The notes beneath the pieces are model-generated. The model did no database searches and was not told the origin of the DNA. It saw nothing but the letters and a program-made list of their open reading frames with translations. Shown here piece by piece: positions 1 through 64,000 of a DNA stretch of 64,000 bases. The DNA is from Candidatus Latescibacterota bacterium (GTDB taxonomy: Bacteria > Latescibacterota > UBA2968 > UBA8231): the NCBI GenBank assembly GCA_965206595.1, contig OZ242214.1, forward strand, positions 3,040,001-3,104,000, written 5' to 3'. Position numbers and translations under genes: made by a program. Each line of letters starts with the position of its first letter. The first letter of the stretch is position 1.

Positions 1-1071
1 GTGAGCGGTTGTGCCGATTCCCTGGACCGGTACGGGTTCTGCGTCATCGACAAGGTGATCCCGGACGGGGAGGTGGAGGCCATCCGGGAGGAGGTGGCAG
101 CCGCCCGGGACGTCATCTCCCGCAACATCCAGGCGATCAGAGAGCTTTCTGGTAAAGATGCGCCCCCGGGGGCGCCGCCGGAAGGCGCCGGAGGGGGAGT
201 GGAGCTGCGCCCGGTGCGCCGCCTCGGGCACCCGCCCAAACCTCCCAACGACATCGTCCGGATGCCCCGCTTCGCCCGCCATCTGGCTTCCCCGGTTGTA
301 ACCGCCCTGGCGCGCTGCGTCCTCGACGACCACCTGCGCATCGCCCAGCTGCATCCGCGCATCGTCGAGGCGGGCAAGCCCGACGGAACCGGGGTGGCGG
401 CCCACCGGGAACGCGCCGGCGTGCGCGGATGGCACACGGACTGGCCCCACGACCTGTCGGCCTACGGCATGGGATCGCCCCTGGAAAACGCCGGCTGCAT
501 CCGCCAGCCCTTCCCGGACGTAACCATGTGTCTGGTGATGATCTGGTATCTCACCGACGTCGATGAAAACTCCGGCGGCACCTGGGCGGTCCCCGGATCG
601 CACAAGGACAAACGCAACCCGCGCGGCCCCGGCGACGGCATCATGGTCACCGCTCCGATCCCCGGTGACATGCAAGTGAGGGCGAAGGCCGGATCGGTGT
701 ATATCCAGGACTCCCGTACCTGGCATGCCTCCCCCCGGCACAACCGCAGCGGCCGGGACCGGGCGGCCATGGTGACCCGCTGGTGTCCCTGGTGGTTGTC
801 GGTCGACGACTACGCCCCGGGCGATGCCTTCAGCACCAGCATCGTCTGCCGGCCGCTCTCCCAAGAGGAGTATCTCGCCTTGCCTGAGGCCCTGCGGCCG
901 CTGATGAGGCACCTCTGTCCCGGTGAGCGGGACACCCTGCAGCAGCCGGTGCTCGACCGCTCCGAGGCGGCCGATCGTCAGAACCAGCGGGGATTCCGCC
1001 TGCTGGAGGAAAACCCGCAAGCCCTGGCACAGGCCAACGCCCACATCCGGGTCCCGGTGGAGGATCGGTGA
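1..1071 (+). CDS. PhyH-family Fe(II)/2-oxoglutarate dioxygenase (possibly 5' partial)
   Basis: YGFCVIDKVI N-terminus, WHTD (HxD), WYLTDVDENSGGT-VPGSH, distal WH, RAA; GTG is the first base of the window. Confidence 0.9.
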   Translation: MSGCADSLDRYGFCVIDKVIPDGEVEAIREEVAAARDVISRNIQAIRELSGKDAPPGAPPEGAGGGVELRPVRRLGHPPKPPNDIVRMPRFARHLASPVVTALARCVLDDHLRIAQLHPRIVEAGKPDGTGVAAHRERAGVRGWHTDWPHDLSAYGMGSPLENAGCIRQPFPDVTMCLVMIWYLTDVDENSGGTWAVPGSHKDKRNPRGPGDGIMVTAPIPGDMQVRAKAGSVYIQDSRTWHASPRHNRSGRDRAAMVTRWCPWWLSVDDYAPGDAFSTSIVCRPLSQEEYLALPEALRPLMRHLCPGERDTLQQPVLDRSEAADRQNQRGFRLLEENPQALAQANAHIRVPVEDR

Positions 1072-1093
1072 CGCCGGGGGAGCGAGAGTGCGC

Positions 1094-1459
1094 ATGAGCC
1101 GCAAGAGCGAAACCTGCTTCGGCAGCCGGACAGCCGGAGCGCTGACCGAGTACGACTCGGAATTCGACGCCCGGGAAGCGGCCGAGTACGCCAACAGCCG
1201 CTACCGCAGGAACCTGGTCCCCTATCGGTGCGACCGCTGCGGCATGTGGCATCTCGCACCCGGCAGCAGGAACACCCCGAGCCGGCCGTGCGGCTACTGC
1301 ACCGGCAGGGACGGCCTGCCCAAGGAGTCCTACCGCAGCCGCGAGGCCGCGGCCCTCCGGGCGGAGATCCTGCGCAAGGAAGAAGGGGCTTCGCTGCAGG
1401 TGTACGCCTGCCAGTACGGCGACGGCTGGCACCTCACCGGCAGCCGACGGCGGCCTTGA
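1094..1459 (+). CDS. Small hypothetical protein with two tandem Cys/His (putative Zn-binding) repeats
   Basis: ATG at 1094 (MSRKSETC...); YRCDRCGMWHL and YACQYGDGWHL repeats, each preceded by Y-x-S-x3-A. Confidence 0.7.
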   Translation: MSRKSETCFGSRTAGALTEYDSEFDAREAAEYANSRYRRNLVPYRCDRCGMWHLAPGSRNTPSRPCGYCTGRDGLPKESYRSREAAALRAEILRKEEGASLQVYACQYGDGWHLTGSRRRP

Positions 1460-1496
1460 GGGGCGTCACCAGGATTCACCGGAACGGAAAATCATC

Positions 1497-2267
1497 ATGC
1501 CCCCCGATATCGACCGCTACGTCGAGGCAGTCCTGACCAGGGGCCACTGCCTGCTCGAGAACCAGTTTCCCCGCGACGCCGTCGAAGCCTGCCGCGCCGG
1601 GTTTCTCCCCCTGCTCGAGGAGGTGGCGCGCCGCATCCCGGAAGGGAACCGCGGCCCCAACCGCTGGGCCATCGGCCTGCCGTTCGCGCCCCCCTTCTAT
1701 CACTCCGCCTTCTTTCTCGACGAGACCGTAAACCGGATCTGCAGCCGCATCCTCGGAGACGACATGCACGTCGTCTACTACGGCACCGACACCCCTGTCG
1801 CCGGCTCCGGGTACCAGAAGGTGCATGCCGACATACCGATGCTGTTCCCCGAGGACCCCAACCACAGGCATCCCCCCGCGACCCTGTCGGTGCGTTTCAC
1901 CTTCGGCGACATGACGATGGAGAACGGACCTTTCGAAGTGGCCCCGGGTATGCAGCACCTGCCACGGCAGGAGACGCTGGCCCGGCTGGAATCAAGGGAG
2001 CTGCCGCTGGAGCCGCTGCTGCTAAAGGTCGGGGACGTGATCGTGTCGGACGCCCGCACTCCGCATCGAGGCACCCCCAACCATACCCGCGAGCCGCGGC
2101 CGTTCGCGGTCATCGTATACAACCGCTCCTGGTACTTCACCGAGTCGATGGATGTGCGCGAGCTCGAGGCCAACGAGGAGACCCCGAGGCTCACCGAGTC
2201 TTTCTACCGGTCCCTGTCGGAGAAGGAGCAATTCCTGCTGCGCCGGCTGAAGCGGCAGCCGGGCTAG
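1497..2267 (+). CDS. PhyH-family dioxygenase
   Basis: QKVHAD (HxD), ENGPFEVAPG, PHRGTPN, PRP. Confidence 0.9.
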   Translation: MPPDIDRYVEAVLTRGHCLLENQFPRDAVEACRAGFLPLLEEVARRIPEGNRGPNRWAIGLPFAPPFYHSAFFLDETVNRICSRILGDDMHVVYYGTDTPVAGSGYQKVHADIPMLFPEDPNHRHPPATLSVRFTFGDMTMENGPFEVAPGMQHLPRQETLARLESRELPLEPLLLKVGDVIVSDARTPHRGTPNHTREPRPFAVIVYNRSWYFTESMDVRELEANEETPRLTESFYRSLSEKEQFLLRRLKRQPG

Positions 2268-2291
2268 TTTTCTGGGGCTGCCCGGACTACT

Positions 2292-3263
2292 TCAGTGGAC
2301 CTTCCGCGCGCGGTAGTCGGCCATGACCTGCTCGGTGCGGCGCAGGAGGTGCTCGTCCTTCTCGCTGCGCACCGCGGTGGGGTCCATCCCCGACCAGTCG
2401 TAGTACCCCTTCCCCGACTTCAGTCCCGTCTCGCCGCGCTCGACCATGGCCCGCAGGTAGGCCAGCGCTTCCTCCCAGCCCCCTAGGTGTCTCCACAGGT
2501 GGCCGGCCACGTTCACGTGCATCGCGAGCCCGTTGATGTCGCGCTGCTTGAGGGGGCCGGCGGTGGTGAACCGCGGGGCCAGGCCCAGCTCGACGGCCAG
2601 GTCGATGGACTCGGCGTCGGCCACGCCGGTGACCAGCAGGTTCACGGCCTCGCAGATCACGGCGTGCTGCAGGCGGTTGCACAGGAAGCCGGGCACGTCC
2701 TTCTCGACGCGCAGGGGGATCTTGTCCAGCCGCCGCCAGATCTCGCAGGAGCGGTCCATGGCCTCGTCCGAGGTCCTGTTCCCGCGGATGACCTCCAGGA
2801 CGGGGACGATGTGGGCGGGCTGGAAGAAGTGGGAGCCGGCGATGCGGTCCGGGTGGGCCATGCGCTCGCCGAGCTGGGTGATGGGCAGGCCGGAGGTGTT
2901 GCTCGCCAGCACCGTGTCCCGGGGGGCCGCCGCGTCCATGCGCCGGAAGACCTCCTGCTTGGCCTCGAGGTTCTCCGTGATCGATTCGACGACGAACTGC
3001 GCGGTGCCGACGGCTTCCTCCAGCTCCGTGGTGGTGCGGATGCGGCCGGCCACGGCTGCGGCCGTCTCGCCCTTCAGCAGATCGTGCCGCTGCAGGTCGC
3101 CGGCGCCCCGCCGGATGCTGTCCATGGCCTGGTCCAGGGTTTCCTGGCGCCGGCTCACCAGCACCGTTTCCCTGCTGCCGAGGGCCAGCACCAGGGCGAT
3201 CTGGCTGCCCATGAGGCCGCCTCCGACGACGGCCGACTTCTCGATAAACAGATCCGGTTCCAT
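2292..3263 (-). CDS. 3-hydroxyacyl-CoA dehydrogenase family protein
   Basis: GGGLMG Rossmann motif, ESITENLEAK, ASNTS, GSHFFQP, PGFLCNRLQ; start MEPDLF chosen. Confidence 0.9.
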   Translation of the reverse strand: MEPDLFIEKSAVVGGGLMGSQIALVLALGSRETVLVSRRQETLDQAMDSIRRGAGDLQRHDLLKGETAAAVAGRIRTTTELEEAVGTAQFVVESITENLEAKQEVFRRMDAAAPRDTVLASNTSGLPITQLGERMAHPDRIAGSHFFQPAHIVPVLEVIRGNRTSDEAMDRSCEIWRRLDKIPLRVEKDVPGFLCNRLQHAVICEAVNLLVTGVADAESIDLAVELGLAPRFTTAGPLKQRDINGLAMHVNVAGHLWRHLGGWEEALAYLRAMVERGETGLKSGKGYYDWSGMDPTAVRSEKDEHLLRRTEQVMADYRARKVH

Positions 3264-3297
3264 TCTCTTCCGCCTCCTTTGCGGGTTTGCCTGGTCT

Positions 3298-4644
3298 TCA
3301 CCTTGCAGCGGCCGCCCCGCCGGCACCGCGACCGGCGGCCGGTGACTGGAGCGTGCCTTTCACGACGTGCAGCGATTCCTCGGCCGCCTGAAGCGTGCGG
3401 TCGACGTCGCCGGCGCTGTGCGCCAGCGACAGGTAGAGCTTGCCCCCGGGGGTGACCAGGACGCCGCGGCGGATCATCTCCACGCCGAAGCGGCGGGCCG
3501 CCCCGGCGTCGGCCCTCAGCCCGTCGATGTGGTTGCGGACCGGCGCCTCGGTGAACACCGGCTGCAGCACCGGACCGTCGCCGATCACCTGAAAGGGGAG
3601 CTCCAGGCGCCGGCCGGCCTCCTCCAGGCCCTGCCGCAGGCGGTCCGAGGTCTCGAAAAGCCGCGGGTAGACCCCCTCCTTCTCCAGCTCGTCCAGGGTC
3701 GCCAGGCCCGCGGCGCAGCCCACGGGATTGCCGTTCATGGTGCCGCTGGCGAAGACGTACCCGCTCTCGGCCTTGCGCCGGGGGTCGGCCAGGGCCATGA
3801 CCTCCTCGCGGCCGCAGACCGCGGCGAGCGGATAGCCGCCGCTGATCGTCTTGCCGTACACGGCCAGGTCCGGGACCACGCCGTAGCGCTCCTGGGCGCC
3901 GCCCCAGGCGAGACGGAAACCGGTGACGATCTCGTCGAAGACCAGCAGCACGCCGTGGGACCGCGTCACCTCCCTCAACCTCTCCAGGAAGCCCGGCTCC
4001 GGGGGAATGGCCCGCTGCAGGGGCTCGACGATGACGGCGGCGAGATCCCTTGCGTGCCCGGCCACGGTGAGAGCCGCGGCCTCGGGGTCGTTGAAAGGGG
4101 CGACGAGAACGGTCCTTGATGCGGCCCCCGGAATCCCCGAGGAATCGGGTACGGGGTTCGGGTACTCCGCGGGGACGGAGGGGGCCGCGCTCTGCAGGGC
4201 GTAGTCGTGGGCCCCGTGCCACCCGCCCTCGAACTTGAGGACCTTCTCCCGGCCGGTGAAGGCCCGGGCCAGGCGCAGGGCGGTGAAGGTTCCCTCGGTT
4301 CCGGAGCTGCCGTAGCGCAGCAGGCCGCCGCAGGGAACGGCCTCGGTGACGCGCCGGGCGAGGCGGAGGGCGGGCTCGTTGAGGCCGTAGAAGGTCGAAC
4401 CCAGCCCCGCCTGCTCGCGCACCGCGGCGACCACCGCGGGGTGGGCGTGTCCCAGGATCAGGGGCCCCGAGCCGAGGACGTAGTCGATGTACTCCTTCCC
4501 GGCCACGTCCCGGATGCGGCTGCCCTCGCCCCGGTGGAACACCGCGGCGACCTCGTCGGGGAGACGGAACATCCCGAAGCAACCCCCCACCAGGACGCGC
4601 TCGGACAGCTCGATCAGACTCTGCTGCAGGCCGGCTCCTTCCAT
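3298..4644 (-). CDS. Class III PLP aminotransferase (glutamate-1-semialdehyde aminomutase-like)
   Basis: YIDYVLGSGPLILGHAHP, SGTEG, FDEIVTGFR, PDLAVYGKTISGG (PLP Lys), SGTMNGNP. Confidence 0.9.
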   Translation of the reverse strand: MEGAGLQQSLIELSERVLVGGCFGMFRLPDEVAAVFHRGEGSRIRDVAGKEYIDYVLGSGPLILGHAHPAVVAAVREQAGLGSTFYGLNEPALRLARRVTEAVPCGGLLRYGSSGTEGTFTALRLARAFTGREKVLKFEGGWHGAHDYALQSAAPSVPAEYPNPVPDSSGIPGAASRTVLVAPFNDPEAAALTVAGHARDLAAVIVEPLQRAIPPEPGFLERLREVTRSHGVLLVFDEIVTGFRLAWGGAQERYGVVPDLAVYGKTISGGYPLAAVCGREEVMALADPRRKAESGYVFASGTMNGNPVGCAAGLATLDELEKEGVYPRLFETSDRLRQGLEEAGRRLELPFQVIGDGPVLQPVFTEAPVRNHIDGLRADAGAARRFGVEMIRRGVLVTPGGKLYLSLAHSAGDVDRTLQAAEESLHVVKGTLQSPAAGRGAGGAAAAR

Positions 4645-4718
4645 CTGTTCATGGCCTCCCGCGCCGGGCAGGCGCGGTCGTTTCAGTTGCCGCCGTCCAC
4701 AGTCCCCCTCCCGACCCG

Positions 4719-6071
4719 TCACGGAGCAAACTGGTAGACCACCGACAACTGCCCCGGGTCCGTGATCTCCGGGTCCGTGTGGTGGTAGATGCTCACGCCC
4801 CCGGTGCCGCAATCGCCGAAATCGTCGCAGGAGAGCGTGCCGATGAGGCCCTGAAAGCCGGATGTCGCCGCGATACCCTCGCGCAGCGCGGCACGGTCGA
4901 CGTACAACTTGCCGCCCTCGGCCACCGCAACGGATTGGATGGCGCTGAGCAGCACGGTCGTGGCGTCGTAGGCGTGCGCCCAGTACGGAGCGGCATGAGT
5001 CACGCCATAGGTGGTTTCGATCGCCTCGAGAACCGCGTCGGCGTTCTTGTTGGTCGCGGCATTGACGTTCGAGCTGTGCACGGGCTCCGGCCCGGCAAAG
5101 TAGATGCCTTCGGACTGCGGTGTGCCGAGGAATTCCGACAGAAAGAGAGCCGCGTCCGTGATCAGCGTCGCATCTTTAAGGCCGTCGACCTCCCTCACCT
5201 GCTCGGCAAATGGCGAGCCTTCCGCAATGAAAAGCGGGAAGAAGATGCCGTCCGGCTCGGCTGCGGCGAACTCCTCCAGGATGTCCGCCATGTCCGTGGT
5301 CCCCTTCTCGATTCGGGCGTTGCCGGCGACCTCGCCGCCGAGTTCGCGGAACACATTGCCGAAGGCGACGGTCAGGCCCATGGTGTACGGGTCGCCGTCG
5401 TCTATGGACACCATGCGCCGCAGACCCAGTTCACTGTATGCGAAGTCGGCGACCGCTTGCCCCTGATAGAGATCGTTGTTGGCAGTGCGGAAATAGCCGG
5501 GGTGGTAGTCGGGACTCGCGTTGCCGGCGAGGTCGGATGTGAGCGCAGGCGAGGTGTTGGCCGGCGAAATCATAACCAGCCCCGCTTCGCTGAGCAGCGG
5601 CGAGGCCGCCACTGCCGCGCCCGAGCACAAAGTGCCGATGACGGCGACTACCTGTGGGTCGGCGATGATCTGCTCGGCACTTGCGCGTCCCCCTTCCGCC
5701 GAACACCCGCCGTCTAGCGGTTCGCCGAGCTCGACCTCGAGACCGTGGATGCTGCCGAAGTCCCGGACAGCCAACTCGGTGCTGTACCGCAACCACTCGG
5801 CAACCGACGGCACGACGACGTGCGCGAGCACCGAACGGATCTGGATGGCCTCGCCGGCGCCGATCTCGACCGCGCCGAGCGGTCCGGCCTCGAAGGCGGG
5901 CGCTTCTGCCCGCGACTCGGCCAGCCCCGCGACCGGGGCGCTCAGGGTCAGGCTGCTGCTTGTGCGCTTGCCGGACGCCTCGCCCGGAGAGTTGGAGGAA
6001 ACGGGATCGCGGTCCGAGCAGGCGCCCAGGACCAGGAGGCCGGGGAGCAGGAAGGAAAGGGCGGATTTCAT
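4719..6071 (-). CDS. Branched-chain amino acid (LivJ/K-type) ABC substrate-binding lipoprotein, orphan
   Basis: Lipobox LGAC; VIGTLCSG, MISPANTSPALT, YFRT, HAYDA; no permease adjacent. Confidence 0.85.
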   Translation of the reverse strand: MKSALSFLLPGLLVLGACSDRDPVSSNSPGEASGKRTSSSLTLSAPVAGLAESRAEAPAFEAGPLGAVEIGAGEAIQIRSVLAHVVVPSVAEWLRYSTELAVRDFGSIHGLEVELGEPLDGGCSAEGGRASAEQIIADPQVVAVIGTLCSGAAVAASPLLSEAGLVMISPANTSPALTSDLAGNASPDYHPGYFRTANNDLYQGQAVADFAYSELGLRRMVSIDDGDPYTMGLTVAFGNVFRELGGEVAGNARIEKGTTDMADILEEFAAAEPDGIFFPLFIAEGSPFAEQVREVDGLKDATLITDAALFLSEFLGTPQSEGIYFAGPEPVHSSNVNAATNKNADAVLEAIETTYGVTHAAPYWAHAYDATTVLLSAIQSVAVAEGGKLYVDRAALREGIAATSGFQGLIGTLSCDDFGDCGTGGVSIYHHTDPEITDPGQLSVVYQFAP

Positions 6072-6197
6072 GGGATTCCTCCTTTGGAGATTGGGTTGAT
6101 GCCTCGGTTGAGGCAGGGCAAGCATGTGACCGGTACCGGAGGCAAGGATCTGGCCCCCTGTGGGCGGTATGCCGTTTCCAGCGGCAGTATCGCCGAT

Positions 6198-6707
6198 TCA
6201 GTTCGTATCGACGATGGCGACGCCGTCGCGCATTTCGATAACCAGCACGCGGTCCCCGGGATTGAGAGGGACCTTGTCCTCCGCCCGGCGCGCCAGGAGC
6301 TCGATGGTGCGGCCCTGGATGGTTCCGGAAATTTTCCCGGTGCCGCCGGTGCCGATGGGAATGGTGACTTCGGCTTCGAGGCCGACCAGGTCGTCCCCTT
6401 CCAGGGAACTGTCCGCGGTGGAGGTGCTCAGGCGGCTGAGAACCCAGTCTCCCAGGAAGGCGCAGACCATACCTGTACCCAGCGCCGTGAACAACGCCGC
6501 ACCCTGCCCCATCAACTGGCTGCCGAGAATTCCCGCCAGCCCGAAGAAGAAGGCGAAGAACAACAGCGTCCTGAGCCGCAGGAAGGCCAGCGCCCTCAGC
6601 CCGTCCCCCAGGCCATCGCCGTCTCCCCCGAAAAGCGAGGCGCCGACGGCGATGCCGCCGACGATCAGCCCGCTCAGGTACAGGTAGAAGAGATCCACGC
6701 TACCCAT
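6198..6707 (-). CDS. NfeD-like membrane protein (C-terminal OB fold)
   Basis: Three hydrophobic segments, then LVGLEAEVTIPI...GDRVLVIE; overlaps the flotillin gene. Confidence 0.8.
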   Translation of the reverse strand: MGSVDLFYLYLSGLIVGGIAVGASLFGGDGDGLGDGLRALAFLRLRTLLFFAFFFGLAGILGSQLMGQGAALFTALGTGMVCAFLGDWVLSRLSTSTADSSLEGDDLVGLEAEVTIPIGTGGTGKISGTIQGRTIELLARRAEDKVPLNPGDRVLVIEMRDGVAIVDTN

Positions 6708-7980
6708 CCTGGGCCGCGGGCTGGCCGTCGGCCTTCTCGGCGATGACCGAAGCGAGGTCGACGCCGGTGGTGGCCTTGATGCTCTCGAACAGCGCCGGCG
6801 CCAGCGCACCGATCTGGTGGACGACCGCGGGCAGACCGCTGTGGCTGCCGTTTCCGGAATCGACGACGGCGAGGTGGTCGATCTTGATGTCCTTGGCCAT
6901 GCCGGTGATCTGCTCGACCAGGCCCGGGAGCATCTGGATCAGCAGAAGCTCCTTGCCGTTGGAGCCGGCAACGGTCCAGACATGGTTTTTCTGCTTGAGC
7001 ACCTGGATCTCCGCGAGGCCGTTCTCGAGGATGTTGGCCGCCTCCCCCTTGGCTCGCAGCTCCGCGGCGTCGCGGTCGGCGCGCGCCGGCTCGATGACCT
7101 CGATTTCGAGCTGGCGCTTCTGCAACGCCAGCCGCTCCTGCTCGACCTCCTGCTCGGCCTGGACCTCGGCCTTGCGGGCGATTTGCGCAGCGCGCTTTTC
7201 CGCGGCCAGGGCCTCCCCTTCAAGCTCGGCCTTGCGGACGCGGAGAAGGTTTTGCGCATCGACGATCTGGACCTGGGCTTCGGCGTCGGCGACCTCGCCG
7301 CGACGGCGGGCCCCGGCCGACTTCTCCTGGGATTCGGCGCGGTTCTCCGCCTCGGCGATCTCGGCTTCCTTGAGGACGGCGGCCGTGCTCTTGCGGCCGA
7401 TGGCGTCGAGATAGCCGACCTCGTCGGAGACGTTCTGAATCTTCAGCGTGTCGAGGACGAGGCCGAGCTTGTGCAAATCGACGTCGGCCTCGCCGATCAG
7501 GGATTCGGCGAATTTGAGGCGGTCCTCATTGACTTCCTCGGGGGTCAGGGTGGCGAGGACACCGCGCAGGTTGCCCTCGAGGGTGTCCTTGGCAATCTCC
7601 TGGACTTCGACCAGCTGTTTGCCGAGGAAGCGCTCCAGCGCATTGCCGAGGAGGGGCTCGTCGCCGGCGATTTTGATGTTGGCAATGCCCTGGACCGACA
7701 GCGGTATGCCCCCCTTCGAGTAGGCGTTGGTGATCGAGACTTCGAGGGGAATCGTGCGCAGGTCGAGGCGGTCGACCTTTTCGAGAAGCGGGATGCGGAA
7801 GGCGCGGCCTCCCTTTATTACGCGGTAGCCGACCTCGCGGCCGTCGGAGGTTACGCGCTTGCGGCCCGAGAAGATGATGACCTCGCTGGGCTGGCAGATG
7901 AAGAGATTCGTCGTGATGATGACGATCAGCACGACGAGCAGCGCGGCAAAAACCAGGGCGAAGGTCAGGAGCATTCCCAT
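6700..7980 (-). CDS. Flotillin/SPFH-domain protein
   Basis: N-terminal TM; TLEGNLRGVLATLTPEEVNEDR, GYLDAIG, Ala/Glu-rich coiled coil; RBS GGAGG. Confidence 0.92.
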   Translation of the reverse strand: MGMLLTFALVFAALLVVLIVIITTNLFICQPSEVIIFSGRKRVTSDGREVGYRVIKGGRAFRIPLLEKVDRLDLRTIPLEVSITNAYSKGGIPLSVQGIANIKIAGDEPLLGNALERFLGKQLVEVQEIAKDTLEGNLRGVLATLTPEEVNEDRLKFAESLIGEADVDLHKLGLVLDTLKIQNVSDEVGYLDAIGRKSTAAVLKEAEIAEAENRAESQEKSAGARRRGEVADAEAQVQIVDAQNLLRVRKAELEGEALAAEKRAAQIARKAEVQAEQEVEQERLALQKRQLEIEVIEPARADRDAAELRAKGEAANILENGLAEIQVLKQKNHVWTVAGSNGKELLLIQMLPGLVEQITGMAKDIKIDHLAVVDSGNGSHSGLPAVVHQIGALAPALFESIKATTGVDLASVIAEKADGQPAAQDG

Positions 7981-8293
7981 CTCGTACCTCCTTTGGGGTT
8001 TGGGGACGAATGGGCAGACAATGGAAAGTTAATTTACCGATGCCCTGTCACGCTTCCGAGAACTAATTTGCGGACGGCGGGCGGCTGGACTTCCGGCGGT
8101 ACGCCGAGGAGGTGGCCTGGCACGAGGGGGAGGGGGTCGGCTGCGCGCTGGCGGGCGTACGCGCCGATTCTCCTGGCCGGCTATTCGTGCAGGATGGGCT
8201 TGGTCGGCATGTCTTCCATCGCGCTGGCCCTGATTTCCAAGGCCGTGTCGAGCATTGTGTTTAAGGCTTTGGGTGCGTAACACCAAGTTGTAT

Positions 8294-8338
8294 AATGCCC
8301 CCTTTTTCGTACATTGCACGTACGAAAAAGGGGGCATT
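8294..8338. promoter_or_regulatory. Perfect 19-bp inverted repeat (putative operator) upstream of the AAA/DUF4143 gene, overlapping TATAAT
   Basis: aatgccccctttttcgtac-N7-gtacgaaaaagggggcatt; TATAAT at 8291-8296; ATG at 8348. Confidence 0.75.
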
Positions 8339-8347
8339 TTATTCATC

Positions 8348-9724
8348 ATGTATAGATCGGCTGAACGCGCTCTGGCCCAATGGTTTGCCACCCCACAGCG
8401 AAAACCGCTGGTCATCCGCGGTGCTCGCCAAGTGGGTAAATCCACCCTGGTGCGGCAATTCGCCCAGTCCCATCGCCTGCACCCCAACGAAATCAACCTC
8501 GAGCGCCACCCAGACCTGGACCCCGTCTTCCAGACCTTGGACCTGACGCGCATCCGCCGGGAACTCGAAGGGCTGCTGGGTCAACCGCTGTTGGCAGCGG
8601 GCAGCCTGCTCTTCCTCGACGAAATCCAAGCAACCCCACACGCCCTGCCCGCCCTGCGCTATTTCTTCGAAGACCACCCCGAGCTGCCGGTTATCGCCGC
8701 GGGCTCCCTGCTCGAATTCGTCCTCTCGCAACACGCCTTTACCATGCCGGTAGGACGCATTCAATACTTCCACCTAGGCCCGATGAGCTTTGAAGAATTT
8801 CTCGCCGAACTGGACCCGCCCCTCTTGGCCTATCTGCCGGACTACACCCTTGAGCATCCCCTGCCCCATACCGTCCACACCCGCTTGTCGGCCTGTCAGC
8901 GGGAATACTTGCTGGTGGGTGGTATGCCCGAAGCCGTAGCCGCATATAGCTCCACCCGCCGCTTTGCCGACGTGACGCCGGTGCATCAGTCCATCGTCGA
9001 TACCTACCAGGACGATTTTGCCAAGTACTCCTCCGCCCGAGTCCTGCTGCGCCTGCAGCGAGTCTTCAACTACGTTCCCCGGACCGTGGGTCGCAAAGTC
9101 AAATACACCCGGATCGACCGCGAGGAGACCGCCCGCGAACTGCGGGCCGCCATCGACTTGCTGGTCAATTCCCGGGTCATTGCACCCGTCTTCCACAGTA
9201 CCTGTTCCGGGGTGCCTATCCACGCCGATGTCGATTGGAAGACCTACAAACTCCTCTTTTTGGACATCGGCCTGATGAACCGTCTGTGCGGCCTGGACTG
9301 GCTGGCTCTGAAGGACCTGGACGACCGCCAACTGGTCAATGAAGGAGCCTTGGCCGAACAGTTCGTCGGGCAACACTTACTCTACTTGGAAGAGGGTCGG
9401 GAAACGCCCCGTTTGAACTACTGGCTGCGGGAAGGGAAAAGTGCCAACGCCGAAGTTGACTACGCGATTGCCCGGGGGGCTTGGATCGTGCCGGTCGAAG
9501 TCAAAGCCGGCACCAGCGGCACCCTGCGCTCGCTGCATCAGTTCGCCTTGGCCAAAGGGACGCGCCTCGCGGTGCGCTTCGACCTCAATCCGCCCACCGT
9601 CCAGTCCATCCGGCACCAAGTGAGCGGAACGCGGCAGCGCGTGGAAATGACCTTGCTCTCGCTGCCGCTTTACCTGGTGGGGCAACTGGGCCGCCTGCTG
9701 GACCGGCTCAGGCAGGAGCGATAA
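8348..9724 (+). CDS. AAA_14 ATPase + DUF4143 (C-terminal PD-(D/E)xK-like) protein
   Basis: Walker A GARQVGKS, Walker B FLDEIQ, GGMPEAV, EVDY...PVEVK. Confidence 0.9.
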   Translation: MYRSAERALAQWFATPQRKPLVIRGARQVGKSTLVRQFAQSHRLHPNEINLERHPDLDPVFQTLDLTRIRRELEGLLGQPLLAAGSLLFLDEIQATPHALPALRYFFEDHPELPVIAAGSLLEFVLSQHAFTMPVGRIQYFHLGPMSFEEFLAELDPPLLAYLPDYTLEHPLPHTVHTRLSACQREYLLVGGMPEAVAAYSSTRRFADVTPVHQSIVDTYQDDFAKYSSARVLLRLQRVFNYVPRTVGRKVKYTRIDREETARELRAAIDLLVNSRVIAPVFHSTCSGVPIHADVDWKTYKLLFLDIGLMNRLCGLDWLALKDLDDRQLVNEGALAEQFVGQHLLYLEEGRETPRLNYWLREGKSANAEVDYAIARGAWIVPVEVKAGTSGTLRSLHQFALAKGTRLAVRFDLNPPTVQSIRHQVSGTRQRVEMTLLSLPLYLVGQLGRLLDRLRQER

Positions 9725-10346
9725 GGTCGCCCTGTTCTACGGATTCATCGGCGGCGGGGGCGCGTGGCCGCACTTGATCTATCAGTCGCCTAGGGTGGGG
9801 CGTGATGCGCCTCCGCCCAGCATCATGCCACTCATCGGGATTGTTCCTCTTTCTTCTGGAATAGCCCTCAGCCATCTGTCCAAATTCTCGCGATCATTTC
9901 CGGATATCCACGATGGGCGGTGGGGGCGTTCCGAACGAACTCGGCACCAGCCTCTTTGCGGAAGCGCTGCTTGAAAATGAGACAGATCGTCCATGGTGAT
10001 CGAACCTCTGCCGCCGGTTGCTTCGTAGAAATTGGAATACGTATTGCCACGCCAGACGGTATTGGTCTCACCGACATGGCTGATCCAGGATACGTCGTCG
10101 CTCCCGGAGCTTTCGACGCCGCCTCGGCTATGTGCTTCAAGCTGACCGGCGAGCGGGGCTACCTGGAGGTGGGCAGGGTACTGCTGGTCCGCCTTGCCGA
10201 ATCGCAGGACTGGAGCGACGATCCGAGGAAACGCGGCGCCGTGGGCATGAGCCCGATGTACCTGAGCCTGCTGTTTTTCGGCGTGCCCTGTCTGCTGGGG
10301 GTACTGCAGGAGGCGGGGCTAGAGGAGTGAGGGCGGTGCCGCCCGG

Positions 10347-10525
10347 CTACCACTTCTCGATTCCCCCCAGGAGCAGCTTCCGCTCGTCGCTGCCGCTCTC
10401 GCGCAGGGCGGTGACCCGGGGGCCGTCGAACGGCTCGCGCGATTTCATCCAGGCGTCCGGTAGCACATCAGGCAGACCCGGCGCCGGGTGCCCGAGGTAT
10501 TGGCCGCGCCCCGGTGGTAGAGCCA
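10347..10525 (-). pseudogene. C-terminal relic of a PhyH-type dioxygenase
   Basis: One frame reads LYHRGAANTSGTRRRVCLMCY, shifting to AWMKSREPFDGPRV...GGIEKW*; no 5' part present. Confidence 0.55.
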
Positions 10526-10600
10526 GCCATCGAAGAGGACGGCCTGTCCGGGTCGCGCCAGGACGCTCAGCTCGTCCGGGGAACGGGAGTAGCGGCCAAT

Positions 10601-11345
10601 TCAGGCAACCCCCTCGGCCACCACCGGATTGCGCAGCACGCCGATGCCCTCGATCTCGATCTCCACCACGTCGCCGGGCTGTACCTCGCCGACGCCGGAA
10701 GGGGTGCCGGTCAGGATGACGTCCCCGGGCAGCAGGGTAATGGCGGCGCTGAGGGTACTCGATCAGCTCGGCCACGGAAAAGATCAGGTCCGCGGTCGAT
10801 GTCGACTGCACGACGCGTCCGTTCAGCCGTGTCGTCAGCTGCAGGTCCGAAGAGTCGAGGCCGGTGGCGATCCAGGGGCCCAGGGGCTTGAAGGTGTCGA
10901 ACCCCTTGCCGATCAGCAGGCAGCCGTTGTCCATCTCCGCCTTCTGGATCACGCGCTCGCTGACGTCGTTGCCGATGGTGTAGCCGAACACGTGGTCGAG
11001 GGCACGGTCCGCGGACACGCGGCGGGCCGCCGTGCCGATGACCGCGGCCAGTTCCCCCTCGTAATGCACGACCCTGCCCTGCCTCGGGTAGACGATGCCG
11101 TCGCCGGGGTTGCAGACCGCGGTGGCCGGCAGCTGAAACAGGATCGGCCGATCGGGCGGGTCATGGCCGCTCTCCGCGGCGTGGGCGGCGTAGTTCAGGC
11201 CGACGCCGATCAGGCGCGGGTTCGCCACCGGGGCCAGCAGCCGGACGTCCGCGAGGGCGAGCTGCCCGCCCGTGCGGACGAGCCCGCCGTACCCGGGGCC
11301 CTCCAACAGGTCCAGCATGCCGGCGCCGGCGAGGACACCGTCCAC
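10601..11345 (-). pseudogene. Fumarylacetoacetate hydrolase family protein, frameshifted near 10754
   Basis: GLNYAAH, HYEGELAAVIG, GYTIGNDVSER, KGFDTF; removing one base restores [22 protein letters not shown]...LRNPV* ending 10601. Confidence 0.8.
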
Positions 11346-11354
11346 GGACCGGAC

Positions 11355-11663
11355 TCAACCCAATACGGAAAGCGCCAGCCACCCGAAGAACCCGGCATTC
11401 GCCGCAACCAGAGCTGTGCCCAGCTTCCTGTGGTTCCGTCGGGTAGCAACCGCTGCCACCAGGTAGACGCCGACCGGAAACAACCCCCACAGGAAGAAGC
11501 CCGGCGATGCGGCAAGGTACGCCGACGCCGGGCCGACCAGGACCGCGGCCACGAGCACGGACGTTGGACGCCTGCGGGCCAGTCCGAAGGAGGCCGCCAG
11601 CACACTCAGCACCACCGCCGGCCAGAAGAGCAGGACAGGCCAGAGCACCAGCAGGTCAGCCAT
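11355..11663 (-). CDS. Small hydrophobic membrane protein
   Basis: 102 aa from MADLLVLWP, about 4 hydrophobic segments. Confidence 0.6.
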   Translation of the reverse strand: MADLLVLWPVLLFWPAVVLSVLAASFGLARRRPTSVLVAAVLVGPASAYLAASPGFFLWGLFPVGVYLVAAVATRRNHRKLGTALVAANAGFFGWLALSVLG

Positions 11664-11879
11664 GTACCGTGTGACGCGAGCCGCACGCGCTCGCGGGCGG
11701 CCGCCGCGCTCTCCGTGGAGCAGCGCCGAGGTCGATGCCCGCGGTTCGTCCTGAGGGGACGCCTTGCAGCGCCCGAAGCGCCGCGCGGTCTCGCGCTCCA
11801 CCCAGCCTCAGGGTGCATGGAGAAGCGGTGCGGCGATCTCGACGACGACATGCCCGCGGCACCTGAAATCGGTGTTTCA

Positions 11880-13244
11880 TCAGCTTCCCGCTTCTTCTTC
11901 CGACACGCGGCGTTGTCCGCTCTCCTGCGCAGGGACCGGTTCGATCGCCGGCGCCTCCTCCCCCGCCTCGAGCATGCGCCGGATCAGCCGTTCCCGCATC
12001 GCCGCGGCCACCGCTTCATGCGACCGGAGCCCGACGAGATTCCGCAGCTCGTAGGGGTCCGCCTCGAGGTCGTAGAGGTACTGCTCGACATACCGGTCGG
12101 ATCCGGGATAATCGCGGCCGCTCCTGCCGGGTGCATCCACGCCGTACTTCCAGCGCCGCGTCCGGACCGCCCGCCCCACCTGCGCTTCGCTGGTCTGCAC
12201 GAAGACCTCCTGCGGCCAGCCGGCCGTATCGCCACGCAGGAGCGGACAAAGCGAGCGGCCCTGCATCTCGGCGGGAACCGCCATCCCCGCGGCATCGAGA
12301 AGGGTCGGCGGGAGGTCGACGAGGCTCACCAACTCCTGGAGTTGCCCTCCGCCCGTGAACCCGGGGCCGTGGAACGCGGTCGGCACGCGGATCGAGCTTT
12401 CGTGGCATGAACGCTTGTACTCGTTGTTGCGCGTCTTGAAGTGGCAGCCGTGGTCGGAGGTGAACAGGAGGACGGTATTGTCGAGCAGGTCGAGGCTTTT
12501 CAGCGCGTCCAGAATCCTGCCGAGCGCTTCGTCCAGCCTCTTGACCATGCCGTAGTAGCCGCCGAGGTGCTGGTGCGCCGAACCCTCGAGGGCGGCGAGA
12601 TCGGGCGGCATCCACCTTCCCGTATACCGCTCCCGGTACCCGTCCGGGGGCGGGTAATCGTCGATATGGTTCTGGTGATGCGGCTCGATGTACGAGGTGA
12701 AGAGATAGAAGGGCTCGTTCCTGTGCCCGTCGACGTACCGGATCACGGCATCGGTCAGCGCGTCCACGCGGTAGCCGGGAAGGTCGACCGGTTGATTGTC
12801 GTTGTCGTACAGGGTGGTCTTGTACGCGTCGGAGGTGAACTCGAGGACGTTGGAGGCCAGCCAGTAGTCGTACCCGCCGCGATGCCCGGCCGGCACCGGT
12901 CCGATGGCCTCCCTGGAGTAGAGGTGCCACTTGCCGATGTATCCGGTGGCGTAGCCGGCCTCGCCGAAGTGGTGGGCGAGGGTCTTCAGCTCGCCGGACA
13001 GCGGGATGCCGTTCCGGTAGCATCCGGTGCGGGTTGCGTACATCCCGGTCTGCAGGCAGGAGCGCGCCGGCCCGCACACAGGCTGGCAGGTGAAGGAGCG
13101 CCGGACATGGGTGCCGCGCTGCGCCATGCGGTCGAAGTTGGGCGTCAGGTCGAGCGGGTTGCCGTGCAGCCCGGAGGTGTCCCACCGCTGCTGATCGGTG
13201 AAGAAGACGAGGACATTGGGTCGATTTGCTTCAGGTCGGGGCAT
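11880..13244 (-). CDS. Cys-type (formylglycine) sulfatase
   Basis: PNVLVFFTDQQR, CGPARSCLQTG (CxPxR), GKWHL, FTSDHG, LYDLEADPYE. Confidence 0.93.
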   Translation of the reverse strand: MPRPEANRPNVLVFFTDQQRWDTSGLHGNPLDLTPNFDRMAQRGTHVRRSFTCQPVCGPARSCLQTGMYATRTGCYRNGIPLSGELKTLAHHFGEAGYATGYIGKWHLYSREAIGPVPAGHRGGYDYWLASNVLEFTSDAYKTTLYDNDNQPVDLPGYRVDALTDAVIRYVDGHRNEPFYLFTSYIEPHHQNHIDDYPPPDGYRERYTGRWMPPDLAALEGSAHQHLGGYYGMVKRLDEALGRILDALKSLDLLDNTVLLFTSDHGCHFKTRNNEYKRSCHESSIRVPTAFHGPGFTGGGQLQELVSLVDLPPTLLDAAGMAVPAEMQGRSLCPLLRGDTAGWPQEVFVQTSEAQVGRAVRTRRWKYGVDAPGRSGRDYPGSDRYVEQYLYDLEADPYELRNLVGLRSHEAVAAAMRERLIRRMLEAGEEAPAIEPVPAQESGQRRVSEEEAGS

Positions 13245-13485
13245 GGCCTGCTTTTTCTCTCTATCTCTCTCTATTCGGTTTTTGGTTTCCAATCGCCTTG
13301 ACGAGCTTGCCTTGGCGAGCCGGGAATCAGCGCCGACTTGCCCGTCAAGTCCAATACTTTCCTTCTGCGCCAGGACTTCCTCCAATTGTAATTCGAACTT
13401 TGTTTGTACCAGCGGGTTCGGTTGCCGATTTTCATTTACTTCCTCCGAAGCACAGCCAGTTCTAGTCGAACTTCAGGAGACTCCC

Positions 13486-14517
13486 TTGAAAGCCGTCGTC
13501 CTTCATAAAGCCGGGGACCTGCGAATCGAGGAGCGCGGAGAAGGCGCCCCGTGTCCCGGCGAGGTCAAGGTCCGGATGGCTGCCGGCGGCGTCTGCGGAA
13601 CCGACCTCCACTACTACAATCACGGGGGCTTCGGATCGGTGGTCCTCAGGGAGCCGATGATCCTCGGGCACGAAGTCGCCGGCCATATCGCCGCGGTGGG
13701 CCCCGAGGTTGAAGGTCTCGCTCCGGGAGACCTGGTCGCGGTCTCTCCCTCGCGTCCCTGCGGGGACTGCCGCTTCTGTGCCGGCGGCCTGCACATCCAT
13801 TGCCCCGACATGCGGTTCTACGGCTCCGCCATGCCGTTCCCGCACATCCAGGGGGCTTTCCGCGAAGAGCTGGTCGCCGACGCTTCCCAGTGCGTGAAGG
13901 CGGACGGGCTTTCCGCGGGAGAGGCGGCCATGGCCGAACCCCTGTCGGTGTGCCTGCACGCAACCCGCCGGGCCGGCGAGCTGAAGGGGAAGCGGGTGCT
14001 GGTCACCGGGTGCGGGCCGATCGGGGTGCTCTCCATCCTGGCGGCGCGCTGGGCAGGGGCTTCCGAGATCGTCGCCACCGACCTCGTCGGCAACGCCCTC
14101 AAGCACGCGGCCGCGGCCGGGGCCGACCGGGTGATCGACGTTACCGAAGCTACCGGCGGGCTGGAGGCGTACGCCGCGGACAAGGGGTATTTCGATCTGC
14201 TCTACGAGTGCACCGGTTCGTCCGCGGCCCTGTCAGGAGCGGTAGCGGCGATGCGTCCGCGCGCCGTGGTGATGCAGCTCGGGCTCGGCGGCGACATGAC
14301 CGTGCCGACGATGCAGATCACCGTGAAGGAGCTCGAACTGCGCGGCTCGTTCCGGTTCCACGAGGAGTTCGCGACCGCGGTGCGGCTGATGCAGTCCGGA
14401 GCCATCGACGTGAAAGCGGCGATAACCCACACCCTTCCTCTCGAGGAGGCCGAGCTCGCTTTCCGGATTGCGAACAATCGCAGCCAGGCGATGAAGACGC
14501 AGATCGCTTTCGCCTGA
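13486..14517 (+). CDS. idnD: L-idonate 5-dehydrogenase-like Zn-dependent alcohol dehydrogenase
   Basis: TTG start after AGGAGA; CGTDLHYY, GHE, structural Zn Cys, MRFYGSAMPFPHIQGAF, GCGPIG, GSFRF. Confidence 0.8.
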   Translation: MKAVVLHKAGDLRIEERGEGAPCPGEVKVRMAAGGVCGTDLHYYNHGGFGSVVLREPMILGHEVAGHIAAVGPEVEGLAPGDLVAVSPSRPCGDCRFCAGGLHIHCPDMRFYGSAMPFPHIQGAFREELVADASQCVKADGLSAGEAAMAEPLSVCLHATRRAGELKGKRVLVTGCGPIGVLSILAARWAGASEIVATDLVGNALKHAAAAGADRVIDVTEATGGLEAYAADKGYFDLLYECTGSSAALSGAVAAMRPRAVVMQLGLGGDMTVPTMQITVKELELRGSFRFHEEFATAVRLMQSGAIDVKAAITHTLPLEEAELAFRIANNRSQAMKTQIAFA

Positions 14518-14591
14518 GGTGCCCCGGGCAGCCGGGTCGAGGACTGACGCGGTCAGGGTCTACGCACGGCGAGCGCCACCACGCCTATCGA

Positions 14592-15930
14592 TCACTCCAC
14601 CGATAAAACGAGCTTTTTCCAATCCGGAAACGTTCCCCGTTCAAGGAATTTCAGCAACGCCTTTCGGCCAAGCTCGTACCCTTGCTCTGCGATTTGCGCG
14701 GCCTCCTTCCGCTTCCCGCTCTTCCTGTCCCGGCCCCCATGCACGATCCCAGAACGGGCATCATAGAAACGCTTCACCGCGTCGAACACTTCAACCCGAG
14801 TCTCCGGCTCGTCGCCCAGAAGGTGTGCAGCCCTTACGGACAGCTTGTGGGTCAACTCGCCACCCTTCAGCTGAAACATCACTTCCAGTGCCACAGCTAC
14901 ATCAAGGATGCGGTCCTCCTGCCAGAATCTTCCTCGATTGCGCCGCACCGACGAAACTAGCCGAGAGAGCGCCAGTTCCAGGAGATCACGCTTGTCCCTC
15001 CCGAAACTCGTCCATTCGCAGAACAGGCGACGGGCCTGCGTGACATGCTCCGATTTCAGCTCCTTCACCTTCCACCAATCCGTGGACACGAACCCCACCT
15101 TGGTTCCGGGCCCGAAGTTGGGATCCACGTCCACGAAATCCGGCGCACACGAGAGAATCTCCACCACCTCGATCCGTTGCGATGTCACAAGCGATAACAG
15201 GTTGAGAAGCACTTCGTCCGCTAGACCGTTTCTCCAAGAGAATTTGACCCGTAGCGGCGGGTCATTGACGTGCTTCGACGTCCTTGGGGTCACTAGGCAA
15301 GGGCTCCAGATCATTTTTCGAAACAGTACCAAGGCTTGCATATCCCTGTAGGGTGTAACGTCATTCCAAGGCGCAGGCTCCTCTTTCTTGAGCATTCCGC
15401 GTTTAACCGCGTCTTCATAAGACGCGAGGCCGGCGTCCGGCCCAAGCTCAACCACGCCGTTCATCACCAGTCCGCGAATTACCACAACATTGTAACCGGG
15501 CAAACGTCCTTCCGTACCAAGCGTCAGGAATTTGTCCATTTCCTCCGCTGCTGCCTCGTCTCCCCGTCTTGCGCCGATCCGTCGCTGCCCGCTGCGCCAA
15601 TTGCTTCAATTCGACGCGGAAACCCTTACCAGGCATCGTCACGAACGTCGCCGTATCTTTACCCTGTCCACCAAAGACCGCACCTACCCCCGGGTGTTTC
15701 ACCACAAGCTCGATCACCTTGCTTGGGTCCGCGTGGATTTCCGTCAGGTAATCGTCCAGCACCGCTCGCGCTTTCACGTCCACCCGACCGCGCTTTGCCA
15801 GCTCCTGATACTCAGCGTTACCCAGGTCCGGCAGCCCCTGACGATGTGCAGTCAGGGTCCCTGATAGCGGGCCCAACGCCTCCCCAAACGCATTGCGCCA
15901 TGCTTCCCGACTTGGATCACTCACAGTCAC
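14592..15930 (-). pseudogene. HEPN (ApeA-like) domain protein split by a +1 frameshift near 15582
   Basis: ORFs 15448..15930 and 14592..15539 join in shifted frame (QRAA/RIGARRGDEAAAEEMDK); VALE...YDARSGIVHG is the HEPN RxxxxH motif. Confidence 0.7.
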
Positions 15931-15998
15931 CGCGATAACCCCGGCCCGACTCTTTTAGCCACGGCCTAAGCGCTTCCCCCGAAACCCCAAGACACCAA

Positions 15999-16044
15999 AG
16001 TAGTGAGAGATTTGTGAAGCGAGTAGTGAGAGATTTGTGAAGCG
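15999..16044. repeat. Perfect tandem duplication of a 23-bp unit
   Basis: agtagtgagagatttgtgaagcg x2 (15999-16021, 16022-16044). Confidence 0.95.
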
Positions 16045-16127
16045 CGGTGGAATCTTTCAGCACAGGTCGCACCCCTATTTTATCTTTCATCGTCGTACTC
16101 TCACTTTTTTCTCCTTCACTGTTGCAC

Positions 16128-22801
<6,674 letters not shown>

Positions 22802-22949
22802 CCGATCGGTTTCCCTTGTGGTTCATTGTTAAGGCATTTTCAGAAAGAACACTTCGACTTGGCAGCTCATGATTCTTCCGGCCGACACTTAGGAAAATAA
22901 CGCACCGTTTAATCGATACCCTGTCAAGTTGCAGATAGGACACACACGC

Positions 22950-23498
22950 CCTGAGACCGGTCTCCTCCTTGAGCCGCTCCCGCGCGTCGTTTCCGCGCGG
23001 CATGTTCTGATCTTGGCACAGCCACCAGGGGAAGTAGACGTTGATCATGCCCACCCGGGGACCGTCGCTGCGGTTGGCCCCTCCGGTGTGCCAGAGCCGG
23101 TTGTCGAACAGCAGCACGCTGCCCGCGGCACCGGTCACCTGGGTCTCTCCGGGATGGGGGATCGGCAAGTCGAGGCCGGCGGTGCGGTTGGTCGGCGCCC
23201 GGTGCCGGGAAACTCGACAAACCCCTTCACGGAGCCCATCCGGAGGTAGGGCCGAACATTGCCCGCATGGGGGCGAGCAGGCGCTCGTGCGCCAGGTACG
23301 GGGCGAATCGCCTGGTCGTGGTTGATGCAGAAGGGGATGAACCGATTCGGTGTTGGTCCCCCAGGTCCGGCCGAGCCGCCTCGCCGCTGTCTCCTCGATG
23401 CTCTCCCGCACCTCGGTCACCTCGCCGGGGGGAATGATCCCCTCCAGCAGGGACCAGCCGTGCACCCGGTGCTGGAACAGTACTTCGTCGAGACTCAT
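22950..23498 (-). pseudogene. Decayed PhyH dioxygenase, 3'-truncated at the R-M island border
   Basis: HGWSLLEGIIP start; FAPYLAHERLL in another frame; HxD region missing; LLFDNRLWHTGGANRS...R retained; runs into lower-GC sequence near 22950. Confidence 0.7.
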
Positions 23499-23692
23499 AT
23501 GTCGCAGGCGGCCATGGACTTCGAGGTAACGCGTTGGTTCGCAAGGGACCCGCCTTTTTCCAAACGGCCCGCCACATTCCAGGCAAAACAGTCCGGGAAC
23601 ATGGTTTACAATTCCGGCGGGCGGCTGTTATCGTATGCCCACCGCCGGCGCATCCGGTGCCGCACACCACACCCGAAACAGGAGCACGCATC

Positions 23693-24631
23693 GTGAAAGT
23701 CGCTGTCTGGGGCCGTGAGCTCGAGGACTCCTACCTGAAGTTCGTCTGCCAGATCGGAGCGGACGCCGTCGACGGGTTGCCCATACCCAACGAGCCGGGG
23801 AAGGGGTATTTCGATCTCGACGAGACCCTGAAGATCAAGAGGAAGATCGCATCCTGGGGAATGGAGATTAACCGCGTTTCCCTGCCCTACCTGTCGGAGA
23901 CCTACGTCGACGACGGCGACGGCGCCGAGGAGGAGCTGGAAAACTGCTGCCAGTCCCTGCGGGTGCTGGGGGAAGCGAAGCTGCCCCTGGGCCGGGTCGG
24001 TTTCGCCAGGGACGTGTACCCGTGGATGCGCAAGGACCACCGCGCCGTCCATCGCGGCGGCTACGTGTACCGCGGCGAGGGCGTTGAGGAAGGCACGGTC
24101 CCTCCCTCCGCCGAGGAGCAGGAGCGCTACTGGGGCCGGGTCTGCCACGCCTACGCAAAGCTCGTCCCCATAGCCGAGGAGTACGGCGTGCGGCTGATCA
24201 TGCATCCCTCCGATCCCCCGAGCCCGGACGCCCCCTTCGGCGGCCTCGGGTTCCACCGCCTGATCGACTCCTTCCCCAGCCCCAGCGTCGGCTACCTCTA
24301 CTGCTGCGGCACCCGCTGCCAGGCGGGCGGCCTGCCCCTGGTGCTCGACGAGATCCACAACTACGGCCGCAAGAACCGGATCTTCATGGTCCACTTCCGC
24401 AACGTCCGCGGCAGCATCGCCACGGCCAACGGCTTCGAGGAGGTGCTGCTCGACGACGGCGACATGAACATGTTCAAGGTCCTGCTCGAGCTGCGGCGCG
24501 TCGGCTTCGACGGCTGCCTGAACCCCGACCACTGCCCCGCCCTCGAAGGGGACGGTCCCGAGGCCACCCAGTCCCTGGCCTACGCGGTGGGCTACATCAA
24601 GGCTATGCTCGCGGCCCTGGCGGTGGTGTAG
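23693..24631 (+). CDS. Mannonate dehydratase (UxuA)-like TIM-barrel protein
   Basis: GTG after AGGAG; PIAEEYGVRLIMHPSDPP, VHFRNVRG, DDGDMNM, PDH, YAVGYIKA. Confidence 0.85.
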   Translation: MKVAVWGRELEDSYLKFVCQIGADAVDGLPIPNEPGKGYFDLDETLKIKRKIASWGMEINRVSLPYLSETYVDDGDGAEEELENCCQSLRVLGEAKLPLGRVGFARDVYPWMRKDHRAVHRGGYVYRGEGVEEGTVPPSAEEQERYWGRVCHAYAKLVPIAEEYGVRLIMHPSDPPSPDAPFGGLGFHRLIDSFPSPSVGYLYCCGTRCQAGGLPLVLDEIHNYGRKNRIFMVHFRNVRGSIATANGFEEVLLDDGDMNMFKVLLELRRVGFDGCLNPDHCPALEGDGPEATQSLAYAVGYIKAMLAALAVV

Positions 24632-24709
24632 GGAGGATGAAGGGGGTGCGCGCCTGAAAACCGGAACCAGCAGTAGTTTTTCCCCGCATTCCACCCCAAG
24701 GAGGGTGCC

Positions 24710-26227
24710 GTGACTGCGACGACCATGACGGAACACGAGAACTACTACTTCGACGTGTGCGGCTACCTCATCGTCCGCAACGCCCTCTCCCACGTCGAGG
24801 TCGACACCTTCAACAAGGCCTTCGACGCCGCCGTCGACGGGTCGCTGCCGGCCGGCGCCCCGTACCGCTATCCCTTCCTGCAGCTGCGCGACCACCCGGT
24901 TCTCCGGCGCTACCTCTCGGAAATCCTCGGCGGGGAGTACTGCTGCGACGAAGGGCCGGAGTGGATCGGCGCCCCTGGGGCGGCGGCTGACGGCAGGCTA
25001 TCCGGCGGCGGCGAGTGGGTCGACTGGTCGCGCGCCTACCTGCACCGGGGAGGGGTCCGCCTCTGCCAGGGGGTGCGAGCCCTCTGGGCCCTGACCGATG
25101 TCGATCCGGGAGACGGAGGCTTCGTGCTAATCCCGGCCAGCCACAACTCGGAAGTCGAGGCCCCCGAAGACGTGCTCACCGGCGAAGACGACATGGGGCT
25201 GACCTTGCAGCCGGGCCTGCGGGCCGGGGACCTGCTGCTCTGCGCCCACTCGCTGGTGCACGGGGTGCGGCCCCGGAAGGGCTCCAGGCCGGCGCGGACC
25301 CTGGCCTGGACCTACGTCCACTCCCAGGTGCGGGCCCACGACTGGCGCGGCGGCAGCGAACCGGCGCGGGACTGGCTGCCGTCGCTGACCCCGGCGCAGC
25401 GGGCGGTGATGCACGACCCGGACCGCGACGGACTGCCGCCCCCGGTCCGGACCGACGGCGAGACCTCCCGTGTCGAGGAGGACGGCGACGAAATCCACCA
25501 CCCTTCGATCTACCTGCGCGACCCGGAAGCGGAGATCGACGACAAGGAGTTCTACCACTGGGACCTGTGCGGCCACCTGGTCGTCAAGGGGGTGATGGAC
25601 GCCGACTGGCTGGCCGCGGCCAACGAGGCGATCGACCGGAACGCCGACCTCGTCAACGCCGGCCCGAGCGACGCGGCGCGGGATTCGAAGCGCCTCGCCG
25701 GCAGACACGGCGCCTCGATGTCCGACCCCTGGCAGCTGCCCGAGCCGTACTGCGAGCCGTTCCGCCGCATGATCGCCCACCCGGCCCTGATCCGGAGGCT
25801 GAACTGGATCGTGGGCAGCGGCTTCGAGTGCCGCCAGTGCTCGCTGTTCGCCCACCGCAAGGGCGGGGTCGGCCACTACCTGCACAGCGGCACCGCAGAG
25901 CCCGGGGTCGGCAACCACTACCGTTTGCGGAACGGGCGCGCCTACTGCGAGCACCTCAACGTCGCCTGGCAGCTGCGCGACGTCACCGCCGCGGACGGCG
26001 GCTTCTGCTGCATTCCGGGCAGCCACAAGGGGCGCTACCCCCTGCCCGCGGGGATCGCCTCCTGCGACGACGACCCGATGCAGGTGGTGCGCCACGTCGG
26101 CATGGAGGCGGGGGACGTGCTGATCTTCCTCGCCGGGGCGCAGACCCACGGCGCCTTCCCCTGGCGCGGGGACGCCGACCGCAGGGCGGTCTTCTTCGCC
26201 TACCGGGGCCGCAACTTCAAGCGCTGA
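24710..26227 (+). CDS. Tandem two-domain PhyH-family protein
   Basis: Two repeats beginning ENYYFDVCGYL / EFYHWDLCGHL, each with DGGF..IP.SH and G-D-x-L...HG. Confidence 0.88.
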   Translation: MTATTMTEHENYYFDVCGYLIVRNALSHVEVDTFNKAFDAAVDGSLPAGAPYRYPFLQLRDHPVLRRYLSEILGGEYCCDEGPEWIGAPGAAADGRLSGGGEWVDWSRAYLHRGGVRLCQGVRALWALTDVDPGDGGFVLIPASHNSEVEAPEDVLTGEDDMGLTLQPGLRAGDLLLCAHSLVHGVRPRKGSRPARTLAWTYVHSQVRAHDWRGGSEPARDWLPSLTPAQRAVMHDPDRDGLPPPVRTDGETSRVEEDGDEIHHPSIYLRDPEAEIDDKEFYHWDLCGHLVVKGVMDADWLAAANEAIDRNADLVNAGPSDAARDSKRLAGRHGASMSDPWQLPEPYCEPFRRMIAHPALIRRLNWIVGSGFECRQCSLFAHRKGGVGHYLHSGTAEPGVGNHYRLRNGRAYCEHLNVAWQLRDVTAADGGFCCIPGSHKGRYPLPAGIASCDDDPMQVVRHVGMEAGDVLIFLAGAQTHGAFPWRGDADRRAVFFAYRGRNFKR

Positions 26228-26276
26228 GCGGGTTGCTTCCGGGCCGCCGGAAGACTCCCCCTGTCCGGGATCGCGG

Positions 26277-26678
26277 CTACTTGCGCGCGTCGCGCGACAT
26301 CACGTGAGAACAGGTGAGGATGCGGCTGTCCGCGGTTACCACAGTGAGGTCGTGGACTCTCGCCGTGGCGACCAGGATGCGGTCGGCGGGATCCCGATGG
26401 AACTCGCCGGGCAGGTCGTACGCCCCCGCGGCTATCTCGTGGGTAAGGGAAATCGTTTCCGCAAGCAGCGCCTGCAGCGACTCCGAGATCCATGTCTGCA
26501 GCCGCCCCGCCAGAGTCAGCCGCCCCGCCCAGGCGAGCTGGGCGAGTTCCAGCGACGACACCGGGGAAACGAAGAGGCTGTTTTCCTCCGCAGCGAGGGC
26601 ACTCCTCGTACCGGGGCCCAGAGTTTCGGGTGACTCCTGGGTCCAGACCCACACATGGGTATCCAGCAGGAAGTTCAA
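26277..26678 (-). CDS. vapC: VapC/PIN-domain toxin
   Basis: TTG start, LLDTHVWVW, SLELA, HRDPADRILVATA, VTAD. Confidence 0.9.
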   Translation of the reverse strand: MNFLLDTHVWVWTQESPETLGPGTRSALAAEENSLFVSPVSSLELAQLAWAGRLTLAGRLQTWISESLQALLAETISLTHEIAAGAYDLPGEFHRDPADRILVATARVHDLTVVTADSRILTCSHVMSRDARK

Positions 26679-26908
26679 CCTTCCCACTCCCAGTGGTCGG
26701 AGAAGTCGCAGTGGACGATGTCGCCGTGAATGGTCATGCGCCCGCGCAGGCTCCCCAGCTGCCGCTTGCGTGGAGTCTCCCGATAGGGATCGACCGTCGC
26801 GATGGGACGCTTCCGCAAAGTGACGACGAGGGATTCCCCCGTATCGTGAACGGTCTTCAGCTCTTCGATGCACTTCGCCTTGAACTCGGAGATACCCATG
26901 GTCTTCAT
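26675..26908 (-). CDS. Phd/YefM-family antitoxin
   Basis: MKTMGISEFKAKCIEEL...GESLVVT...PIA; 4-nt overlap with the toxin gene. Confidence 0.88.
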   Translation of the reverse strand: MKTMGISEFKAKCIEELKTVHDTGESLVVTLRKRPIATVDPYRETPRKRQLGSLRGRMTIHGDIVHCDFSDHWEWEG

Positions 26909-26964
26909 GGTCGGCTTTCCTTCCACCGGAACGGATTTTTGTATTCGAACATCAGGGAATTTAC

Positions 26965-26984
26965 ACCTGGTCAAATGACCAGGT
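26965..26984 (-). promoter_or_regulatory. Palindromic operator within the TA promoter
   Basis: acctggtca-aa-tgaccaggt; on the minus strand it overlaps TTGACC (-35) and fills most of the spacer to TAAATT (-10). Confidence 0.75.
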
Positions 26985-27017
26985 CAATTACGGGCCTAGT
27001 GCTTGCGCGCCCAGGCA

Positions 27018-28154
27018 CTATAGCCCCTCCACGGTTCCCTCGATAAGGAGGTCGACCACGGCCCGGAGGGCCTCCTCCCGCGGCTTACCGGACTGCAGCG
27101 CCCTCCGGTAAGCCTCCCTCTGCAGGTGCGAGCTGGTCCCCCGCTGGAGGATCCTGCGCGCGTGTTCCACCTCGGCGACGCACTCGAACTGTTCGGCGTC
27201 TTCGCGGACGAGGTCGAGGAGCTCGTCGATCAGCTGCGCATACCCCACGATCTCGCCGCGGCCGAAGTCGACCATGCCTTCGTCGAGGCCGTAGCGCTGC
27301 GCCCGCCAGCGGTTCTCCTCGACCAGGAACGAAGGGTAGATCCGCCAGCGCTGGTTGTCGCGGCGGAGCCTGAAGAGCAGGCGGCAGATGCAGCGGAACA
27401 GGGCTGCGCAGCAGAGCGCATCCTCCAGCTTCGTGCAGACATCGGTGATGCGCATTTCGACCGTGGGGAAACGGGCGCTAGGGCGCACGTCCCACCACAG
27501 CTTCGTCGCGTCCTCGATCAGGCCGGCCGAGACCATCAGGCCGACCGTGCGCCTGAATTCCCCGTAGCTCTCGAAGCGTTCGGGCAGGCCCGTGCGCGGC
27601 AGCTCGTCGAAAACGCAGAGGCGGTACGACTGCAGGCCGGTCTCGGTCCCCTCCCAGAACGGCGAAGAGGTGCTCAGCGCCAAGAGGTGCGGGAGGAAGT
27701 AGGATACCTGGTTGAGGATGTCGATCCGCAGGTCTTCGTCCTCGATGCCGACGTGGACGTGCATCCCGCAGATGAGCAGCCGCTGCGCGACGACCTGGAG
27801 ATCCTTGTGCAGGATTTCGTAGCGCGGCTTGTCGGTGTGCTTCTGGTCCCGCCACCGGGCGAAGGGATGGGTGGAGGCGGCGATCGGGGCGAGTCCGTGA
27901 CCGCCGGCGATCCCGGCCACGGTGCCCCGCAGGTGCTTGAGTTCCTCCGCCACCTCCCGGATCGATCCGCAGACGGAGGTCCCGATCTCGATCTGGGGAC
28001 GCAGGAACTCCGGGCTGAAGTGCCCGGGAAGCCGGGCCTCGAACTCCTCGATCAACCCCTGGGGCAATTCGCCGACCAGGTTCCGGGAACTCCGGTCGAC
28101 CAGCAGGTACTCCTCTTCGACGCCGATGCTGAAGCTCGGCTCCCGCAGGGACAT
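27018..28154 (-). CDS. ybdK: YbdK-type carboxylate-amine ligase (glutamate-cysteine ligase 2 family)
   Basis: IGVEEEY, CGMHVHVG, LALSTSSPFW, WWDVRPS, EMRITD, ENRWRAQRYG. Confidence 0.9.
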   Translation of the reverse strand: MSLREPSFSIGVEEEYLLVDRSSRNLVGELPQGLIEEFEARLPGHFSPEFLRPQIEIGTSVCGSIREVAEELKHLRGTVAGIAGGHGLAPIAASTHPFARWRDQKHTDKPRYEILHKDLQVVAQRLLICGMHVHVGIEDEDLRIDILNQVSYFLPHLLALSTSSPFWEGTETGLQSYRLCVFDELPRTGLPERFESYGEFRRTVGLMVSAGLIEDATKLWWDVRPSARFPTVEMRITDVCTKLEDALCCAALFRCICRLLFRLRRDNQRWRIYPSFLVEENRWRAQRYGLDEGMVDFGRGEIVGYAQLIDELLDLVREDAEQFECVAEVEHARRILQRGTSSHLQREAYRRALQSGKPREEALRAVVDLLIEGTVEGL

Positions 28155-28191
28155 CAGCGCACCTCCCTGTTCATGCTGCAGCCGGCAGGCC

Positions 28192-28986
28192 CTAGAACTC
28201 GACGGTCTCCTCCGGCTCGAGCACGATCGCCTCGACCTCCGGGGCGTGTGTTTTCAGCGCCTCGAGGAAAGCATCCGGGTTCGGGTCCATGGTGTCGAAG
28301 ACGCCGTAGTGGGCCGGGATGACGTACCTCGGGTTGATCATGCCGACGGCGTACCCGGCGCTGTCCCCGCCGACCGTGAAGCCGCCGCCGCAGATGTTGA
28401 GGATCGCCAGGTCCGGCTTGTAGTAGTCGCCGATCACCAGCTTGAGGTCGGAGCAGAGGCCGGTGTCGGAGGAGATGTAGACCTTGAAGCCGTTCTCGAA
28501 CTCGACGACGAAGCCGATCGGGTCGCCGACGTCGTGGCCCTTGGGGCGGCCGTCGTCGAGCAGGACGATCTCCGAGGAGGTGTGCTCGCAGTGGACGCCG
28601 GAAACCGAGATGCCGTCGATCGGCGGCAGCGGCCCGCGGTTCATCCCCCAGCCGTTGTTGCAGAAGTTCTCCAGCCCGGTGTGCTCGCGGATGTAGACCG
28701 CGGTCTCCACCGGCGTCAGGATGATCGGGTCGAAGCGCTCGGAGAGGGCGGCGATGTCGCCGAGGTTGAGGTGATCGAAGTGGGCGTGGGTCTGCAGGAT
28801 GATGTCGACGTTGCCGAAGGCGCCGACGTCCTGCTTGTACTTGTCCGGCACCGCGGGGTTGCCGTCGGGGAAGAAGTCGTTGCCGGTGAGCCAGGGATCG
28901 ATCAGCAGCACCTTGCCCTGCGGCGAGGTCAGCTTGAGGGTGGCGAAGCCGATCATCTGCACCTGAACTTTTCCGTTGCCAGCCAT
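28192..28986 (-). CDS. Metallo-beta-lactamase-fold hydrolase (UPF0173-like)
   Basis: LLIDPW, THAHFDH, IPAHY. Confidence 0.85.
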   Translation of the reverse strand: MAGNGKVQVQMIGFATLKLTSPQGKVLLIDPWLTGNDFFPDGNPAVPDKYKQDVGAFGNVDIILQTHAHFDHLNLGDIAALSERFDPIILTPVETAVYIREHTGLENFCNNGWGMNRGPLPPIDGISVSGVHCEHTSSEIVLLDDGRPKGHDVGDPIGFVVEFENGFKVYISSDTGLCSDLKLVIGDYYKPDLAILNICGGGFTVGGDSAGYAVGMINPRYVIPAHYGVFDTMDPNPDAFLEALKTHAPEVEAIVLEPEETVEF

Positions 28987-29412
28987 GGCGTGTCTCCTTG
29001 CGAAATGTGATGGTCTGTCAATCCTGTCCGCCGTGAGGTAAACAACTGCCATTCACCTCCCGGCGCTACCGCGGCGCGGGCTCTTCCCCGCGCTCGCGGG
29101 GGGCGGGAACCTTCCCTGAGGTGAAGGTGGTCAACACCCTCGCCAACCACATGAGAAGCTGCCCGACCGGGCACGTGCTTCCGGGGCAGCGGCCTCCTCG
29201 GACCGGTGGAGCTGCAGTTCCTGCGCCGGGTCGAGCTGAGGGCACCGCGCAGGTAACCTGCCCTGCGGGAACGGCATGAGGCGTTAGGACAGGGAGGGTC
29301 CTTTGATGTAATTCAGTCGGTCCTGCAAACTGCTACCGGGGGTAGCAACCCGGTCGTCCCGAGCCCGGGCGCGGTGTCCTGGGACAAGGCAGCGCATAAA
29401 GGGATTCGCAAC

Positions 29413-32169
29413 ATGTACCGGAACTGGTTGTTCGGAGCAGTCGCCGCAAGCGCCCTCCTGTCGGCAGGCGCTATGGCAGATGAAGACTTCCTCGGCGGCA
29501 ACGGCGGTTTCGAGCTGGGGAATTTCAGCTCCTGGACAATCGTCAGCGGCCAGGGGTGGGATGTCGTCGAGTTCGATCATCCCGGCAAGAGCGGACGCTT
29601 CTACGCCACGACCTGCAACGAGATATGGCCTGGCAACGGCGGCTGCAAGAACGGCAACGGCGAGCGCGACACCGGCGTGCTATCCTCCAAGGTCTTCACC
29701 GCTCCAGGGGGATTCCTCGAGTTCAGGATCTCCGGGTTCAACGGCCCCTCCTGCGACAACAACCTCAGCCAGATCTCGCTGAGACGAGCTTCCAACCACG
29801 AGGAGCTTCGGGAAGCCCTGCTTCCCTGCCAGAACCCCTTCAAGCTGCACCGCTGGAGCCTCGAAGACCTCGCCGGGGTGGAGGTCTATGTCCGGGTAGA
29901 GGACGCCGATGCCCAGTCCGGGTGGGCGTGGATCGCAGTGGACGGATTCCGCTTGACGAGCGAACCGACCGACAGCCTCGCCCCTGCCGCCTCGGACAGC
30001 GCGCTCTCTCTTGCCGATCTCTCGACAGGCGAGATCACCTTCACCTCACGCCCGGCCGGCAGTCATACGATCAATACCATCGACGGAAGCGGGGTGAGGC
30101 GGGCAGTCCCCCACGTGGTCTGGAAACTCTGGAACCCCTCCTGGTCGCCCGACGGACGGACGCTGGCCGCGGTTTCGAATCGCTACACCTCGAACCAGGA
30201 GATATACCTGTTCCATTTCGATTCTGACGGCCGCACCGCCGGGCACCGGGCCCTGACGAACCATCCCGGGTCGGACTACCAGCCTGCATGGTCCCCGGAC
30301 GGCCGCCAGATCGCCTTCATTTCGGATCGCACCGGAGAGGGGGACCTGTACCTGGTTTCCGCCGAGGGGGGCGATCCGCTTCAGCTGACTCAGGGAGCGC
30401 CGGCCTCGCATCCCAGCTGGTCGCCGGACGGCCTGCGCATCGCCTTCTCCAAGGAAGGGGACATCCGCTCCGTCGATCCCATATCGGGAGCCGTCTCCGT
30501 CCTCTCCGATGCCCCGGAGTGGGAGGGGTATCCCGCGTGGTCTCCCGGTGGGGGCCGGATCGCGTACTCCGCCGACGGGGAGCTCGCGGTCCTCGACCTG
30601 GGGCAGGGAACCGCCCGCCGGATCACTCGAGGCTTCTCTCACGTATCGGACCCGTCCTGGTCGCCGGACCAGGGGTATATCGCCTTTGCCTCGAGCCGCG
30701 AGGGCGCTCCGGATATCTATCTGGTAGAAATCGCCTCGGAACGCATGGCGCGGATCACCCATGCCCGCGACACCTGGGGTAACCGGGACCCCGTCTGGTA
30801 TCCCGGAGCAATGGCCGTTCCCACCCCCCCACCAGTGAAGGTGCCGCCACCCCCCGGGAGCCGCACGGAAGTCGAGGCGACCATCCTGGGCGACGGGGCC
30901 GCGGGCCTGACCCTCGAGTTTTCACGCGCCATCTCCGGCCGCCCCGCCGACTACGCGTGGAGGGCGGTCACCGACTCGGCTGGCCGGGTGGATCTCACTA
31001 TTTCCAGCGCCGACCGGGTAACCGGCTTCTACCGCGCCCGCGCCCGCAACACAGGGGGAGAGGTGGTGGCCAGTTGGTTCAGCATTCCCCTGAACGAAGG
31101 GCGCCGCCAGGTTTTGGAGCTGACTCTGGGAGGCGGGGTACGGGTGGTGGCGGTTGAACGGCTCAAGCCCGCGAGAGAAGAGGTGCCGCGGAAGCAGCCC
31201 GGGTTGATTGCCCACTACCGCTTCGATGGAGACGCCCGCGACGCCAGCGGCAACGAGTATCACGGAACCATGCTGGGGCCCGTGCCCACCCGGGACCGCT
31301 TCGGCAAGGAAGACGGCGCCGTTCTCTTCAACGCGGCCGACCACCGGATCGACCTTCCGCACCAGGTGCTCGACGGCCTGTTCGACGTCACCGTCTCCTT
31401 CTGGCTGAAGACCTCCAAGTCCGGAGCGCAAGCCATCGTCAGCGGCGCCAACCGGAGCAACGACAACGAGCACATCGTCTTTTTCATCAGCGAAAGCCGG
31501 TTCCGCTTCTACTCGCATGGCAGGTTCGGACAAGGCCAGCCCTGGTGTGACGTCGACATCGAGCCGATCGACGACGGCGCCTGGCATCACTTCGCCGTGG
31601 TCCGCAATACCTCGGAGGGCAACGTCGACTTCTTCGTCGACGGCGTCGGCTATACCGATCAATGCGGGTACCTGGAGTACGGAAAGCTCGTCATTGATGC
31701 CGGAGGGCTCATCCTCGGCCAGGACCAGGACCGGTTGGGCGGGGGGTTCGACTCCAGCCAGGTTCTCAGGGGCATTCTGGACGACCTCAGGATTTACGCC
31801 AGGACGCTGTCGGCCGCCGAGGTGCAGGCGCTCTTGGGGGAGGAAAACTCACCCGCCGCGGGCGGGCAGGTGACGGCTCTTTCCATACCGGCCTCAGGCG
31901 GCCTTGAGCCCAGCTTTCCCAACCCCTTCAACAGCTCCACGCAGGTCCCCTACCGCCTGGCCGGCCCAGGAATGGTGCGGCTGGAGATCTACAACGTCCT
32001 CGGGCAGCTGGTACGCACCCTGGTGAACGAAGTCCAGCCCGCCGGCTCCCACCAGGCCGGCTGGGACGCCCGCGACCGGCATGGCGCGCCGGTGGCCGCG
32101 GGAGTCTACCTGGCGCGCCTGCAGTACCCCCACCGAGTGGAGACGCGGCGGCTCCTCTACCTCGAGTAA
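29413..32169 (+). CDS. Secreted multidomain protein: jelly-roll-like module, PD40/TolB-like propeller, unknown domain, LamG/pentraxin, FlgD/T9SS-like C-terminal domain
   Basis: Signal peptide; six P-x-W-(S/Y)-P repeats; HYRFDG...WHH...LGQDQD...DDLRIY; FPNPFNSST...IYNVLGQLVRTL...GVYLARL. Confidence 0.85.
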   Translation: MYRNWLFGAVAASALLSAGAMADEDFLGGNGGFELGNFSSWTIVSGQGWDVVEFDHPGKSGRFYATTCNEIWPGNGGCKNGNGERDTGVLSSKVFTAPGGFLEFRISGFNGPSCDNNLSQISLRRASNHEELREALLPCQNPFKLHRWSLEDLAGVEVYVRVEDADAQSGWAWIAVDGFRLTSEPTDSLAPAASDSALSLADLSTGEITFTSRPAGSHTINTIDGSGVRRAVPHVVWKLWNPSWSPDGRTLAAVSNRYTSNQEIYLFHFDSDGRTAGHRALTNHPGSDYQPAWSPDGRQIAFISDRTGEGDLYLVSAEGGDPLQLTQGAPASHPSWSPDGLRIAFSKEGDIRSVDPISGAVSVLSDAPEWEGYPAWSPGGGRIAYSADGELAVLDLGQGTARRITRGFSHVSDPSWSPDQGYIAFASSREGAPDIYLVEIASERMARITHARDTWGNRDPVWYPGAMAVPTPPPVKVPPPPGSRTEVEATILGDGAAGLTLEFSRAISGRPADYAWRAVTDSAGRVDLTISSADRVTGFYRARARNTGGEVVASWFSIPLNEGRRQVLELTLGGGVRVVAVERLKPAREEVPRKQPGLIAHYRFDGDARDASGNEYHGTMLGPVPTRDRFGKEDGAVLFNAADHRIDLPHQVLDGLFDVTVSFWLKTSKSGAQAIVSGANRSNDNEHIVFFISESRFRFYSHGRFGQGQPWCDVDIEPIDDGAWHHFAVVRNTSEGNVDFFVDGVGYTDQCGYLEYGKLVIDAGGLILGQDQDRLGGGFDSSQVLRGILDDLRIYARTLSAAEVQALLGEENSPAAGGQVTALSIPASGGLEPSFPNPFNSSTQVPYRLAGPGMVRLEIYNVLGQLVRTLVNEVQPAGSHQAGWDARDRHGAPVAAGVYLARLQYPHRVETRRLLYLE

Positions 32170-32362
32170 GGACGTGGCGCCGCCAGCGGTCTGCAGCAAA
32201 AGGGGCCAGCACCCCGCGCGATCCCGCAAGCCCTTGCCGCGCTTTCCGGCTGCCCGGTCCCAACGAGGGCCGCCGGGAGTGCCTTCCGGCACCCCGCTCC
32301 TCGGCAGGGCCTCATCACCTCCCCGCTCTCACTCCCGGACCACCCTTCGGAAAAGGCCGACG

Positions 32363-34192
32363 TCAGCGCAGGCGCAGGCGGGCGACCAAGGGGTCGTGGT
32401 CGCTGGGGGCGCCGGAGAACTCGCAGTTGAGGTGGACGACCCCGAACCGCCGCCCGAGGTCGAGCAGGGCGCGGCTGGCCAGCATGTGATCGAGCTCCTG
32501 GGAGTTCCCCTCGTAGATGTAGGAGTAGCGCTCGGCGGCAGGCAGGCCGTCGGCGAGATTGAACAGCAGCTGCGGTCCGCCGCCGTAAGTGCCCTCCAGG
32601 ATGGCCATGGGGGCGCCGAACCGGAACTCGTTGAAGTCGCCCAGCAGCACGATCCTCGCCTCTGGGTCCGCAGCCAGCAGGCCGTCGACGTGGGCTTTGA
32701 GGAATTCGGCCTGGGCCACGCGCTTGTCCAGGCCTCCGATGGATGGCGGCTGCAGCGCCCCGAACAGCGGCGACGAGCCGCCCCTGGAGGTGAGGTGATT
32801 GTTTATCAGGACGATCCGTTCGCCGGCGAACCGGAAGGTGGCCTGCAGGGGCGTGCGCGCGCGCTCGAAGGCATCCTCGCCGTCGCCGTCCTCGAGGCGG
32901 AGGGGCTGGCCGATCAGCTCCACCCTGCCGGCATTGTAGAGAAAGCAGACGCGGATGTTGCCGCCGGGCTGGCCGCCGTCCTTCCCGTCGGCTGGGGGGT
33001 TGTCGATCGCGGAATAAGCCGGACCACCGGCGCCCGCAATGGCGTCGATCAGAGTCCGCAGGGTGCGGTCGGCCGCGGTTTTTCCGTCGTCCTCCGAACC
33101 GCTGTTGTCCTGCACCTCCTGCAGGGCGAGGATGTCCGGGCTGTTCAGGCTGCCGACGATCTGTGCGGCGAGGGCGGCGAAGCGCCCGTCCGCGATATCT
33201 GCGTCCCCGTCGCCATCGTTGGGATCGAGGTTGAGCAGGTTGAAGGAGGCGATCAGCAGATGGCTGGAGTCCCCGGCGAGGGTGGTGCCCTCCGGTTCCA
33301 GGGAGCCGGGAACCGGGGTGGGCGCCGTCGAGGGCAGCACCTCGAAATTGCCGAAACGGTAGCCGACCACCCCGGTGACGTCCCCCAGCCTGTCGCCGGT
33401 GTCGACCTCCGGCATCGATCCGGGCATCAGGCTGTCGTCGATCTGCAGGCGCTCCGGGTTGAAGTCGCCCGGGGAAAGGGTGAGGCCGCCGCGGCGGTTG
33501 CGGCCGCTGGCGCCGGCTCCGCGGTCGGCCAAAACGTAGATCTCGCCGAAGCGGGTGGTCGGTGCCACCGCCCGGGCCGCGGCGATGGTCACCCGCATGC
33601 TTTCGAGGCTCTCGTAGAAGTCGATGCCGTCGAAGACCGGGTCGAAATGTGAAAAGCCGTCGTCGTCGATGATTACCGCGGGAGGCCGGCGGCCGGAAGC
33701 CCCGACGACGACAGGGGGCGGCAGCGGGTTCCCCGACGAGGCCACGGAAACCGAGGGAGATCCGCCGACCTGGGTGACGGACAGGTTGTTGGTGCGGGCG
33801 CCGCCGGGAACGTATTCCCCGACCTTGCCGGCGACCGAGACCGCGTCCCCCGCGGCGACCCCGGGTTTCTTCCGGGTGTAGACGAAGATGCCGTCGGAGG
33901 TGAGGTCGTCCCCGTCGCCGGCGGCATCCTGCAGGTAGAAGCCGTTGGGCGCAACGGCCGTGACGATTCCCGAGGTCCGCACCCTGGCCCCGAGGTGCGG
34001 GGAGACGTGACCTGCCCCCTGGATCTCCCAGACAGCCAGCTCGCCTGCACGCGCCTTCGTTCGGCTGCCCGCGGCCGCAAAGACAGGATCGGTCCGGCCG
34101 GATGCGTCCGCGGCTCGCGCTTGCCCGGTTACGGGCAGGTTCCAGCCGAGCCACGCCGCTGCCAGCACCATCCCGGCGATTCGCCTTGGCAT
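32363..34192 (-). CDS. Extracellular nuclease-like protein (OB fold + endonuclease/exonuclease/phosphatase domain)
   Basis: EIQG...SP, GFYLQD...TSDGIFVY, SFNLLN, LQEVQD, LGDFN, LDH, SDHDP. Confidence 0.88.
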   Translation of the reverse strand: MPRRIAGMVLAAAWLGWNLPVTGQARAADASGRTDPVFAAAGSRTKARAGELAVWEIQGAGHVSPHLGARVRTSGIVTAVAPNGFYLQDAAGDGDDLTSDGIFVYTRKKPGVAAGDAVSVAGKVGEYVPGGARTNNLSVTQVGGSPSVSVASSGNPLPPPVVVGASGRRPPAVIIDDDGFSHFDPVFDGIDFYESLESMRVTIAAARAVAPTTRFGEIYVLADRGAGASGRNRRGGLTLSPGDFNPERLQIDDSLMPGSMPEVDTGDRLGDVTGVVGYRFGNFEVLPSTAPTPVPGSLEPEGTTLAGDSSHLLIASFNLLNLDPNDGDGDADIADGRFAALAAQIVGSLNSPDILALQEVQDNSGSEDDGKTAADRTLRTLIDAIAGAGGPAYSAIDNPPADGKDGGQPGGNIRVCFLYNAGRVELIGQPLRLEDGDGEDAFERARTPLQATFRFAGERIVLINNHLTSRGGSSPLFGALQPPSIGGLDKRVAQAEFLKAHVDGLLAADPEARIVLLGDFNEFRFGAPMAILEGTYGGGPQLLFNLADGLPAAERYSYIYEGNSQELDHMLASRALLDLGRRFGVVHLNCEFSGAPSDHDPLVARLRLR

Positions 34193-34386
34193 ACAGGCTT
34201 CCATTTCCTCAGCCTCCATCGCAGGAACCAATTGGAAGGAAGGGGGTCCCCCAAAGTGGCAGGATCTGGGAGCCCCAATAGATTCTGGTTCCGGTTCCAC
34301 CCCGGTCTGCCGACTCCGTGGAATTCATCGAGGCGGCCGACCGGAACGGACAGGAACCCCACATCCGACCCTGAAAAGGAGAACAG

Positions 34387-36222
34387 ATGACGATTCGATT
34401 TGCCCTGATCGCGCTCGCGATTTCCCTCTGGTCCTGTGGAGACGATGACGACGCTCCACCGGCCGCTCCGGAAGAAACGGTGCTGCGCCCGAGCGGGGAA
34501 CTGATGCCCTGGGATCTTTCCGCCGTCGTGCCGATCGACTCGGTCCGCGCCATTCCCACGGGCACCCCCCTGTACATGCGCACCGAGTTCGCCAACGGCG
34601 AGCTCGCCGACCTCGAGATGCTCTTCGTCCAGGTGGTCGACGACTTCATGCAGCCCATGCCCGTCATCATGGTGGAATCCTCGGACCCGGTCCTGATCCA
34701 GCTCGGGGGCATCGCCCGGGGCATGAGCGGCTCCCCCGTCTTTTCCGAGCAGGGCACCATGGGCGCCATCGCCTATGGATTCTCTTCCCAGGACAACCCG
34801 CCCTACTACTTCTTCGCCACGCCCATTGAATGGGTGATCGGCTCGCAGGGAACGGTGCCCGCGGCCAAACCCGCGGCCACGTGGGACGGGGCCCGTATCA
34901 CCCCCCTGGAGATCCCCCTGGTGAGCACGGGACTCCACGGTCCGCAGCCGGGGGGAGGGGGTTTGTTTCCCTTGGGTGAGGCCGTCTCCGCGGGGCTGAC
35001 CCAGGAGCGCCAGGAGAGCTTCGAGGCCGGCAGGCCCCTGGCCGTCGGTCTGCTGCTCGGTGAAACCACCAGAGGTTCGATCGGAACCATATCGTACGTC
35101 GACGGCAACCGGATATACGGATTCGGGCATCCATTTTTCGGTGTTGGTCCGGTAGAGCTTCCCATAATCGAGGCAAAGGTGCTCGGTGAAATCTCCAACC
35201 TCTCGGCTCCCTTCAAGTTCGCGACCCTGAACCCGACGGTGCGGGGAACCATAACCGAAGACCGGTTGCCCGCGGTTCGCGGCATGCTCGACCAGGAGCC
35301 GGAGTTGGTACCGATCAGCAGCATGTACACCTTTCCATCCGGGAGCCAGCTCGAGCTGACCCACCATATGCCCACGGTCGGTCTCGACTCGTATACCACC
35401 CTCAGTCTCGCCACTTCTGCTTCTTTCAGCCCTCTGTACAACAGGGTCGACGACGATCCGGACCACAGTGTTCGCGTCACGACGAATTTCTCCTTCGCCG
35501 GCTCCGACTCGGTGCTTGCCCGCACCCGCCTCTACGCGGAGCCGGATGGACGACTTTTCTCCCTGATCGGCGCTGCCTCGGGCGATTTGTCGTTCGCACT
35601 CTCCGAGCTGATGACGAGAAACGATTACGCCTTGCAGGTGGCCGAGGCCGAGGTCCACATCGAGATGATACCGGAGCCCCGCTTCGCCAAGGTGGTGGAA
35701 GTCTCCGCGGACACCGTGGCCGGCCTGGGAAGCACGCTGGCCATTACCGCTTCCCTGCGCGTGGGCCGGCGCGCCGACCGGGAAATCGGGCTGGAGCTCG
35801 CCATACCGGATACGATCCCCCCCGGCTTCTACCTGCTCGAGGTCGCTTCCGCGGCCAACCTGGTGGATGACGAGGGAGGGGATTTCGGGTTCTTCGGACC
35901 GCCGGGATTCGGTTTCGGAGACGAGGAAAAGCTCGAGGATGTTTTTGCCCGCCTGAACGAACCGGACGAAAACATCGTCCTGAAGGCCCGCCTGACGTTT
36001 TCCGCGCCGCCGCCTCCCCCGGAAATACCCGAGGGTGAACCCGGCTCGGAGGGAGAGGCTCCCGGCGATGTTCCCGACACCGGACCGGGCGACATCTGGT
36101 TCTTCGGAGATTTCTTTCCTCCCGACGGCTCCCTGCCAACTGCTTCCACGGAGCAGGAGGTGGGTCTGTATCTCGAGGGGACCCAGAGTATCGAGATCGA
36201 ACTGACGGTGGCGGAAGAGTAA
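34387..36222 (+). CDS. SpoIVB/peptidase S55-like lipoprotein
   Basis: Lipobox LWSC; GIARGMSGSPV, ATPIE, GFGHPF; RBS AAGGAG. Confidence 0.8.
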   Translation: MTIRFALIALAISLWSCGDDDDAPPAAPEETVLRPSGELMPWDLSAVVPIDSVRAIPTGTPLYMRTEFANGELADLEMLFVQVVDDFMQPMPVIMVESSDPVLIQLGGIARGMSGSPVFSEQGTMGAIAYGFSSQDNPPYYFFATPIEWVIGSQGTVPAAKPAATWDGARITPLEIPLVSTGLHGPQPGGGGLFPLGEAVSAGLTQERQESFEAGRPLAVGLLLGETTRGSIGTISYVDGNRIYGFGHPFFGVGPVELPIIEAKVLGEISNLSAPFKFATLNPTVRGTITEDRLPAVRGMLDQEPELVPISSMYTFPSGSQLELTHHMPTVGLDSYTTLSLATSASFSPLYNRVDDDPDHSVRVTTNFSFAGSDSVLARTRLYAEPDGRLFSLIGAASGDLSFALSELMTRNDYALQVAEAEVHIEMIPEPRFAKVVEVSADTVAGLGSTLAITASLRVGRRADREIGLELAIPDTIPPGFYLLEVASAANLVDDEGGDFGFFGPPGFGFGDEEKLEDVFARLNEPDENIVLKARLTFSAPPPPPEIPEGEPGSEGEAPGDVPDTGPGDIWFFGDFFPPDGSLPTASTEQEVGLYLEGTQSIEIELTVAEE

Positions 36223-36414
36223 CGGCACGAGGCACCGGGGCCGGTGGGGGGACGAAACTCCCGCCGGCCCCGGGCCATCGGGCCGGCAGTACTGATCGGG
36301 AACGACGCGGAAGGTCCGGCGCAGCCGCCGGGTTTTGCGGGGATCAGAGACCCGCTTCGGGGCAGGTTCCTCACTGATGCCGCGCTGGTTATCCCTCAAG
36401 CCATCCCTGACCAA

Positions 36415-39400
36415 CTACTGCGGCCCCGCATCGCCGAACCGGGTTCGGATGAACTCCCTGGTGTCGTCGGGTGAAAGCTTCACGGTTCCCGGGCCGCTGC
36501 GCACGAAGAAGTCGCCCCCCTCCTCCTTCTCCACCCCCTTCCACCTGAGGAACACCGGTTCCGGGCTGCGCTGGCAGCTCACCACGCAGACCCCCTTGCT
36601 GTCGACGATCTGAATCTCCGGATCGATGCAGGTCCCGGCGCGGTCGCCCAAACCGTTGCGCACCACCTGGGCGAGATGGCGCATGAACTTGTCGTCGTTG
36701 TCGAGCCGGTCCCGTTCGATCCCGACGACGGCTCCATCGTCTGCCACCCCCAATAGGAGATCCCCTCCCTCGGTATTGAGGAAAGCCGCGATGGTTTTCA
36801 GCGCGGCGTGGGTCACGCGCTTGTCGTCCTTGCGGTCCTCCACCAGGTTCCAGCGCAGCGTGGACTTGAACTCCAGGGTCTTCGACTCACCCCTCTTGAT
36901 CAGCTCTTCGGCGCTGCGGTGGCTGTGGAGGTACTGGTCGAAGAGCAGATCCCTGATCACCTCTCCAAAGGCCCGGTCGTCGGTGATCCGCTTGTAGAGA
37001 TCGAAATTGGAATCGACGATCTCCTGGATCACCTGGCTCACCTTGTGATCGAAGGTCAGCCGCACGTTGTCGCGCGTGTTCACCCGCGCCGCGGCGTCGA
37101 GGGCGGGGTCCCCTTCGAGCTTCTCCATCATCTGCCCGAGAGTGACGCGGTGCTCGGGCCCGAGCTCGAGCCCGAAGCGCTCGTTCAGCTCGGCGATGAT
37201 GCGCGAAAGCGTCTCCATCTCTTCCGGCGCATGTCCGTGCGCCTCCTTGGTGCCGATGGGGTCGAGCACCCCTGCCTTGCGTTCGAGACCGATCTTGCCG
37301 CTGCCGGTCTCCTGAATCCGGAAGGATTCCATGTCGATGTTCTGCTGCACTTCGAGCGGCAGCTCGGCCCGCTCCGGGCGCAACAGGCGAAGCAGGTGCC
37401 TGGCGAAGACGTAGAGCTTCTCCAGGTCGGAATCCGAGAAAGGCAGCACCTGGGACAGAAACGCGTAGAGCCGCACGTAGTCGGTGAGCTGCCCCCGGAA
37501 ATCCTGCCGCTCTTCCTCGTGCAGCTCGTTGAAGCGCTCGACGACCGGATTCAGCAGCGGCTGCAGCTGGTCCTGCCCCGCCTTGCCGCCGAAATAGAGC
37601 CTGGCGAAGCCGTCGACGTCGGCCTGAGCATAGACCGGGAAAGCGGTCAGACGCGTCTGGATTTCGTAGAGCAGGTTGGGATCGGTCTCTTCCGAAAGCA
37701 GGGTGGTCTCGTAGTAGGGCTCGAAGGCGGCCTTGATCCCGTCCGGCTCGTTGGCGAAGTCGAGCACCATGGTGCCCTGCTTTCCTTCCTTTGTGCGGTT
37801 GAGCCGCGACAGGGTTTGCACCGCGTTCACGCCGCCGAGCTTCTTGTCGACGTACATCGTGTGCAGCAGCGGCTGGTCGAACCCGGTCTGGAACTTGTTG
37901 GCGACGATCAGGAAGCGGTAGTCCGGCCCTTCGAAGGTTTTGGCAGTCTGCGCCTCTGAGACCTTGTTCATATTGGCTTCGGTATATGCGGGATCACCGC
38001 CATCCTTGACGGACCCGGAGAAGGCAACCAGCGCCTTGAACGGATTCCCCAGCTCCTCGAGATGCCGGTCCACCGCCAGCTTGTAGCGCACCGCGTGCAG
38101 GCGCGAGCGGGTGACGATCATCGCCTTGGCCCTGCCGCCGATCTGGCTCTGCACCTGCCCGGTGAAGTGCTCGATCACGATGCGCACCTTCTCGTCGATG
38201 GCGTGCGGGTGCAGGTCGACATAGGACTTGAGCAGACATGCGGCTTTCTGCTTGTCGTAGCGCGGATCATCCTCAACCGTCTTCAACAGCCGCCAGTAGG
38301 CCTTGCAGGTGGTGTAGCTCTCCAGGACGTCGAGGATGAACCTCTCCTCGATGGCCTGGCGCATGCTGTAGAGGTGGAACGGCGCGAACGAGCCGTCGGG
38401 TCGCTTCGTTCCGAACAGCTCCAGCGTCTTGGGCTTGGGCGTCGCCGTGAAGGCGAAGGTCGACAGATTGGGCAGCCGCCCGCGCTTTTCCATCTCCGCA
38501 AGGATCGCGTTCTCCAGCTCCTCTTCTGGGGTCTCGGCCCCGGATTCCTCGCTCTCGGCCTCTTCGAGCGAAGCTGGGGCCAGCACCGACTTCAGGCTCT
38601 TCGTGCTCTCCCCCGACTGCGACGAGTGCGCCTCGTCTACGATCAGCGCGAACCGCTTGCCCGGCAGATCGTCGATCTGTCCGGCGATCACCGGGAACTT
38701 CTGCAGCGTGGTGACGATGATGGTCTTGCCCCCCTCGAGGGCATCCCTGAGCTGGCGCGAGGTGGTGTCGATGTTCTCCACCACCCCCAGGGTCTGCTCG
38801 AACTGGCGCATGGTGCTCTGCAGGGCGCGGTCGAGCACGCGGCGGTCGGTGATGACCACGATCGAGTCGAAGACGCGGCGGTCGTCAGCGTCGTGCAGGG
38901 TCGAGAGCTGGTGGGCGAGCCAGGCGATGGTATAGCTCTTGCCGCTCCCGGCCGAGTGCTGGATGAGATACTGCTGCCCACCCCGTTCTCGCGGGCATCG
39001 GCGACGAGCCGGCGCACGCAGTCGAGCTGCTGGTAGCGCGGGAAGATCAGGGATTTCCTGCCGGTCTTGCGGCCGGTCTCGTCCTCTTCTTCGACTTCAT
39101 GGATGAACTGGCGCACCAGGTCGAGGACGCTGTCGCGCGCCCAGGTCTCTTCCCAGAGATAGGAGGTGGCGTACCCGGTCTGCGTGGGCGGCACCGGCGG
39201 GTTGCCGGCGCCTCCGAACTTGCCCCGATTGAAAGGGAGGAAGCGGGTCCCGGCGCCGTCGAGATGGGTGGCGACGTAGACCAGGTCGGCGTCCACGGCG
39301 AAGTGTCCGAGGCAGCGGCCGTATGCCAGCAGCGGCTCGCGGGGATCGCGGTCGGTCCGGTACTGGCGGATCGCGTCCTCGACGGTCTGGCCGCTGAGCG

Positions 39401-39947
39401 GGTTCTTGAGCTCCGCGGTGAACAGGGGGATACCGTTCAGGAACAGCACCAGGTCGAGGCTCTTCTCGTTTTTGAGGCTGTAGCGGACCTGGCGGACAAC
39501 GGCGAAGAAGTTCGCCGCGTGCAGCCGCCGCGTCTCCTCGTTGAGCCCGCTGGCCGGGGCGAAATAGACGAGCCGGAAGCTGCAGCCCATGTCCTTCACC
39601 CCGGAGCGCAGCACGTCGAGGGCGCCGCGTCTCGCGATCTCCGACGACAACCGTTTGAGGAACCGCTCCTGCACCTGGACCCCGTAGTGTTCGGACAGCC
39701 TCTGCCACTGCTTCGGCTGCGTAGCCAGCAGGAAGTCCACGACGTCGCGGGGCAACAGGCACAAGGTTCGGTCGTAGTCCCGGGGCAGGCGCTGGTGATA
39801 GCCGCCGGGCTGCATCCCCCGGGCGCCCAGGGAAGGCGTGGGTTCCCCCGCCAGGGCTTCGCCCCCGGGCAGCTCCCCCTCGACCCGGCGCAGCAAGGCC
39901 GCCTCGATGGCGTCCTCGAAGGCTCGTTCCGAGATCTCGGGATTCAC
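36415..39947 (-). pseudogene. hsdR: Type I restriction subunit HsdR with C-terminal Schlafen/AlbA_2 domain; frameshift near 38978
   Basis: DLVLFLNGIP...ELKN...QY nuclease; adding one base restores QQYLIQHSAGSGKS; DEAH, FTATP, QTLSRLNR; C-terminal ESKTLEFKS...AFLNTEGGDLLLGVADDG. Confidence 0.88.
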
Positions 39948-41125
39948 ATGCCACCTCCCCGGGTTGTCGCGGCTTCAGGGTCCCGTCTCGGGGTGGACGG
40001 GGCATCCAGCACCTCTAGCACGGCGGGCGCGCAATAAATCCGATTGCGCTTCGCCTCCCCGACCAGGGTGACGATGCCTGCCGCTTCCAGCCGGTCGACG
40101 GCGCGCCGGGCCGTGGTGTAGGCGACCTCCAGATTCTGGGCAAGGCCGCGTACGGACCAGAAGGGATTCTCGACAAACAGCTCCAGCACCTTCTCCGACT
40201 GCCCGGAATGAACCCCGTCGATTTTCTCCAACCAGCCCTGAAACAGGTCGTCGATGCGTTGGATCCGGCCGACTGCGTCTCCTGCCTGGAGTTCCACCCC
40301 GCGCAGGAAGTACGTCAACCACGCCTCCCACTCCCCGCTTTCCGTCACCCCCTGAAGGCGGGCGTAGTACTCCTCGCGCGTCGCTTCAAAGTAAGCGCTC
40401 AGATAGAGAAGGGGTTCCGGCAGGAGTCCGCGGGCGACGAACAACAGCGAGATGAGCAGGCGACCGACGCGCCCATTGCCGTCGATAAACGGATGGATCG
40501 CCTCGAACTGCGAGTGGACGAGCGCGGCGTGCACCAGGGGAGGCAGGGTGCCGTCGTGAAGGAACTGCTCCCACGCCCCCAGGCAGGCCATCAGCTCGCC
40601 GGGCGGAGGGGGAACGTACCTGGCGTCCTCGAGGCCGCTCCCGGGCGGACCGATCCAGTTCTGGGTGCGTCGAAACTCACCCGGGGTAGCCGTGTCGCCC
40701 CGGACCCCCCGCATCAGACGCTCGTGCAGCTCCCGCACCAGACGCAGGGACAGCGGCAACGTGTTCAGGCGCCTTATCCCGTACTGCAGCGCCAGGACGT
40801 AGTTGGCGACCTCGTGCAGATCCGCTGCATTCCGTTCGACCCCTGCCCCAGCCTGCGCTGCAAGCAGTTCGCCCAGGGTGGCCTGCGTGCCTTCGATGCG
40901 GCTGGAAAGCACCGCTTCCCGGTGGAGGAAGGCCCGGATGAAGAGATGCGGATTGGACACCAGTCTGCCTTCCCCGGCGAGCCGGCCTACCGCCTGGTCG
41001 GCGCGGGAGAGCGCGAGGAGGAGGTCTCCATTCCAAGCAATAGGAAGCGGAAGGGGCGCCGGAACGAAGGCGCGGTACCCGCCCGGGCAGTCGATCAGGC
41101 GACCGGGCTGTGGTTTTGCATCCAT
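39944..41125 (-). CDS. Fic-family protein (class II, autoinhibited) with C-terminal HTH
   Basis: HPFIDGNGRVGR active motif; SSRIEG inhibitory motif; 4-nt overlap with the hsdR start. Confidence 0.92.
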   Translation of the reverse strand: MDAKPQPGRLIDCPGGYRAFVPAPLPLPIAWNGDLLLALSRADQAVGRLAGEGRLVSNPHLFIRAFLHREAVLSSRIEGTQATLGELLAAQAGAGVERNAADLHEVANYVLALQYGIRRLNTLPLSLRLVRELHERLMRGVRGDTATPGEFRRTQNWIGPPGSGLEDARYVPPPPGELMACLGAWEQFLHDGTLPPLVHAALVHSQFEAIHPFIDGNGRVGRLLISLLFVARGLLPEPLLYLSAYFEATREEYYARLQGVTESGEWEAWLTYFLRGVELQAGDAVGRIQRIDDLFQGWLEKIDGVHSGQSEKVLELFVENPFWSVRGLAQNLEVAYTTARRAVDRLEAAGIVTLVGEAKRNRIYCAPAVLEVLDAPSTPRRDPEAATTRGGGM

Positions 41126-41144
41126 GCCGATGTTACCGCATTCC

Positions 41145-41207
41145 CTGTTTTCGGGTGCGAAAACAGAAACGGGTTTTATTAGCGCAAATTGCGAATCGCG
41201 CTAATAA
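41145..41207. promoter_or_regulatory. Two inverted repeats upstream of fic
   Basis: ctgttttcg-N4-cgaaaacag (41145-41166) and ttattagcgc-N12-gcgctaataa (41176-41207). Confidence 0.7.
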
Positions 41208-41420
41208 CCTAACGGCGGAGGGTAAATGAGGGAAATACCGGTGTTTTTTAGTTGACCCGAAGAAGGAGGACGAGTGACCTCACTTCCCGGTACCGTATCA
41301 GTCTGAAAATTCCATCCGCCCCGGAAAGCCGATTCCATCACCCAGGTTTCCTGGCTAAAGGGTGTGCTGTTTCGCCGCCAATAGTCGCTCTTGGTGGGAG
41401 GTTGATCCACCCCCATCCGC

Positions 41421-41439
41421 GTTATACATGTTGTATAAC
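41421..41439 (+). promoter_or_regulatory. Palindromic operator upstream of the RelE-type TA pair
   Basis: gttataca-tgt-tgtataac, followed by RBS AAGGAGG and ATG at 41465. Confidence 0.7.
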
Positions 41440-41464
41440 ATCCCACACCAAGGAGGTAGGAATC

Positions 41465-41650
41465 ATGTCCACAGCCAATGGCATCCCTCGGGAGAAGGAC
41501 GAAACAATCGAGTTGCAAAAGATACTCGACGATCCTTCCACGGAGTGGGTGTCCTGGAAGGAAGCAGAAGATGAGCTACGAGAGCTCGATAAACAGGAAA
41601 GCCTTGAAAAGGCTGAAGCAAATCCCCCAGCCCACGAGAGGGCGCATTGA
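41465..41650 (+). CDS. Putative small acidic antitoxin
   Basis: Strong RBS; acidic; ...EWVSWKEAEDEL typical of RelB-like C-termini; precedes relE but overlaps it by an atypical 80 nt. Confidence 0.6.
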   Translation: MSTANGIPREKDETIELQKILDDPSTEWVSWKEAEDELRELDKQESLEKAEANPPAHERAH

Positions 41651-41821
41651 AGAGGCCATCAGGGCCATTGAGAAAAATCCTCGTGCTGGCGAAGCCTTAC
41701 GAGGGATTGAATTGGATTTCGAAAGATCAGGATTGGCCAGTTCCGGGTTCTCTACGAAGTGAATGAATCTGAGAAGCTGATCCGAATTGTGAAAATAGAA
41801 CCGCGAGGCTCTTCCTACTGA
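41571..41821 (+). pseudogene. RelE/ParE-family toxin with frameshift near 41705
   Basis: MSY...KALKRLKQI...RIEEAI..IEKNPRAGEALRG, then in shifted frame GFRKIRIGQFRVLYEV...IVKIEPRGSSY*. Confidence 0.8.
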
Positions 41822-42045
41822 TAGTCGTCTTCTTCGCTCACCCTCTTAGGTCAAATTTTTTCCCAAGTACATCTCCTCTGAACTCGGCTCTTTTCGAGAG
41901 ATCGGGTTTATTTTTTTGCCAGTTCGTCAAATTATCCAAACCAAATCACTGACACATATGCTTGCCATTTTCGTTCTGAATTCGTTGATGTTATCTGAAC
42001 AAATTGCAGATTCAGTTGGAAAACGGAGAAGTTTGTAACATTTTG

Positions 42046-43512
42046 TTACGAACTAGAACTTTTGCAAAACTTCTTCGTAACGGCCGGAGTGAACGTGACA
42101 TATGCGGCAGCCTGCCGCACGTCGATCTTGCCGGTTACTGCAGCCGAGATGAGGGCCGTGCGGAGTTCCTTGTGGCAGTCGATGGCCTCGCGGACTTTGG
42201 CGACGAGGGCGTCGATCTTGGCGGTCTCGCGGTCGAGGAAGGCGGCGATGGCGTGTTGTTCCTCTATAGAGGGTAATGCCAATCTGACATTGCCAATTTC
42301 GTTCGTACTTACGTTGAACTGAGCAGTACCCGTTGTATATGAAAGAACTTGCTCGTAGAAAACCGTTGTCTGTAAGGCTCCAACAAGGAATCCGTCTGTG
42401 ATTCGGTCGATCACGGGCCGGAATCTAGCAACGCGTTGGTTCAGTTGCGCAGGGGTGTCACCTTTCCGGACAACAGCAAAGTTACCAAGGCTACCCGTGG
42501 AACCGATGCTTCCAGACAATCCGTAAATTATGTCATCTTCGTTAAGTGCAAACTCGTCTTTGCATTCATGTTCAGGTATTCGAACTACATTTTCAAAGTC
42601 TAATGCTCCCCGGCGGATGTTGTTCATGCGAATTATTGGGACCCCATCGTTCTGGAATGAATCAGAGGAAAAAGCAAACCCCCCTTGGACCCGAGACGCT
42701 TGCTTCAACCGAACAACCTCCCAATGCACAGGTATCGCCCCCAGCCACTCGACACCGGAGTCCTTCATCGGCACATCGGGGTCGAGGCCCTTGGTGACGG
42801 CGCGGTTGATGAGGGCAGTGCGCTTTTCCTGGAGCAGCTCGATCAGCCGCTCCTTCTTTGCCACGAGGGCGTCGATCCTGGCCGTCTCGCGGTCGAGAAA
42901 AACGGCGATGGCGCGTTGTTCCAGTAACTCCGGATAGGCTGCGACTTCATTCAGATAATTCTCACTATCTAAATTTTGTATTCCTGTATTCTGTTTTATA
43001 GAACGTGTATTTATGCGGGCGGAATACATCGCGGCGTGCACGTAGGTCAAGTATCGAGGATCGAAGCCCTCTTGCACGGGCATCTGCGCGATGAAATTTG
43101 AACAGATAGCAAGTTCGCCATAGGTGTTTATTACCACTGCCCCAACGGGTTGATTGTCCCCTCCTCCTGATTTCTCCAAAAGAAGATCGTTACGTCTAAG
43201 GCGTCGTCCACCCAAAATCATTGGGTCCACTGAACGGAGGGTAGGCTGGTTCATTTTGACTACGCCTGCCACCCGATCAAAATCCGCAACCCGGACACAT
43301 GCAACATCATTGATACCGTCAGGATCATCCCCCCACAATCCATTCTGACACTTAGTCACGGTAAATCGCAGTCTCTTCACCTCCCAGTGCTCCGGAACCT
43401 GCCCCAGCCACTCGACACCGGAGTCCTTGGAGGCCGGATAAGGCCTGTATCGTTCCCCCCCCATTCTGGGTGTACCACTGCTCTTCCCAATGTCAGCGGA
43501 TCGTTTAGTCAT
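42046..43512 (-). CDS. hsdS: Type I R-M specificity subunit HsdS
   Basis: Two KDSGVEWLG..P.HWEV repeats, two EQ.AIA.FLDRETA.ID.L repeats, ALISAAVTGKIDV; AT-richer TRDs. Confidence 0.93.
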   Translation of the reverse strand: MTKRSADIGKSSGTPRMGGERYRPYPASKDSGVEWLGQVPEHWEVKRLRFTVTKCQNGLWGDDPDGINDVACVRVADFDRVAGVVKMNQPTLRSVDPMILGGRRLRRNDLLLEKSGGGDNQPVGAVVINTYGELAICSNFIAQMPVQEGFDPRYLTYVHAAMYSARINTRSIKQNTGIQNLDSENYLNEVAAYPELLEQRAIAVFLDRETARIDALVAKKERLIELLQEKRTALINRAVTKGLDPDVPMKDSGVEWLGAIPVHWEVVRLKQASRVQGGFAFSSDSFQNDGVPIIRMNNIRRGALDFENVVRIPEHECKDEFALNEDDIIYGLSGSIGSTGSLGNFAVVRKGDTPAQLNQRVARFRPVIDRITDGFLVGALQTTVFYEQVLSYTTGTAQFNVSTNEIGNVRLALPSIEEQHAIAAFLDRETAKIDALVAKVREAIDCHKELRTALISAAVTGKIDVRQAAAYVTFTPAVTKKFCKSSSS

Positions 43513-43542
43513 TTATTTCGACCCCTTGAAATTTGGGGGCTC

Positions 43543-44472
43543 TCATCGTCCAACTTCATTCCACCAAGGCCCACCTGCCGGCCAGGTTCCGGTGAACCCT
43601 GATCCGCGCGCCATCGCATCCCATGGCTCTCTGAGAAACGACAGTAGGCGCTCGCCTACGATACCGAAATCCGATTGCGCCCCCGGAAGCTCGTTCCTGT
43701 CCAGGTAATTACCCCACTGCTCCGCCCGCTCGGCATCCTCATAGAACCGAGGCGTCAGAGCCACCGGAACATCCCGGGAAATCACAGTACGGCGTTGGTC
43801 GAAGGTTGCGCCCACAGCGCGTTCGAGGTTCTCACCCTCGAAGGAAGAGCACTGTGCAAGCGCGTGAAGATCGTAAAAATCTTTGTAGCGACTGTTCCGT
43901 TCGCCGAGCACAACCATCGCGTGGAGCTTCTCGGCCACGACGGCTTCGCGTGGGTAAACACGGATTTGCGGATGAGGAGCGTCGAGCAGTGTCGGGTAAT
44001 CGGCGTTGGTCGGCGGAGGCTGGATGGCATTCCCGAACCCGACATCGATCCGCATCCGTATTCGCGCGCCCGAGATCCTGGCCCAGAAGAACGCTCGGAA
44101 GCCGTCATACTCTTGATGTTCCCGGAAGGGTTCGACCCCGATGTCCCCGCTGTCGAAAACAACTCCATCGTCGGCGGGAGTGTCGCAAATGTCGCGGATG
44201 GTGGAGCGCACCTCGTTTGCCAGGGGGCTTCCGTAGCCAGTGAAATCCAGATCGCGCGTCGGCCGATAGACTGCTTCGCTCCAAAGGCAAAGGAGCATCG
44301 CGCCCTTCAAGACGTAGCGCTCGCGGTGCTGCGATTCTCCAAGGCGGTAGAGGAATCGCTCCGCGGCGTAGCGCTGCAGCAGGAACTGGAAGTCCTCTCC
44401 GGTTGCGCGGCTCCGGTTCATCAACCTTGCGCGAACCGATGCTCCCATGTTTCGGCGTTTCCCGCGCGTCAT
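43543..44472 (-). CDS. abiEii: AbiEii-type nucleotidyltransferase toxin (type IV TA)
   Basis: ERFLYRL, LKGAML, RPTRDLD, IDVGFG, AEKLHA, NSRYKDFYDL. Confidence 0.9.
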   Translation of the reverse strand: MTRGKRRNMGASVRARLMNRSRATGEDFQFLLQRYAAERFLYRLGESQHRERYVLKGAMLLCLWSEAVYRPTRDLDFTGYGSPLANEVRSTIRDICDTPADDGVVFDSGDIGVEPFREHQEYDGFRAFFWARISGARIRMRIDVGFGNAIQPPPTNADYPTLLDAPHPQIRVYPREAVVAEKLHAMVVLGERNSRYKDFYDLHALAQCSSFEGENLERAVGATFDQRRTVISRDVPVALTPRFYEDAERAEQWGNYLDRNELPGAQSDFGIVGERLLSFLREPWDAMARGSGFTGTWPAGGPWWNEVGR

Positions 44473-45074
44473 AGCGAGAGTGCTTGCAGGTAGGCACGCA
44501 TGACGGTCTGCGCACGGCAGACTTCGGCGGCGCGCACGATCTCATCCACGGTCGCAGCCCGTGATCGCAGGGCGTCGTGCAGTGCCTCGAGCGCGATGTC
44601 GAGACCGAGCTTGTGGCGGTAGCGAAAACAGTCCACCACGGTGCGGGCCGGCGAGGTGATGCGAAACGGCACCCCCTGCGCCGAATGGGAGGCAACGCCG
44701 TAGGTGAGCATCGCACCGGAGAAACGGACGATGCGCACACGCGAGGGTGGGTGCGCCGGCTTGCGGGCCTTGCGGTCGAGGGCGATCCAGACCTCGTGCG
44801 GCGACTGCGTGCCGATTTCGTGGAAGCGAAGCGCCGTCAGCAGGCAGATGACCGCGTTCGGGATGGCCGCGGCTACCATCGCGATCGTCTCGACCTCCGT
44901 GGGTTCGACCTCGGAGAGTCGGTATAGGCCGTTTCCCTGGTTCTCGACGAGTCCCCTGGTAACCAGACCCTGAAGCCTGCGGTGGGAAACCCCGAGCGGC
45001 GCGATGTCCCGAGGCCGGAAGTAGGCTCCGAGGCCGGCTTCCTGGAGTTCGGCAGTGTCCACTATATTCGCCAT
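44469..45074 (-). CDS. abiEi: AbiEi antitoxin / wHTH regulator
   Basis: GLYRL wHTH, ICLLTALRFH, TSPARTVVDCFRYR; ATGA overlap with abiEii. Confidence 0.9.
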   Translation of the reverse strand: MANIVDTAELQEAGLGAYFRPRDIAPLGVSHRRLQGLVTRGLVENQGNGLYRLSEVEPTEVETIAMVAAAIPNAVICLLTALRFHEIGTQSPHEVWIALDRKARKPAHPPSRVRIVRFSGAMLTYGVASHSAQGVPFRITSPARTVVDCFRYRHKLGLDIALEALHDALRSRAATVDEIVRAAEVCRAQTVMRAYLQALSL

Positions 45075-45091
45075 ACCTACAGATGATACTG

Positions 45092-45123
45092 AATGTCGGC
45101 ACTTAATCGCAACTGCCGACATT
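45092..45123 (-). promoter_or_regulatory. Inverted-repeat operator over the abiE promoter
   Basis: aatgtcggca-N12-tgccgacatt; minus-strand TTGCGA-N18-TATCAT; AbiEi proteins are known to autorepress via inverted repeats. Confidence 0.75.
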
Positions 45124-45157
45124 TTAGGTCATCCAGTGGGTCCGGCGGACACGCCCT

Positions 45158-45754
45158 TCATAGCCTCCTCAATCGGTTCAGGAGATCCTTGGCATGCGGA
45201 CACGAGGATTCGACGAGTGTTGGATCGATTTGCGCAAGCAATCCGAATGAAGCCTTGCCCTTGGCATAAGGTTTTGGGCATTGGGCGGTGGCCCTGTCCA
45301 GCGCGGCGAGAACCGTCTCCCTGGACAGGTCTTCCAACTTTGGCCATTGCCTGAGCGCGTTCTCCGCAACCAACGGACCGAAGTAGCGTCGCAGTGCATC
45401 ATGGTCCGCCAGAAACCAGGTTTCCATGACCTGAACCATCAGGAAGGCCTGATCGTCGCCGGTCCCTGAAGGTCTATTCCAGCCGTCGCGTTGCTGCAGA
45501 TGCTGCCAAGCCGAGTGGCCCGCTGCGACCGGGTCTTCGCTGTCCACGAGGAGCAGTGGGATGGTACCAGGCTTCTGCCCAGCGGCATCTGTCGCAAAGC
45601 GGTTGAAGGTGTCTTGCCGTGTGCCGCCCCGAACTACTCTCGGCATGCGGCCACGCAGCCCTGCCGCTGTGAAGAAACTGGTCCAGCCCTCGCGGAATTG
45701 CGCGCCAAGCCGCCGATTATCCCCGCCCCCCTCGATGTAAAGCACGGCGGTCAC
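45158..45754 (-). CDS. DUF4276-like TOPRIM-fold protein
   Basis: LYIEGGGD, LLVDSED, MVQVMETWFLAD, YAKG; GTGA overlap with the ATPase gene. Confidence 0.8.
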   Translation of the reverse strand: MTAVLYIEGGGDNRRLGAQFREGWTSFFTAAGLRGRMPRVVRGGTRQDTFNRFATDAAGQKPGTIPLLLVDSEDPVAAGHSAWQHLQQRDGWNRPSGTGDDQAFLMVQVMETWFLADHDALRRYFGPLVAENALRQWPKLEDLSRETVLAALDRATAQCPKPYAKGKASFGLLAQIDPTLVESSCPHAKDLLNRLRRL

Positions 45755-46968
45755 CAACGATTCCCTCCCAGTTGCCCGGAGCTCCAGAGATTGCCGAGGG
45801 TGTAATCCTTCAGCCACTTTGCCAGGTCCTCCTTGTCGAGCCGTCGCATTTCGGTCCGCCCCTCGTGCTTTTCGCAGATCACGACACTTTCCGGGGTGTC
45901 GGTCAGCGCATCGACCATGACATCCGAATGCGTCGTCACGATCAGTTGACTGCGCTCGGACGCTGAGCGCAGCAGCTCGACCAACGTCGGCAACAGGTCC
46001 GGGTGCAGGCCCAGTTCCGGCTCTTCGATTACGACAAGGGGCGGGGGCTCGGGGTGCAACAGGATGGCGAGCATGCAGAGGTAGCGCAGGGTGCCGTCCG
46101 AAAGGCCAGCGACCGGGATTTCACGGTTGCCACTTTCCTCCAAAAACAGGGTAACGGTACCGCCGACCACCGAGCATTTGATGTCGACGATTCCGTCGTA
46201 GAGCTTCTGCAATGCTGATATGAGCTGCCTCCTGTTCTCACCAGGAAAGTTCGACAGCACGGGCGCCAGGTTCGCCCCTCTCTCATCGAGGTAGTCAGCA
46301 GCGTCGTGAGCGCTCGCCGGCCGACGCAAATTCGCCGAAGGTCCGAACGACCAATCCCGGTAAAGACGAATGGCGTTGTACCGTTGGTTCAAAAACCAAA
46401 GGGCTGGGTAGTCCTTGGGATTGGCGACGGATACCAACGAGACTTTGGGTAAATAATCACTCCTGAAGTGGATACCGTCGTCCTCACGTAAATGCGCCAA
46501 AAGGCTACCTGCGGAGTTCGGGTCAGTTGGATTTGGAGATTTCTCACGCAGAAATGACTCGGTACGAGCCTCTCGAGGGGGCCGGAAATAAACCCAAGCG
46601 GCACGCTTATCCTCGCACTCCCCAACTGGCTGGACCTGCTCGGAAATAACTTCCGGGCGACCGTTCACCTCCCCCAGCGAGAAGAAATGCCGCAACTCGC
46701 CGCCCCATGGATAGTGAAGCATGGCCTCCATGGTCATCGACTCCGGCGGCCTTGGCCCCTTCCATAGCGACTCTCGAAGGCCACCCCTGGGTGAGAGGGG
46801 CTCGAAGACATCTCGGGGGATCGCCTTGAGCAACGAAATCGCCTCGATGAAGTTCGACTTCCCCGAACCGTTCGGGCCGATCAGGACGTTCAGCGGTTCC
46901 ATGGGCAAGTCGATCCCGTCGGGTCCGAACGACAGAAAGCCTGCGACTTTCAATCTGTGAATCAGCAT
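45751..46968 (-). CDS. AAA_21/ABC-type ATPase
   Basis: GPNGSGKS, LSDGT signature, VIEEPE, HP, TTHS. Confidence 0.9.
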   Translation of the reverse strand: MLIHRLKVAGFLSFGPDGIDLPMEPLNVLIGPNGSGKSNFIEAISLLKAIPRDVFEPLSPRGGLRESLWKGPRPPESMTMEAMLHYPWGGELRHFFSLGEVNGRPEVISEQVQPVGECEDKRAAWVYFRPPREARTESFLREKSPNPTDPNSAGSLLAHLREDDGIHFRSDYLPKVSLVSVANPKDYPALWFLNQRYNAIRLYRDWSFGPSANLRRPASAHDAADYLDERGANLAPVLSNFPGENRRQLISALQKLYDGIVDIKCSVVGGTVTLFLEESGNREIPVAGLSDGTLRYLCMLAILLHPEPPPLVVIEEPELGLHPDLLPTLVELLRSASERSQLIVTTHSDVMVDALTDTPESVVICEKHEGRTEMRRLDKEDLAKWLKDYTLGNLWSSGQLGGNRW

Positions 46969-46998
46969 GTCGTTACCTCTTCCACGCAGCGGTCCAAA

Positions 46999-49146
46999 TT
47001 ATCCGGCCGACACGCCCTTCAGCATCTCCAGGATGTCCTTCTCGATAACCTGAATGTCCGCCTCGATCTCCGCGAGCGGCCGTGGCGGCTTGTACTGATA
47101 GAAGTAGCGGTTGAAGTTGATCTCGTAGCCGACCATGCCAACCAGGCCGTCTCTTGGGTCCCGCTTCGACGTGTCGATCCAGGCATCCGGCACATGCGGC
47201 TCGACCTCGCGCTCGAAGAAAGCGCGGACGCTTTCCGGCACCCCATCCTCTCCGGCGGGATCCTCTCCATCGGTCAGGGGCACACGCTCGGTATCACGCA
47301 GCTCCGGGTCGGGTTCAAGAGCGCCGTCCTTGCCGCGGCAGATTGCCGCGGTTTCGTCCCGCTCTGAAAGGGCATCGAGTATCGCTGTTTTGAGCGGAGC
47401 CGGAAGCTTCATGCCGGCTTTCGCGGCCGCTTTGGCAAGCTCCGCATGGAACGCCTCTCGGTCCTTGCGGAGGGTGTCGGGCAGGGTCTGGAGCATGGCC
47501 AGAACGGCGTCCTGCAGGGCGCGGCCTTCCTCCTCTTCCCTGGCGCCGGCCTCCCCGCGCTTCTTGGATCTGGCCAGGTTCTGGAAGCCCTTCTGCTCGC
47601 CGAGGCGGGCGATCCGTTCGGCGCTCGCCTGGAAATTGAGCCGCAGCGGCCGTTCGACGGTGATCTTCCGGTACCCGAACTGCGCCGCCGAGAAGACGCG
47701 GCTGACGACGGTCTCTTCCTCTTCTCCGTCCTTTGAGAGTTTCCGGGTCTCGCCGTCTCGGAAACCGGCGAGGAGGTCGAGCACATCGGCCGCGTTTTCC
47801 GGGGGTATCTGGCGCCGCTTGTCGCCGAGGCTCCGGCGCATCGGCGCCCAGAACCCGGTGGCGTCGATGAGTTGCACCTTACCCCTGCGTGCCGCGGCCT
47901 TGCGGTTGCTCAGCAGCCACACGTAGGTGGCGATGCCGGTGTTGTAGAAAAGTTGCTCCGGCAGCGCGATCAGCGCCTCCAGCAGGTCGTTCTCGAGGAT
48001 GTGGCGGCGGATCTCGCTCTCACCGCTGCCGGCGTCGCCGGTGAACAGGGGCGAGCCGTTCATGATGATGGCGATGCGGGCGCCCCCGTCGTCCGCTGCC
48101 CTGGCATGGGCGAGCATGTGCACCAGGAACAGGGTCTGGCCGTCGCTTATGCGCGGCAGCCCGGGGCCGAAACGGCCGGACGCCCCCCGCTCGTGCTCGG
48201 CCTCGACCGCAGCCTTGTCCCGCTTCCAGTCCTTGCCGTAGGGGGGATTGGCGATCAGGTAGTCGAAGGTCCGGCCGGCGTGGCGGTCGTTGGAGAGGGT
48301 GCTTCCGAAAGCCACTTTCTCCGCGTCGCGGCCCGACGGGTCCTTCATGAAGATGTCGGACTTGGAGACCGCCCAGGTCTCCGGGTTCACTTCCTGGCCG
48401 AAGAGATGGATCTCCGCCTGCGCGTTGATGGCGGGGCGAACCAGTTGGCCGTTGCTGCTCATGCCGCCGGTGATGTGCTCCTTGGCGATCATCAGCATGC
48501 CGCCCGAACCGCAGCAGGGATCGTAGACCGAGCGCACCACTCCGGGGCCGGCGATCTCCTTTTCGTCGCCGGAAAGCATGAGGTCCACCATCAGATGGAC
48601 GACGTCGCGGGGCGTGAAGTGCTCGCCGGGGTTTTCGTCCAGGGCCTCGTTGAAGCGGCGGATCAGCTCCTCGAAGATCGTCCCCATGACCGGGTTGTCG
48701 ATCGCGTCCGGATGCAGATCGACGCTCCCGAACCGCTCCAGCACCTGGAACAGCAGCCCTGCCTCGTCGAGCTTGCTTATCGTGTTGTCGAAATCGAACC
48801 GCTCCAGCACCTCGCGCATGTTTCCGCTGAAACCGGCGATGTAGTTCCTGAGGTTGGCGGCGAGGTTCGGCGCGTCGGCGAGGAGCTTGTCGAAGTCGTA
48901 GCGGGAGGTGTTGTAGAAACTGAAGCCGGATGTTCCACAGAGCTGGTCGTTGAGGTCTTCGAGGCCCCGCTCGGACAGCTCGGCCTGCCGTTGCAGCACC
49001 TTCTCCTTGGTCGGTGCGAGCACGCAGTCGAGACGGCGCAGCACGGTCAGCGGCAGGATGACATCCTGGTACTTGCCGCGCTTGAAGCTGTCGCGGATCA
49101 GGTCCGCGACCCCCCAGAGAAAGCTGACGATTTCGCTGTGGTTCAT
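46999..49146 (-). CDS. hsdM: Type I R-M methyltransferase HsdM
   Basis: VILPLTVLRRLD, GEHFTPR, YDPCCGSGGML, GQE, NPPY, FYNTGI, GYEINFNRYFY. Confidence 0.95.
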   Translation of the reverse strand: MNHSEIVSFLWGVADLIRDSFKRGKYQDVILPLTVLRRLDCVLAPTKEKVLQRQAELSERGLEDLNDQLCGTSGFSFYNTSRYDFDKLLADAPNLAANLRNYIAGFSGNMREVLERFDFDNTISKLDEAGLLFQVLERFGSVDLHPDAIDNPVMGTIFEELIRRFNEALDENPGEHFTPRDVVHLMVDLMLSGDEKEIAGPGVVRSVYDPCCGSGGMLMIAKEHITGGMSSNGQLVRPAINAQAEIHLFGQEVNPETWAVSKSDIFMKDPSGRDAEKVAFGSTLSNDRHAGRTFDYLIANPPYGKDWKRDKAAVEAEHERGASGRFGPGLPRISDGQTLFLVHMLAHARAADDGGARIAIIMNGSPLFTGDAGSGESEIRRHILENDLLEALIALPEQLFYNTGIATYVWLLSNRKAAARRGKVQLIDATGFWAPMRRSLGDKRRQIPPENAADVLDLLAGFRDGETRKLSKDGEEEETVVSRVFSAAQFGYRKITVERPLRLNFQASAERIARLGEQKGFQNLARSKKRGEAGAREEEEGRALQDAVLAMLQTLPDTLRKDREAFHAELAKAAAKAGMKLPAPLKTAILDALSERDETAAICRGKDGALEPDPELRDTERVPLTDGEDPAGEDGVPESVRAFFEREVEPHVPDAWIDTSKRDPRDGLVGMVGYEINFNRYFYQYKPPRPLAEIEADIQVIEKDILEMLKGVSAG

Positions 49147-49191
49147 AGGAACCTTCCAAGTACCGGAAATTACCAATTAGGTCAGAGTTAT

Positions 49192-50223
49192 CTATTCAAA
49201 AACCAATCCTTTTGTCCCAGCGATTGAGTCAATCGCATCCGCCATTTCTTCTGATATCGAAAAGGCAGTTTGCCTAAAGCGATGACCGGAATTACATCTT
49301 CCATTGATCTCCCATGCCTTTGGGGCTGTTTGGTCCCACAGGGTTTCGTCCGGCAGGGCCCATCGAAATTTTAATGGAACATAATATTCCTCATCCTTGT
49401 CATCACCATAATCAGTTGTCCCATATTCGGAGAGAGCAATTCCACTAGCAATAACTCCCACTCCCGTGTGATACAGATATACTCGATCATCTTTGGAAAT
49501 TGAGCCCACAGAATTTTTCCTGACATAATAGGCAGAAGCTTTACCATCCGTGCCGTCCTTCAACATATCTTTCCAAGCGTCGGGCATGTAGGTTTTGTTA
49601 GTATTTACTACATAAAAATTTGTTTTTTGCTCGAAAATCACTTCATTTTTAGGATTGTAGGTATCAAACTGGATATAGGGAATTCCATCTATATCGTAAA
49701 TACGATAAGGAGAACATTGAACCTTGACTCCCTTATCGGACCAGAATTGGATTGCGGAAATAGTATCTCCATCGACGCCATTCGTGACTAAGACAAATTT
49801 CTGGTCTTTATTGAATTCAGATTCATCCAATTCTTTAGGAAGACTGAAATAGTCACAGTGCTCTTTTTTCAAAGGACCCTTCAGTTTTTGCCGCTGGGCA
49901 TAAGCCTCAAGCTCCTTATATGTATATCTTCCAAAAATTTGACCATATCTCATCACCTGAAGGATATTTTCGTGACTAGATTCCCATCTTTTCAATTCAA
50001 AAATGTAAAGTAATCCATCTTTATCGAGCGCGAGAAGATCGGGTTCCTCTTGCCCCTGTCGTTCCTGGCCAATTAGCATGAGTTGATCTTCGGAGACAAC
50101 TTCCTCAAGGCGGGATTTCAGGAAATCTTCGATGTGTTTCTCTTTCAGATGGAGATCCGCAGGCGTTCTGATCTCGATCCTTTCACTCGATTCGATTTTT
50201 TCAGCATTAATTCTATAAAGCAT
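49192..50223 (-). CDS. AT-rich PD-(D/E)xK (NucS/Mrr-like) nuclease with putative C-terminal EVE/PUA-like domain
   Basis: E...IGQE...PDLLALD...FELKR...QVMRY; C-terminal FYVVNTN...W...DDRVYLYHTGVGVIASG. Confidence 0.7.
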   Translation of the reverse strand: MLYRINAEKIESSERIEIRTPADLHLKEKHIEDFLKSRLEEVVSEDQLMLIGQERQGQEEPDLLALDKDGLLYIFELKRWESSHENILQVMRYGQIFGRYTYKELEAYAQRQKLKGPLKKEHCDYFSLPKELDESEFNKDQKFVLVTNGVDGDTISAIQFWSDKGVKVQCSPYRIYDIDGIPYIQFDTYNPKNEVIFEQKTNFYVVNTNKTYMPDAWKDMLKDGTDGKASAYYVRKNSVGSISKDDRVYLYHTGVGVIASGIALSEYGTTDYGDDKDEEYYVPLKFRWALPDETLWDQTAPKAWEINGRCNSGHRFRQTAFSISEEMADAIDSIAGTKGLVFE

Positions 50224-50249
50224 TTTTTTCTCCTAATTCGGAAAGTGCA

Positions 50250-51317
50250 TCAACTATGGTTATTTCCGAGCCGTACCTCGCGCCCGGTTCGCGCCGACTC
50301 GTACACGGAGTCCTGGATCAGCTGCAGGTTGCGGATCTCGCGCGGGGTCTGCGACGGTTCGATCCCCTCGCGGATGGCGGTGACGAACCGGGAGATCTCC
50401 CGGCCCACGCTGTCTCCCCAGGAATGGTACTGTCCCGGTTCTGCGTAGTCGGTGGGAGTGCGGTCGACGATCTCCCCGACCTCGTCCATCAGGACCGACA
50501 GCGGGTTGAAGCGGACGGTGCCGCGCTCGCAGATCATCTCGAAGCTGTAGTCGGCGTCGAGCCGGTCGTGGGCCCAGGTGCCTTCGAGAACGAAGGTGGC
50601 GCCGGTGTCGAGGCGGATGTGGGCGGCGGCGATGTCCTCTACGTCGTATTTGTCGCGGGCCTCCGCGTCCGGCGCGGTCTCTGCCCGCTTGTGCGGGAAC
50701 AGCCGGTGGGTCGAACCGGACACCGAGACCAGGCCGGGGCTTCCGGCGACCCACAGGGCCACGTCGGCGATGTGGATCGCGGTCGAGGCCAGGGCTCCGC
50801 CTCCGGCGATCTCGCTGATGTAATGCGGGCCCCACCAGGGAATGGAGGGGTAGTAGGTCCAGGCGCGGATGTAGGTGGGCTTTCCGAGCTTCCCCGACGC
50901 CACCAGCTCCCTGAGCATGCCGGATTCCAGCATGTGCCGCATGTTGGTGCCGACCTGGATCATGCGCCCGCCTTGTTCCGCGGCCGCCAGCATCCGGTCC
51001 GCTTCGGCGACGTTCATCGCGAACGGCTTCTCGCACAGCACATGCGCCCCGGCCTCCAGCGCCGCGACCGCGATCTCGCAGTGCGTCTGCGGCATGGTGA
51101 TGACGCTGACGAGGTCGAGGTCACCCGGCTCGAGCAGCTCGCGGAAATCTCCGGCGGTGCGCGCCCCCGGAAAGCGCTGCGCCGCGGCGGCGAGCGCCTC
51201 TTCCCTGATGTCGCACAGCGCCGCGACCTCGACGGTCTCAGGCATGCGGCCGTAGGCGTTGAAATGGGACTGCCCCATTTTGCCGCAGCCGATCACTCCC
51301 ACCCGCAGCTTCTCCAT
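50250..51317 (-). CDS. Gfo/Idh/MocA oxidoreductase
   Basis: VGVIGCG, HVLCEKP, GGGAL...H..D, DVED. Confidence 0.92.
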   Translation of the reverse strand: MEKLRVGVIGCGKMGQSHFNAYGRMPETVEVAALCDIREEALAAAAQRFPGARTAGDFRELLEPGDLDLVSVITMPQTHCEIAVAALEAGAHVLCEKPFAMNVAEADRMLAAAEQGGRMIQVGTNMRHMLESGMLRELVASGKLGKPTYIRAWTYYPSIPWWGPHYISEIAGGGALASTAIHIADVALWVAGSPGLVSVSGSTHRLFPHKRAETAPDAEARDKYDVEDIAAAHIRLDTGATFVLEGTWAHDRLDADYSFEMICERGTVRFNPLSVLMDEVGEIVDRTPTDYAEPGQYHSWGDSVGREISRFVTAIREGIEPSQTPREIRNLQLIQDSVYESARTGREVRLGNNHS

Positions 51318-51336
51318 CCCGGCTCCTTTCTCTCCG

Positions 51337-51813
51337 TTACGCCTTCTTCTTCGCGGCGGCCTTCTTCTTTGCCTTCGCCTTTTTTGCTTTCGCCTTCGGC
51401 TTCTTCGCTGCCGGCTTGGCAGCCGACTGCAGGAACTTCACCACCTCTGCGGCCTCCTTGCCCCCCTTCCGGGCATGGGTCATCAGCGCGATCCCGTGCG
51501 GTCCCTTCTCGTTGACGACCGCGGGGTTGTCGGCCACCACCGCCTGCACGATATCGAGCTTGCCCAGCATGGCCGCGGCGAACAGATCGATGCGCGCCCC
51601 GTTTTCCAGCAGGAACTCGGCGATGTCCCGGCGGCCCATGTGCGCCGCGGCTCCCAGTCCGGTCTCCCAGTCGCCGCTTCCCCAGTCCCAGGAGGAATTG
51701 ACGAGGGCCGGTTCCTGCAAGAGCAGGTTCTTTACGCTGTCGAAGTCGCCGTGGGCGTCGTTGACGAACTGGTTCACCAGCTCCGGGGAGATGGCGGCTT
51801 TCTTCGGGGACAT
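51337..51813 (-). CDS. Ankyrin-repeat protein with Lys/Ala-rich tail
   Basis: DWETGLGAAAHMG...LLENGA, FAAAMLG, GPHG; tail AAKPAAKKPKAKAKKAKAKKKAAAKKKA. Confidence 0.8.
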   Translation of the reverse strand: MSPKKAAISPELVNQFVNDAHGDFDSVKNLLLQEPALVNSSWDWGSGDWETGLGAAAHMGRRDIAEFLLENGARIDLFAAAMLGKLDIVQAVVADNPAVVNEKGPHGIALMTHARKGGKEAAEVVKFLQSAAKPAAKKPKAKAKKAKAKKKAAAKKKA

Positions 51814-51933
51814 GGTCTTCTTCCTTTGGCGGGGTTGGCGGCCTTTTGACTCGCAGCGGCCGTTTCGGGCCGCCGAATCGTTCGGGACGGGTCCTGGGTC
51901 CTGCCGGCCTTGCAGGTGGATCCTTCGGCCGTA

Positions 51934-52560
51934 TCAGCCGGAGGGGGGTGAGGCCGCTTCGAAGCTGGCCTCCACGTCGGTTCGATACGCTTCGAGGGGG
52001 GGCGTTTCCAGGCTCTCCACCTTCGACAGGTCGTCCCAGCGGCGCAGCCGCACCGCGGTGTCGAGGTGGGGATGACGGGCGAATTCCCGCCGCTCCTCGT
52101 CCGACATCGGCCCCCCCTGCAGCTCGAGGCTCTTCTTGGAGCCGGCGGACAGGCCGTCCCGGTACTCCGGCTCGACCGCGCACAGGTACCTCTTTGCCGG
52201 CACGTGCAGGCGGATCGGCCCGACGATGGAACCGGGAAGGATGGCCTCCATGTAGTCGGCCCCGATGACCTCGTGCTCGAGGTCATCGTGCTGGAAGTCC
52301 GCGGTCTCGTCGTGCTCGTCGAGCAGGAAATGCCCGATGTCGTGGAGCAGGCCCGCGGTCACCACCTGCGCTGCGGAGCCTTCGGCGCGGGCCAGGCGGG
52401 CGCACTGCAGGGCGTGCTCGAGCTGGGTGACGCTGCGGTCGTAGTAGATGCCTCCCTTTCTCTCCATGTAGGCGAAGAGCAGGTCGGTTTTCCGCGCTGC
52501 CGAGGGGCTTGCCTGCAGATCGGCGCGAAGGGATTGATCGATGCGTCCGGGGTTGTTCAC
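51934..52560 (-). CDS. HD-domain diiron oxygenase, PhnZ/TmpB-like
   Basis: VTQLEHALQCA, LLHDIGH, HE, LHVPAKRYL, SLELQGG, LRRWDDLSK; GTGA overlap with the upstream gene. Confidence 0.85.
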   Translation of the reverse strand: MNNPGRIDQSLRADLQASPSAARKTDLLFAYMERKGGIYYDRSVTQLEHALQCARLARAEGSAAQVVTAGLLHDIGHFLLDEHDETADFQHDDLEHEVIGADYMEAILPGSIVGPIRLHVPAKRYLCAVEPEYRDGLSAGSKKSLELQGGPMSDEERREFARHPHLDTAVRLRRWDDLSKVESLETPPLEAYRTDVEASFEAASPPSG

Positions 52561-53360
52561 AGTACCGTCCTTCCTCGAAAGTGCCTGATCTTGCTGATCA
52601 TCCCGGCTTCCCCGGGATTCTCCTTCATCTTCTTCATGGCCGCGAGCTTGTCCTGGTAGTAGCGCTCGCGCAGGTCCCCCGCCGACTGGGCGTTGTAGGT
52701 GACGTAGAGCAGCCGCCGGGGCCGGTCGGTGTTGTTCGGGGGGCTGTGGTGGGGCGCGTACGAACCGAAGAACAGGATGTCCCCCGGAGCGGTCGGGACC
52801 GGCACCCATTCCATCTGCGCCGCGGCCGCCTCCTCTATGCAGCCGTGCTCGTCGAGGGCGACGAAGCCGCGGCGATGCAGGCCCGGGCTGAAGAACAGGC
52901 AGCCGTTCTCGGGAGTGGCCGGATCGACCGATATCAGGCAGGTGACGTGGTAGTCGACGAACTCGTAGGCCGGGGCGTCCTGGTGGGCGGCGTACCCGCC
53001 GCCGCCGGGGTACTTGTAGTTGATCTTCTCCTTGTAGAGGACGGCCGCTTCCCCCATCAGCTCGGAGACCGCGTCGACGACCTTGCCGCGGGTCAGCAGG
53101 GCGTGGAGATCCTTTTGGAACGGCGCGAAGTTCTCCGACCTCGACAGGCGCACTCCCGAATCGGTCCGCTCGAAGTGATGCAGCCATTCGCCGCGGTCCG
53201 GCGGCCATTCCGATACCTCCGCGACCGCCCTGCGCAGCATGGCGACCTCTCCCGCCTCGAAGAAGCCCCTGACGCGGAGAAACCCGTTCTCCTCCCAGCT
53301 GCTTTTCAGCGAGGAACTGATGGCGGTGGCCGTTCCCTGCGGACCGTCGGATCTGGACAT
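52557..53360 (-). CDS. PhyH-family dioxygenase, PhnY-like
   Basis: KEKINYKYPGGGGYAAHQD, ENGCL, PHHSPPN, RRLLYVTYN; coupled to the HD-domain gene. Confidence 0.82.
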   Translation of the reverse strand: MSRSDGPQGTATAISSSLKSSWEENGFLRVRGFFEAGEVAMLRRAVAEVSEWPPDRGEWLHHFERTDSGVRLSRSENFAPFQKDLHALLTRGKVVDAVSELMGEAAVLYKEKINYKYPGGGGYAAHQDAPAYEFVDYHVTCLISVDPATPENGCLFFSPGLHRRGFVALDEHGCIEEAAAAQMEWVPVPTAPGDILFFGSYAPHHSPPNNTDRPRRLLYVTYNAQSAGDLRERYYQDKLAAMKKMKENPGEAGMISKIRHFRGRTVL

Positions 53361-53546
53361 ATTTGGTAAAATATGCTTTGGCTGTTGTCGCTCTCCCGGA
53401 AGGTGGTGAAGCTCGCTTTACGGGAAAGTCCCGGCAAGCGGCGCCGGGTTTTCTGAAAATTTACGGCTGAAATCCAGACGTAGGGGCCCCCGGCTCGCAA
53501 GGCCCCGACTGCGGCGCCGGCCTTGGGAAGTACCCGATAAACCCTC

Positions 53547-54842
53547 GTGCAGACACTCATCCAGCGAATCGGTCCCCTGCTGTTCATCGCCGCCTCTGCG
53601 GCCGGCTTCTGGTACGCAGGCGCCCGCTCTCTCGAGCCCGGAGGCGACCGCGTCGAGGTCTCCTGGCTGATTCCGGTGAACGACATGAAGAACAGCTACG
53701 AGGAGCTCGCCGCCAGCTTCCGCGACCGCCATCCCGACATCGACCTGCGCATGATCTGGGTGCCCGGCCACCAGTACCAGACCAAGTTCAAGACTCTCGC
53801 CGCGGCAGGCGACGCCCCGGACGTCTTCTACACCGGCGACGTCTGGGTGGCGTACATGCTCCCCTTCCTGCGCGACATGACCTGGTACTTCGAGCGCGAC
53901 CGCGAGGAGATCGATCTCGACGACTTCTTCCCCGAGGTCATCTCGGCGATGCAGCACAAGGGCAAGTTCTACTTCCTCGCCGTGCACATCAACGTGTCGA
54001 TGCTCTACTACAATCGGCAGCTGTTCGACGAGGCCGGCGTTTCCTACCCGACTCCCGACTGGACCTGGGACGACTTCTTCCGCGCCGGCGAAACCATATC
54101 GCGGGTGCGGGACGACGGCACCCGGATCTGGGGGTCCGACATCAGCACCTCCTGGTGGGGGGAGTGGCTGATCTACGTTCGCCAGGCCGGCGGCAGCATG
54201 TTCAACGAGGACCTGACCCGCTGCCTCCTCGACTCCCCCGAGGCGATCCGGGGGGTGCAGTTCTACCACGACAAGGTGACCAGCGGCATCTCCCCGCGGC
54301 CCGGGTACGGCCCGGTAACCCGCTTCGCGAGCGGCCGCATGGGGCTGGTGTACGGCGGCCACACCACCTTCTGGCGCATCTACAACCGCGTCGAGGACCT
54401 CGACTGGGACGTCGCCCTGCTGCCCAAGGGGCCGGTGCGCCGGGACGGCGGGGAGATCGCGGTCGGCGCCTTTGCCGTCACCAAAACCAGCCCGCACCCG
54501 GAAGCGGCCTGGGAGCTGGTAAAGGTCCTGGGGTCGAAGGAAGGGGTCACCGCCGAGGTCCGGGCCGGCGGCCTGCCCTCGCGCCGCTCGGTTGCCCGGG
54601 AGCTGATGTTCGGCCCCGACCGCCTCAACGACAGGCCGCCCAGCGTCGAATGGGCCTTCGAACAGATCAAGTCCTCGATGACCATCCCCCGTTCCCCCGA
54701 CTACATCGAGATCGCCATCGAGGTCATCCAGCCGGAAATCGACCGCATGCTGCAGGGCGAGCTGACCCCGGAACAGGCCTGCCGCCGCGCCGCCGAGGCG
54801 GCCAACCGCTTCATCGAGACCCTCGGGCGGCGCGACAGATGA
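53547..54842 (+). CDS. Carbohydrate ABC transporter substrate-binding protein
   Basis: N-terminal hydrophobic segment; APDVF, LYYNRQLFDEAG...WTWDDF, DWDVALLP, EAAWE. Confidence 0.9.
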   Translation: MQTLIQRIGPLLFIAASAAGFWYAGARSLEPGGDRVEVSWLIPVNDMKNSYEELAASFRDRHPDIDLRMIWVPGHQYQTKFKTLAAAGDAPDVFYTGDVWVAYMLPFLRDMTWYFERDREEIDLDDFFPEVISAMQHKGKFYFLAVHINVSMLYYNRQLFDEAGVSYPTPDWTWDDFFRAGETISRVRDDGTRIWGSDISTSWWGEWLIYVRQAGGSMFNEDLTRCLLDSPEAIRGVQFYHDKVTSGISPRPGYGPVTRFASGRMGLVYGGHTTFWRIYNRVEDLDWDVALLPKGPVRRDGGEIAVGAFAVTKTSPHPEAAWELVKVLGSKEGVTAEVRAGGLPSRRSVARELMFGPDRLNDRPPSVEWAFEQIKSSMTIPRSPDYIEIAIEVIQPEIDRMLQGELTPEQACRRAAEAANRFIETLGRRDR

Positions 54843-54852
54843 GGAGCTCCCT

Positions 54853-55746
54853 TTGAGACACTACCGCGCCACATTCTGGTTCTACCTGATGGCGGGGCCG
54901 GCGATCGCCGGGTTCCTGGCTTTCGCCCTGATCCCGATGCTCTACTCCCTCTATCTCAGCTTCACGCGCTACACCGTGGTCAATCCGCCCGAGTGGATCG
55001 GCATCGATCACTACGTCTACCTGTTCAGCCACGACCCCTCGTTCTGGCCGTCGGTTCAGGTGACCCTGCTGTTCGCCGCCTTCCAGGTGCCCCTGGCGCT
55101 GATCACCTCCCTGTCGTTCGCCCTGCTGCTCAACTGCCCGATGCGCTTTCGCGGCCTCTTCCGGACGATCTACTACGTCCCCTCGATCCTTCCGTCTGCC
55201 GCCTCCGCGGCGATCTTCGTCTTCATCTTCAATCCCGAGTACGGCATGATGAACGCCCTGCTCGCCCGGGCGGGGATCGAGGGACCTGCCTGGCTCGACG
55301 ATTCGGCCTGGGCCCTGCCGACGCTCATCCTGATCAGCCTGTGGGGGTTCGGCAACGCCATGCTGATCTTCCTCGGCGGGCTGCAGGGGGTCGCCCGCTC
55401 GCTCTACGAGGCGGCCTCCATCGACGGGGCCGGGGCCTGGCGCCGCTTCTTTCACGTCACCCTGCCGCAGATCTCCCCCGTCTTCTTCTTCAACCTGGTG
55501 ATGGGCGTCATCGGGGCCCTGCGCGTCTTCGACCTCGCCTACGCCTTCGGAGCCGCCCAGGGGAAGATCCCGGGGGGGCCGGCGCAGTCGACGCTGTTCT
55601 ACGTTCTCAGCCTGTACCAGAAGGCCTTCAACTATTTCCACATGGGGCAGGCGAGCGCCATGGCCTGGATCCTGTTCGCCGTCACCGTCGGCCTGACCTG
55701 GCTCAACTTCCGCTTCGCCAGCAAGTGGGTGCACCATGAACAGTGA
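54853..55746 (+). CDS. Carbohydrate ABC transporter permease (MalF-like)
   Basis: FRTIYYVP, LYEAASIDGA...FFHVTLP EAA motif. Confidence 0.92.
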   Translation: MRHYRATFWFYLMAGPAIAGFLAFALIPMLYSLYLSFTRYTVVNPPEWIGIDHYVYLFSHDPSFWPSVQVTLLFAAFQVPLALITSLSFALLLNCPMRFRGLFRTIYYVPSILPSAASAAIFVFIFNPEYGMMNALLARAGIEGPAWLDDSAWALPTLILISLWGFGNAMLIFLGGLQGVARSLYEAASIDGAGAWRRFFHVTLPQISPVFFFNLVMGVIGALRVFDLAYAFGAAQGKIPGGPAQSTLFYVLSLYQKAFNYFHMGQASAMAWILFAVTVGLTWLNFRFASKWVHHEQ

Positions 55747-56611
55747 GGGCGGCGTGCGGTTGCGTCCCGGGCAGTTGCTGTTCTACGGCGCCCTCGTCGT
55801 CGGCGGTGCCCTGATGCTGTTCCCGCTGGCCTGGATGCTGATGACGAGCCTGAAGTCGTTCACCGAGGTCCAGCAGGAGCCGATGAAGTGGATCCCCGAG
55901 CGGTCGCAGTGGAGCAACTACCTCGTGGTGTTCCGGGAGTTCGAGTTCGGCAGGTTCCTGTGGAACTCGGTCTTTGTCACCGGGATGACGATTGCCGGGA
56001 CCCTGGTCTCCTGCTCGGCCGCGGCCTACGCCTTCGTGTTCATCCGCGTGCGCTTCAAGGGTCCGATTTTCGCCGCCCTGCTGGCGACGATGATGCTGCC
56101 GGGACAGGTGACGATCATCCCGCTGTTCAAGTTCTTCGCCCAGATCGGCTGGGTGAACACCTACTACCCCCTCATCGTGCCGCACTGGCTCGGGGCCAAC
56201 GTCTTCGGGATCTTCCTGCTGCGCCAGTTCTTCCTCACCATCCCCCACGGGTACATCGAGGCGGCGCGCATGGACGGCGCCTCCGAGCTGCGCATCCTCT
56301 GGCACGTCGTCGTCCCCTTGAGCACACCGGTCCTGCTGACAGTCACGGTATTCACCTTCCTCGCCAGCTGGAACGATCTCTTCGGCCCGCTCATCTACCT
56401 GCACGACGAGCGGCTCTACACGATGCCGGTCGGGCTTTTCTACTTCATCGCCAAGGCGGGGGTGATCCTCGGGGGGGCGGGCACCCAGGTGACGCCGTGG
56501 AACCTGGTGATGGCGCTGACCACGGTGATGATCGTGCCGGTCATCGTCGTCTTCTTCCTGGCGCAGAAGCGGTTCATCGAGGGGATCAGCGCTTCGGGGA
56601 TCAAGGGGTAG
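55736..56611 (+). CDS. Carbohydrate ABC transporter permease (MalG-like)
   Basis: IFLLRQFF, IEAARMDGA, SWND, AQKRFIEGI. Confidence 0.92.
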   Translation: MNSEGGVRLRPGQLLFYGALVVGGALMLFPLAWMLMTSLKSFTEVQQEPMKWIPERSQWSNYLVVFREFEFGRFLWNSVFVTGMTIAGTLVSCSAAAYAFVFIRVRFKGPIFAALLATMMLPGQVTIIPLFKFFAQIGWVNTYYPLIVPHWLGANVFGIFLLRQFFLTIPHGYIEAARMDGASELRILWHVVVPLSTPVLLTVTVFTFLASWNDLFGPLIYLHDERLYTMPVGLFYFIAKAGVILGGAGTQVTPWNLVMALTTVMIVPVIVVFFLAQKRFIEGISASGIKG

Positions 56612-56744
56612 GGGAAGAGCAGCAGGTGCCGGGAGCAAGCGCGGGGCGCGGGGATTTCCGCAATGCCGGGGCATGTGAGGCTTCAGGGCGGGGAGGACTC
56701 TCCGCTGATTGCCGTTCACCCTCCAGGCGCCGAGCCGTACATAC

Positions 56745-56786
56745 AAAGAGGGCGCCGAGGTAATTCCCGGCACCCTCTTTTTTTTT
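56745..56786. terminator. Probable bidirectional intrinsic terminator between the convergent ABC operon and csp
   Basis: aaagagggcgccg...cggcaccctc followed by T9 on +; 15 nt past the csp stop. Confidence 0.8.
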
Positions 56787-56801
56787 CCGAAGCGGTTGGC
56801 T

Positions 56802-57011
56802 CTACAGCGCCCTGACGTTCTCCGCGGCGGGGCCCTTCTGGCCCGACACCACCTCGAACTCGACCTGCTGGCCTTCAGCGAGCGACTTGAAGCCGTCTGT
56901 CTGAATGGCGCTGTAGTGCACGAAGACATCGTCCCCGTTCTGCACGCTGATGAAGCCGAAGCCCTTGGCGTCGTTAAACCACTTCACTGTTCCTGACTGG
57001 CGTTCCGCCAT
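56802..57011 (-). CDS. Cold-shock protein (CspA family)
   Basis: [15 protein letters not shown] (RNP1), DVFVHYSAI (RNP2), [10 protein letters not shown]; RBS GGAGG. Confidence 0.97.
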
Positions 57012-57143
57012 AAGAAAATACCCTCCCTGTGGGGCATGTGTTTGCAGCAGGACGTTTCGAGATGGACTGGCGGGATGTAACTCAGAACAGCGCGGAACGA
57101 CTGCCGAAAAAACCTCTGCGGGTGCAGAGACTCGAATGGAAAT

Positions 57144-57173
57144 AATATATGGCCAATGTCGAAGGAAATGCAA
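57144..57173 (-). promoter_or_regulatory. Putative sigma70 promoter of csp, implying a ~125-nt 5' UTR
   Basis: Minus strand TTGCAT-N18-TATATT with ATTGG in the spacer. Confidence 0.5.
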
Positions 57174-57268
57174 AAGCATTTTGCCGGTCGGGAATTATTT
57201 CGCCGTACTTGCGTTTTCGCGCGGCTTGCTGCGAGCCGGAGCAGGGAGCCCATCTTCGCAGGCCAGTC

Positions 57269-57306
57269 TCCCGTCTCCCCCCCGGGTACCCGGGGGGGAG
57301 ACGGGA
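57269..57306. repeat. Perfect 38-bp palindrome
   Basis: tcccgtctcccccccgggt|acccgggggggagacggga, 1 nt from the stop of the 57308..59143 gene. Confidence 0.9.
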
Positions 57307-57307
57307 T

Positions 57308-59143
57308 TCAGTTCGAGACACCCACCATCGGAGGGAAGTCATACGAAGGCCGGTGGACGAACCGCTTCATCCCGAGGTCGAGCTCGATGCGCGCGGCCGG
57401 TCCCAGCTCGACGAGAAGGTGCCTGCCCCCCACGGTCACCCGCTGCTCTTCCCCACCGCCGTCGCTGCCGCGGACCTCGGTGAACTCGTGCTCGCCGAAG
57501 GAACCGGCCTGAAGCAGCACCGGACGGGCATGGACCGGATCGGTGTTGACCAGGGTGACCCGGGCCCCGTGCGCACCGACGCGGTCGGCGAGGGCAGCGA
57601 CGTGCCGGGGCAGCCCGGCACGTCGCTGCTCCGGGTCGAAGTAGCGCAGGTGGGCCTGCAGCAGGCCTCCGTTGTACACCGCTGCCGGTGTCCCCATGGC
57701 CATCTGCACGAGAGCCTCCGGGAGCACCGGGCAGAGCCGCTGGAAGTGATAGCACTCCCGCGTTTCCGGGTCGGTGTCGTCTGCTTCGAGCCGGTCGAGG
57801 GCGCGGCAGACGCTGATGTAGGTGGTGTCGAGGACCTGCTCGGGGAACCGCGGGTTTTTCCCCTCGACGAACGCCGCCCAGGCCCTCGGCGGACAGATCC
57901 CCGCCTTGCCGGCGCCCCAGTCCTCCGGCAGGCCGGCGAACCCTTCCCGGCCGGGAAACAGCTCGTCGAGGCGGGCGAGGTCCTCCTCGCTCTGGCTCAG
58001 GTAGTAGAGGTGGATGTAGTGGTAGGGGTCCGGGGGCCGGTAGTCGAACCAGCCCTGGTCGCCGTGCCGGGACGGGATCATCTGCACCCCGTCGATCTCG
58101 CGGCGCAGCGACCACAGCATGTCGAGCTGCGAGCGACAGAGGTCGAGATGGGACATGTCTCCCGTCATCAGCGCCGCGCAGCTGCCGGCTACGAAGGCCG
58201 GCTCGACGACGTTGCGGGCCCCGTGCGGCCAGCGCCAGCCGTAGTACCCGCCCCACCACTTGCCGTTGTTCAGCTCCCCGACCCCGCCCCCGGGTCCGAT
58301 GTTGTCCGGCATGATGCCGTCGTTGGCGTCCCGGTGCTCGATCCACCTCTCCAGGTAGTCGAGCACCCACTGCCTGTACTTCTCCTCGCCGGTGTACAGG
58401 TAGGCGTTGGTGACCATGCTGGCGGCGTTCAGGTTCAGCGGCACGTCGCAGCGCGTCATGCGCTCGTTTATGAGGGCCAGGACCTTGGCGAAGATCCCGT
58501 CGTCGGTCCAGTCGACCTTGAACATCGGGTCGTCGCTGCCGGCCCCGGGTATGTCCTCGAAGGGGGAGAGGTAGTCGGCCAGGATCGGCCTGTGGTACTC
58601 CCAGTCGGCCTGCGTGGTGACGAATCGCGGGCCCCGACTGCCGTTCAGCGGACCGCGGATCATGCGCTTTTCCTCGTCCCAGTTCGGGGCCAGGGGGTCC
58701 TCCCCGGTGTACATGGCCGCGTAGCGCAGGGCGCGGTTGCGGTCGATGAAATGCCCGGGATCGGACATGGCGAGGTAGTAGATGTAGGTGTAGCTCTCGC
58801 TGTGGTGGAACCAATCGAAGCCGGTGACGAACTCGCGGTCGACGGTGCCGTAATCCGCGTACTGCCAGGTGATGGCGTCCCACTCCTTGCGGGCGGTGCG
58901 GTGAGTGAACTCGCTGCCGCCGAGGAGGTAGAAGAGCGGAAACGACAAGAAGGCCTCGTAGCCGTTGTCGGTACCGTCCATGCTCGTCCAGACCGTGCGC
59001 TGGATCAGGGTGCCGTCCGGGCGCGTCGCATGCTTTGTGAAGCGGACGGCCGCCCGGTCCATCAGGTCGAACAGGTGGCGCTGGCGCACCGCCCAATCCG
59101 GCGGGATCGTACGGTTGCTGGCACGCAGAGTCGTCATGGTCAT
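57308..59143 (-). CDS. Hypothetical protein, Trp/Tyr/His-rich (possible alpha/alpha-toroid carbohydrate-active enzyme)
   Basis: 611 aa ORF with RBS AAGGAGG and typical codon bias; DWFHHSE, GKWWGGYYGW motifs; fold is inference. Confidence 0.7.
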   Translation of the reverse strand: MTMTTLRASNRTIPPDWAVRQRHLFDLMDRAAVRFTKHATRPDGTLIQRTVWTSMDGTDNGYEAFLSFPLFYLLGGSEFTHRTARKEWDAITWQYADYGTVDREFVTGFDWFHHSESYTYIYYLAMSDPGHFIDRNRALRYAAMYTGEDPLAPNWDEEKRMIRGPLNGSRGPRFVTTQADWEYHRPILADYLSPFEDIPGAGSDDPMFKVDWTDDGIFAKVLALINERMTRCDVPLNLNAASMVTNAYLYTGEEKYRQWVLDYLERWIEHRDANDGIMPDNIGPGGGVGELNNGKWWGGYYGWRWPHGARNVVEPAFVAGSCAALMTGDMSHLDLCRSQLDMLWSLRREIDGVQMIPSRHGDQGWFDYRPPDPYHYIHLYYLSQSEEDLARLDELFPGREGFAGLPEDWGAGKAGICPPRAWAAFVEGKNPRFPEQVLDTTYISVCRALDRLEADDTDPETRECYHFQRLCPVLPEALVQMAMGTPAAVYNGGLLQAHLRYFDPEQRRAGLPRHVAALADRVGAHGARVTLVNTDPVHARPVLLQAGSFGEHEFTEVRGSDGGGEEQRVTVGGRHLLVELGPAARIELDLGMKRFVHRPSYDFPPMVGVSN

Positions 59144-59162
59144 GGAATCGCCTCCTTCGGTT

Positions 59163-60407
59163 TCATATTCCGCGGGAATCTAACGGCTCGTGCATGGCGT
59201 GGCGACCATGCTGATCTTTGTGTCCTGTTCCACCGATATCCCGCAATCTATTTCCGGGACAGGGCTCCGGCATCCCGTTTAACAGCCCATCCGGGCCGCG
59301 GCCGAGCAACTTTGTCAACGGACTGTTCGGGCCGGTCCGACACATCCCTCGTCGATGACTACCGATTCTCCATTCGGGGTCGCCGATGGCGTCGAGGACG
59401 CGCCGCGTCTCGCTGTAGACCACCTTGCTGAAGAACTCGTCGGGAAAGCCCATCTCCATGTTCATCATGGAGTTGACCCCGGGAAGCTCGATCCCGAGAA
59501 GCGCCTTGACCGCGGCGAAACAGTCCGCCTCGGTCAGCGACGGATTCCAGTTTTCCAGGCGCCTCACCCACCGGGCTATGGTTCCGTACATGCCGTCCAT
59601 GCCGCGGTGCCAGAAGTAGTGCTTGGGAAAAATGTAGTCGAAGTACTCCGCCATCTGATGGTAGTTCTGCCCGGTCAGTGACGACCAGGTCGCCGCCCGC
59701 GGAATCCTCCCGAGCTCGACCCTGCTGTCGACGCCGTCGACCTGCTCGCGCATGTAGCGCCAGTCGGCGCGGGAACGCTCCTGGCGCTGGCGCAGCCAGT
59801 AGAGGACGTCCTCGTTGACGTCGAACAGGATCAGGGACGCCAGCATCCCCCCGGCGGCGTGGTAGCGCACCATCTCCGGGCTGAGGTTGTGCAGGCGCTC
59901 GCGCAGATGGGCGATGCCGCGGCGGATGCGATCGACCTCGGCGCCACTCTGCGAGAAACGCTCGTCCTCACCGGGGCGCAGCTCGAGCAGCTCGCCGCCG
60001 TGATGGAAAGCGAGCTCGTAGTGGTTTTCCCCCGGGCCGTCGGAGATCACCCCGTGCACCTGCGGAAAGGCGTTCATCAGGTCCTGCATGTGCACGGTGG
60101 GTCCGACGCCGCTGAAAATGAGGATGCGCCAGCCGCGTTCCGCTGCGTTGTCGAGCATCGCCTGCAGCTTCTTCTCCTTTTCGAGATCGCGCGGGCGCGG
60201 TTCGGGGGGCTCGGCTCCGAACGCCTCGTAGAGCTTGCGGTCCGGTGCCCAGGCGGGAATCTTGGTGCCGTCCTCCTGGAGAAACTCCATGCGGCCGACG
60301 GCGAGGCCGCGCACTCCGCCCTCCTCCCAGGCGTCGAAGCGCTCCTCGAAACCGTCGAGCCAGTGCTCGTGCGGACTGTCGCTGCAGGTGAACACCCAGA
60401 GTTTCAT
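59163..60407 (-). CDS. Hypothetical protein, probably 3'-truncated near 59375
   Basis: MKLWVF start with RBS; PKHYFWHRG.DG motif; after DAIGDP the frame continues through promoter-like sequence. Confidence 0.6.
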   Translation of the reverse strand: MKLWVFTCSDSPHEHWLDGFEERFDAWEEGGVRGLAVGRMEFLQEDGTKIPAWAPDRKLYEAFGAEPPEPRPRDLEKEKKLQAMLDNAAERGWRILIFSGVGPTVHMQDLMNAFPQVHGVISDGPGENHYELAFHHGGELLELRPGEDERFSQSGAEVDRIRRGIAHLRERLHNLSPEMVRYHAAGGMLASLILFDVNEDVLYWLRQRQERSRADWRYMREQVDGVDSRVELGRIPRAATWSSLTGQNYHQMAEYFDYIFPKHYFWHRGMDGMYGTIARWVRRLENWNPSLTEADCFAAVKALLGIELPGVNSMMNMEMGFPDEFFSKVVYSETRRVLDAIGDPEWRIGSHRRGMCRTGPNSPLTKLLGRGPDGLLNGMPEPCPGNRLRDIGGTGHKDQHGRHAMHEPLDSRGI

Positions 60408-60784
60408 CTTCTCTTCCTTTATATATACTCCCCGGTTGAGCGGCGCCGCCGCGGGGCGTAGAGTAGGTGGAGGAACCTCGGCGATGTCAAGCCGCCGCCA
60501 GGGGGCCTGCGGAGGCGTATGGCTGCCTGGAAAGTGGGGGAAAACCCTTCCGTCCCGACCCGGCAACCGATCCGGGTTGCCTGAGAAAACGCGGCCGACC
60601 CCCTCACGACGAAAGCGAAGGAAACCGAAATGGAAATGGGCGCCTGGACGACCATCGATCGGCGAACCTGTTCGAGTACCGGATTCGGGCTTCGTCCGGC
60701 CCTTGCCGCCGGTCCTGGCGTTGCCCTCGCTCCGCCCATCTGCCCTCCACGAGCTTCTGGCCACGAGCCGGATTTTCCACCGCG

Positions 60785-62206
60785 ATGACTCCGACTCGCC
60801 GCCAAGGGAAAAAAGAGGTACTCCTGGCGGGGTACGGTCTTCCCTACTGGCTCGACTTCGAGCGCCCGTCCTATCCCTCCCTCGAAGAACGGGTACAGGC
60901 CGACGCCGCGATCATCGGCGCCGGCATCGCCGGCTTGAAGATCGCCGACTGCCTCAGCGGCCGCGGCCTCTCCTGCGTGGTCATCGACGGCGGTAGAGTG
61001 GGGGAAGGGGCTTCCTCCAGAAACCAGGGGTGCATCGTCACCGGCCTCGGCATGCCCTACTCCGCGCTGGTTCAAAAGGCCGGCCGGGAAATGGCGCGCT
61101 CGCTGGTGGCCCTCAGCTACTACAATCAGGATCTCCTCGTCGACCAGATGGAGCGCCACGCCATCCACTGCGATTACGAGGTTCTCGGCGAGACCGGGCT
61201 TGTCCGCGGCGACCAGCCCGATGCCGGGCGGGTGCTGGAATCGCTCGGCGGCGACGTTCACCTGCTCCGGGAAGACGGCTTCGCCGCCGAATACCTCGAT
61301 GCCGGGGAGGCGCTCGCCGCGACCGGCTCCACGCTGTTCGCCGGCGGGATCAAGTTCCCGCGAGACGCCCAGTTCCATTCCGGCCGTTTCGCCGCCGGCC
61401 TCGGGGCAGCCGTTTCCCGCCTGCGCGGCGTTCGCCTTTTCGAGGGCTCCCCGGTCCTGTCGATCGAGGAGAGCGGCGGCGACCTCCTCCTGCGCACTCC
61501 CCGCGGCGAGATCAGATCCCGCCACCTCTTCGTGGCCGCCAACGCCCTCGCCCCCCAGTTGCTGCCGGGGCTGACGGGCAGTCTGCGGGCAGAACGGGGA
61601 CAGGTGCTGGTCACCGAGCCGCTGGCTGCGAGGCCCTGCCGCGGCTGTTTCGGGGGTGGGCTGGCCTGGTGGCGGGACATCCGCGAAGCCGACGGCAGGT
61701 ACCGGCTGCTCTTCGGCGGGGCGCGGCGCCGCGACGAGCCGGACAGCCTGTTCAAGCAGTACGGGACCAACGGCACGCGGAATCCCCGCCTCGGGAACGG
61801 TTTCCTGCCGACGGTCGCCCACCAGCGCCGTCTGCATGCGCGCCTCGCCGAAGTCTTTCCCCACCTGACCGGTATCCGCATCACCCATCGCTGGGGGGGC
61901 CTGCAGTCTTTCACCTGCGACGGAGTCCCCCTGATCGGCGCTCTCGATCCGGAGCGCCGCATCTACGGCATGGCCGGCTTCTCGGGGATGGGGAACTCCT
62001 ACTCCAACGTCGGCGCCGCCTACCTCGCCGACCGCGCCGCCGGGGTGACCGGGGAGGTCGAGCGGCGCTTCGGCCCGACCCTCGATATTCTCCTGGCCCC
62101 CCACCGGGAGGGGGCTCTCTGGCCCGGACCGGAGCCGACGCTGGCGCGCTCCGCAACAGGCGGAGTCTTTCGCCCCGGCCCGACTTCCCATAGTTCCTCG
62201 GCCTAG
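60785..62206 (+). CDS. FAD-dependent oxidoreductase (DAO/PuuB-like)
   Basis: IIGAGIAG, GASSRNQG, WGG...DGVPLIG, GFSGMG. Confidence 0.9.
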   Translation: MTPTRRQGKKEVLLAGYGLPYWLDFERPSYPSLEERVQADAAIIGAGIAGLKIADCLSGRGLSCVVIDGGRVGEGASSRNQGCIVTGLGMPYSALVQKAGREMARSLVALSYYNQDLLVDQMERHAIHCDYEVLGETGLVRGDQPDAGRVLESLGGDVHLLREDGFAAEYLDAGEALAATGSTLFAGGIKFPRDAQFHSGRFAAGLGAAVSRLRGVRLFEGSPVLSIEESGGDLLLRTPRGEIRSRHLFVAANALAPQLLPGLTGSLRAERGQVLVTEPLAARPCRGCFGGGLAWWRDIREADGRYRLLFGGARRRDEPDSLFKQYGTNGTRNPRLGNGFLPTVAHQRRLHARLAEVFPHLTGIRITHRWGGLQSFTCDGVPLIGALDPERRIYGMAGFSGMGNSYSNVGAAYLADRAAGVTGEVERRFGPTLDILLAPHREGALWPGPEPTLARSATGGVFRPGPTSHSSSA

Positions 62207-62425
62207 TGTCCGCGAGCGCAGTTCTGCAACATCCGTTTCACTCTTTGCGTCCCAACCTGCTGAGTGACTTGACAAACCGGGGAAGTATTCCCCCCTGTTG
62301 CAGGAGCGCATTCTTCCAGGCAACACCTGGAGGTCCCACCCGAACCGCGGCCGACGCCTGGCTTATCCGCCTTCGACGAACCCGGAAGCTGAGTCGGCAG
62401 CTCCCCTATCCGACAAGAGGCCATC

Positions 62426-63889
62426 ATGCCGAACTCGTACGACACGGAACAAGAGACCGGGGAGGATGCCCTTGCCGGCCGCCTCACCGACGAGCAGGTA
62501 CAGCAGTTCATCGCCGACGGGTACCTGACCGTTCACGCCGACTACCCTGCCTCGTTTCACGAGGGGATATGCCGGAAGCTCGACTCGGTGCTGGAAAGGG
62601 AGGGGAACCCGGGGAACAACATCCTGCCGCGCATTCCCGAGATCGGGCAGGTCTTCCGGCACCCCGCGGTGGCCGGGGCCCTGACCAGCCTCCTCGGTCC
62701 GGGGTACATCCTCCATCCGCACCGGTATTGCCACCTCAACCCGCCCGGAAGCAGCGGCCAGTCCTGGCACAAGGACAACTACGTCTTCGACCACAACCTG
62801 CGCCACCCGCGCTTCTCCTGGGTGCTCGCCTTCTACTACCCGCAGGAGACGACAGCGGAGATGGGCCCCTCGGGCCTCCTGCCGGGGACGCAGTTCCAGC
62901 GCACGATCAGCGATCCCGACCCCGCGGCCACGAGGGAACGGGAGGCGGGGATCTGCGGTCCGGCAGGCACGGTGGGGCTCATCCATTTCGACTCCTGGCA
63001 CCGGGCCCTACGCAACGCCAGCGGCCGCGGCCGTTACATGCTCAAGTTCCAGTTCGCGCGTCTGCGCGAGCCGGCCGCCCCCACCTGGAACCACCGGAAT
63101 CCCGCCTGGGCCCCGGGTAGCGGCAACCCCAATCCGCGGGTTTCCCGCGATGTCTGGGACTGGATGAGAGGAAGCAGTGCGAATGGAGCCGGCAGCCCGG
63201 CTCCCGGGACCTCCGCGGAGGGGGATTCCGAGGCCGCGCTTCTCGAAGCGGCGTACCAACTCGCGGCCGTCGGCGAGGCCGCGGTCCCCGAACTGACCGC
63301 GGCAATGCGGGAGCAGACCCTTGCCTCCCTCGGGGAGACGACGGCGAAAACCCCGGACAACGCCCACGGGACCAACCCGACCCCCGGGCCCGCGGCAACC
63401 GCCCTGACCGCGGCCGGTGGCGCCGCGGTTCCCGCCCTGATCGACACCCTGGGAGACCCCCACTGGTGGGTGCGAGCCGTCGCCGCCGGAATCTTCGCCC
63501 GCATGGGCGGCGAGGCCGCCGAGGCGGTGCCGGCCCTGACTGCGGCGCTGGGGGACGATCACTGGTGGGTGCGGAGAAACGCCGCCGAGGCGCTCGGGAC
63601 CATCGGCCAGTACGGCGGCTGGCTCGTGGGGGAAATGGGCAGGTTGCTAGGCGACGGCGACTACCGCGTCCGTCGCAATGCGGCGCTGACCCTGGCAAAG
63701 ATCGGCCCGGACGCCGAGGCCGCGGTCCCCGACATCCTTCCCTTGCTGGGGGACGAAAACCGCTACAACCGCTTCTACGGGGGACTGGCCCTGCAGCGCA
63801 TCGGCACCCCGAAAGCCGGCGAAGCGCTTCTCGACTCACTGTTCGAGTCGCGCTGGTGCCCGTTGACCACCAGGGACGACATGTACTGA
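62426..63889 (+). CDS. PhyH dioxygenase fused to HEAT repeats
   Basis: FIADGYL, WHKD, DSWHRA, RYMLKF; C-terminal AVPAL...D.HWWVR..AA repeats. Confidence 0.88.
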   Translation: MPNSYDTEQETGEDALAGRLTDEQVQQFIADGYLTVHADYPASFHEGICRKLDSVLEREGNPGNNILPRIPEIGQVFRHPAVAGALTSLLGPGYILHPHRYCHLNPPGSSGQSWHKDNYVFDHNLRHPRFSWVLAFYYPQETTAEMGPSGLLPGTQFQRTISDPDPAATREREAGICGPAGTVGLIHFDSWHRALRNASGRGRYMLKFQFARLREPAAPTWNHRNPAWAPGSGNPNPRVSRDVWDWMRGSSANGAGSPAPGTSAEGDSEAALLEAAYQLAAVGEAAVPELTAAMREQTLASLGETTAKTPDNAHGTNPTPGPAATALTAAGGAAVPALIDTLGDPHWWVRAVAAGIFARMGGEAAEAVPALTAALGDDHWWVRRNAAEALGTIGQYGGWLVGEMGRLLGDGDYRVRRNAALTLAKIGPDAEAAVPDILPLLGDENRYNRFYGGLALQRIGTPKAGEALLDSLFESRWCPLTTRDDMY

Positions 63890-63952
63890 CGTTCTTGCGA
63901 AAGGAAGGCCTTGGGCGCCGGCTCCCGCAACGGACATTCAGGAGGATCGAAA

Positions 63953-64000
63953 GTGAAGCACATCATCGTCACCGGTGCCAAAGGGGGCACCGGCTTCAGC
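63953..64000 (+). CDS. NAD-dependent epimerase/SDR, 5' fragment running off the window
   Basis: RBS GGAGG; (M)KHIIVTGAKGGTG Rossmann start. Confidence 0.7.
   Translation, partial: MKHIIVTGAKGGTGFS

Follow-up and report, generated by a model that had tools for sequence, protein, structure and literature searches.

Within the window, meaning the whole 64,000-nucleotide stretch of Candidatus Latescibacterota DNA that was analysed, a type I restriction-modification operon lies inside a defence island. The genes are arranged in the order hsdM, HEC-01, AbiE, hsdS, SoFic and hsdR (Table 1), and a type III restriction-modification system is found near them. The start codon of hsdR, GTG at 39947, and the stop codon of the Fic gene overlap (GTGA). 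No target-site duplication was detected around the operon, where the sole notable repeats are those internal to hsdS.

Table 1. Features of the type I operon, in window coordinates
Feature	Position	Strand	Remarks
HsdR C-terminal Schlafen/AlbA_2 domain and stop codon	36415..36891	-	aa 657-814 of the 814-aa frame; Pfam envelope 36475-36888
HsdR motor and C-terminal helical region, downstream frame	36892..38976	-	Walker A QQYLIQHSAGSGKS; DEAH box IVDEAHSSQ; SWI2_SNF2; T1R_D3-like; helical domain ends ...AEELIKR
Frameshift site	38977..38979	-	GGG here, GGGG in the closest relative (L009)
HsdR N-terminal part, upstream frame	38980..39947	-	HSDR_N, PD-(D/E)xK nuclease: D...ELK, QxxxY
Fic_N + Fic + wHTH protein (SoFic)	39944..41125	-	full-length PADLOC SoFic match, 382 bits; between hsdS and hsdR
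hsdS, type I specificity subunit	42046..43512	-	Specificity_I 398 bits; two internal conserved repeats
AbiEii	43543-44472	-	pair with AbiEi, inside the operon; AbiEii in 10 of 15 related loci
AbiEi	44469-45122	-	pair with AbiEii, inside the operon
DUF4276	45158-45817	-	other half of the PADLOC HEC-01 A/B pair
AAA_21 ATPase	45751-46968	-	one half of the PADLOC HEC-01 A/B pair (45158..46968)
hsdM	46999..49176	-	HsdM_N + N6_Mtase; MTase_I 869 bits

The hsdR gene and its broken frame

The HsdR protein is recognised by Pfam matches to HSDR_N, SWI2_SNF2, ResIII and a T1R_D3-like domain, and by the D...ELK, QxxxY, GSGKS and DEAH motifs in alignment. PADLOC calls the protein REase_I; TIGR00348 falls below its cut-off for either half of the gene. 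The first-pass annotation had spoken of a locus in need of repair, and hsdR does occupy two frames, joined at 38977-38979. Residues 1 to ~324 are read in 38977-39947 and the remainder from 36415 to ~38979, with the break coming after ...ARENGVG. One uninterrupted frame is absent here; a single frame of at least 1100 aa occurs in 61 of 78 relative loci, and intact orthologues exist in cultured strains, with the loci of Microcystis elabens FACHB-917, Cyanobium sp. and Gemmatimonas as candidates.

The loss of one base in the G run may be either a real mutation or an assembly error, and the local hsdR copy may be dead. If the loss is real, only HsdM and HsdS would act, in methylation, and the C-terminal extension of HsdR would not be made. 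We consider such a locally inert copy a serious possibility, with the balance just short of even. It is consistent with the clean break between two frames and with a run of three G residues where the closest relative has four. The hsdR of that relative is itself broken in at least three places beside neighbouring genes that look whole, and no other Pfam-matched gene in the window looks split. However, a homopolymer indel is also a classic assembly error, and outside the break neither part of the gene shows a stop or another shift, both matching an intact orthologue at 91-93% identity. A related public contig (10 mismatches) has one extra base behind 38976 that restores the frame. No exact-match public contig bridged 38964-39132 among the short contigs available from complex metagenomes. 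The gene would encode 1175 aa with a fourth G, and its product would be made here only if the missing base reflects faulty assembly or the shift is bypassed by read-through.

A Schlafen/AlbA_2 domain at the HsdR C-terminus

The last ~168 residues of HsdR are encoded by window positions 36415-36920 on the minus strand. Translation of 36415-38859 (minus strand) gives an 814-aa frame, with its stop codon at 36415-36417, in which the motifs ESKTLEFKS (aa 658-666), IAAFLNTEGGDLLLGVADDG (aa 690-709) and FFVRSG (aa 784-789) are found. These motifs had been taken as an AlbA_2 signature with both glutamates kept, and the profile search agrees: Pfam PF04326 (SLFN_AlbA_2) matches aa 658-795 with E 7.7e-18 and 65.6 bits, over profile positions 1-117 of 118 and against a gathering cut-off of 25.3 bits. 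A whole-genome domain scan placed an AlbA_2 match at the identical site (69.8 bits).

Structure prediction also recovers the AlbA_2 fold. The AlphaFold2 model of the tail domain has a pLDDT of 93.5 and a pTM of 0.87, and in Foldseek it resembles solved Schlafen, SAMD9 and AlbA_2 structures, with probability 1.00 to 3lmm, 5yd0 (SLFN13), 7ksp, 9o0d and 2kyy and a TMq of 0.41-0.59. The matches 7ksp and 9o0d are the DNA-binding/tRNase domain of SAMD9; SLFN14, SLFN11, SLFN12 and SLFN5 are also among the matches. A profile built from 44 relatives matched SLFN12, SLFN14, SLFN11 and SLFN13-type chains with E values of 1.7e-6 to 1e-5, pairing EsktlEFK of the tail with ESTHVEIK/ESTHVEFK of SLFN12/14. 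The candidate catalytic residues E658, E663 and K665 (E-x4-E-x-K) and a downstream aspartate, D707, are all present, as matched by sequence and profile alignment rather than by superposition in three dimensions. In the 44-sequence alignment of diverse relatives, each of these columns is either invariant or conserved to at least 90%. On this evidence the HsdR tail is a true Schlafen/AlbA_2 domain that carries the catalytic motif.

The tail is a clean, modular add-on to HsdR because close relatives without it stop at the domain boundary. Eight such relatives (1016-1027 aa, core 80-84% identical) finish with ...AEELIK(L/P), or close to that point, which leaves them 1-2 residues short of G-ESKTLEFK. 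The earlier observation that the frame runs on past the normal HsdR C-terminus is therefore confirmed by comparing homologues with and without the domain. A helix, with hardly any linker, ties the tail to the end of HsdR's C-terminal helical region. The canonical PD-(D/E)xK DNase motif of HsdR is conserved alongside it, and the Schlafen domain is therefore an extra rather than a replacement. In the tree, tail-less HsdR proteins are nested among tail-bearing ones; four changes are needed and well-supported branches force at least three. Among close relatives, clean loss of the domain has occurred three times or more.

Distribution of the fusion and related systems

The first-pass reading of a genuine Schlafen/AlbA_2 domain with its catalytic motif, carried on a type I HsdR in a defence operon, stands, but the fusion is common in bacteria. 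The tail domain was matched by 1,859 protein clusters, and 385 stretches encoding relatives occur in species genomes of many phyla. The HsdR-Schlafen architecture is widespread and is already annotated in public databases, where NCBI names the fusion proteins 'RNA-binding' or 'putative DNA binding domain-containing protein'. The HsdR described here belongs to a large, highly conserved clade with a single-lobe Schlafen/AlbA_2 domain.

The E, E, K and D residues are retained in 79 of 80 genome loci and in 57 of 60 metagenome loci having a domain match. Among full-length proteins, E..E.K is retained in 143 of 145, and two relatives are without the first glutamate. In one locus (L041) the two glutamates and the lysine are all replaced, and the remaining domain is still 72% identical. 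This locus and the two proteins suggest that the Schlafen tail may also have a non-catalytic role. Most of PF04326 keeps the motif, the abundant AlbA_2-ATPase-HTH proteins of putative function among them, so its conservation by itself is no proof of an RNase.

The same AlbA_2 subfamily is also appended to further DNA-sensing enzymes (GmrSD_N/DUF262, Eco57I-type, BrxL-like, RNase HIII and PLD-like). The genome studied here encodes a DUF262/GmrSD_N-AlbA_2 fusion of this subfamily at another locus (L095). No stand-alone AlbA_2 gene of the subfamily was found in the flanks of 20 metagenome HsdR loci lacking a domain match, a set in which three loci end at a contig edge and most of the others belong to a more distant HsdR clade (62-68% identical), the tight P0141-like tail-less clade lying outside it. 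A two-gene effector/antidote arrangement was considered and rejected. The genes downstream of hsdR are mutually unrelated in the 15 loci compared, with no conserved partner or immunity gene among them.

Links between Schlafen domains and restriction-modification have been in print since 2026. Bacterial Schlafens are described as phage-activated tRNases (PMC13056530; PMC13462974) and, in papers of that year, as tRNA-cutting defence effectors often tied to restriction systems (PMC13462974; 10.64898/2026.05.29.728809; PMC12839542). Taboada et al. (2026; PMC13056530) report 55 pSlfn architectures, which are listed in their supplement. The nearest of these are DUF262-Slfn (EcoSlfn7) and Ig-like-Slfn (RorSlfn5), which share with the present protein PF04326, the Ex4(E/D)xK motif, a fused domain and a defence island. 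The setting at this locus is of the same kind, with a Schlafen domain fused to a putative sensor, HsdR, among defence genes. Unlike in the pSlfn proteins, the domain is attached here to a complete type I restriction motor, which retains a DNase of its own and operates within an R2M2S1 complex.

Schlafen methyltransferase fusions and clusters associated with restriction-modification are described in the Cash paper (PMC13462974), and an HsdS-Schlatpase fusion in a preprint (10.64898/2026.05.29.728809). These too are Schlafen modules recruited to restriction-modification proteins, and their authors speculate on the sensing of DNA cleavage products. In those cases the module is linked to a methyltransferase, a specificity subunit or neighbouring genes, often with a GHKL ATPase, whereas here it is the R subunit that carries a bare AlbA_2 domain. 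No description of an HsdR-Schlafen fusion was found in the main texts of the literature searched. The term 'hsdr' occurs 0 times in the main text of PMC13056530, in PMC13462974 and in the SLFN-pAgo preprint, and 'restriction' occurs once in the main text of PMC13056530, within the name of PARIS.

The human proteins SLFN11 and SLFN13/14 likewise have a Schlafen nuclease together with a helicase-like NTPase on a single polypeptide, and their catalytic motif aligns with that of the tail. The mammalian core, however, has two lobes per chain, with a C-terminal helicase unrelated to HsdR, whereas here one lobe lies at the C-terminus of an SF2 translocase. The tail is 15-21% identical to the human Schlafens, with a TM of ~0.4 over the query.

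Possible roles of the Schlafen tail

The computed results fit alike a guard trigger, activation by engagement of foreign DNA, and a non-catalytic role. The explanation that we consider best, with confidence evenly divided, is that the hsdR of this type I operon carries its Schlafen tail as a latent RNase, a second output of the restriction complex. Like the bacterial Schlafens characterised so far, the RNase would most probably cut tRNA, and the second output would be a stop in translation.

A tail that cuts nothing is an improbable alternative. It would bind nucleic acid, as the AlbA_2 domain of SAMD9 binds DNA, and the binding, to DNA or RNA, would adjust how HsdR loads, translocates or collides, or would affect restriction alleviation. 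Among the best structural matches is 7ksp, the DNA-binding domain of SAMD9 in complex with DNA; the NCBI names point to nucleic acid binding, and in the variant locus the entire domain persists although all three motif residues have changed. The tail is also conserved as much as the motor and is not faster evolving. Binding alone, however, hardly explains a motif kept in nearly all loci and proteins, and the bacterial Schlafens tested in the cited literature are all nucleases. The repeated clean losses among close relatives fit a costly effector, and less so an integral DNA-handling part.

The switch proposed in the first-pass annotation was that of a PrrC-like guard. By this analogy the working complex would silence the tail, and the tRNase would fire only on a phage anti-restriction block (by Ocr, ArdA or a Stp-like peptide), aborting infection. 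PrrC is a separate protein with an ABC-ATPase-like N-domain and its own nuclease domain. In EcoR124I the C-terminal helical domain of HsdR is in contact with the methyltransferase core, and a tail placed on that domain would be well positioned to sense what state the core is in. There is a real precedent: prrC is situated within the type IC EcoprrI locus, and the T4 peptide Stp activates it, the trigger being Stp with dTTP (PMC12707154). A nuclease directed at tRNA (here by prediction), a physical tie to a type I enzyme and a logic of abortive infection are common to both, and the catalytic residues of the tail are conserved. The nuclease here is of the Schlafen type, in contrast to PrrC, with a different fold and covalent fusion to HsdR. 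There is no homology to PrrC. Neither the PrrC and RloC families among the Pfam, NCBIfam and PADLOC matches of the HsdR protein, nor any ABC-ATPase or HEPN-type match in the Pfam and NCBIfam scans, was detected. No sequence feature points to inhibitor sensing. The same AlbA_2 subfamily is fused to stand-alone DNA-sensing enzymes (GmrSD_N/DUF262, Eco57I-type, RNase HIII) that have nothing to guard, and DUF262-Slfn is described as defending on its own (PMC13056530). These fusions weigh slightly against a pure guard logic, and we regard the PrrC-like guard as unlikely.

For the latent RNase, the trigger proposed here is wholly inferred. Work on bacterial Schlafens describes dimerisation as rebuilding the two-lobed nuclease (10.64898/2026.05.29.728809). 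Since a single Schlafen lobe needs a second one to form a working two-lobed nuclease, the likeliest switch would be the meeting of two HsdR tails once the motors have engaged unmodified foreign DNA, or stall or collide on it. Such restriction-coupled activation would be analogous to human SLFN11, in which the helicase domain senses DNA and licenses the tRNase, activity following the binding of single-stranded DNA by that domain (cited in PMC13056530 and PMC13462974). The more specific proposal, that a tRNase is licensed by the mechanical state of the type I motor, with tails pairing only on stall or collision on unmodified DNA or when an anti-restriction protein jams the complex, is put forward tentatively and with some doubt. 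In that case a single enzyme would cleave the invader's DNA and also arrest translation.

The value of the window itself is low, the copy being broken. Natural controls are available elsewhere in the clade, in the clean tail deletions and in the variant in which Glu, Glu and Lys are all replaced. If the proposal is true, these proteins would be a bacterial counterpart of the coupling between DNA-sensing helicase and tRNase in SLFN11, as well as the PrrC-EcoprrI idea realised in a single polypeptide. The clade spans hundreds of species, from Acidobacteriota to cyanobacteria; should the tail be an active tRNase, its type I enzymes would have a second, built-in defence layer that links DNA restriction to translation arrest. 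They would also offer a simple bacterial model for the control of a Schlafen nuclease by a helicase-like motor, a question also posed by human SLFN11.

Nature of the HsdR tail

Translation of the downstream hsdR frame gives 814 residues, the last ~160 of which contain ESKTLEFKS, IAAFLNTEGGDLLLGVADDG and FFVRSG, as the first-pass annotation had written them. The domain was also named correctly there as AlbA_2/Schlafen: in Pfam-A, SLFN_AlbA_2 (PF04326) matches aa 658-795 (E 7.7e-18), scoring 65.6 bits where the cut-off is 25.3. The part of the frame upstream of the tail comprises SWI2_SNF2, ResIII and T1R_D3-like regions (Pfam-A), and an NCBIfam hsdR subfamily model covers aa 1-384. The AlbA_2 tail on this HsdR is confirmed, far beyond chance.

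The AF2 model of the domain is confident (pLDDT 93.5, pTM 0.87). At E <= 1e-3, Foldseek matches it to AlbA_2/Schlafen structures only (3lmm, SLFN13, the SAMD9 DNA-binding/tRNase domain, 2kyy and SLFN14/11/12/5). A profile of 44 diverse relatives, which share 38-79% identity with the domain in the window, matches SLFN12 (E 1.7e-6), SLFN14, SLFN11, SLFN13-type and SLFN5 chains, pairing EsktlEFK with ESTHVEIK/ESTHVEFK and AAFLNTdGG with SAFANTdGG. In the underlying alignment every sequence has the second Glu, and at least 90% keep each of the first Glu, the Lys and the Asp of GVADDG. These four residues are kept in 79 of 80 genome loci and in 57 of 60 metagenome loci with a domain match, the other three matches being partial. 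E..E.K is intact in 143/145 full-length proteins; the first Glu is absent in two related proteins, P0157 and P0174. By its conserved motif the tail appears to be a nuclease-type Schlafen domain, with catalytic residues matched by alignment; a purely binding role is improbable. In a Nitrospiraceae MAG (L041:11885-12433), GASKTLAFTS replaces GESKTLEFKS, and both Glu and the Lys are gone. That tail is 72% identical outside the motif with its frame open, to judge from sequence a natural catalytic knock-out with the fold kept. The DNase motif of HsdR itself (D...ELK, QxxxY) is kept in aligned tailed forms, so the Schlafen domain is an addition, not a substitute.

Distribution of the fusion and of its tail

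A search with the tail alone gave 1,859 protein clusters at E <= 1e-3 out of 2,719 candidates. All of the 120 matches listed (79-94% identical) have PF04326, and 77 have the full HsdR domain set at 1116-1206 aa. Database names include 'type I restriction enzyme R subunit', 'RNA-binding domain-containing protein' and 'putative DNA binding domain-containing protein'. With one genome per species, a relative is encoded by 385 of 477 candidate stretches. The best 80 of these all reach through the tail; they are spread over Latescibacterota, Binatia, Acidobacteriota, Gemmatimonadota, Methylomirabilota, Nitrospirota, Planctomycetota, Chloroflexi, Spirochaetota, Proteobacteria and cyanobacteria, the last with Microcystis elabens FACHB-917 and a Cyanobium strain among them. 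A single uninterrupted frame, 1100 aa or longer, runs through the tail in 61 of the 78 loci holding the AAFLNT-GG motif, shorter frames being mostly ended by contig edges.

The fusion is a widespread, database-annotated variant of an established bacterial Schlafen effector theme. In the text available from Taboada et al. (PMC13056530), prokaryotic Schlafens bearing Ex4(E/D)xK are fused to sensors and act as tRNases once phage activates them, 55 domain compositions are catalogued, and E. coli is protected by DUF262-Slfn and Ig-like-Slfn. Schlafen clusters are tied to restriction-modification, methyltransferase fusions included, in the accessible part of the Cash paper (PMC13462974). Excerpts of the SLFN-pAgo preprint (10.64898/2026.05.29.728809) describe a Schlafen-ATPase module fused to HsdS, and those of a BREX survey (PMC12839542) call Schlafen RNases 'backup suicidal effectors'. 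An HsdR-Schlafen fusion is not named in the searchable main texts on Schlafens and restriction-modification.

The first-pass annotation had proposed a survey of HsdR homologues with and without the domain, and both were found, the tailless forms ending at the domain boundary. PF04326 is absent in 11 of the best 120 HsdR-core matches. Eight of the 11 are 1016-1027 aa long, 80-84% identical to the window protein, and end at ...AEELIK(L/P) or close by (a few residues at most), 1-2 residues before G-ESKTLEFK. In a tree of 54 HsdR cores, built with the tail removed (with 40 tailed proteins drawn at random from the remaining 137, and nine named ones added if absent), four tail changes are needed, at least three of them forced by well-supported branches. 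Because the tailless forms fall within the tailed ones on the tree and a more distant HsdR clade (62-68% identical) is without the tail, an HsdR can do without it, and its clean removal has occurred several times.

An exhaustive search with the tail gave 6,229 representatives at E <= 1e-3, of which 213 reached E <= 1e-30. At 40-50% identity the subfamily is C-terminal on an RNase HIII (P0289), a PLD-like protein, a TPR protein and ~430-aa proteins (P0258, P0264, P0268, P0280, P0283) whose unannotated 270-aa N-terminal domain has no match in Pfam or NCBIfam. It is also C-terminal on Eco57I/MmeI-type R-M enzymes, GmrSD_N (DUF262) proteins and a BrxL-like protein, and occurs in a 1329-aa HsdR (P0282) whose tail is followed by an S24 (LexA-like) peptidase. 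The recurring partners are enzymes recognising or processing DNA. S24 without AlbA_2 is appended to DUF3387-type HsdR, Eco57I-type enzymes and DUF1998 helicases; such fusions hint at restriction-enzyme control by self-cleavage. The bacterium's own 7.05 Mb genome has 16 AlbA_2 reading frames, 15 outside the window (L087-L101): ten with HATPase_c_4, one GmrSD_N(DUF262)-AlbA_2 (L095), one AlbA_2-NB-ARC-TPR (L101), three short or otherwise unannotated, and one HsdR.

Operon, defence island and the split gene

Since a type III R-M pair, a PDC-S01 gene and a PIN-domain gene are present, the window is a defence island.

Features of the hsd operon and its surroundings in the window
Feature	Position	Strand	Remark
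PDC-S01 (AAA_14/DUF4143) gene	8255-9724	plus	
Type III R-M pair	16128-22801	minus	REase_III 718 bits, MTase_III 635 bits
PIN-domain gene	26277-26873	minus	
hsdR	36415-39947	minus	
hsdR, 814-residue frame	36415-38859	minus	
SLFN_AlbA_2 match	36475-36888	minus	
HsdR N-terminal third	38688-39947	minus	different frame
Fic_N-Fic-wHTH	39944-41125	minus	PADLOC SoFic model, full length, 382 bits
hsdS-Fic gap	41126-42045		0.9 kb
Short ORF	41201-41518	minus	no family match
Short ORF	41252-41650	plus	no family match
hsdS	42046-43512	minus	
AbiEi/AbiEii pair	43543-45122	minus	between hsdM and hsdS
AAA_21 + DUF4276 (PADLOC HEC-01 A/B)	45158-46968	minus	inside operon
hsdM	46999-49176	minus	
PDC-S11-like gene	49192-50223	minus	just upstream of hsdM

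The Fic gene sits between hsdS and hsdR, its stop overlapping the hsdR start (GTGA); the hsdS-Fic gap holds short ORFs only, none with a family match. AbiEii is at the corresponding place in 10 of 15 related loci examined (L007, L009, L012, L013, L015, L025, L027, L028, L061, L069). It is interrupted in L028 and merged with hsdS by the ORF call in some loci. The HEC-01 pair is also found in L009 and L028, and a Fic gene is at the same place in L010. Ahead of hsdR there are further inserts: an M78 peptidase + DUF4411 pair (L010, L061, L083) and Mrr_cat (L010).

HsdR's N-terminal third, which holds HSDR_N and its PD-(D/E)xK nuclease, is out of frame with the rest. Alignment with intact relatives places the break directly after ...ARENGVG, where they read on with QQYLIQHSAGSGKS, which the window has in the downstream frame. 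The site reads GTGGGCAG in the window versus GTGGGGCAG in the closest relative, L009; the window therefore lacks one of four consecutive G. The Walker A motif could be located in 76 related loci; the stretch upstream of it is in frame in 75 of them. Among public contigs, no exact match bridging the site was found; the only related contig that crosses it has the extra base. Break apart, the two parts of the gene match an intact 1175-aa orthologue at 91% and 93% identity. That the window's copy is dead falls just short of an even chance, and this is held independently of the functional readings. In L009 (8911-12454, a Latescibacterota MAG), hsdR is frameshifted once near aa 157-205 and, mid-gene, a short stretch with three stops is out of frame; the adjoining operon genes appear whole. 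These breaks are either hsdR decay in the lineage or indel errors in these assemblies.

Possible role of the tail

The tail may act as a latent RNase, with tRNA its probable target, and would then add a translation-arrest output to restriction. As a whole, this RNase-effector reading is about evenly balanced, and it ranks above both guarding and pure binding. In the AF2 model, helices lead directly into the domain and leave hardly any linker, which suggests rigid coupling of the tail to the C-terminal helical domain of HsdR. A single Schlafen lobe should need a partner lobe; in the accessible text of the SLFN-pAgo preprint, pairing of single-lobe bacterial domains rebuilds a two-lobed nuclease (10.64898/2026.05.29.728809).

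The first-pass annotation had proposed a guard like PrrC, which protects EcoprrI according to the portion available of a review (PMC12707154): the tail would be silent in a working complex and fire when a factor such as Ocr or ArdA blocks it. This remains an analogy and is unlikely. In other proteins the subfamily is joined to DNA sensors that have nothing to guard. For that reason, and because a single lobe should need a partner, the favoured trigger for the putative RNase effector is HsdR motors engaging foreign DNA, or stalling or meeting on it. The authors of the Cash paper, in its available text, speculate that Schlafens tied to restriction-modification sense DNA-cleavage products, as SLFN11 senses single-stranded DNA (PMC13462974). 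The family has its own natural controls, the tailless forms and the motif-replaced variant, and it invites clear experiments.
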